Shown piece by piece: positions 1 through 35,535 of a stretch of 35,535 nucleotides of DNA (positions are counted from its first letter, which is position 1; every line of letters begins with the position of its first letter). Origin of the DNA: Clostridiales bacterium (GTDB lineage: Bacteria; Bacillota; Clostridia; Oscillospirales; CAG-272). The DNA lies in the NCBI GenBank assembly GCA_918290775.1, contig CAKJZF010000017.1, forward strand, positions 1-35,535. The letters are read 5' to 3'. The translations under genes and the position numbers were made by a program. The notes under the pieces were generated by a model. The model was not told the DNA's origin. It did no database searches and saw nothing but the letters and a program-made list of their open reading frames with translations.

Positions 1-101
1 AAAACAAACTAAAAGCGCCCCCTAAAAACATCCCCCCCAAAAAGAAAAAACCTTACCCGATAAGGAAGTAAACGATATAAAGTTCTTTTCGGGAGAAGGG
101 T

Positions 102-147
102 TTGGGGAGAGGGGCTTTTTCTTTCAAGAAAAAGCCCCTCTCCCCAA
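102..147. repeat. Perfect 22-bp inverted repeat (REP-like palindrome or terminator below the NagD gene)
   Basis: TTGGGGAGAGGGGCTTTTTCTT (102-123), TC, then AAGAAAAAGCCCCTCTCCCCAA (126-147); 13 nt beyond the NagD stop. Confidence 0.8.
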
Positions 148-160
148 GGTCTATCTTCTC

Positions 161-985
161 TCATCCGAACATCGCCTGATCCACTTCGTCCAGTGAAGGG
201 AAGAGAAAGTCGGGTTTATCGGCGGGCGCGGCGGCGTCCACATCGGCGGGTTGGGTCTCGCCAGAGAGGACGAGGATAGCGGTAACACCATGGCGGCGAC
301 CGATGGCAATGTCGGTATAGAGACGATCGCCGAAGAAGCACATCTCGTCTTTTGTCACCCCCGTGATCTCGCAGATCATGTCCACCGTTTCGGGGTATGG
401 CTTGCCGAAATAGGTCGGCGTTTTTCCGGTGGAGGCGGTCACAAACGCCGCAATTGCACCGCTGTCGGGGATAAAGCCGGTCTCGGTCGGGCAGTTGAAA
501 TCGGGATGCGTTGAGAAATACTGCGCCCCGCCGCGGATCAGACGGCAGGCGTTGTCGAGCTTTTCGTATGTCAAAGTGGTGTCAAAACTGGTGATAACAA
601 TGTCGGCGCGATCCTCTTTCCCCGAAAGAAGGGGGATCCCGTTCTCGCGAAAGTTGTTTTCCAAATCGGGCGTTCCGACCAAATAAACGCTTTTGCCGGG
701 ATGATGGCGTTTGAGATATTCAACGGTCACATCGCCCGAGGTCAGAATCTCCGAGGAGGAGGGAGAAAACCCGAGGCGAGTCAGCTTCTCCAAATAGAAT
801 TTCGGAGAATGGGAGGCATTGTTGGTGAAGAACAGGACGCGGCGACCGCTCGCACGCAGATGGTTGATGAAGCGGATCGCGTAAGGGAAAACACGGTTGC
901 CGAGATAGATCGTTCCGTCCATATCAAATATGTAGAGCTTTTTTTCGTTCAGAAGCGAAATAGAAGGGTTTTCAAAATTCATCAT
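161..985 (-). CDS. HAD-IIA family hydrolase (NagD/AraL-like sugar-phosphate phosphatase)
   Basis: Motifs FDMDGT, FTNN, GKP, GDRLYTDI, VLSGET; GGAG RBS; start could be 985 or 982. Confidence 0.92.
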   Translation of the reverse strand: MMNFENPSISLLNEKKLYIFDMDGTIYLGNRVFPYAIRFINHLRASGRRVLFFTNNASHSPKFYLEKLTRLGFSPSSSEILTSGDVTVEYLKRHHPGKSVYLVGTPDLENNFRENGIPLLSGKEDRADIVITSFDTTLTYEKLDNACRLIRGGAQYFSTHPDFNCPTETGFIPDSGAIAAFVTASTGKTPTYFGKPYPETVDMICEITGVTKDEMCFFGDRLYTDIAIGRRHGVTAILVLSGETQPADVDAAAPADKPDFLFPSLDEVDQAMFG

Positions 986-1017
986 TTGATGCTCCGTTTC
1001 ATGAAATTGCTGTCATT

Positions 1018-1045
1018 ATCATACCATTTTTTTGCGTTTTGTCAA
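1018..1045 (-). promoter_or_regulatory. Sigma-A-type promoter for the NagD gene
   Basis: Minus strand TTGACA-16 nt-TATGAT with extended TG. Confidence 0.6.
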
Positions 1046-1116
1046 GTCTTTTCCCGGGAAAAAGCCGAAAAAGCCGCAAATAGTCGGTTCCTTTCGACAA
1101 AAATAAAAATTGTCTA

Positions 1117-1145
1117 TTGAAATAAGTGATTGAATATGATAAAAT
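1117..1145 (+). promoter_or_regulatory. Sigma-A-type promoter for the DAGK-PlsC-PHP cluster
   Basis: TTGAAA-17 nt-TAAAAT with extended TG. Confidence 0.65.
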
Positions 1146-1202
1146 AAATAGGAAATGGTTGCAAAATCATCCATGAAATTTGTCAAAAGGAGCGAAAAGA
1201 CC

Positions 1203-2072
1203 GTGTATCATGTGTTTTATAACCCCCTGTCGGGCAACGGAAGCGGCGCGGCTTGCGTCGAAAAGCTGAAAGAAATCATCACCGAGGAGATCAAATTCAC
1301 CGATGTGCGCGAGGTGAAGGATTACGCGTCCTATTTTGCCGCGCTGACCGAGGCGGATTCGGTTGTGGTTGCCGGAGGAGACGGCACCCTGAACCATTTT
1401 GTCAACGACATCGACGGCGTTGAGATCCGGAATGACGTCTATCTCTTTACCATGGGAACCGGAAACGACTTCAAGAATGACGTCGCACCCAATGAAGAAG
1501 GGCTGATCAAGATCAACGACTACATCAAGGATCTCCCGATTGTGGAGGTTAACGGTATGACGCGTCGTTTCATCAACGGCATCGGCTACGGAATTGACGG
1601 CTATTGTTGCGAGGTTGGCGACGAGCTGGCGAAAAAGAGCGACAAGCCGGTCAACTATGCGGGTATTGCCATCAAGGGTCTTCTGTTCCACTATAAGCCG
1701 ACGCACGCAACCGTGACGGTTGACGGCACGACCGAAGAATATAATCGCGTTTGGCTGGCGCCTTCCATGAACGGACGTTTCTACGGCGGCGGAATGAACA
1801 TCGCGCCGGCGCAGGATCGCCTCGCAACCCCCAAAACGCTTTCGGTGGTCGTTCTACACGGATCCGGGAAGCTCAAAACCCTCATGCTTTTTCCGTCCAT
1901 TTTCAAGGGAGAGCATATCAAGCATGAAAAGCAGGTCAGCATCCGGACGGGGAAGGACATCACCGTGAAGTTTGACCGTCCCGTGGCGCTCCAGATCGAC
2001 GGCGAAACCGTTCTCGGCGTCACCGAGTACACCGTCCATGCAACGGCGGCTCAGGCGAACGAAGCGGTCTGA
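1203..2072 (+). CDS. Diacylglycerol/lipid kinase family protein (YegS/DgkB-like)
   Basis: NPLSGNG, GGDGTLN, GTGNDF, GRFYGGG, QIDGE; start moved to GTG at 1203 behind AGGAG (1188-1192). Confidence 0.9.
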   Translation: MYHVFYNPLSGNGSGAACVEKLKEIITEEIKFTDVREVKDYASYFAALTEADSVVVAGGDGTLNHFVNDIDGVEIRNDVYLFTMGTGNDFKNDVAPNEEGLIKINDYIKDLPIVEVNGMTRRFINGIGYGIDGYCCEVGDELAKKSDKPVNYAGIAIKGLLFHYKPTHATVTVDGTTEEYNRVWLAPSMNGRFYGGGMNIAPAQDRLATPKTLSVVVLHGSGKLKTLMLFPSIFKGEHIKHEKQVSIRTGKDITVKFDRPVALQIDGETVLGVTEYTVHATAAQANEAV

Positions 2073-2087
2073 CGCGGGGGAAACGGA

Positions 2088-2888
2088 ATGTTCCTTTCTG
2101 CATTGTTTCTGATTTCCGCGGTGGCGGGCGCGTGCGGCATTGTTTTCGGCGCATCCGTCAGCCCTTGGTGGCTGTTTGCGCTGATTCCCGGGCTGTTTAT
2201 CGGGTGTACGCTGATTTACGTGATCTGCATCTATGTCATCTCGCTCCTGATCCCCAAGAGGGAACCGAAAAAATCGAGCGCGTTCTGCCGGTTGAATATC
2301 CGCCTGTTTTTGAATTGGTTGCTCTTTGTGCTCCGTGTGAAGGTTCATATCAAAGGGGAGAAGATGCTTCCGGGCGAGCCGTGCGTCATCGTTTCCAACC
2401 ATCGGTCGGCGTTTGACCCCATGACTGTGATTGCAAAGGTCAAACGGAAGAAATTGCTCTTCATCTCAAAGCCGGGCAATTTCAAGGCGCCCATCGCCGG
2501 TGCGTTCATTCGTGGCGCGGCATACTTGCCGATCGACCGCGACAACGGAATGCGTGCTTTGCGCACGCTTAAGGACGCAGCCGAGCGCATGAAGGCGGAG
2601 GGTGCGGACTTTGGTATCTACCCGGAGGGATCGCGCAGCAAAACCGGGGAACTTCAGGAGTTTAAGTCGGGCGCGTTTTATCTTGCGAAGAAGGCGGACG
2701 CGCCTATCGCGGTGATGACGGCATGGAACACCGAAAAAGTCGGCAAAAAGTTCCCGATCCGGCGAACCCACGTCTATCTGGACTTTATCGGCGTGGTCGA
2801 CCGCGAGACGGTTCGCTCCGCAACGATGGATGAGCTGGCGGCGCTGACGCGCGGCATGGTGGAGGAGCATTTGAAAACGCTATCTTGA
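2088..2888 (+). CDS. plsC: 1-acyl-sn-glycerol-3-phosphate acyltransferase (PlsC family)
   Basis: Two N-terminal TM segments; NHRSAFD (HxxxxD), FISK, IDR, YPEGSRS, FKSGAF. Confidence 0.88.
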   Translation: MFLSALFLISAVAGACGIVFGASVSPWWLFALIPGLFIGCTLIYVICIYVISLLIPKREPKKSSAFCRLNIRLFLNWLLFVLRVKVHIKGEKMLPGEPCVIVSNHRSAFDPMTVIAKVKRKKLLFISKPGNFKAPIAGAFIRGAAYLPIDRDNGMRALRTLKDAAERMKAEGADFGIYPEGSRSKTGELQEFKSGAFYLAKKADAPIAVMTAWNTEKVGKKFPIRRTHVYLDFIGVVDRETVRSATMDELAALTRGMVEEHLKTLS

Positions 2889-2897
2889 AACAGCGAG

Positions 2898-3731
2898 GTG
2901 CATGAAGTGAAATTTCCGAAAATCAGTTTACACAACCATACCGTTTTTTGCGACGGAACCGACACGCCGGAGGCAATGGTTCTCGCGGCGATAGAGGAGG
3001 GTGTGGAGACGATCGGTTTTTCGGGGCATTCATGCACCTCGTTTGATCTGTCCTATTGCATGACGCGGGAAAAGACCGAGGCGTACCGCGCGGAGATTTT
3101 GCAGTTGCGCGAGAAATACCGTGACCGCATTCGGATTCTGCTCGGCATTGAGCGCGATTACTACGCCGATCCCGATGACGCGCAGTATGATTACGTCATC
3201 GGATCCGTTCACTACATTGTGGCGGACGACGGCGCAATCTGCCCGGTTGACGAAAGCCGCGAGCAGGTGGTGAGCGACGTTCAAAAGCATTTCGGCGGGA
3301 ACGTCTACCGTTGGACGAAGCGCTATTATGAAACGCTTGCATTGATTGCGGAAAAGACCCACTGCAACATGGTAGGGCATTTTGACTTGGTTCAGAAATT
3401 CAACGGCGACGGAACCCTGTTTGATTCGGAGCTTCCGAGCTACCGGCTTCCGTTGCTGGACGCGATGGAGACTCTGACCAATTCGGACGTGATTTTTGAA
3501 ATCAATACCGCTGGGATGCGCAAACGAAAGATTCCTTATCCGTCCCCCGATATCCTGCGGTGGTTGGCACAGCACAACGCGAGAACCGTCATCACGGCGG
3601 ATGCGCATCGGAAAGAGGACATTCTCTCCGGCTTTGAATCCGCGGTGCTCTATGCAAAGGCGTGCGGCGTCGGAGGTTTTACCGTTCCGCGCGGCGACGC
3701 ATGGGTCACCGTTTCGATGGGGGACGCATGA
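2898..3731 (+). CDS. PHP-family phosphatase, histidinol-phosphatase HisJ/HisK-like
   Basis: HNHTxxCDG, SGH, GIERD, IGSVH, GHFD, EINT, ADAH metal motifs; GTG start. Confidence 0.85.
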   Translation: MHEVKFPKISLHNHTVFCDGTDTPEAMVLAAIEEGVETIGFSGHSCTSFDLSYCMTREKTEAYRAEILQLREKYRDRIRILLGIERDYYADPDDAQYDYVIGSVHYIVADDGAICPVDESREQVVSDVQKHFGGNVYRWTKRYYETLALIAEKTHCNMVGHFDLVQKFNGDGTLFDSELPSYRLPLLDAMETLTNSDVIFEINTAGMRKRKIPYPSPDILRWLAQHNARTVITADAHRKEDILSGFESAVLYAKACGVGGFTVPRGDAWVTVSMGDA

Positions 3732-3788
3732 CCCATTCAGAAAGTACTGGATCCATCTGCTCCTTCTGATTGATTCAGTGATTTCTAA

Positions 3789-3828
3789 AAAAATCCCTGC
3801 GGCAAAATCGTTCACCGCAGGGATTTTT
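3789..3828. terminator. Bidirectional intrinsic terminator between the PHP gene and the GLUG/peptide unit
   Basis: AAAAATCCCTGCGG...CCGCAGGGATTTTT with A/T tails on both sides. Confidence 0.85.
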
Positions 3829-3837
3829 CAATCCGGG

Positions 3838-3987
3838 TCAGTCCCAGAAAATATTCCAATTCCAAAGGTCGCCTTGAGACGCTTCCGTATAAACCAAACT
3901 TGTGCGGATTACATCGCATTCGGAGACGGGCGAGAGGGACAATTCAGGCGAGAGATAGGGCTTTTTGAGATCGGTTACTTGTTCCAT
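3838..3987 (-). CDS. 49-aa peptide MEQVTDLKKPYLSPELSLSPVSECDVIRTSLVYTEASQGDLWNWNIFWD with a YxxPxL leader-like motif
   Basis: Translated by hand: ATG 3987 to TGA 3838; GGAGG at 4004-4000; overlaps the GLUG gene by 13 nt; ends 9 nt before the terminator; not in the ORF track. Confidence 0.7.
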   Translation of the reverse strand: MEQVTDLKKPYLSPELSLSPVSECDVIRTSLVYTEASQGDLWNWNIFWD

Positions 3988-5444
3988 GTTACCGTGTAAC
4001 CTCCGTCTGTTTTGGTCAAAGTAAAGGAATAGGTATCGGTCGGTTCGGCGCCGGATGCGTAGGCGTAAACTGAAAAACTGACCGAGTCTCCTGTATCCAG
4101 CGTGCCGCCGGGAAAGGTTGCGGCAAAGAGATAACCGTCCGATCCGCGGAGCTGTTGTGCTGTGTATACCAAAGTCTGTTCATCGTAAATGCCGAGCAGA
4201 GAGGTGAAAACCGAGCTGCAGGGAAAATTCAGTTCGCCTTTCGGGGATCCGATGGCGGAGATGCGGAAGCCCGCGTCGGTGTATGTGGTTTCCGCGTCGA
4301 TGCTGGCGATGAAGCGGATCGCGAGCGTTGAACCTTCGGAAAGCTGAATACCGTGAAAACGAACGCCGAGCGTTTCTTCCTTTGTCTCCTCCGGCACCTC
4401 GCTTTCGGCATCGTAGTGAGAGCAGTCGGTTTGGGTAACGATTGCGCTCCCTTTCTTCCCGTAAATGCCTCCGGTTTTGCTACCGATTATGGTTCCTTCG
4501 GAGCGGATGCCGGAGAGATCAACCGAAACGGCTTGAATATCCCCGCTGGAGATATTGCTGTTGTTAGCGGAGCCGATGGCTCCTCCGGCAGTTGTCACCG
4601 CACTTACATCCGCGCGGCAAGCACAGTCTTTTAGCAAAAGGTTGCCTTGCACATTGCCGATCAGACCGCCGGCTGTTGTGCCGCCGGTCACATTTCCTTT
4701 GTTGGTGCAGTTCTCAATCTGCGCGGCTTTTTGCCCTTCGGTGCGATCACGAACGCTGTCAACCCGCGCGATCAGACCGCCACAGAAGGTGTTGCCGGAA
4801 ACGGGAGCTAAGTTGAGTACATTCGAAATGACGGCGCCTTCCGCAACGCGGGCGGCAAGCGACGCCGCGCACCCGTTGGTATATCCGTCCGCCTCCGCAA
4901 AGGTGCAACCCGCGCCGAGTACGACATTCCGGATCACCGCGCCGGATTGTACGGCGCCGAACAGCGCGGTATAGGCGTATGTCTTTTTGGTGGATCCGAC
5001 GGTCTTGACCGCAAGGTTGTCGATCACATACCCACGACCGTCAAAGGTGCCGCCGAAAGAAACACCCGGAAATGCGGCAGAATATGCGGCAAGACCGTTT
5101 CCGATCGGTTCAAAATCGGTCACGCCGCTCATGTCGATTGAGGCGCAGAGACAGACATGAACTCCCGCGCTTCGGAATCTCGAATTGTTGTTCACCAAAA
5201 ATGAAAAGCGACGCAAATCCTCCGCGTCATAAATCCCATACCATATGGAGCTATTCACTTCGTCATCGTTTTCATAGTCAAACGAGGTGATTTTGACAAT
5301 CGTTTCGCCGGAAGCAATGTCTTCGCGTGCGACCGAAGCGTCGTATCCGATGGCATTTGCCAAGGGGCAGGAAAACAGGATCAGCACCGAGATCAGAAAA
5401 TGGAACAGGAACGGCTTGATCCGTTTCAGAACGTGTTTCTTCAT
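3975..5444 (-). CDS. Secreted GLUG-motif (beta-solenoid) protein with a separate C-terminal beta-rich domain
   Basis: Signal peptide MKKHVLKR..ANA; FGGTFDGRGYVIDNL, ALFG, GGLIA, IENCTNKGNVTG..AGGLIG; acidic linker ESEVPEETKEET; start at 5444 behind AAGGA. Confidence 0.8.
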   Translation of the reverse strand: MKKHVLKRIKPFLFHFLISVLILFSCPLANAIGYDASVAREDIASGETIVKITSFDYENDDEVNSSIWYGIYDAEDLRRFSFLVNNNSRFRSAGVHVCLCASIDMSGVTDFEPIGNGLAAYSAAFPGVSFGGTFDGRGYVIDNLAVKTVGSTKKTYAYTALFGAVQSGAVIRNVVLGAGCTFAEADGYTNGCAASLAARVAEGAVISNVLNLAPVSGNTFCGGLIARVDSVRDRTEGQKAAQIENCTNKGNVTGGTTAGGLIGNVQGNLLLKDCACRADVSAVTTAGGAIGSANNSNISSGDIQAVSVDLSGIRSEGTIIGSKTGGIYGKKGSAIVTQTDCSHYDAESEVPEETKEETLGVRFHGIQLSEGSTLAIRFIASIDAETTYTDAGFRISAIGSPKGELNFPCSSVFTSLLGIYDEQTLVYTAQQLRGSDGYLFAATFPGGTLDTGDSVSFSVYAYASGAEPTDTYSFTLTKTDGGYTVTWNK

Positions 5445-5477
5445 GATCGTTCCTTTCATTTTTTTATATTCGACCGT

Positions 5478-5506
5478 ATTTTAACATGAATTTCCAATTT
5501 TTTCAA
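5478..5506 (-). promoter_or_regulatory. Sigma-A-type promoter for the GLUG protein and peptide
   Basis: Minus strand TTGAAA-17 nt-TAAAAT with extended TG. Confidence 0.65.
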
Positions 5507-5717
5507 GTGGTTTGCAAAAAATCAGATTGTCCGACAAAATATGGCAGAATATGCATCCAAATTTATGCAATTTGATTATAGATTCTTGTAATTTAATGAT
5601 GAATTTCATGGTATTCGGAATGTATGGCATGACATTCTTTGACATGGATCAAAAGCACGGATCCGCCGACGGGCAAAAAGCGGACAAAACATCAGAAAAG
5701 GAGGAGCGGAAAACGCG

Positions 5718-6143
5718 ATGAAATGGTTTTTGGTCAACCACGGTTCTTTTTACGGAAATGAGATCCTTCACGGTTGCGTCTTTGTCCCGCGGAAACATGA
5801 GGATGACGCGGAACGGATGCGCGGTGTTTGCAAAGGGGACGTCTTTTTCCATGTTTCAAAAGCGGGAATATCGGCGGTCGGCGTTGCGATGCGTCCCTGC
5901 CGAATTTTGCCGTTTCCAGCATGGAGGATTTGTGAATCCGAATTGGGAGATCGGGGCTATTTGGCGGATCTGCAATGCCTGCTTCTTGGGAATTCGGTCG
6001 CATCACCGTTTCCCAAAAGACGCTATCTGACGGAGCTTTCGGAGGAAGAAGGGGAACGGCTGGCGGAGAAAATCGAGGAGCGAAACCCGTTGGTTTCTGC
6101 TTTTTTGGGGAGATGGCGGGAGAAACCTGTCGAAAATTCATAA
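5718..6143 (+). CDS. Hypothetical protein resembling a stand-alone EVE/PUA-like domain
   Basis: AAGGAGG RBS; WFLVNHG..E..G.VFVP..M..V.KGDVFFH....I.AVG.A..GYL..YLTEL pattern recalls the N-terminal domain of EVE-HNH nucleases. Confidence 0.65.
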   Translation: MKWFLVNHGSFYGNEILHGCVFVPRKHEDDAERMRGVCKGDVFFHVSKAGISAVGVAMRPCRILPFPAWRICESELGDRGYLADLQCLLLGNSVASPFPKRRYLTELSEEEGERLAEKIEERNPLVSAFLGRWREKPVENS

Positions 6144-6185
6144 GACATTTGATCGGAAAACCGAAAAAATTATATTGAAAGACTA

Positions 6186-6213
6186 TTGACTTTTTTTGCT
6201 GAAATGTTATAAT
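6186..6213 (+). promoter_or_regulatory. Sigma-A-type promoter for the rhamnulokinase gene
   Basis: TTGACT-16 nt-TATAAT with extended TG. Confidence 0.7.
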
Positions 6214-6262
6214 ATATGTGTAAGTTCGCACTGGGAAACCCTGCCGATCGGAGGATGGACAA

Positions 6263-7723
6263 ATGGCACAACGCAAAATGCTCGCAATTGATCTCGGCGC
6301 TTCCAGCGGTCGCGGCATTGTGGGCTCTTTTGATGGAAACCGATTGTCGCTGGAGGAGAACCATCGGTTTTCCAACGATCCCGTGATTCTGAACGGCACC
6401 ATGTATTGGGACATCCTTCGCATTTTCCATGAGATCAAACAGTCCATCGGAAAAACTGTGATCGCAGGGGAGAAGATTGCTTCCATGGGAATCGACACCT
6501 GGGGCGTGGACTACGCATTGATCGGCGGAAACGGGCAGATGATCTCCAACCCCGTTCACTACCGCGACAAACGCACCGTTGGCGCCCAGGAGCGTGTTTC
6601 CCGGTATATTGACCCGCAGGAGCTTTATGAGATCGCGGGAATTCAGAAGCTCAATTTTAACACCGTCTATCAGCTCGCCGTGGAGGATCCCAAACGGATC
6701 GCACAGGCGGAGCGGATGCTCAACATTCCCGATCTGCTCAATTATTTTTTGACCGGGAAAATGTGTAATGAGTATACCATTCTTTCGACCGGGGCGTTGC
6801 TCGACGCCAAGAAGCGTGACTACGCGTGGAGCGTGACCGATCGTCTGAACCTGCCGCGCAGGTTGTTCGGCAACATCGTTCAACCTGGGACAGATCTCGG
6901 AGAGTTGCTTCCGCAGGTGCAGGAGGAGACGGGGAAAACCAACCTTCGCGTGATGACCGTTGCGTCGCATGACACAGCAAGCGCGGTGATCGCCGTTCCC
7001 AGCCGGGAGGAGGACTTCATCTACATTAGCAGCGGCACATGGTCGCTCATGGGGACCGAGCTTCCCGACCCACTGATCAACGACGTGAGCCGCAAGCTTA
7101 ATTTTACCAATGAGGGCGGTGCGCTTGGCACCATTCGGTTCCTGAAAAACATCATGGGGCTTTGGATCATTCAGGAGTCCCGCCGGCAATGGAAGCGGGA
7201 AGGAAACGATTATTCCTTCGCGCAGCTCGAAGCGTGGGCGCGGGAATGCGAACCGTTGCGCTGTTTCGTGGACGTGGACGACGAATCGTTCGCCGCGCCG
7301 GGCAATATGCCGGAGCGGATCCGCGATTACTGCCGCAAAACGGGGCAGTACGTGCCGCAGACCGTAGGTGAGGTTGTTCGGTGCATTTATGAGAGCCTCG
7401 CGCTGAAATATCGCGCGGTGGTTGAGAAAATTCAGACGCTCAAAGGAAAGCCGGCAAAGGTGATTCATGTGGTCGGCGGGGGAACCAAGGACCGTTTCCT
7501 CTCCGCCATGACAGCGGATGCCTGCGGAATTCCTGTTGCGGCGGGTCCAGAAGAGGCAACCGCCATCGGAAACCTGATGATGCAGGCAATCGCGTCCGGC
7601 GAGGTGGCAGACCTCGGTCAGGCAAGAGAAATTATTTCGGCATCCTTTGAGCTGAAGCATTACGAGCCGTCCCCGGATCGGAATTTGTGGGATGACGCGT
7701 ACGGCAGATTCTGCGGTTTATAA
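6263..7723 (+). CDS. rhaB: Rhamnulokinase / L-fuculokinase (FGGY family)
   Basis: LAIDLGASSGR, GIDTWGVDY, HYRDKRT, SHDTASAV, SSGTWSLMG, FTNEGG, LKNIMGLW, VGGG, EATAIGN; GGAGG RBS. Confidence 0.9.
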   Translation: MAQRKMLAIDLGASSGRGIVGSFDGNRLSLEENHRFSNDPVILNGTMYWDILRIFHEIKQSIGKTVIAGEKIASMGIDTWGVDYALIGGNGQMISNPVHYRDKRTVGAQERVSRYIDPQELYEIAGIQKLNFNTVYQLAVEDPKRIAQAERMLNIPDLLNYFLTGKMCNEYTILSTGALLDAKKRDYAWSVTDRLNLPRRLFGNIVQPGTDLGELLPQVQEETGKTNLRVMTVASHDTASAVIAVPSREEDFIYISSGTWSLMGTELPDPLINDVSRKLNFTNEGGALGTIRFLKNIMGLWIIQESRRQWKREGNDYSFAQLEAWARECEPLRCFVDVDDESFAAPGNMPERIRDYCRKTGQYVPQTVGEVVRCIYESLALKYRAVVEKIQTLKGKPAKVIHVVGGGTKDRFLSAMTADACGIPVAAGPEEATAIGNLMMQAIASGEVADLGQAREIISASFELKHYEPSPDRNLWDDAYGRFCGL

Positions 7724-7837
7724 TTCGCTTTTGCGTGTTATAGAAATCCGACGAAAACAAACCCGTCGGAACCGCGCGGAAAGCCGTTGCGGTCATGGGG
7801 CGCCCATGTGGCACATAACAAAATTCCGGAGGTACTT

Positions 7838-8983
7838 ATGAAGGACAATCGTTGCGGAGAACTCAGTGTGATCGGCATGAAGGGATGTGAACAATTCGCA
7901 AGCCAGGTGGATTACTATCTCAGAGATTGGCGTCGCCACGGAGGGGATGACACATTTCTGATTGAGGCAAACTGCCCGAGATTCGGTTCGGGCGAGGCGA
8001 AGGGAATGATCAGCGAATCCATGCGCGGAAAGGATGTTTTCATCATCTGCGACACCTTTAACTACGGTGTGACCTACAAGATGTACGGGCAGATGGTTCC
8101 CATGAGCCCTGATGATCACTACGCGGATCTCAAACGTATCATTGCAGCCATCGGCGGAAAGGCGCGGCGCATCACCGTTATCATGCCCATGCTTTATGAG
8201 GGCAGACAGCACCGCAGAGCGCACAGAGAGTCTCTCGACTGCGCCCTGATGCTCCAGGAATTGGTTTCTATGGGCGTTTCCAACATTCTGACTTTCGACG
8301 CGCATGATCCCCGCATCTGCAACGCGATCCCGCTTTCCGGCTTTGATAACGTTCAGCCGACCTATCAGATGATCAAGTCGCTTGTCCGTGCGGTCCCGGA
8401 TGTTGTGATCGACAAGGATCACGCCGCCATCATTTCCCCGGACGAGGGAGCGATGCACCGTTGTATGTATTATAGCTCGGTGTTGGGTCTTGACATCGGA
8501 ATGTTCTACAAACGCCGCAACTATTCGATCGTTGTCAACGGCAGAAACCCCATTGAGGCGCATGAATACCTCGGGCAGGATCTTCACGGCAAGGACGCCA
8601 TCGTTGTGGATGACATGATTTCTTCGGGCGATTCGATGATTGACGTTTGCAAACAGCTCAAGGAGAAGGGCGCGGCACGCGTGTTCTGCTTTGCAACGTT
8701 CGGGCTGTTTACAGAAGGTTGCGATAAATTCGATCAGGCGTTTAAGGACGGCGTGATCGACCGGGTACTCACAACCAATTTGGTTTACCGTCGTCCCGAG
8801 TTGGCGGAAAAACCTTGGTATGTGGAGGTCAATATGTGCAAGTATGTGGCATATCTGATTGACACACTCAACAACGATGAAAGTATCAGTGCGCTTCTTA
8901 ACCCCGTCAAGCGCATTCAGACCCTGATGGACAAGCACCGCAGTGCGCTGGCTTCGCAAATGCAGATGTCCTTCGACAAGTAA
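7838..8983 (+). CDS. prs: Ribose-phosphate pyrophosphokinase
   Basis: RFGSGE, LYEGRQ, FDAHD, ISPDEGA, FYKRR, VVDDMISSGDS PRPP loop; ATG 7838 behind GGAGGT. Confidence 0.93.
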   Translation: MKDNRCGELSVIGMKGCEQFASQVDYYLRDWRRHGGDDTFLIEANCPRFGSGEAKGMISESMRGKDVFIICDTFNYGVTYKMYGQMVPMSPDDHYADLKRIIAAIGGKARRITVIMPMLYEGRQHRRAHRESLDCALMLQELVSMGVSNILTFDAHDPRICNAIPLSGFDNVQPTYQMIKSLVRAVPDVVIDKDHAAIISPDEGAMHRCMYYSSVLGLDIGMFYKRRNYSIVVNGRNPIEAHEYLGQDLHGKDAIVVDDMISSGDSMIDVCKQLKEKGAARVFCFATFGLFTEGCDKFDQAFKDGVIDRVLTTNLVYRRPELAEKPWYVEVNMCKYVAYLIDTLNNDESISALLNPVKRIQTLMDKHRSALASQMQMSFDK

Positions 8984-8992
8984 TCAGGGAAT

Positions 8993-9036
8993 CCAAAAAG
9001 GCAGACCGCGCGGTAAAGCGCGGTCTGTCTTTTTGG
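8993..9036. terminator. Bidirectional terminator between prs and the AraC gene
   Basis: CCAAAAAGGCAGACCGCGC-GGTAAA-GCGCGGTCTGTCTTTTTGG. Confidence 0.88.
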
Positions 9037-9046
9037 TTGCCAGAGT

Positions 9047-9838
9047 TCAGTGCTTTTCGGAAACCTCTCGGCGATATTGCGTCGGGGTCATTCCGTAGTA
9101 ACGCTTGAACAACTCGCGAAAATAGATGGCGGAAGAATAGCCGGTTGCGGATAAAAGCGTTTCCATAGAAACATCGCCGCGGCGAAGGAGCTTTGTGGCG
9201 AGATCCAGGCGGATCTCGTTGCGGTAGTCGGTGGGAGAGATGTTCCATTCGCGCTTAAAAACATGGTGCAGATGGGACTCACTGACATGACAGGCGGCGG
9301 CAAGGTCGGCAACCGTATAGTTTTGCGCAAAGTTGGCGCGGATATAGCTTACGGCGGCAGTGAGGATCGCGGATCCAGTGGGGTCGGTTTCCGGCGTCAG
9401 ATACGGGAGTGCATCTGAAAGGAGCGCAAACAGTTCCGATAGCGCACGCAACTGTTTCGTCTTCGTCCCCTCCATCATGTTCTCAATGGCGCGAATGCGG
9501 TCGCCCGTTTTGGTAACGGAGAGAAAAGGAATGTGGGCGGGGTGGAAACGAAGGGGGGAATCTCCGCTTTCGGTCAGGTGGATCATGCAATATTCGATCT
9601 CTGGAGTACCTGTCCAGCGGGAGCGGTAGCGCGTTCCGGCGGGTAGAAAAAAGAAACTGCCGGTGGGAAGATTCAAAATTTCGTGTCCTGTCTCCAGATG
9701 TGTTTCACCCTGTAGAATATAGCCGAAGCTGGTGTGAATTTTACCGGCGCTTCCGTCGCAAAAATGGGCGGTTGCATAGCGCATATGCCGAACGGAAATA
9801 TCTTCAAAATGAATATCGGCAATTCGTTTGATCTCCAT
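9047..9838 (-). CDS. AraC-family transcriptional regulator
   Basis: Cupin-like N terminus; C-terminal LAAACHVSESHLHHVFK..SP..Y..IRL..GYSSAIYFRELFKRYYGMTPTQYR; ATG 9838 behind GGAG. Confidence 0.92.
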   Translation of the reverse strand: MEIKRIADIHFEDISVRHMRYATAHFCDGSAGKIHTSFGYILQGETHLETGHEILNLPTGSFFFLPAGTRYRSRWTGTPEIEYCMIHLTESGDSPLRFHPAHIPFLSVTKTGDRIRAIENMMEGTKTKQLRALSELFALLSDALPYLTPETDPTGSAILTAAVSYIRANFAQNYTVADLAAACHVSESHLHHVFKREWNISPTDYRNEIRLDLATKLLRRGDVSMETLLSATGYSSAIYFRELFKRYYGMTPTQYRREVSEKH

Positions 9839-9874
9839 TGGCAATTCTCCCCAAAAAGCAGATTTGTTTTTTTA

Positions 9875-9903
9875 ATTATACACGCTTAAACAAACAATGT
9901 CAA
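9875..9903 (-). promoter_or_regulatory. Consensus sigma-A promoter for the AraC gene
   Basis: Minus strand TTGACA-17 nt-TATAAT. Confidence 0.8.
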
Positions 9904-9951
9904 GCACTATTTATCAAAATACCAGTCTTCACTTTCTGTGCGATCTTTCTA

Positions 9952-9980
9952 TTGACAAAAACGGGCGGTTATGATATAAT
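9952..9980 (+). promoter_or_regulatory. Consensus sigma-A promoter for trkA-trkH
   Basis: TTGACA-17 nt-TATAAT with extended TG. Confidence 0.82.
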
Positions 9981-10047
9981 TATAGAATATAGTAGAATAA
10001 CGGTTTACAAATAGGAAAGAGCTTTTGGGATGTGAGAGGAGAGCGAA

Positions 10048-11406
10048 ATGAAAATTCTCATTGCAGGTGACGGCAAACTCGGAGAAACACTTTCGAGACA
10101 ACTCTCCGCGGAGGGGCACGAAATCACCTTGGTGGATTCGAACCCCGCTGTTTTGGAGTCGAGTGTCAATCGCTATGACGTGATTGCGGTGCAAGGGAAC
10201 TGTGCCGCGATGGATGTTCTTCGAGATGCAGGCGTTGAGAGCGCGGATCTATTGATCGCGGTCACCGGGACAGATGAGGTTAACCTTCTTTGCTGCAGCA
10301 CGGCGCACTGGATCAATCCCAACCTGCATACCATCGCACGCATCCGAAATCCCGAGTATTCCGAGCAGGCGTATGCCATGAAGGACGCGTTTGCCATCTC
10401 CATGACGGTCAATCCCGACCAGCAAGCGGCAATCGAGATCGAGCGATTACTCAAATACCCCGGCTTTCTCAAGCGTGACAGCTTTGCAAAGGGACGGATG
10501 GAGATCGTGGAGCTTCGGCTGGAGGAAGGCAGCAAACTCTGCAACGTGATGTTAAGCTCGCTCAACAGCATTGTCAAATGTAAGGTGTTGGTTTGTGCGG
10601 TCGTTCGGAACGGCACCGCAGTTACGCCGGACGGTAATTTCGTCCTGATGGAAGGGGATCGGCTGTTTGTAACCGCCCCGACCGACACGCTCTCGGTACT
10701 CCTGAAAAATCTCGGCATCATCACCCATCGTGTTCAGCGGGTCATGATCGTCGGTGGCGGTAAGGTGAGCTACTATCTTGCCGATGCCCTTCAAAAAAGC
10801 CATATCGACGTGCAACTAATCGAGCGTAGCGAGGAACGTTGCCTTGCGCTCGCCGATCAACTGCCGAACATCAACGTTATCCGCGGCGACGCGAGCGACC
10901 AATCGGTGCTGGAGAGCGAAGGGCTTGCTTCCAGTTCGGCTTTGGTTGCGCTGACGGGACTGGACGAACTGAATATGGTCGTCGCACTGTACGGCAAGCG
11001 CAATAACGTTCCGCAGATTATCACCAAAATGAGCCGCATTGAGGATACTTCGGTCATCGACAGCCTCTCGTTGGGGAGCGTCATCAGCCCGCGCAATCTT
11101 TGTTGCAATACCATTGTGCGGTATGTCCGTGCCATGCAGAATCAGGTTGGCGCGGCAATCACTGTGCATTCCATCGCGGACGGCAAGGCGGAGGCAACCG
11201 AATTCTTGATTGATGATGAAACGCCGCATTGTGGAGAGCCTCTCAAAACGTTGAAGTTGCGCGAGAATGTGCTGGTGGTTGGAATCAATCGGGGCAACAC
11301 CACCGAGATTCCGAACGGTGATTCCACCTTTCATGCCGGAGATTCGGTTGTGATCGTTTCCACCGGGACTGGCGTGATCGGTCATTTCGGCGATATTTTC
11401 GCGTAA
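10048..11406 (+). CDS. trkA: Trk potassium uptake regulatory subunit TrkA
   Basis: Two RCK units with IAGDGKLG and IVGGGKVS nucleotide-binding motifs; 452 aa; directly upstream of trkH. Confidence 0.95.
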   Translation: MKILIAGDGKLGETLSRQLSAEGHEITLVDSNPAVLESSVNRYDVIAVQGNCAAMDVLRDAGVESADLLIAVTGTDEVNLLCCSTAHWINPNLHTIARIRNPEYSEQAYAMKDAFAISMTVNPDQQAAIEIERLLKYPGFLKRDSFAKGRMEIVELRLEEGSKLCNVMLSSLNSIVKCKVLVCAVVRNGTAVTPDGNFVLMEGDRLFVTAPTDTLSVLLKNLGIITHRVQRVMIVGGGKVSYYLADALQKSHIDVQLIERSEERCLALADQLPNINVIRGDASDQSVLESEGLASSSALVALTGLDELNMVVALYGKRNNVPQIITKMSRIEDTSVIDSLSLGSVISPRNLCCNTIVRYVRAMQNQVGAAITVHSIADGKAEATEFLIDDETPHCGEPLKTLKLRENVLVVGINRGNTTEIPNGDSTFHAGDSVVIVSTGTGVIGHFGDIFA

Positions 11407-11422
11407 AACGGGGAGATCGCTT

Positions 11423-12883
11423 ATGAATTACCGTATGATTGGAAGGATCAACGCTTTCATTTTGCTCATCGAAGGCGTATTTATGATTCCGGCGTTGATT
11501 TTTGCGTTAGCGGATCGAGATTTCACGGTTGCGAGATCGTTTGTGATCACCATCGGCGCCATCGTGGTTTTTTCCGGTCTCCTGCTTTTGATTTGCCGGC
11601 GGGCAAAGCGCGGGTTTTACGCGCGGGAAGGATTTGTGTGCGTTGGGATTGGTTGGATTTTGATCAGTTTGTTCGGGTCGGTTCCATATTGGCTTTCGGG
11701 GCAGATTCCGAATGTGATCAACGCAATTTTTGAGACCGTTTCCGGCTTGACCACAACCGGGGCTTCCGTAGTTCCGGCGGTGGAGGATCTCGCGCGTGCG
11801 ATCAACTATTGGAGATGCTTTACCCACTGGCTCGGTGGTATGGGCGTGCTGGTTTTCCTGTTGGCGGTTGCGCCTATCGGCGAACAGAGCGAGGGCTTTA
11901 CCATGCACCTTTTGCGTGCGGAAAGCCCGGGGCCGAGCGTTGGCAAGCTCGTTCCGAGAATGCGGCGGACGGCAGGGATCCTGTATATTATCTACATTTT
12001 ATTGACCTTTACCGCTTTTTTGTTTCTGCTTTGCGGCGGAATGCCGGCGTTCGATTCGCTTTGCACTGCGTTTGCAACGGCGGGGACGGGCGGATTCGGC
12101 GTGAAGAATGACAGCATCGCAAGCTACAGTCCGTATATTCAGAATGTTTGCACGGTGTTCATGCTCCTGTTCGGAGTCAATTTCAGTTGCTATTATCTGA
12201 TTTTGCTCCGTCAGGTCAGGAGCGTGCTCAAGGATGAAGAGTTCCGCCTCTATTGGGGAATCGTGATCGGCGCAACGCTTCTGATCGCATGGAATCTGAC
12301 GCGGGTTGCCATGTACGCAACCTTCGGAGAAACCTTGCGTCATTCGGCGTTTCAGGTTGCTTCCGTCCTTACAACCACAGGTTTCGCGACGACCGATTTT
12401 GACCTTTGGCCGACCTTTTCAAAAGCAATTTTGCTTTGCCTGATGGCACTTGGCGCATGCGCGGGCAGTACCGGCGGCGGTCTCAAATGTGCGCGGTTAC
12501 TTCTGCTTCTCAAAGCCTTGCGCCGCAACATCGGGCAACTCCTGCACCCAAACAGCGTTAAGGTTATTCACGTCAACGGCAGACAGGTTGACGAGCGAAC
12601 CATTGCAAACACCAACGCCTATCTTGCCGCGTATGTTGCCATCTTGCTGGCAAGCTTTTTTCTGGTTTCCATCGACAATGTTTCGGTTTTAACAAGTTTT
12701 ACGGCGGTTCTTTCCTGTATGAACAATATCGGACCGGGCTTGGACGCGGTCGGCCCCAGCTGCAACTATGCGGGATTAGGAGCTCTTTCCAAGATCGTTC
12801 TGATCATTGATATGCTTGCCGGGCGACTGGAGATTTTTCCGATTCTCGTGCTGTTCAGCAGAAGGACATGGAAGCGCTATTGA
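11423..12883 (+). CDS. trkH: Trk potassium uptake permease TrkH
   Basis: Four pore loops SGLTTTGAS, TAGTGGFG, TTTGFA, NNIGPG; AGSTGGGLK; MLAGRLEIFP. Confidence 0.95.
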   Translation: MNYRMIGRINAFILLIEGVFMIPALIFALADRDFTVARSFVITIGAIVVFSGLLLLICRRAKRGFYAREGFVCVGIGWILISLFGSVPYWLSGQIPNVINAIFETVSGLTTTGASVVPAVEDLARAINYWRCFTHWLGGMGVLVFLLAVAPIGEQSEGFTMHLLRAESPGPSVGKLVPRMRRTAGILYIIYILLTFTAFLFLLCGGMPAFDSLCTAFATAGTGGFGVKNDSIASYSPYIQNVCTVFMLLFGVNFSCYYLILLRQVRSVLKDEEFRLYWGIVIGATLLIAWNLTRVAMYATFGETLRHSAFQVASVLTTTGFATTDFDLWPTFSKAILLCLMALGACAGSTGGGLKCARLLLLLKALRRNIGQLLHPNSVKVIHVNGRQVDERTIANTNAYLAAYVAILLASFFLVSIDNVSVLTSFTAVLSCMNNIGPGLDAVGPSCNYAGLGALSKIVLIIDMLAGRLEIFPILVLFSRRTWKRY

Positions 12884-12894
12884 GCGGATAAAAG

Positions 12895-12940
12895 ATTATG
12901 AAACGGTATACCGCCGACCAGGGGTATACCGTTTCATAAT
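12895..12940. terminator. 18-bp inverted repeat between convergent trkH and the 124-aa gene
   Basis: ATTATGAAACGGTATACC (12895-12912) and GGTATACCGTTTCATAAT (12923-12940), T-run after; overlaps the stop of the minus-strand gene. Confidence 0.8.
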
Positions 12941-13308
12941 TTTTCAAGCTGTGCAGATTCGGATGCGATCATGTAGCGCGTTTCCAGGCGGTCGCGGTGA
13001 CGCCTGACAAAGCGGGCGGTCTTTTGCGTTGTCGGAATCAGGTAGAGAACGGTTTCGGTGTTTCGGACGCTGTCCGCGAAGTCCTCGAGCGCGATCAACA
13101 ACAGCTCGTCGCGGGAAAAACCATGAATGGTGTGAAATTTCATGATCAGAGAAAACCGATGCAAAAGAGGGATTCGCTCACAGAAAACATGGGAGATGAC
13201 GCGGTTGCTGCCAAAGAACCGCTTTGCGATCTCTCGTGTTCGCTGTGAATAGCCAAGCAAAATCGGCGCCGCTTCTTTCCAAAACAGATTGCCTTCGTTC
13301 GCGTCCAT
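12934..13308 (-). CDS. Hypothetical protein resembling the N-terminal domain of D-aspartate ligase / carboxylate-amine ligases
   Basis: AGGAGG RBS; PILLG..IAKRFF..SHVF..L..AL.DFA..LYLIPTT..FV..HR..LE..Y.I pattern; no ATP-grasp core. Confidence 0.65.
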   Translation of the reverse strand: MDANEGNLFWKEAAPILLGYSQRTREIAKRFFGSNRVISHVFCERIPLLHRFSLIMKFHTIHGFSRDELLLIALEDFADSVRNTETVLYLIPTTQKTARFVRRHRDRLETRYMIASESAQLEKL

Positions 13309-13406
13309 TCAGCCATCCCTCCTGTCTGCCTCTTTCATTTTATCATATTTGGGTCTGTAAAGAAAGCCCAAAACGGAAATTTTTCCAAAAAAAATTTTCC
13401 AAAAGC

Positions 13407-13435
13407 TTGCAATTGTCCGTTCTTTTCATTATAAT
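13407..13435 (+). promoter_or_regulatory. Sigma-A-type promoter for the GNAT gene
   Basis: TTGCAA-17 nt-TATAAT preceded by A/T tracts. Confidence 0.7.
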
Positions 13436-13470
13436 GATAAATGAAACGGCTTACATAAAGGATGGAACCC

Positions 13471-14058
13471 ATGAAGAAGGAATTGATTTATCGAACGTTC
13501 TCGCACCTGCCGGAGCTACACACCGATCGGCTGATCCTGCGGAAGATGCTGGTCAGTGACGCCGCGGATATGTTCGAATACGCACGCCGTGAGGATGTGA
13601 CGCGGTATCTGACGTGGAATCCGCACCCGGATCGGTTGTATACCCGTGAATATTTAGAGTACATCGGCGGGCGCTATTCCGCGGGGATGTTTTATGACTG
13701 GGCAATCGAATATGAACCGGATCGGAAGATGATCGGTACCTGTGGTTTTACCGCCTTCAATTGTACCCATGACAGCGCCGAGGTCGGCTATGTTCTCAAC
13801 CCTGCCTACTGGGGAAAGGGCATTGCCTCGGAGGCGCTGGCTCGCGTCCTGCGCTTCGGCTTCGAGAAATTGCACCTGCACCGCATTGAAGCCAAATTCA
13901 TGAACGGAAATGAGCGTTCGCGTAGGGTGATGGAGAAGGCGGGAATGACCTTTGAGGGCTATCAGCGCGATGCGATGAGGGTCAAGGGACTATATGTCAC
14001 GGTCGGCGTCTGCTCGATCCTTGCCGCCGAATGGCGCATGGCGAATCCGCCGATCTGA
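13471..14058 (+). CDS. GNAT N-acetyltransferase, RimJ/RimL family
   Basis: LHTDRLILR, MIGTCG, AEVGYVL..YWGKGIASEAL, NERSRRVMEKAGMTFEG. Confidence 0.9.
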   Translation: MKKELIYRTFSHLPELHTDRLILRKMLVSDAADMFEYARREDVTRYLTWNPHPDRLYTREYLEYIGGRYSAGMFYDWAIEYEPDRKMIGTCGFTAFNCTHDSAEVGYVLNPAYWGKGIASEALARVLRFGFEKLHLHRIEAKFMNGNERSRRVMEKAGMTFEGYQRDAMRVKGLYVTVGVCSILAAEWRMANPPI

Positions 14059-14060
14059 AC

Positions 14061-14102
14061 AAAAAAATGCCTGCGGGGCAATTGCCCCGCAGGCATTTTT
14101 TT
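14061..14102. terminator. Perfect 42-bp palindrome, bidirectional terminator between GNAT and permease
   Basis: AAAAAAATGCCTGCGGGGCAATTGCCCCGCAGGCATTTTTTT. Confidence 0.9.
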
Positions 14103-14116
14103 CGGAAACGGGAGAA

Positions 14117-15556
14117 TTACTCCGCGTCGTCCGTCTTGCTTACCGTTGCAAGTTCCGCTTCTGTGGGTGCTTCAACAGTCTCCTGCTTTTCATCGCCTTT
14201 TTTGCGAATGTTGAGAAGCAGGTTGGTCAGAATACCGAGGATCAAAGCCGCGGCAACTTCGGTGATGGTCACTTTCCAGAACTTGAGTGCCATGCCGCCG
14301 ATACCTGTAATGAGAATCACAGAGACAGTGAAGAGATTGCGGTTGTCGCCGAGGTCAACATTCTGGATCATCTTCAAACCGGAAACGGCAATGAAGCCGT
14401 AGAGCGCGATGCACACACCACCCATTACGCAGGCGGGAATGGTGGCGAGGAAGGTGACGAAGGGAGCGATAAACGCCATCACAATCGCCATGCAGGCGGT
14501 TACAAAGATGGTCACAACCGAAGCATTGCCGGAGATTGCTACGCAACCAATAGATTCACCATAGGTGGTGTTGGGGCAGCCGCCGAAGAACGCGCCCGCC
14601 ATAGAGCCAACGCCGTCGCCGAGCAGGGTGTTGGAGAGACCGGGATCTTCCAGCAGATCCTTCTCGATGATCGAGGAGATGTTCTTATGGTCGGCGAGGT
14701 GCTCAGCAAAGACCACAAACGCAACCGGAATGTAAGCAACCGCAACCGTTCCGAGGTAGCCGGGGGTGAGATCTTTGAAGCCCTTGAACGCCCTGATAAA
14801 GGAGAAATCGGGAACCCATTTCATATTATTAAAGATCGAGAAATCAATGATAATGAATTGCTCAATGCCGGAAATGTGACCGATTACGGTGAAGATTGTT
14901 GCAACGATGTAACCCGCCAGAATTCCCAAAACGAAGGGGATCATTTTCATCATCTTCTTGCCAAACACCGAGCAAACCATCACGGTGCCGAGGGTGACCA
15001 GTGCGCAGAACAAGCAGAAGACGCCATGTTTGTTCATCACATATGCACCGTTCGCCGAGCTGTAGGCAACGCTCACAGCGTCACCAACCGCATTACCGGC
15101 AAGCGAAAGACCGATGATTGCAACCGTGGGGCCAACCACAACCGCGGGCATCAGCTTGGAGATCCACTTGACGCCGACTTTCTTGGTGATCAGCGCGATG
15201 ACCACGTAGACCAGTCCTGCGAAGATCGCACCGAAGAGCAGACCGAGATAGCCAACCTTCATCGAAGCCGCACCGGCAAATGCAGCGAACATCGGACCGA
15301 TGAATGCAAAGGAAGAACCGAGGAACACGGGGCTTTTGAACTTGGTGAAGCAGAGGTACACCAAAGTACCGACGCCAGCGCCGAACAGGGCGGCGGACTG
15401 GGACATCTCGACCCTTCCCCCCAACATGTTGTTGATGATCGCGGGAACGGCGATGGTTGCGGCAAGGATTGCGAGCAACTGTTGCAGAGCGAACAAAGCA
15501 ACCTTGCCGTAACCAATGTCGCGCGGTTTCGCGTCTACATTGTAAACGAGTTTCAT
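14117..15556 (-). CDS. uraA: NCS2/NAT nucleobase permease (UraA/PyrP uracil-xanthine family)
   Basis: PVFLGSSFAF, AEHLAD, LLGDG, PNTTYGESIG signature, GFIAVSGLK; start MKLVY at 15556 behind GGAGG, not 15880. Confidence 0.9.
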   Translation of the reverse strand: MKLVYNVDAKPRDIGYGKVALFALQQLLAILAATIAVPAIINNMLGGRVEMSQSAALFGAGVGTLVYLCFTKFKSPVFLGSSFAFIGPMFAAFAGAASMKVGYLGLLFGAIFAGLVYVVIALITKKVGVKWISKLMPAVVVGPTVAIIGLSLAGNAVGDAVSVAYSSANGAYVMNKHGVFCLFCALVTLGTVMVCSVFGKKMMKMIPFVLGILAGYIVATIFTVIGHISGIEQFIIIDFSIFNNMKWVPDFSFIRAFKGFKDLTPGYLGTVAVAYIPVAFVVFAEHLADHKNISSIIEKDLLEDPGLSNTLLGDGVGSMAGAFFGGCPNTTYGESIGCVAISGNASVVTIFVTACMAIVMAFIAPFVTFLATIPACVMGGVCIALYGFIAVSGLKMIQNVDLGDNRNLFTVSVILITGIGGMALKFWKVTITEVAAALILGILTNLLLNIRKKGDEKQETVEAPTEAELATVSKTDDAE

Positions 15557-15761
15557 TTCTTTTCCTCCAAGAAATTTTAATTTATCAAAACGGCTCGTTT
15601 GTAACCGTTGTGACCCGTGTTGCGCTCCGGCGGCAAGGCAAAGAGAAAACACCGCCGATGAAATGATCTGTTGTAGGAAAAAACAGGATTTCGGCAGTGC
15701 TAGCGCCATGGAACTATTAAATTCTCGCCACCAACGCATCCGCCGTTTGTGATCTTGACTA
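15557..15761 (-). promoter_or_regulatory. About 200-nt structured 5' leader of the permease with an attenuator-like hairpin
   Basis: CACUGCCGA (15699-15691) pairs with UCGGCGGUG (15658-15650), inner CUGUU/AACAG stem, followed by UUUUCUCUUU. Confidence 0.5.
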
Positions 15762-15767
15762 TATTTA

Positions 15768-15795
15768 AGTATACCATACATTTTGGAAATGTCAA
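15768..15795 (-). promoter_or_regulatory. Sigma-A-type promoter for the permease
   Basis: Minus strand TTGACA-16 nt-TATACT with extended TG. Confidence 0.75.
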
Positions 15796-15883
15796 CCCCT
15801 TTTTCAACTTTTTTTAGTATTTTCGTAAATCTTGTCGAAATGGAGAAGATTTGTCTTTTTCGGTTTGATTTTTTCGGCAAATT

Positions 15884-15913
15884 GTTCTAAATAGCCGAAG
15901 CCGTCCGTATACT
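15884..15913 (+). promoter_or_regulatory. Putative sigma-E promoter for spoIVA
   Basis: TTCTAAA-15 nt-CGTATACT; spoIVA is a known sigma-E gene. Confidence 0.5.
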
Positions 15914-15954
15914 GTACCAAACTTTGACCGAGGGAAAACAGGGGAGGTATTGAA

Positions 15955-17433
15955 ATGCCTGATTTTGCGATCTATCAAGACATTGCCGAGCGCACGGGCG
16001 GCGATATTTACGTCGGTGTTGTGGGACCGGTGCGCAGCGGAAAATCCACATTCATCAAACGGTTCATGGAGTCGGTCGTTTTGCCGAACATCGGGGAAGG
16101 CTATTCCCGCGACCGCGCCCGCGACGAACTGCCGCAATCCGCCGGCGGAAAAACGGTGATGACAACCGAGCCGAAATTCATTCCCGAGGAAGCGGTTCCG
16201 ATCGTGATCGGTGAGAACGCGCGGATGCGCGTTCGCATGATTGATTGCGTCGGCTACATTGTCCCCGACGCGATGGGAACGGTTGAGGACGGAGCGCCCC
16301 GTATGGTGCGAACCCCTTGGCAGGAAGAGCCGATGCCATTTGCGGAAGCAGCGGAAACAGGAACGAGAAAGGTCATCACCGACCATTCCACCATCGGTAT
16401 GCTTGTCACCACAGACGGAACCATCGGTGAAATTCCGCGCGAATCCTATGTGGAAGCCGAGGAACGCATCGTTGACGAATTAAAGGCGCTGAAGAAGCCT
16501 TTTGCTATCATTCTCAATTCCAAATCCCCGTCCTCCGAGGCGGCAACCGCGCTTGCTTATGAATTGGAGGGAAAGTACGGCGTTCCCGTGGCGCTGGTCA
16601 ACTGCCTTGAGCTTGACGCAGATGACATCCGTGAAATCTTGGGGCTTGTACTTGAGGAATTTCCCGTTTCGGAAGTGTCGGTTTCGCTCCCGGAGTGGAC
16701 GACTGCTCTTGAGGAAACGCATCCCATCCGTGCCTCTGTTCTTGCCTCGATCCGCAAATGCGCCGAAAAGGTGGCGAAGATGGGCGACGTTAAAGAAGCG
16801 TTCTCGGGCATGAACGAGAATGAATATATCGAGCGTGCGGAAGTGGAGGACATCGACCTTGGGACCGGAAAAGCAAACATCCGGCTGGAGACCGCTCCGG
16901 CGCTTTACTATCAAGTGATCAGCGAGTTGACGGGTCTTTCCATCAGCGATGAAAAGGGCTTGATGGAGACTCTGCGTGATCTTGCCGATGTAAAAACAAA
17001 ATATGACAAGGTTGCCGAGGCGCTCCGCGAGGTCAACGAAACCGGCTATGGAATCGTGATGCCCGATGTGGAGGAATTGCGCCTCGATGAGCCGCAAATC
17101 GCCAAACAGTCGGGCGGCTACGGCGTCAAGCTCCGCGCGGCGGCGCAGTCGATCCATATGATCCGCGCGAACATTGAGACTGAAATCAACCCCGTAGTCG
17201 GAACCGAGCAGCAGTCCGAGGATCTTGTCAAATATCTGCTTCGCGAGTTTGAAACTGATCCCCGCAGCATTTGGGAGTCCAATCTCTTCGGCAGATCGCT
17301 CTACGAGATTGTCAACGAGGGGCTGCACGCCAAACTCGACCACATTCCGGAGTCCTCCCGTAAGAAGCTCTCCGAAACGCTGGAGCGAATCGTCAACGAG
17401 GGAAGCAACGGTCTGATCTGCATTCTGCTGTAA
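15955..17433 (+). CDS. spoIVA: Stage IV sporulation protein A (coat morphogenetic ATPase)
   Basis: IYQDIAERTGGDIYVGVVGPVRSGKSTFIKRF, DELPQS, MTTEPKF, IDCVG, C-terminal GLICILL; 492 aa. Confidence 0.97.
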   Translation: MPDFAIYQDIAERTGGDIYVGVVGPVRSGKSTFIKRFMESVVLPNIGEGYSRDRARDELPQSAGGKTVMTTEPKFIPEEAVPIVIGENARMRVRMIDCVGYIVPDAMGTVEDGAPRMVRTPWQEEPMPFAEAAETGTRKVITDHSTIGMLVTTDGTIGEIPRESYVEAEERIVDELKALKKPFAIILNSKSPSSEAATALAYELEGKYGVPVALVNCLELDADDIREILGLVLEEFPVSEVSVSLPEWTTALEETHPIRASVLASIRKCAEKVAKMGDVKEAFSGMNENEYIERAEVEDIDLGTGKANIRLETAPALYYQVISELTGLSISDEKGLMETLRDLADVKTKYDKVAEALREVNETGYGIVMPDVEELRLDEPQIAKQSGGYGVKLRAAAQSIHMIRANIETEINPVVGTEQQSEDLVKYLLREFETDPRSIWESNLFGRSLYEIVNEGLHAKLDHIPESSRKKLSETLERIVNEGSNGLICILL

Positions 17434-17439
17434 AAAAAC

Positions 17440-17469
17440 CGGGAGGGGGAAACTTGTTTCCCCCTCCCG
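17440..17469. terminator. 14-bp inverted repeat right after spoIVA
   Basis: CGGGAGGGGGAAAC-TT-GTTTCCCCCTCCCG; the A-run lies on the left, no U-tract on the plus strand. Confidence 0.6.
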
Positions 17470-17495
17470 AAATAACGCAAAAACGAAATTGCCTC

Positions 17496-17524
17496 TTGAC
17501 GGAGGCGATTTTTTCATATATAAT
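17496..17524 (+). promoter_or_regulatory. Sigma-A-type promoter for the DUF5662 gene
   Basis: TTGACG-17 nt-TATAAT. Confidence 0.72.
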
Positions 17525-17557
17525 AAATGGGAACTCATTGAACAAAAGGAGTGCTGA

Positions 17558-18142
17558 ATGATCCATCCCATCAAACATTTTCAAACCATCACCAAACATC
17601 GCCACCGCGTGATCGAGCATTGCTTTCGCGCGGGAATCGGCTTGCAAGGGCTTCTTCATGATCTCTCCAAATATGAACCGGCCGAATGGATTCCAGGCGT
17701 ACGGTACTATCAGGGAACGAGAAGCCCCAACGAGCAGGAGCGGGAACTTTTCGGCTATTCGGTTGCATGGATGCACCATAAGGGCAGAAATCGACACCAT
17801 TTTGAATATTGGAGCGATCTGAACCCGAAAACCAAGCAATACGAATCGGTTCGGATGCCGATCCGCTATGTCAAGGAGATGTTCTGCGACCGCGTTGCCG
17901 CGAGCAAGATCTACCAAGGGGAGCGTTACACCAACCGCCACCCGCTGGAGTATTATCTGCGCGGAAACGCCCGCTCCAGGATGCACCCGGATACCGCTGA
18001 TCTGCTGGAGAGTTGGCTGACGATGCTTGCCGAGAAGGGCGAGGACATTACTTTTGCCTATCTTCGATCCATCCCCAATAACAGCACCTACGGTCATCGT
18101 CCCGTTCTGATGAAGCCCGAAAATCCATTGAAAAACCAGTAA
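17558..18142 (+). CDS. DUF5662-family HD-like metal-binding protein
   Basis: HFQTITKHR, GLLHDLSKY, AWMHHKGRNRHHFEYW, EMFCDR; AAGGAG RBS. Confidence 0.8.
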   Translation: MIHPIKHFQTITKHRHRVIEHCFRAGIGLQGLLHDLSKYEPAEWIPGVRYYQGTRSPNEQERELFGYSVAWMHHKGRNRHHFEYWSDLNPKTKQYESVRMPIRYVKEMFCDRVAASKIYQGERYTNRHPLEYYLRGNARSRMHPDTADLLESWLTMLAEKGEDITFAYLRSIPNNSTYGHRPVLMKPENPLKNQ

Positions 18143-18176
18143 AAACCGCCGAAAATACCGTAAAAAGTCGGAAACG

Positions 18177-18240
18177 CAACCATCGGTTGACAAATTTCAA
18201 AGCCGAATCGGTGGACTTTTTATACTCGGTGGTGTATCAT
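18177..18240 (+). promoter_or_regulatory. Promoter and candidate operators of the XRE gene
   Basis: Palindrome CAACC-ATC-GGTTG (18177-18189); TCGGTKG repeated at 18183, 18208, 18226; TGGACT-17 nt-TATCAT (18212-18240). Confidence 0.55.
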
Positions 18241-18285
18241 TAAGCTGTCAGAAGGATGAAAGACGGAAAGAGAGGATAAATCTAT

Positions 18286-19305
18286 ATGACACTTTCGGAA
18301 AAGATCATGACCCTTCGTCGGCGGAACGGATGGTCGCAGGAGGAATTGGCGGAGCGGCTGGATGTTTCGCGGCAGTCGGTCTCTAAATGGGAAATGGGGC
18401 AAAGTGTGCCCGAACTGGATAAGATTGTTCAGATGAGCAATCTGTTCGGCGTTAACGCCGATACCTTGATTCGCGATGAAATCGGTCTTGGGGAACCTGC
18501 CTTCTCGGAAGGAGAACCGCAACCCGCCCCGCTCAATGAGGAGACAACCGACGCGCAAATGGGAAATCTGCTTTCCGAATCCGACGCGAGAACCTTGATT
18601 GCCCGTGCGAAATGCAAAAACCGTTTCACCGCTGTCGGCGTAGCGCTTTGCGTGGTTGCCCCGATTCCGCTGATTCTCCAGCAGATTGCCGCCGGAATTG
18701 CGATTCTGCTGGTTTTGGTTGCGGCGGCGGTCGCCTGCTTTATCACCGCGGATCATCTTTGGAAGGCAACGCCCTATTCGGTTTACACCAAGGGAGACCG
18801 TCTTTCCGCCGATGCCGCTGTGTTTGTGCGGGAGAATGTATCCGCCGCTGACCGTCGCTTTTTGATCTTTAATCTGATCGGCGTCATCCTGTTCATCCTG
18901 TCGCCCATCCCGCTGGTGACGGTGGCACTCGTAAATTCGGATAGTCTGACTGACCTGCAAGCGGAAACCTGCGTTGCGATCCTGCTCGGTATGGTTGCCG
19001 TCGGGGTGTTTTTCGTACTTCTACGGGGAACCGAGATGGCAGTTTGGAAGCGTTTTCAGGCGATTTTGGAAAACCGGATTCCGAATGAAATCCGCGAGGG
19101 CGAAGAGCCGCAGGAGGCAGCCGCGCGACTGGAAGAAGAGAAGCGCGACCCGATCGGAAAAATCTATTGGTCGGTTGTAACATCAGGGTACTTGTTGGTG
19201 TCCTTTTTGACCCATCGTTGGGATATGACATGGATCGTTTGGCCGGTTGCGGGCGTTCTTTTCGGTGCGATCGAAGCAATTCTGTGCCTGACCCGCCGCA
19301 AATAA
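18286..19305 (+). CDS. XRE-family HTH regulator fused to a multi-pass membrane domain
   Basis: LRRRNGWSQEELAERLDVSRQSVSKWEMGQSVP; about six hydrophobic helices; C-terminal YLLVSFLT..W..TWIVWPVAG. Confidence 0.9.
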   Translation: MTLSEKIMTLRRRNGWSQEELAERLDVSRQSVSKWEMGQSVPELDKIVQMSNLFGVNADTLIRDEIGLGEPAFSEGEPQPAPLNEETTDAQMGNLLSESDARTLIARAKCKNRFTAVGVALCVVAPIPLILQQIAAGIAILLVLVAAAVACFITADHLWKATPYSVYTKGDRLSADAAVFVRENVSAADRRFLIFNLIGVILFILSPIPLVTVALVNSDSLTDLQAETCVAILLGMVAVGVFFVLLRGTEMAVWKRFQAILENRIPNEIREGEEPQEAAARLEEEKRDPIGKIYWSVVTSGYLLVSFLTHRWDMTWIVWPVAGVLFGAIEAILCLTRRK

Positions 19306-19315
19306 TCGGGCGGCG

Positions 19316-19364
19316 TTCCATAAAAAAACCTGTATCGCAAAGCGATACAGGTTTTTTTATGGAA
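19316..19364. terminator. Bidirectional terminator between XRE and pheT
   Basis: TTCCATAAAAAAACCTGTATCGC-AAA-GCGATACAGGTTTTTTTATGGAA, perfect 23-bp arms. Confidence 0.9.
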
Positions 19365-19367
19365 ACA

Positions 19368-21767
19368 TCACGCACGCAGGGTCAATCCCATCTTGAATTT
19401 GAGATCATTCAGGATCTTCTTGCTCACCTTGTCCGCTTCTTCCACCGTCAGCGTGCGGTCGGGCGCACGGAGCGTGACGCGGATGGAGACCGACTTTTTA
19501 CCCTCGCCGAGTTGTTCACCGCGATAAATGTCGAAGAGCGAGACGGTTTCCACAAGCTTGCCGCCCGCCTTTTTCATAACGCCTTCAATCGCGCCGACCT
19601 CAATGTCCTCGTCGCAGACAAAGGAGAAATCACGGGTTGTCGCGGGATATTTCGGCAGAGGACGATAGGTCTTTTGCAGTTTAACATGGGCAAAGATCTC
19701 ATCGAAAGCCAATTCGGCAATCAGAACGGGCTGGCTGAACCCGTAATTGGAAGCCATACGCGGATCCGCCTGACCGAGAACGCCGAGATAGGTTCCATCC
19801 TCGGCGGTTATGGTTGCGCAACGCCCGGGATGGTAGGAGGGGTTTTCGGTCTCCGCCGTAAATTCCGCCGCGATTCCGCCGCGATTGAGGATGGCTTCGC
19901 AAACGCCCTTAACCGTGTAGAAATCGGCATTTCCGTACATACCGATGGTCAGAACGCGTTTCTCATCCGGCAGTTCGTTCGGGTTTTCATGCGGCAGATA
20001 GACGGTTGCAAGCTCAAAGAGCCGCACATTTTCGTTGTTGAAGTTGTTGTTACGCGCCAGTACCTCCATCATCGAGGGAAGCGCCGTTGTGCGCATCACG
20101 CTGGTGTCCTCGCCCAACGGGTTGGAGATGACGACAGAGCTGCGAAGCGGGCTGTTCGCGGGCATACGGATCTTGTCATAGGATTTCGGACTGATGAAGG
20201 AGAAGGTATGAATTTGCGAGAGATCCAATCCGGTCAACTGCTGCTCGGTTTCCAATTCGTAATCCATTTTTGCCGAGCGCCCGCCGAGCGTTGTTTCGGC
20301 ATTCATGCGGGAGGATTCAATCTTGTCATAGCCCCAAACGCGGACCACTTCTTCGGCAATGTCATTCATGCAGGCGAGGTCGGCGCGATAGGACGGGACT
20401 GTAATGTTGCCGTCCTTGACCGTGCAGCCGAGGCTTTGGAGCGTCTTGACCATATGTTCCTCTGGAATTTTGGTTCCGAGAAACGCGTTGTAGCGAGCGG
20501 GGGTAAAGGGAAGCACGGTCAATGGCTTGACAGAGGGATAGACGTCGATAACGCCGTCCACAACGTCTCCGGCGCCAAGCAATTCCACCAGCTCACAGGC
20601 ACGCTCCAACCCAGCCATACAGTTTTCGGGATCCAATCCCTTTTCATAGCGCGAGGAGGACTCGGTGCGCATTCCGTTTTTCTTGGCGGTGACGCGAACC
20701 GACGCGCCGTTGAAGCACGCAGATTCGAACACCACCGTTGCGGTTCCGTCCACAATTTCGGAGTTTGCTCCACCCATCACACCCGCGAGAGCACAAGCCT
20801 TTTTGCCGTCGGCAATCACAAGCATAGAACTGTCAAGCGTATGGTCGATGTTGTCCAGCGAACGGAAGGTTTCGCCGTCGGTCGCGCGCCTGACGTTGAT
20901 TGCCGAACCTTCCAGACATTGATAGTCGAAGGCGTGCATCGGTTGACCGTATTCGAGCATGACATAGTTTGTGATGTCAACAATGTTGTTGATCGGGCGA
21001 ACTCCGGCGGCACGCAAACGCATCCGCATCCAAAGCGGGGAGGGCGCGATGCGGACATTCTTGACCACGCGGGCGCAGTAGCGATAGCAGAGATCGGGAT
21101 CGCTGATGGTCACGTTCAGATAGTTTCCGATCTTGTCGCCGTCGTTCGCACCGTTCACCTTGGGGGTCGGAACCGAGAACGGACGGTCAAACGAAACCGC
21201 GGTCTCGCGTGCCAAACCGATGACGGAAAGGCAGTCCGGGCGATTGGAGGTAATTTCGAATTCCACAACCGTATCGCGCAGGAGAAGCGCGTCTCGGATA
21301 TCGGTTCCGAGCTTGTCGGCGAGATCGTCGTCAAGAATCAGAATTCCGTTTTCCTCTTTGCCGGGCATATCATGCGCGGTCAGATTCAGTTCACCGAAGG
21401 AGCAGAGCATCCCGTCCGATTCCACACCGCGGAGCTTGCCCGCTTTGATGACAACGTCTCCCGGCAGCTTCGCCACGGGAAGTGCCGCAGGAACCAGCGC
21501 ACCGACGAACACGTTTTGCGCACCGGTCACGATCTGAATGTCATGCCCGCGATCGCCCGCGTCAAGCCTGCAAATCCAAAGATGATCCGAGTCGGGATGG
21601 CGCTCTATGGCGGTCACTTTCGCAACCACCACATTTTCAATATCCTCCGCAAGCGTTTCGTAGCCTTCCACCTTGGAACCTGTTGCAGTCAGACGGTCGC
21701 AGTAAGCATGGTCGCTGACGTCACGAACATCCACAAAATCAGAAAGCCAATTTCTGGAAAGATTCAT
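19368..21767 (-). CDS. pheT: Phenylalanine--tRNA ligase beta subunit
   Basis: HPDSDHL, LRGVESDGMLCS, NRPDCLSVIGLARE, NNIVDITNYVMLEYGQPMHAFD, C-terminal FDIYRG..KSVS; 799 aa. Confidence 0.97.
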   Translation of the reverse strand: MNLSRNWLSDFVDVRDVSDHAYCDRLTATGSKVEGYETLAEDIENVVVAKVTAIERHPDSDHLWICRLDAGDRGHDIQIVTGAQNVFVGALVPAALPVAKLPGDVVIKAGKLRGVESDGMLCSFGELNLTAHDMPGKEENGILILDDDLADKLGTDIRDALLLRDTVVEFEITSNRPDCLSVIGLARETAVSFDRPFSVPTPKVNGANDGDKIGNYLNVTISDPDLCYRYCARVVKNVRIAPSPLWMRMRLRAAGVRPINNIVDITNYVMLEYGQPMHAFDYQCLEGSAINVRRATDGETFRSLDNIDHTLDSSMLVIADGKKACALAGVMGGANSEIVDGTATVVFESACFNGASVRVTAKKNGMRTESSSRYEKGLDPENCMAGLERACELVELLGAGDVVDGVIDVYPSVKPLTVLPFTPARYNAFLGTKIPEEHMVKTLQSLGCTVKDGNITVPSYRADLACMNDIAEEVVRVWGYDKIESSRMNAETTLGGRSAKMDYELETEQQLTGLDLSQIHTFSFISPKSYDKIRMPANSPLRSSVVISNPLGEDTSVMRTTALPSMMEVLARNNNFNNENVRLFELATVYLPHENPNELPDEKRVLTIGMYGNADFYTVKGVCEAILNRGGIAAEFTAETENPSYHPGRCATITAEDGTYLGVLGQADPRMASNYGFSQPVLIAELAFDEIFAHVKLQKTYRPLPKYPATTRDFSFVCDEDIEVGAIEGVMKKAGGKLVETVSLFDIYRGEQLGEGKKSVSIRVTLRAPDRTLTVEEADKVSKKILNDLKFKMGLTLRA

Positions 21768-21785
21768 GTTTCGGGTTCTCCTTTC

Positions 21786-22802
21786 TTAAAATTGGTTCAG
21801 AAAACGTTGATCGTTTTCATAGAAGAGGCGAATGTCATCAATGCCGCGAGAGATCATGGTGATACGCTCGATGCCGAGACCAAACGCGAATCCAGAATAT
21901 TCTTCGGGATCAATCCCGCAGTTGGAGAGTACAAACGGATGCACCATGCCCGCGCCGAGAATCTCAATCCATCCTTCGCCCTTGCAGAGGCGGCAACCCT
22001 TGCCGCCGCAAACGAAGCAGGAAGCGTCCACCTCGGCGGACGGCTCGGTAAACGGGAAGTGATGCGGGCGGAAGCGAATGCGGGTGTCCTCGCCGAACAT
22101 CTTTTTCGCAAACGTTTCCAGTGTCCCTTTGAGATCGCCCATGGTAATCCCCTTGTCCACAACCAGCCCCTCCAACTGATGGAAGAGCGGAGAATGGGTG
22201 GAGTCCAATGCGTCCGAGCGGTAAACACGCCCGGGAGATATGATGCGGATCGGTGGCTTCATATGTTCCATTGTTCGCACCTGAACCGGGGATGTTTGCG
22301 AGCGAAGCAGGATTTTATCGGTGATATAGAAGGTATCCTGCGTGTCGCGCGCCGGGTGGTTTTCGGGGATATTGAGCGCTTGGAAGTTGTAGTAATCCAG
22401 CTCCACTTCGGGACCCTCCACAACCTGGAATCCCATGCCGATGAAGATGTTTTCCAAATCGCGCTGAACCTTTGTCAGCGGGTGGATATGTCCGGCGGGA
22501 AGCGCCGTGCCAGGAATGGTGACGTCCAGCTTTTCGGCTTTCAACTTGCGCTCGAGCGCCTTTGTTTGCACATCGCGGATCTTCTTGGAGATGGCATTTT
22601 CAATGCTCTCGCGAATTTCGTTGGCGAGCTGTCCGATTTTCGGGCGCTCTTCCGGCGTCAGCGATCCCATCCCACGCAGAACCGCGGTCAGCTCGCCTTT
22701 TTTTCCGAGATAGCGAACCTTGACCTGCTCAAGCGTTGCTTCGGTCGCTGTATCAATGGCTTTGAGCGCCGATTCTCTGATTTCTGTGAGTTTTTCCTTC
22801 AT
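21786..22802 (-). CDS. pheS: Phenylalanine--tRNA ligase alpha subunit
   Basis: [49 protein letters not shown]; start MKEKL at 22802 behind AAAGGA. Confidence 0.97.
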
Positions 22803-22845
22803 AATTGAATCCTTTCTTTGAAAGATTGTTTGTCTGTCCAACGTC

Positions 22846-23090
22846 CAAAAAGAAAAATCCCGCCCCACGCAATTGGGACGAGACGCAAAGCACCCCGCGG
22901 TACCACCCGATTTTCGGCACAAAGCCAACACTTTGACGGCGAATAACGGCGCCTGCCGGATCGGGCTACCGAAACTTTCACCCGACCTGCTCCGAAGGGA
23001 AATGCGCGTCGCTTGGGTTTGCCGTGCTTCCAGCCGGGACACCGCTCTCTGAAAAACCGCTGTTGCGACTTGCTGACTTCATCCTCGCAT
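22846..23090 (-). ncRNA. T-box riboswitch leader of pheST with Phe (UUC) specifier
   Basis: Stem I with AGAGA and GCUGGAA, specifier UUC at 23001-22999, CCGUUA, T-box AAUCGGGUGGUACCGCG (22912-22896), terminator with U-tract. Confidence 0.93.
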
Positions 23091-23107
23091 TTATATTTAC
23101 AAAGGAT

Positions 23108-23136
23108 AGTATAGCACCTTTTTCTATCTTTTTCAA
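23108..23136 (-). promoter_or_regulatory. Sigma-A-type promoter for the T-box/pheST unit
   Basis: Minus strand TTGAAA-17 nt-TATACT with extended TG. Confidence 0.78.
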
Positions 23137-23167
23137 GAGTTTTTATGAAATTTTTTACAAAAAACAG

Positions 23168-23206
23168 AAAAAAGCACGGCGAGATCCCTTGCGGGAATCG
23201 CCGTGC
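23168..23206 (-). terminator. Intrinsic terminator of the OppA-like gene
   Basis: GCACGGCGA...TCGCCGTGC stem followed by a U-run on the minus strand. Confidence 0.82.
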
Positions 23207-23217
23207 CTGAATGGGGT

Positions 23218-25395
23218 TCATTTTGCCTCGGTTGTTTCTTCGGTTGTTTCCTCCGGTACTTCAGACAAGCCGAAGTAATCCCAGTTGATGGAGTTGGGGA
23301 ACTGGTTGAACACGAGAATATAGTCCTCGTAGTTTCGGAGCTTGGTCTTTGCAAATGAGGCGGGGATATAGTAATTACTCTTAACACCTGAAATTTCACT
23401 GTTGATCATCACTGCGTTCTGATTGAAGACCACAGGGATCACGGGAAGCTCATCCATCAGAAGTTTTTCTGCCTCATGGAGGAGAATCGCCTTCTGATCC
23501 GCCCATTTTGCGGATTTGTCGGTCGGCGTAATGTTAAACTCGCGGTAGATGTTTCCGACCGTCTGATAAACGGTCTCATAAAGCTCGAGCGTTTCCAACC
23601 CGAATCCCATATAAGGATTGGTTTCGGGATCGCTAAAGATCTCCTCATCAGGATCCGATTCCAGCTTGGAATAGTAGGGGATGAAATAAATCGCTTCCAT
23701 CAAATCATTGTAAGCGGTGCTGTTATATCCGGTGATGTGCGTGTAGCGGACAGGCTCGCCGTTTTCATCGAGGGTGGATTTGCCGGAGAAGCGGAGCGCA
23801 AAGCTCGAAAGCATCGCATAGGCGGTCGGTGCGTAAGCGTTATCATCGAAAACGATCGCCTCAAATGTTCCGCGCTGCAGCGACTCTGTGAACAGATCGT
23901 CGCAAACCGTTTTATCCGGGTCGGAGGTGATGCCGGCTTGAATGCGCTGGTCATTGTTGACAATGGTCTGCACCTCTTCCACCGTGACGTCAAACCCAAG
24001 CTGACCCCAAGCCTGCGCCATCTGCTTTGCCATGGCGATGTGAACCTCGTCATAGCTTGCAACACGGAGAGTGAAGGGGAAGTTTGCCGGATCGAAGTCC
24101 GCAATGTCCACTTTTGCAAGTTCTTCTTGCGCGGCGGTCAGGTTTGCGGATGCGGCAAGCAGGTCTCCGCCCGTTTTGCGGAAGGAGCCTTTCAGCCCCG
24201 ATTCAAAGATGCCGGGACCGATCAGCGCGGTTGCGGCTTTGGCATAAACGACCGAATCCGCAATGGCTTCACGATCCAAAGCAAGCGAGAGCGCCCGGCG
24301 AACATGGACGTCCGCAAAGATTTTCTCGCCGTTGATTTCAGCGTTTTCATTCAGATAGCAAACGAAGGTGGAAAGCGCGTCTGAAACTTTCGCGTTCTTG
24401 CTGACAAATTCGTTATTCCGCAGGGAAAGCGGGATCGAACCGATGTAGAAGAGCTGGTTGTTTTGATATGCTTCCAAAAGTTCTTCGTCGGTCATCGTGC
24501 AGTCAACCAAAATGCGGTAGGGCGTGACGTATTTGTCAAGTGCGTCGCGCTTCAGGTCGCGCATATAGTACTTGTTGCGTTCCAAAATAAAACTGGAAAT
24601 CTTCTGAACGTCATAGGAGCGCATGGTCGGGTTGCCGTTGCGGTCGGTGTAGCGGTAGTTGCCTTTTCCGTCCAGCGCGTTGTCGTCGCGGGCAGTGACA
24701 TTGACCGTTCTGCCCTTGTCATTTTCGGTTGTCTCCACGCTGTAGACGATCCGCTTGAGAGAGAATGGACCGTTGGTGACCAATGTAGATGCTTTTTTCG
24801 CCCAGTCGGGGTTGCCCTTGATGTTGGTGGAGAAGACTGGCGCTGTGGCGATATTGGTTAGGTTGATCAGAAACGCGTTGACGTCAACGGTGTCTTCAAA
24901 GGTGATTTTAACGATGGTGGTGGATTCGGCTTTGATCGAAGCAAGTTCGGAAACCAATCCCTCGTTGTAGGCGCGTGCGCCCTTGATGTCGTAAAGCAGA
25001 GACGCTGCGGCATACCCGTTTTCGGGAGCGAGCAGACGCGTCCACGCATAAACGCAATCCTGCGCGGTCAGAGAGAACCCGTTGCTCCATTTGGCGTTCC
25101 GAAGCGTGATCTCCATGTGATTGCCGTTGCCATCGGTAAAGGTGCGGTAGCTCTTGGCAAGTGCACATTGGATCTTGCCCGAAGAGGTGAGTGTAAAGAG
25201 CGGCTCAAAAAGCAGGCTGACCACATTGACAGCGTCGGTATTGTGGTATGCGTTTGCGGGATCAAAATCATAGATCTCATCGGTCAGAAACATGGTGATG
25301 TAGGCGCCGTCATCATCGGTGCGCGATTTGCACCCCGCGAGAACGCCGACCAACATGGTAAGACAGAGAACGAGAATCAAAATTCGCTTGATCAT
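23218..25395 (-). CDS. OppA-like ABC solute-binding lipoprotein (family 5), about 725 aa
   Basis: Lipobox LAGC; FDPA, LFEPL, LRNAKWSNG..LTAQD..YAW, TNGPF, LERNKYY, VRRALSLALDR, LHEAEKLLMDELPVIP; start 25395 behind AAGGAGG. Confidence 0.88.
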   Translation of the reverse strand: MIKRILILVLCLTMLVGVLAGCKSRTDDDGAYITMFLTDEIYDFDPANAYHNTDAVNVVSLLFEPLFTLTSSGKIQCALAKSYRTFTDGNGNHMEITLRNAKWSNGFSLTAQDCVYAWTRLLAPENGYAAASLLYDIKGARAYNEGLVSELASIKAESTTIVKITFEDTVDVNAFLINLTNIATAPVFSTNIKGNPDWAKKASTLVTNGPFSLKRIVYSVETTENDKGRTVNVTARDDNALDGKGNYRYTDRNGNPTMRSYDVQKISSFILERNKYYMRDLKRDALDKYVTPYRILVDCTMTDEELLEAYQNNQLFYIGSIPLSLRNNEFVSKNAKVSDALSTFVCYLNENAEINGEKIFADVHVRRALSLALDREAIADSVVYAKAATALIGPGIFESGLKGSFRKTGGDLLAASANLTAAQEELAKVDIADFDPANFPFTLRVASYDEVHIAMAKQMAQAWGQLGFDVTVEEVQTIVNNDQRIQAGITSDPDKTVCDDLFTESLQRGTFEAIVFDDNAYAPTAYAMLSSFALRFSGKSTLDENGEPVRYTHITGYNSTAYNDLMEAIYFIPYYSKLESDPDEEIFSDPETNPYMGFGLETLELYETVYQTVGNIYREFNITPTDKSAKWADQKAILLHEAEKLLMDELPVIPVVFNQNAVMINSEISGVKSNYYIPASFAKTKLRNYEDYILVFNQFPNSINWDYFGLSEVPEETTEETTEAK

Positions 25396-25464
25396 GGCAA
25401 CAGAACAACCTCCTTGCTGTAAGGAAAACCGGAAAAATCCGTTTTGCAAAATCTATACACACCT

Positions 25465-25493
25465 ATTCTATCATATTTCCCTTTGAATTTCAA
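25465..25493 (-). promoter_or_regulatory. Sigma-A-type promoter for the OppA-like gene
   Basis: Minus strand TTGAAA-17 nt-TAGAAT with extended TG. Confidence 0.65.
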
Positions 25494-25514
25494 TAGATAT
25501 CCGAAATTTTTCGT

Positions 25515-25544
25515 GTATATTTTGTGAATATTGTTGGGAAATTA
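25515..25544 (+). promoter_or_regulatory. Putative sigma-F/G promoter for gpr
   Basis: GTATA-15 nt-TGGGAAATTA; gpr is a known forespore sigma-F/G gene. Confidence 0.55.
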
Positions 25545-25575
25545 CCCGTGAAGCGCGATGGAAGGGGAGAAACAA

Positions 25576-26472
25576 ATGGAAATCTATACGCATACCGATC
25601 TTGCAAGCGAAAGTGTTTCCGGGGAGGAATCGTCGCTTTCCGGCGTTTTGCAAAGCGAACGCGAGGTTGGCGGCTTCACTGTTCGGAGGATCCGCATTTG
25701 CAGCGAGGGAGCGGCGGAAAAGCTCGGGAAACCGATCGGGGACTATTTTACGCTGGATTGCGGACGCGCGGATCACATGGACGCCGACAGCCGCGAACGG
25801 CTGGCACACGTCCTTTCGGGGGAGTTGCGCGGACTTGCCGAACGATCCTGCGGAAAACCAGCAAACGCTTCACTCACCGTTTTGATCGTCGGACTCGGCA
25901 ACATTGCGCTGACCGCCGACGCCATCGGACCTCTGACGATTCGCCGCCTTACGGCGACCGCGCATCTGAAAACGCTGGAGCCGGAGCTTTACCGCTCGCT
26001 CGGCTGTTCCGCCGTTTTCCTGCTCTCGCCCGGGGTTCTCGGGCAGAGCGGAATGGAAACGGGAGTGCTTGTCCGTGCAGTGGCGGATCGGGTCTTCCCG
26101 GATTTGATCGTTGCCGTTGACGCGCTTGCCGCGCGGGATCTGGAACGCCTCGCCGCAACGATTCAGCTTTCCGACGCGGGCATCGCGCCCGGATCCGGCG
26201 TCGGGAATCGCCGGTGGGCTTTGACAAGGGAGAGCATGGGCGTTCCCGTGCTGGCGCTCGGTGTGCCGACTGTGGTCGGGTCGTCTACGCTTGTTTATGA
26301 TGCCTTGGCACGCGCGGGAATCACGGAGCCGTGCGAGGAGCTACAGGCGGTTTTGGAGAACGGACGTAATTTTTTTGTTTCGCTCAAAGAGAGCGACGAG
26401 GTGACCGAGCATGTCTGTTCCATCCTGTCGCGAGCTCTTTCTTTGGCGTTTTTGGGCGGAATGGAGCTATGA
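25576..26472 (+). CDS. gpr: Germination protease (GPR endopeptidase)
   Basis: TDLA processing site, VGLGN..TADAIGP, PGVLGQSGMET, VDALAAR, IQLSDAGIAPGSGVGN, GVPTVV; upstream of spoIIP. Confidence 0.93.
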   Translation: MEIYTHTDLASESVSGEESSLSGVLQSEREVGGFTVRRIRICSEGAAEKLGKPIGDYFTLDCGRADHMDADSRERLAHVLSGELRGLAERSCGKPANASLTVLIVGLGNIALTADAIGPLTIRRLTATAHLKTLEPELYRSLGCSAVFLLSPGVLGQSGMETGVLVRAVADRVFPDLIVAVDALAARDLERLAATIQLSDAGIAPGSGVGNRRWALTRESMGVPVLALGVPTVVGSSTLVYDALARAGITEPCEELQAVLENGRNFFVSLKESDEVTEHVCSILSRALSLAFLGGMEL

Positions 26473-26474
26473 CC

Positions 26475-26503
26475 GCATAAAACCCGTCCAGATCGCATAG
26501 ATT
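26475..26503 (+). promoter_or_regulatory. Putative sigma-E promoter for spoIIP
   Basis: GCATAAA-14 nt-CATAGATT. Confidence 0.65.
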
Positions 26504-26528
26504 GAAATAAAAACGGAGGATCAAATTC

Positions 26529-27587
26529 ATGGAGAACGACCCAAACAGAGAGTTGCCGCCGCCCGCCGAGCAGGTACGCTTGGAAAAACCGGTCGGGAAG
26601 CCGGTTTTCCGAATGCTTGCGTTTATCGTTTGTTTGGCAGTGCTCGTTGCGGCGTTTGCGGTCAGCGGGTTGTGGTCAAGCCGGGGTGACATCACCGAAA
26701 CGGCTTTGGGCGGGTTGTTCCACCGTCGCCGCGTTTCGGAAACGGAAAGCAATTCGACGGATGACCGTGAGCGATCCGACGAACCGACAACCACCGAAGC
26801 CTCTCCCCGCGAGGACTTGCAGCCGGACGCGCCCAAAACACGTCCAGACGGAGCGATTTCGGTTTTGGCGCAGACGATTCCCGAGGCGGATCACCCGGTT
26901 TTCGACGGAGAACCGTCGGAGTGGCGAACCGAGCTTGACGGGGAGGGTCCCGCTGTGTTGGTCATCGTCACCCGCCCGAGCGAGGCATATCTGCCTGAAT
27001 CCGCGGAGTGGATTGAAGGGGATCCGGGCGATCTGATCTGGTCGGAAGATACGGATCACGGGGTATCGCGGGTTGGGGAAACGTTTTGCCGGGTGTTGAA
27101 TGAAAACGGTATTTCTGCCTTCCTCTGCGCCGATGAAGAACCCTCGGAAAGCGTTTTGGGATCCGGCGCCCGCGCCGCGGAATTGATTGCGAAGATGCTG
27201 GAACTCTACCCCGGCGTCCGCTATGTTGTGGACATCGGTCGCGATGTTGTGACGGACGAGGCGGGGAACTATCTTCGGACTTTGACCGACGGGACAACGG
27301 ACCCGACCGCACAGATCCTCGCCGTGGTGGGAAGCGACCAAAGCGGACTTCCTTGCCCGGCATGGCACGAGAATCTTGCCTTCGCGTGCGCATTCGGCGA
27401 CCTGATGAACCACACGGTTCCAACGTCATTTCGAGGAATCGTACTGCGGGACACCCCTTGTAATCAGCAGATTGCACCGCGTTCACTTTCGCTGAAAGTC
27501 GGATCGGGAGCCAATACGGCGGAGGAAGCGGAAAGAGCCGCCGCACTTGCCGGAAGGGTTTTGGCGCAACTCTTGCTTACATCATAA
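26529..27587 (+). CDS. spoIIP: SpoIIP-family protein with apparently substituted catalytic residues
   Basis: Position after gpr; one TM helix; TxxxEAY, V..VG..L...GI, YP..YVVDIGRD, VVGSD, W..NL.FA, NQ.I..VGS..NT..EA; GGAGG RBS. Confidence 0.82.
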   Translation: MENDPNRELPPPAEQVRLEKPVGKPVFRMLAFIVCLAVLVAAFAVSGLWSSRGDITETALGGLFHRRRVSETESNSTDDRERSDEPTTTEASPREDLQPDAPKTRPDGAISVLAQTIPEADHPVFDGEPSEWRTELDGEGPAVLVIVTRPSEAYLPESAEWIEGDPGDLIWSEDTDHGVSRVGETFCRVLNENGISAFLCADEEPSESVLGSGARAAELIAKMLELYPGVRYVVDIGRDVVTDEAGNYLRTLTDGTTDPTAQILAVVGSDQSGLPCPAWHENLAFACAFGDLMNHTVPTSFRGIVLRDTPCNQQIAPRSLSLKVGSGANTAEEAERAAALAGRVLAQLLLTS

Positions 27588-27589
27588 AG

Positions 27590-27626
27590 AAAGCCCCGCC
27601 GCTGAAGAATCAGCTGCGGGGCTTTT
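27590..27626 (+). terminator. Intrinsic terminator after spoIIP
   Basis: AAAGCCCCGC-C-GCTGA..TCAGC-T-GCGGGGCTTTT. Confidence 0.8.
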
Positions 27627-27652
27627 CTGCAGCTGATTGATTTTACAATATC

Positions 27653-27716
27653 GTTTTTCCAAAAAAAGAATTTTTTTGGAAAAACCATTTACAAATCGGT
27701 TTTTTTGTGGTATAAT
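27653..27716 (+). promoter_or_regulatory. Promoter of the LexA/CI-like gene with an adjacent 15-bp inverted repeat
   Basis: GTTTTTCCAAAAAAA-GAA-TTTTTTTGGAAAAAC (27653-27685), then TTTACA-17 nt-TATAAT (27688-27716) with extended TG. Confidence 0.72.
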
Positions 27717-27746
27717 GATACCGTAACCGGAAAACGGAGGCTTTTT

Positions 27747-28562
27747 ATGGAAACCTACATCGACCGTATTAAAAAGATGAAAGCGGAGCGAAAGCTCACA
27801 AACGATCACCTATCCGAGCTTTCGGGAATCCCGCTCGGGACCTTGAGCAAGCTGATGGCAGGCATGAGCGAATCCCCCAAGCTCTCCAACATCGTTGCGA
27901 TCTGCAACGCGCTGGATTGCTCGGTGGACTATATTGTTACGGGCAACCCGGAAAACACCAACAACTACACACTTTCCAAAGACGAGATCCGCATGATGGA
28001 ACAATACCGCGAACTGGATCGCTGGGGGCGGGAGCTGACCGGCGAAGTCATCGCACGGGAAGCGGAGCGCATAGCGGCAACGAGGGTGGACGGCGACGAA
28101 AAGCCGACGGAAAAAATTGACGCGGGCACCGCACGGATTCTCAAGCCCATCAAAGCGGCGGGGCGGTTTGCCGGCGCCGAACCGCACACGGGGAAGCGCA
28201 CCGTCATGCTCTATGAATTGCCGGTTTCCGCGGGTGTCGGTGTATATTTGGATGACAGCCGTGCGGAACGCGTCAGTATACCGAACAGCGAAAAAACCGC
28301 CGAGGCGGACTATGCCTTGCGCATCAGCGGCAACAGTATGGAGCCGAAGTATCACAACGGAGACGTACTGCTGGTGCAGAATGCAGAGTCGGTTGAAGTC
28401 GGCGAAGCGGGTATTTTTCTTCTGGACGGCAACGGATTCTTCAAGATCTACGGCGGCGACCGCCTGATCTCGCTCAACCCCGAGTACGGTCCCATTCTGC
28501 TCAAGGATTTTGACAATGTCCAGTGCCGGGGGCGCGTGATCGGCAGGTTACGCAGAAAATAA
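27747..28562 (+). CDS. XRE-HTH plus peptidase S24 (LexA/CI-like) repressor
   Basis: HTH LSELSGIPLGTLSKL; cleavage site VSAG; catalytic Ser in ISGNSMEP and Lys in FFKIY; LISLNPEY; ATG 27747 behind GGAGG. Confidence 0.9.
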   Translation: METYIDRIKKMKAERKLTNDHLSELSGIPLGTLSKLMAGMSESPKLSNIVAICNALDCSVDYIVTGNPENTNNYTLSKDEIRMMEQYRELDRWGRELTGEVIAREAERIAATRVDGDEKPTEKIDAGTARILKPIKAAGRFAGAEPHTGKRTVMLYELPVSAGVGVYLDDSRAERVSIPNSEKTAEADYALRISGNSMEPKYHNGDVLLVQNAESVEVGEAGIFLLDGNGFFKIYGGDRLISLNPEYGPILLKDFDNVQCRGRVIGRLRRK

Positions 28563-28567
28563 ACAAC

Positions 28568-28613
28568 AAAAAAGCGGGTGTTTCAAAAGTCGGCGACTTT
28601 TGAAACACCCGCT
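28568..28613. terminator. Perfect 20-bp inverted repeat with the clean U-tract on the minus strand
   Basis: AGCGGGTGTTTCAAAAGTCG-G-CGACTTTTGAAACACCCGCT (28573-28613), preceded by an A-run. Confidence 0.82.
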
Positions 28614-28684
28614 GGCATTTTTTCGGCGGCAAGGGAATGTCGCTGTTTTACCGCCATAAATGGATTCTTCTTTTATTTGCTTTT

Positions 28685-28713
28685 ATCATAACGGATTCGG
28701 TTGGGAATTGCAA
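28685..28713 (-). promoter_or_regulatory. Orphan sigma-A-type promoter pointing left, with no gene downstream
   Basis: Minus strand TTGCAA-17 nt-TATGAT. Confidence 0.5.
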
Positions 28714-28824
28714 GTTCTTTTTGTGGTGAAATGTGGGTGGTGGTGTCAAAAAAAATCGGTTTGCATAGAATGATAGCGAGGAGATTCAACTCACTCGATA
28801 AATCATAAAAGGAGATTTACGGTT

Positions 28825-29679
28825 ATGGCGGAAAACAGATTCCCGAATTTGCCGCGGGAAACGGTTTGCATCGAGACCAACCGCGTGTTGGACTCTTGCC
28901 GCGATCGGGACTGCTTTGAGAATGTTCGGGTCTATCTTTCCGATTACGGAAATGAAGTTCTCGACCGTGCAGGAGCGATCCGCGCCAAAAACGCGGAAAT
29001 TCTTTGGACCAATATCAGCATTGATCCAATCGCGTTTAACCGCGGTTTTTACGCGGTGAATATCCGGTTCTATGTTCGCGTGGAATGCGAGGTTTGCGTC
29101 GGAAAGGGCGGCGGTCACGGAGGACATGGTCAGTCGCAGGAAATTGAGGGGTTGGCGGTGCTGGAAAAGCGCGTGATCCTCTATGGCGGAGAAAACGGAA
29201 CCACCACCTTCCGCAGCAATCAGAGCGACAGCTTCTGCTCGTTTGGCAACGCGGGAGCGGGGAACCGCAACACGCCCACCGCTGTGGTGGAAGTTGTGGA
29301 TCCTGTTTTGCTCGGCGCACGGATCATGGAGCGCCCGGAGCGTCCCTGCGGTTGTTGCTGCTGCCACAACGGAGAGATTCCCGATTCGCTTCTGGAAGGG
29401 CTTCAGGCGCCTGTTATCTTTGACGATGACGATGACCGCAACCGCTTCCTGACGGTTTCTTTGGGCATTTTCTCGGTGGTGCGCCTTGTTCGCCCGGCAC
29501 AATATCTGATTCAGGCTGCCGAATACACGATTCCCGAAAAGGAATGCGTTGAGGCTTCGGAGGACGATCCCTGCCACATCTTCCGGAATATGCCGTTCCC
29601 GATGGGCGAATTTTCGACTCAAGGGTTTCAACCCGAACCCCCGCACCAGGATCGTCATTGCGGGTGCGGAAGCAATTAA
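28825..29679 (+). CDS. Cys-rich hypothetical protein, probable spore coat/exosporium component
   Basis: VCIETNRVLDSCRDRDC, PCGCCCCH, GIFSVVRLVRPAQYLI, CGCG; AAAGGAG RBS; CATAGAAT (28764-28771) resembles a sigma-E/K -10 box. Confidence 0.7.
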   Translation: MAENRFPNLPRETVCIETNRVLDSCRDRDCFENVRVYLSDYGNEVLDRAGAIRAKNAEILWTNISIDPIAFNRGFYAVNIRFYVRVECEVCVGKGGGHGGHGQSQEIEGLAVLEKRVILYGGENGTTTFRSNQSDSFCSFGNAGAGNRNTPTAVVEVVDPVLLGARIMERPERPCGCCCCHNGEIPDSLLEGLQAPVIFDDDDDRNRFLTVSLGIFSVVRLVRPAQYLIQAAEYTIPEKECVEASEDDPCHIFRNMPFPMGEFSTQGFQPEPPHQDRHCGCGSN

Positions 29680-29711
29680 CAACCCGTACTGATCGCTGGT
29701 CCAAACGGCTG

Positions 29712-29762
29712 AAAAAAGAACCATCCCGACCGCATCTTTGCCTTCGGGATGGTTCACTTTTT
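29712..29762. terminator. Bidirectional terminator between the Cys-rich gene and clpX
   Basis: AAAAAAGAACCATCCCGA...TCGGGATGGTTCACTTTTT. Confidence 0.8.
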
Positions 29763-29788
29763 GCGAAAAATACCGCGTTTTTCGCAGA

Positions 29789-31138
29789 TTACGCGTCTTT
29801 TTTCGGAGTTAAAAATTCGTTGGGAAGAACTGGGCTCGGCGGTAGATCGCGGAGCAGTGTGTAGGCGCAGTCACCGGTTCCGCGGATGCATTCCGGCGTA
29901 ATCTCCACCTTTGCAATGTCATGGCGCGAAGGGATTTCATACATCAGCTTGGTCATGGCGTTTTCCAGGATGGCACGCAGACCGCGCGCTCCCGTCCCGC
30001 GTTCGATTGCCAAATCGCCAATCGCCTGCAATGCAGCGTCCGAGAAAGTCAGCTCCACTCCGTCCATGCGGAACAGTTTCTGATACTGTCGAATCAGCGA
30101 GTTTTTCGGCTCGGTCAAAATGCGGACAAGCGCGTCACGATCCAAATCGGAAAGGGGAACAATCACGGGAATCCGTCCGACCATTTCGGGAATCATACCG
30201 AATTTCACGATGTCGTGCGGGATCACGTCCTTGAAAATACCTGTATCTTTCTTTTCGGATTTGGTCAGAATTTCTCCTCCGAACCCGATGGTGGAGTTTC
30301 CTTTGCGCCTCTCAATAACCTGCTCGAGACCTTCAAACGCGCCGCCGCAGATAAAGAGGATGTTTTGCGTGTTGATCTGAATGAATTCTTGGTTCGGGTG
30401 CTTTCTGCCGCCCTGCGGGGGAACGTTGGCAACCGTACCTTCCAGTATTTTCAACAGTGCCTGCTGAACGCCCTCGCCCGAAACGTCGCGCGTGATGGAA
30501 CGGTTTTCGCTTTTGCGGGCGATTTTATCAATCTCATCAATGTAGATGATGCCGCGCTCCGCAAGCTCGATGTCATAATCGGCGGCTTGAATCAGCCGGA
30601 GTAGAATGTTCTCCACGTCCTCGCCGACATATCCCGCTTCGGTCAGTGTGGTTGCGTCCGCGATTGCAAAGGGAACCTTCATGGTGCGCGCCAGCGTTTG
30701 GGCAAGATAGGTTTTGCCGACGCCGGTGGGACCGATCAGAAGGACGTTGCTTTTTTGCAGTTCCACATCGTCGTTCGCGTCGGATTGCTTTTGGCGATGG
30801 TTCGCTCCGCGGCCTTTTTTATCATCGTTGGAGAGAATTCGTTTATAATGGTTGTAGACGGCAACGGAGAGGGCGATTTTTGCCGGCTCCTGACCGATGA
30901 CATATTGATCGAGCGACGCTTTGATCTGTGCAGGACGGGGAAGATTGTCAAGCGTAAACGTTTTCGAGCCGGAAAGTTCTTCTTCGCTTTGCTCAATCAG
31001 GCGATTGCAGTAATCCACGCAGTAATTGCAGATGAATGTGCCTGTGGGAGAAGGAATGAAAAAATCCGCCTGACGTTCGGTTCTTCCGCAAAAGGAGCAA
31101 TGGCGCAGTCCTTTTCCGTTGCTGTTTGTGTTTGCCAT
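29789..31138 (-). CDS. clpX: ATP-dependent Clp protease ATP-binding subunit ClpX
   Basis: Zn finger [54 protein letters not shown] loop, GARGLR. Confidence 0.97.
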
Positions 31139-31179
31139 GATCGTCCATGACTCCTTTCTGTGAAAACCTGACTGGATAA

Positions 31180-31788
31180 TTATCTGTGGGTCAGAATCTT
31201 GTCGATCAAACCGTACTCCAGTGCTTGCTGTGCCGTCATGAAATGATCGCGGTCGGTATCCTTTTCGATGTCCTCAATCGGCTTTCCCGTATTCCCGGCA
31301 AGAATTTCGTTGAGCGTGCGCTTGATGCGCAGGATCTGTTCCGCCTGAATCTGAATGTCGGTTGCCTGACCCTTTGCGCCGCCGAGCGGCTGATGGATCA
31401 TGATCTCGCTGTGGGGAAGCGCGATGCGCTTGCCCTTGGCGCCCGAGGAGAGCAGAAACGCACCCATGCTCGCCGCCATACCGATGCAGATGGTTGAAAC
31501 ATCGCATTTGATGAAGTTCATGGTGTCGTAAATTGCCATACCGGCGGTCACGGACCCACCGGGGGAGTTGATATAGAAGGAAATATCCTTGTCGGGATCC
31601 TGCGCCTCCAAGAAGAGCATTTGCGCCACGACCAGCGACGCGGTGGTGTCGTTCACCTCATCCGAAAGAAAGACGATGCGGTCATTGAGCAGGCGGGAAA
31701 AAATGTCATAGGAGCGTTCGCCGCGGTTGGTCTGCTCAACCACCATAGGGACGAGGGCGTTTTGGGCGTTGTTTCGAATGTCAAACAT
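31180..31788 (-). CDS. clpP: ATP-dependent Clp protease proteolytic subunit
   Basis: [50 protein letters not shown]; start estimated at 31788. Confidence 0.96.
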
Positions 31789-31869
31789 GAAATGTAGAGT
31801 CCTTTCTTTGAATTTCGTTTGAAAATCGGGAGCCGAAAACAGCAAGACCGTTTCCGACTCCCGACGGGA

Positions 31870-33162
31870 TTACGCTTTGATAACCGCCTGTTCTTTCACG
31901 AGGTCCATAGCCTTCTTGACCTTCATGTCCTCGGCGATTGATTCCTCGGGAACCATTTCGCGCACCTTGTCAGGTTCCATCTGATAGGAGTCGGCGATGC
32001 GCTTGATCTCCTCGTCAATGTCCTTCTTGGTGACCTTGATCTTCTCGAGTTTTGCGATTTTTTCAAGCGCCAAACGGAGTTTGACCTGCTTTTCCGCTTG
32101 CGGGCGGAGCTGCTCGCGGAGCTTTTCAACGGTCATGCCGGTGTATTTGAAGTAGGTGTCGAGATCCAATCCCTGCATCCGCAGACGATTTTCATAGTCG
32201 CGAACGAAGTTGTCGGTTTCTGTGACGAACATCGCCTCGGGAATATCTGCTTTCAGCTTTTCAATCAGCGAATCGAGAATTTGCTCTTCAAATTTGTTGT
32301 CCGCCTCGGTCTCATGTCTCTTTTCGATTTTTGCCTTGACGTCGGCGCGATATTCATCCATCGTGTCAAATTCGGAAACATCCTTGGCAAAATCGTCGTC
32401 CAGCTCGGGAAGTTCGATATGGCGGATCTTATGGATCACGGTTTTGAACACGGCGGCTTTGCCGGCAAGTTCTTTTGCGTGATAGTCCTCAGGGAAGGTG
32501 ACGTTGACGTCAAATTCTTCCTCCGGCTTATGCCCCGCAACCTGCTCTTCAAAGCCGGGAATAAAACTGCCGGATCCGAGCTTAAGCGGATAATCGCTTC
32601 CTTTTCCGCCGTCGAAGGGAACACCGTCAACCGAGCCCTCGTAGTCGATGTTGCAGATGTCGCCCATCACGCTGTTTCCGTCGGTGACTTCGGTCTCGCG
32701 GGCATTTCTTTCGCGCACCGTGTTGATTTCCGTTTCAATTTCCTCGTCGGTCACGGGCGCAACCGTCTTTTCCGCCTCAATTCCGATGTAACCCTCGATC
32801 TTGACGTCGGGTTTTACGGAAACCTTCGCTGAGAAAACCACGCCGTTTTCGGCATCGTCCACGGATACTACGTCAAAGTCGGGGTTGCCGACAACCTGCA
32901 GCTTGCTTGCCTTCAAAGCGTCTTCCCAAGCGGCGGGAAGGACTTCGTTAAAAGCGTCCTCATAGAAAAATCCCTTCCCGTACAGTTTCTCGATCACCGA
33001 CCGGGGCGCTTTACCGCGGCGGAAGCCGGGGATGTTGATTTTGGCGACCTGCTTGTGGTAGGCGTTTGACACCGCTTTTGCAAAGGTCTCCTTGTCAACC
33101 GAGAATTCCAAGGTATAGGAATTCTTTTCGGATTTGGATTTTTCCGATTTCAACAGACTCAT
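31870..33162 (-). CDS. tig: Trigger factor
   Basis: IPGFRRGKAP ribosome-binding motif, FKBP domain LGSGSFIPGFE, VTFPEDYHA, LPELDDDFAK; ATG 33162 behind GGAGG. Confidence 0.97.
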   Translation of the reverse strand: MSLLKSEKSKSEKNSYTLEFSVDKETFAKAVSNAYHKQVAKINIPGFRRGKAPRSVIEKLYGKGFFYEDAFNEVLPAAWEDALKASKLQVVGNPDFDVVSVDDAENGVVFSAKVSVKPDVKIEGYIGIEAEKTVAPVTDEEIETEINTVRERNARETEVTDGNSVMGDICNIDYEGSVDGVPFDGGKGSDYPLKLGSGSFIPGFEEQVAGHKPEEEFDVNVTFPEDYHAKELAGKAAVFKTVIHKIRHIELPELDDDFAKDVSEFDTMDEYRADVKAKIEKRHETEADNKFEEQILDSLIEKLKADIPEAMFVTETDNFVRDYENRLRMQGLDLDTYFKYTGMTVEKLREQLRPQAEKQVKLRLALEKIAKLEKIKVTKKDIDEEIKRIADSYQMEPDKVREMVPEESIAEDMKVKKAMDLVKEQAVIKA

Positions 33163-33199
33163 TTTTACATCCTCCAAAAGTATAATGCATACAAACTAT

Positions 33200-33228
33200 A
33201 TTTTACCTTTTTTTCGCTCGTTTGTCAA
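33200..33228 (-). promoter_or_regulatory. Sigma-A-type promoter for tig-clpP-clpX
   Basis: Minus strand TTGACA-17 nt-TAAAAT. Confidence 0.75.
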
Positions 33229-33281
33229 TCCTTTTTTGCGAAAAAAACAGAACGGTTTTTCAAATTTTCGGCGTTTTTCGG

Positions 33282-34004
33282 TCAGAAAACGCGCAAAGGG
33301 GTAAAATGAAGATAATCGGCGGCGCAAATGACGAAGTCGATTTCCTCAAAGCGCGTTTTCGGCGGGGCGTAATACGCGCCGTGAATATGACCGAAATAGC
33401 AGGTTGAAACCTCGAATTCATGCAGAACATCTACAATCTCGCGGCAAATGAAATTTCCCCAAACCGGCGGAAAATGCAGGAACGGAATGATCTGCAGTCC
33501 GCGCCCGTCCGCGTCCCGCAGACGAACTGCCTCGCCGAGACTCATGCGCAGACGAATCACCTCGCGGTTGACGATTTTTGCGTAGTCAACCTCATCCTTG
33601 GTGTTTTGCTGGGATTCCTCTGTGAACCAGCCGCGCGTCCCGCAGACCACGCACCGATCGGTCAGGTAGGCGTTGTTGTACAGGATATGCAAGGAATCGA
33701 ACCCGTGTGCATTCCAGAAAGAGGTTACTTTGGAGTTGGTGGAAAACCAAAAATCGTGATTTCCTTTTCCGATCAGCTTTATCCCGTTCAGTTCATGAAG
33801 ATAGCGGAAGTCGTCGACGGAATCCTCCAGCCTGAGGCTCCACGAAATGTCACCCGGCAAAACGACCGTATCCTCCGGCGTAACAACGGAATTCCAACCG
33901 TTGCGGAGCTTTTCCATGTGATCCTTCCAGCGTGCGCCGAAAACTTCCATGGATTTGGAGCGATCGGAGGAAAGATGCAGATCCGCGATCACATAAAGCG
34001 ACAT
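33282..34004 (-). CDS. Calcineurin-like metallophosphoesterase
   Basis: IADLHLS, PGDISW, KGNHD, GTRGW, LHFPP, FGHIHG; AAGGAG RBS. Confidence 0.92.
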   Translation of the reverse strand: MSLYVIADLHLSSDRSKSMEVFGARWKDHMEKLRNGWNSVVTPEDTVVLPGDISWSLRLEDSVDDFRYLHELNGIKLIGKGNHDFWFSTNSKVTSFWNAHGFDSLHILYNNAYLTDRCVVCGTRGWFTEESQQNTKDEVDYAKIVNREVIRLRMSLGEAVRLRDADGRGLQIIPFLHFPPVWGNFICREIVDVLHEFEVSTCYFGHIHGAYYAPPKTRFEEIDFVICAADYLHFTPLRVF

Positions 34005-34111
34005 TTTCGGAATTCTCCTTTCATCAGTGAATGAAACGCGATGCGGCGGGGAATGATGAGGATGAGGGCACTGCCTTCAACAACAGATCAAGAGCAAGGG
34101 AGAGAGAAAAC

Positions 34112-34303
34112 ATGGAACCGTATCAGAACCGGCAGGACAAGAAGCATTGCAAGATCGAAGGGATCCGCTGCAACGTCGAAAATTGCTATTACCACAATGA
34201 CAAGACCGATTGCACCGCACATGAAATTTCGGTCGGCCCCGACTGTGCGCATTGCTCGGACGACACCGTTTGCTCCACCTTCAAGCCGAAGGATCAGCAA
34301 TGA
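34112..34303 (+). CDS. DUF1540-family small Cys-rich protein
   Basis: IRCNVENCYYH...CTAHEISVG...TVCSTF; start MEPYQ at 34112. Confidence 0.85.
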   Translation: MEPYQNRQDKKHCKIEGIRCNVENCYYHNDKTDCTAHEISVGPDCAHCSDDTVCSTFKPKDQQ

Positions 34304-34309
34304 TTTTCC

Positions 34310-34355
34310 GGAAAAGGGCGGCACTGCCACGGCGGTGCCGCCCTTTTCCTTTTTT
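34310..34355. terminator. Terminator between DUF1540 and thrC
   Basis: GGAAAAGGGCGGCACTGCC-AC-GGCGGTGCCGCCCTTTTCC followed by a T-run. Confidence 0.85.
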
Positions 34356-34391
34356 ACGGTACTTTTCGCATTTTTACGGTACTTTGCGGCA

Positions 34392-35535
34392 TTATTCGGC
34401 AAAATTCAGAACTTGATCTGCCATTTCCTCGCGGTTGCAAATCTCACGGAAACGGATCTCGCGAGCGGCAAGTCCCGCCAGCGGATAAGGAATCTGCGTG
34501 CCGGTCAGTGCCGCAAGCTCGTCCAGCGCTTCGAGGTCTCCGGACGGTTCCTTCCCGGAAATGGCGCGATAGACGTGATTTGCAAATTTATAGGGGCTTG
34601 CCGTGGAATCTGTGACCAGCGGAAGCCTGTCGTCGGTGTCGGCGAGATACTGCTCTGCGGCGGCAAGAGCCACTGCCGTATGGGTGTCGCAGAGATAGCC
34701 GTCCCGTTTCCAGAAGCGGCAGATGGTTTCCGACGTTTGGTCTTCATCGGCACAGTAACCGACAAAGTCCTTCCGAATCTCGGCGAGAACGTCAGCGTCA
34801 ACGGCGTAACGCCCCGTTTCGCGGAGCTGTTTCATGTAGGAAACCGTTTTTTCCGATCCTGCCGCAAACCAAAGCAGACGCTCCAGATTGCTCGAAATCA
34901 GAATATCCATGGAAGGGGACATGGTCAGGTGGAAACGGCGGTTTCGGTCGTAAACACCCGTCGCGAGGAAGTCGGTCAGAATGTTGTTGGAGTTGGAGGC
35001 GCAGATCAGCCGACCGATCGGCAACCCCATGCGCTTTGCAAGGTAGGCGGCAAAGATATTGCCGAAATTTCCTGTCGGAACGCAGACGTTGAACGCTTCG
35101 CCCGGCTTGCGTTTGCCGGTGTTCAGAAGATCGCAATAGGCGGATACATAGTAGACGATCTGCGGCGCAAGACGTCCCCAGTTGATGGAGTTTGCGCTGG
35201 AGAGAAAATACCCTTTTCGGTCAAGCGTTTCCGCGATGTCCGCATTCCCGAAGATTTCCTTTACGCCGTTTTGCGCGTCGTCGAAATTGCCTCGAATGGC
35301 ACGAACGGCAACGTTGTCGCCGCACTGCGTTGCCATTTGCAGTTTTTGAACGCGGCTGACGCCATCCACAGGGTAAAATACCATCATTTTGATTTGCGGA
35401 ATGTCACGGTAGCCTTCCAAGGCGGCTTTTCCGGTGTCCCCGGAGGTTGCGACAAGGATCAGCGCGGTGCGTTTTTCGCCGGTTTTGACGAGCGCACGGG
35501 AGAGCAAACGGGGCATGATCTGCAATGCCATATCC
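34392..35535 (-). CDS. thrC: Threonine synthase, 5'-truncated by the window edge
   Basis: ATSGDTG, QKLQM, GNFDDAQ, SSANSINWGRL, VPTGNFGNI, SPSMDILISSNLERL, DTHTAVA, STASPYKF. Confidence 0.95.
   Translation of the reverse strand, partial: DMALQIMPRLLSRALVKTGEKRTALILVATSGDTGKAALEGYRDIPQIKMMVFYPVDGVSRVQKLQMATQCGDNVAVRAIRGNFDDAQNGVKEIFGNADIAETLDRKGYFLSSANSINWGRLAPQIVYYVSAYCDLLNTGKRKPGEAFNVCVPTGNFGNIFAAYLAKRMGLPIGRLICASNSNNILTDFLATGVYDRNRRFHLTMSPSMDILISSNLERLLWFAAGSEKTVSYMKQLRETGRYAVDADVLAEIRKDFVGYCADEDQTSETICRFWKRDGYLCDTHTAVALAAAEQYLADTDDRLPLVTDSTASPYKFANHVYRAISGKEPSGDLEALDELAALTGTQIPYPLAGLAAREIRFREICNREEMADQVLNFAE

Follow-up and report, generated by a model that had tools for sequence, protein, structure and literature searches.

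The 49-residue open reading frame P0001, on the minus strand at positions 3838-3987 of the window (the whole 35,535-nucleotide stretch of DNA analysed, contig C17), is likely to encode a RiPP precursor that is processed in trans and represents a clostridial version of the Linear Polyphosphorylated Peptide (LPP) class. In the mechanism we propose, its leader (KKPYLSPEL...) would bind a discrete PqqD-type RRE from contig C7 via the motif YxxPxL. The RRE would then present the peptide to the two enzymes encoded next to it: an HprK-like kinase, which would probably phosphorylate the invariant Ser30, and a signal-peptidase-I-like serine protease, which would cut the leader near DVI-R-T/S. The remaining core of about 20 residues, acidic and Trp-rich, would then be exported. 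We infer RRE binding, Ser30 phosphorylation, the cleavage site and export from homology to the LPP system.

The peptide gene is the second of a two-gene unit, with the following features:

3838-3987, minus strand: precursor peptide gene P0001, 49 residues plus stop codon, recognized by its translation, a family profile match and orthologues in the same frame.

3975-5459, minus strand: upstream co-transcribed gene, 494 residues, with a signal peptide, a beta-helix at residues ~138-349 and a C-terminal beta-sandwich at residues 366-492.

4000-4004, minus strand: Shine-Dalgarno sequence GGAGG, 12 nt 5' of the ATG and within the final codons of the upstream gene.

3788-3829, minus strand: intrinsic terminator, a hairpin and U-run immediately 3' of the peptide stop codon.

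5478-5506, minus strand: promoter-like site TTGAAA-17-TAAAAT with TG upstream, 5' of the two-gene unit, a consensus match.

3901-3987, minus strand: predicted leader, residues 1-29 (or 1-27, depending on the putative cleavage site), with YxxPxL and D25.

3940-3957, minus strand: Y11-x-x-P14-x-L16, within the predicted leader.

3898-3915, minus strand: motif D25 to S30, with D25 invariant.

3838-3900, minus strand: predicted core SLVYTEASQGDLWNWNIFWD plus stop codon, starting at the invariant Ser30.

Translation of the peptide gene gives MEQVTDLKKPYLSPELSLSPVSECDVIRTSLVYTEASQGDLWNWNIFWD, with Y11, P14, L16 and S30 present. It is identical to the sequence in the preliminary description, whose GGAGG and 13-nt overlap of the peptide ORF with the upstream gene were both recovered as well. 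That description had set the ORF between a ‘GLUG’ gene and a terminator. The terminator is borne out by folding (-27.3 kcal/mol, z -6.1, 0 of 200 shuffles as stable), although a simple scan missed the hairpin, whereas the GLUG label found no support in Pfam: the upstream protein matched no Pfam family above cut-off, and GLUG, at E 1.4, fell below it. The promoter-like site counts as a consensus match only, one such match being found against 2.2 expected in shuffles.

The first 9 kb alone contain 101 ORFs of at least 30 residues, and the size of this one is not by itself above chance. Because similar-sized ORFs are common here, the case for a real gene rests on homology. Searches of Pfam and NCBIfam with the focal peptide gave no family, and a word-index search with the single peptide as query returned only itself. 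Against the family profile described below, it scored E 1.4e-15 within its own genome and 2.9e-11 among 1.84 billion proteins. A chance, untranslated frame overlapping the upstream gene's 3' end would fit the plentiful short ORFs at this G+C content, as well as the location of the Shine-Dalgarno sequence and ATG within that gene's conserved GGYTVTW codons. It would also fit the RNA data, in which an identical 224-nt bovine-gut metatranscriptome contig is confined to nt 4664-4887, inside the upstream gene, and the contig search gave no coverage of the peptide ORF. Such a frame is not expected, however, to score these profile E-values, to keep its amino acid sequence past the upstream stop codon in three orthologues, or to have a paralogue with identical layout in the same genome. 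We regard it as effectively excluded because the homologous family is large and the focal gene is conserved in orthologues. On the strength of the family match and the conserved orthologues, the 49-residue ORF is a genuine gene.

The three orthologues come from congeners (G240, G264 and G272) in which the upstream protein has counterparts of 36-48% identity, each with a family member on its 3' side (3/3). The G264 pair has the same 13-nt overlap as the focal pair, a similar Shine-Dalgarno sequence occurs in G264 and G240, and the orthologue loci L145 and L146 share the arrangement. Conservation of the Shine-Dalgarno sequence and ATG is confounded, since the same nucleotides encode the conserved GG[YF]TVTW end of the upstream protein. 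The peptide tails align as TSL..(x)..S.GD[LV]W.W.I.W, with a conserved GD[LV]WxWxI. Both frame and tail are kept in all three genomes, which answers the preliminary description's question of frame conservation in close relatives.

The paralogue is encoded elsewhere in the genome of P0001 (contig C32, 3260-3421, plus strand). It encodes 53 residues (MKKAYTTPELWLFLLSNEDVIATS...DWFD, tail ...GKDWFD) and begins 19 nt 3' of the gene for a 980-residue signal-peptide protein that has no Pfam family (ORF 298-3240); a GC-rich inverted repeat or terminator follows on its 3' side. Of 24 genomes from the genus, 20 had short ORFs matching a profile built from these two sequences, the richest with 16; among 16 genomes of other families, one gave a match. 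An alignment of 22 members from the one genus served as the profile for wider searches. Through the word index it retrieved 60 database proteins, all unnamed; in a sample of 201 genomes from the order, 37 gave matches; and among 1.84 billion proteins it found 3,893 cluster representatives (clusters at 50% identity) at E<=1e-3. The best 150 of these 3,893 representatives are nearly all 32-64 residues long and align from residue 1. Homologous small ORFs are thus present in relatives, and the proposed membership of a poorly described KKxYxxP...DVIxTS family holds. Pfam and NCBIfam searches with the 22 members gave only weak, scattered matches. By these searches the family is very large, unnamed and found in gut and rumen Clostridia.

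Its members combine a fixed head, KKxYxxPE..(x)..EDVIxTS, with a variable, acidic, aromatic tail. The logo of 193 members reads K-K-x-Y-x-x-P-E-[MLAI]-E-[VLI]-[IVL]-x-[LF]-x-x-E-D-[VI]-[IL]-[TAR]-[TA]-S-G, with the Tyr conserved in 98%, the Pro in 96%, the Asp in 99% and the Ser in 100%, and with a Tyr-to-Ser span of 20 residues in 190 of the 193. This agrees with the RRE-type leader that had been proposed from the YxxPxL of P0001. Tails have a median length of 21 residues and are 14% Asp and 17% Gly; Cys occurs in 3 of 193, and W, F or Y is found among the last eight residues in 158.

Two loci are worth recording for their layout. At L047 (G022, contig C47), the peptide at 5081-5212 ends in ...DEEGNAWTPWV, and the adjoining upstream ORF, a 131-residue lipoprotein-like protein (4637-5029), has the near-identical C-terminus ...DEHGMTWTPWV. 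At L065 (G127, contig C23), members at 5145-5255 and 9597-9713 (minus strand) flank the gene for a 1351-residue secreted protein; one of the two carries an in-frame TAA.

Pfam searches of 32 window ORFs found no RRE, cyclase, radical SAM enzyme or peptide exporter, as the preliminary description had also concluded, and matched housekeeping and sporulation genes only (SpoIVA, SpoIIP, GPR, PheST, ClpXP, trigger factor). The genes at 15955-17430 and 25558-27584, for SpoIVA, the germination protease and SpoIIP, indicate that the host belongs to a spore-forming clostridial lineage. The search for PqqD/RRE genes elsewhere that the description had called for was successful: contig C7 of this genome encodes a strong stand-alone RRE, and 4 of 4 further genomes tested encode one as well. 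On C7 it is the middle gene of three adjacent or overlapping same-strand genes, in the order kinase-RRE-peptidase:

C7 630-1334, same strand as the RRE gene: HprK-like kinase, a 235-residue P-loop protein, assigned from weak sequence hits and an AF2 model.

C7 1355-1618, same strand as the kinase gene: discrete PqqD-type RRE (PF05402, 9e-18).

C7 1618-2076, same strand and abutting the RRE gene: signal-peptidase-I-like (S26-type) protease, 153 residues (TIGR02228, 2e-5).

The kinase matched ScmC and HprK_rel_A only weakly and gave no hit in the PDB by sequence. Its AF2 model (pLDDT 94.6) matched HprK/P of L. casei with probability 1.00 and TMt 0.49-0.54, and its P-loop, G-x-G-K-[ST], is invariant. 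The closest PDB matches of the RRE were TbiB1 (2e-5) and LppB (9x8z_B, 4e-4), E-values that do not separate LppB from lasso B1 proteins. It does keep a conserved Asp aligned to D70 of LppB, which is described in the available text of the LPP paper as hydrogen-bonding the leader Tyr (Popov et al., Nat Commun 2026, PMC13381572). The peptidase matched TIGR02228 (sigpep_I_arch) weakly, and its profile matched SPase I structures at 6e-4; the 24 orthologues compared all keep Ser23, His63 and Asp78. One of its orthologues hit Peptidase_S24. The window itself contains a gene with LexA-like HTH and Peptidase_S24 domains (27705-28559, plus strand), a repressor unrelated to the S26-type leader peptidase of C7.

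The trio is kept in 56 of the 76 loci examined. An ABC exporter gene and a PF14907 (NTP_transf_5) gene are both inside the cassette of G201, and one or the other is in those of G189, G050, G106 and G171. Neither is found beside the cassette of the host genome. PF14907 was not found anywhere in that genome, which is 84% complete; it occurs in 4 of 5 near-complete congeners, at loci separate from the cassette.

The focal gene is on C17 and the cassette on C7, which puts the precursor outside the cluster; because the contigs are separate, the link between them is made by family and co-occurrence, not by locus. Of the 201 genomes sampled from the order, 37 were peptide-positive, and all but one of these had the kinase gene (36 of 37), as did 33 of the 164 that were peptide-negative; the Fisher p of 2e-19 overstates the co-occurrence because related genomes are not independent and were counted as if they were. 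The one kinase-less peptide-positive genome (G119) has a weak partial match to the peptide profile. Among 30 families sampled, all 12 peptide-positive families were kinase-positive and 10 had neither gene. The 33 genomes with the kinase and no peptide may reflect a profile that was built from one genus and misses diverged members, or a cassette that serves other substrates. Congeneric precursors are mostly remote from the cassette. Elsewhere the two do meet: G050, G106, G160, G201 and G171 each have a member gene 0.1-3.5 kb upstream of, and in the same orientation as, the cassette, and this layout recurs in 2 of the 68 loci fetched around kinase homologues, making seven genomes in all. The RRE operon on another contig, the co-occurrence by family and the occasional adjacency together support the processing in trans that had been suggested from the window.

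A YxxPxL leader is also what a lasso peptide precursor would have, and the RRE, as noted, resembles lasso B1 proteins. Thr would occupy the penultimate leader position if cleavage fell after Ser30, and 3 of the 22 members weakly match the lasso-leader model NF033528 (best E 0.05). The enzymes for lasso formation are a different matter. Across five genomes of the genus, no match to Transglut_core3 (B2, PF13471) was above cut-off, and Asn_synthase (PF00733) gave only weak PP-loop-type matches, in G000 (the host genome), G016 and G022. The core does not comply either: counted from S30, Glu is residue 6 and Asp residue 11, and counted from L31, Glu is residue 5, so that neither plausible cleavage site leaves an Asp or Glu at core positions 7-9. 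We therefore agree with the preliminary description that the peptide does not fit the lasso rules, and consider a lasso product exceedingly improbable.

The same description had pointed to cross-linking of WNW by a radical SAM enzyme, as in RiPPs of the triceptide or darobactin type, and the W-N-W and F-W aromatics of the tail, together with the aromatic-rich tails of the family at large, would suit that chemistry. A radical SAM gene does separate a family member from the cassette in one genome (G171). The searches gave this idea no support: SPASM (PF13186) had 0 matches in the host genome and in G016 (97% complete), Cys is almost absent from the tails, and the tails are variable, with no fixed aromatic-x-x motif. 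We give a radical-SAM cross-linked product very little credence.

Two radical SAM genes near family members deserve separate mention. In G171 (L074, contig C57, 1684-6438, minus strand), a gene with Radical_SAM and Fer4_12 domains and a PqqD-like stretch lies between a Cys-containing member (...DVICTSGCGYGEH...) and genes for an NTP transferase, a kinase and a peptidase; this locus may represent a hybrid pathway. In G127, an RRE-SPASM enzyme is encoded near family members, and its N-terminus is presumably that of the SCIFF maturase. We took this enzyme for an unrelated SCIFF-type neighbour and set it aside; it is missing from G000 and G016.

What most members have beside them is a gene for a large protein. 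In the genus, 16 of 23 members with long flanks lie 8-27 nt 3' of an ORF of 336-1300 residues (the 16 include one 101-residue fragment, cut by a contig end), four lie 48-103 nt 3' of an ORF and three precede a signal-peptide ORF. By a crude signal-peptide heuristic, 14 of 20 upstream ORFs look secreted, versus 74 of 410 long ORFs in the genome (18%). These upstream proteins are diverse: mostly they have no Pfam family, and otherwise they contain GH42, phosphoesterase or lectin-like domains. BLAST links 9 of 21 through a C-terminal beta-sandwich domain of ~150 residues with the pattern ...G.Y.F......P...G..TFTVTPY..., for which there is no Pfam model (L033, L034, L037-L040, L043, L045 and window positions 3975-4400). 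One C-terminal domain common to all upstream partners was considered and rejected, only those 9 of 21 being linked. In the AF2 model of the focal upstream protein (pLDDT 78), the beta-helix resembles the beta-helix region of the pneumococcal IgA1 protease (Foldseek probability 1.00, query TM 0.33-0.36), and the C-terminal sandwich has a Foldseek likeness to CBM21-like modules.

The peptide and residues 37-494 of the upstream protein were co-folded. The median score was 0.51 (0.57, 0.47 and 0.51) versus 0.02 for the best of three controls, with contact agreement between runs of at least 34% and partner pLDDT of at least 41, and the verdict was ‘weak support’. Of 157 solved complexes, 116 scored high enough to pass, as did 2 of 215 mismatched pairs, a rough calibration with custom alignments in use; at scores of 0.60 or less, only 18 of the 157 solved complexes passed, plus both of the passing mismatches. 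The tool itself warns that, for a guess with little prior likelihood, most passes are false. We treat the modelled complex as a lead, not a finding.

These observations could be read without any cassette, along the lines of the partner role that the preliminary description gave as its alternative: the peptide would stay unmodified and be devoted to the secreted beta-helix protein with which it is co-transcribed, perhaps anchoring it, modulating it or serving it as a chaperone-like strand. The gene pair kept in three other genomes with its 13-nt overlap, the steady spacing behind large ORFs, the excess of secreted-looking neighbours and the co-fold all favour a partnership of some kind. However, what the family conserves is the RRE-type head and not the tail, and independence from the cassette leaves that head unexplained. 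Moreover, the upstream proteins are mutually unrelated in 12 of 21 cases, and some members adjoin the cassette without such a secreted protein. We consider an unmodified partner unlikely.

The LPP reading can accommodate the secreted neighbours in another way. LPP-type machinery might serve dozens of scattered precursors, with each mature phosphopeptide acting as an extracellular, protein-specific accessory of the secreted neighbour to whose gene its own is coupled in translation or transcription, for example as a cell-surface tether or as a ligand of the neighbour's C-terminal beta-sandwich. This is a speculative proposal that we hold to be possible and not probable. If true, the RiPP pathway would be a general post-secretion partner system and not a maker of antibiotics or signals.

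Three known systems can be compared with this one. With triceptides and darobactin, the peptide shares only a short aromatic-rich core; it differs in having no associated radical SAM/SPASM enzyme in the host genome and no conserved aromatic-x-x. The likeness to paeninodin-type phosphorylated lasso peptides of Bacillota is closer, in that a discrete B1-type RRE reads a [Y/W]xxP leader and an HprK-like kinase and an NTP transferase are the tailoring enzymes. In contrast to paeninodin, there is neither a B2 cysteine protease nor a C cyclase here, the leader residue is Tyr and not Trp, and the leader is predicted to be removed by a serine signal-peptidase homologue; the product is therefore presumably linear.

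The LPP class was defined in Bacilli (Popov et al., Nat Commun 2026, PMC13381572). According to the available text of that paper, the cluster lppA-K-B-S-D-N encodes a precursor, an HprK-like kinase, a discrete RRE, a peptidase, a pump and an NTP transferase, where LppS is a signal-peptidase-I-like leader peptidase of the archaeal type and the pump is MsbA-like. The leader motif is YxxPxVLxHQxIxFETxxS, with a Tyr-to-Ser span of 19. Cleavage follows T-1 and is RRE-dependent, and the motif's final, conserved Ser is core Ser3, which is polyphosphorylated; the final product and its biological role are given there as unknown (PMC13381572). The string ‘Clostridi’ has 0 occurrences in the main text of PMC13381572. 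In its Supplementary Data 1, as available, side clusters 4 and 9 include a small number of peptidases from Clostridia, marked as RRE co-located, and we tentatively read the ND entries after the RRE column in those rows as precursors not determined. A literature search on the LPP class names gave no further paper, and searches on PF14907 and on RRE/HPr-kinase gave nothing closer than PMC13381572.

Transferred to P0001, the correspondence of the 100% conserved Ser to the polyphosphorylated S3 of LPPs would make Ser30 the candidate phospho-acceptor. Cleavage would be expected between I27 and R28 if spacing decides, or between T29 and S30 if residue type does.

As far as the LPP class is described in the available text, the likeness begins with the enzymes: the order of the C7 genes is that of lppK-lppB-lppS, with the same enzyme set, and in several genomes an ABC exporter and NTP_transf_5 join the trio to give the full LPP set. 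The precursors of both systems also have an N-terminal YxxPx[V/L] head, closed by an invariant Ser, and continue into a hypervariable C-terminus, and both systems are without a macrolactam cyclase. The differences, measured against the same text, are mainly in the precursors. The leader here is KKxYxxPE..EDVIxTS with a Tyr-to-Ser span of 20, as opposed to YxxPxVLxHQxIxFETxxS with 19 in Bacilli, and at its N-terminus the focal peptide is six residues longer than the Bacilli consensus. Cores are short, with a median of 21 residues. Up to 16 precursor genes per genome are scattered away from the cassette, and most copies are directly 3' of genes for large secreted proteins and not in capsule loci. 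Within this genus, only kinase, RRE and peptidase are left in the cassette, with the NTP transferase at another locus, and the family's hosts are Clostridia of gut and rumen that are uncultured.

The kind of pathway is already known, and the variant looks new in its leader, its short cores, its many scattered copies and its coupling to secreted-protein genes. LPPs have so far been studied only in Bacilli, and the present finding would extend the pathway to a gut and rumen clostridial family of 3,893 clusters, in which precursors can be numerous, short and scattered. Genome-mining tools that seek precursors only beside their enzymes would miss almost all such genes. The steady placement of these precursors 3' of secreted-protein genes offers a concrete, testable lead to their function.
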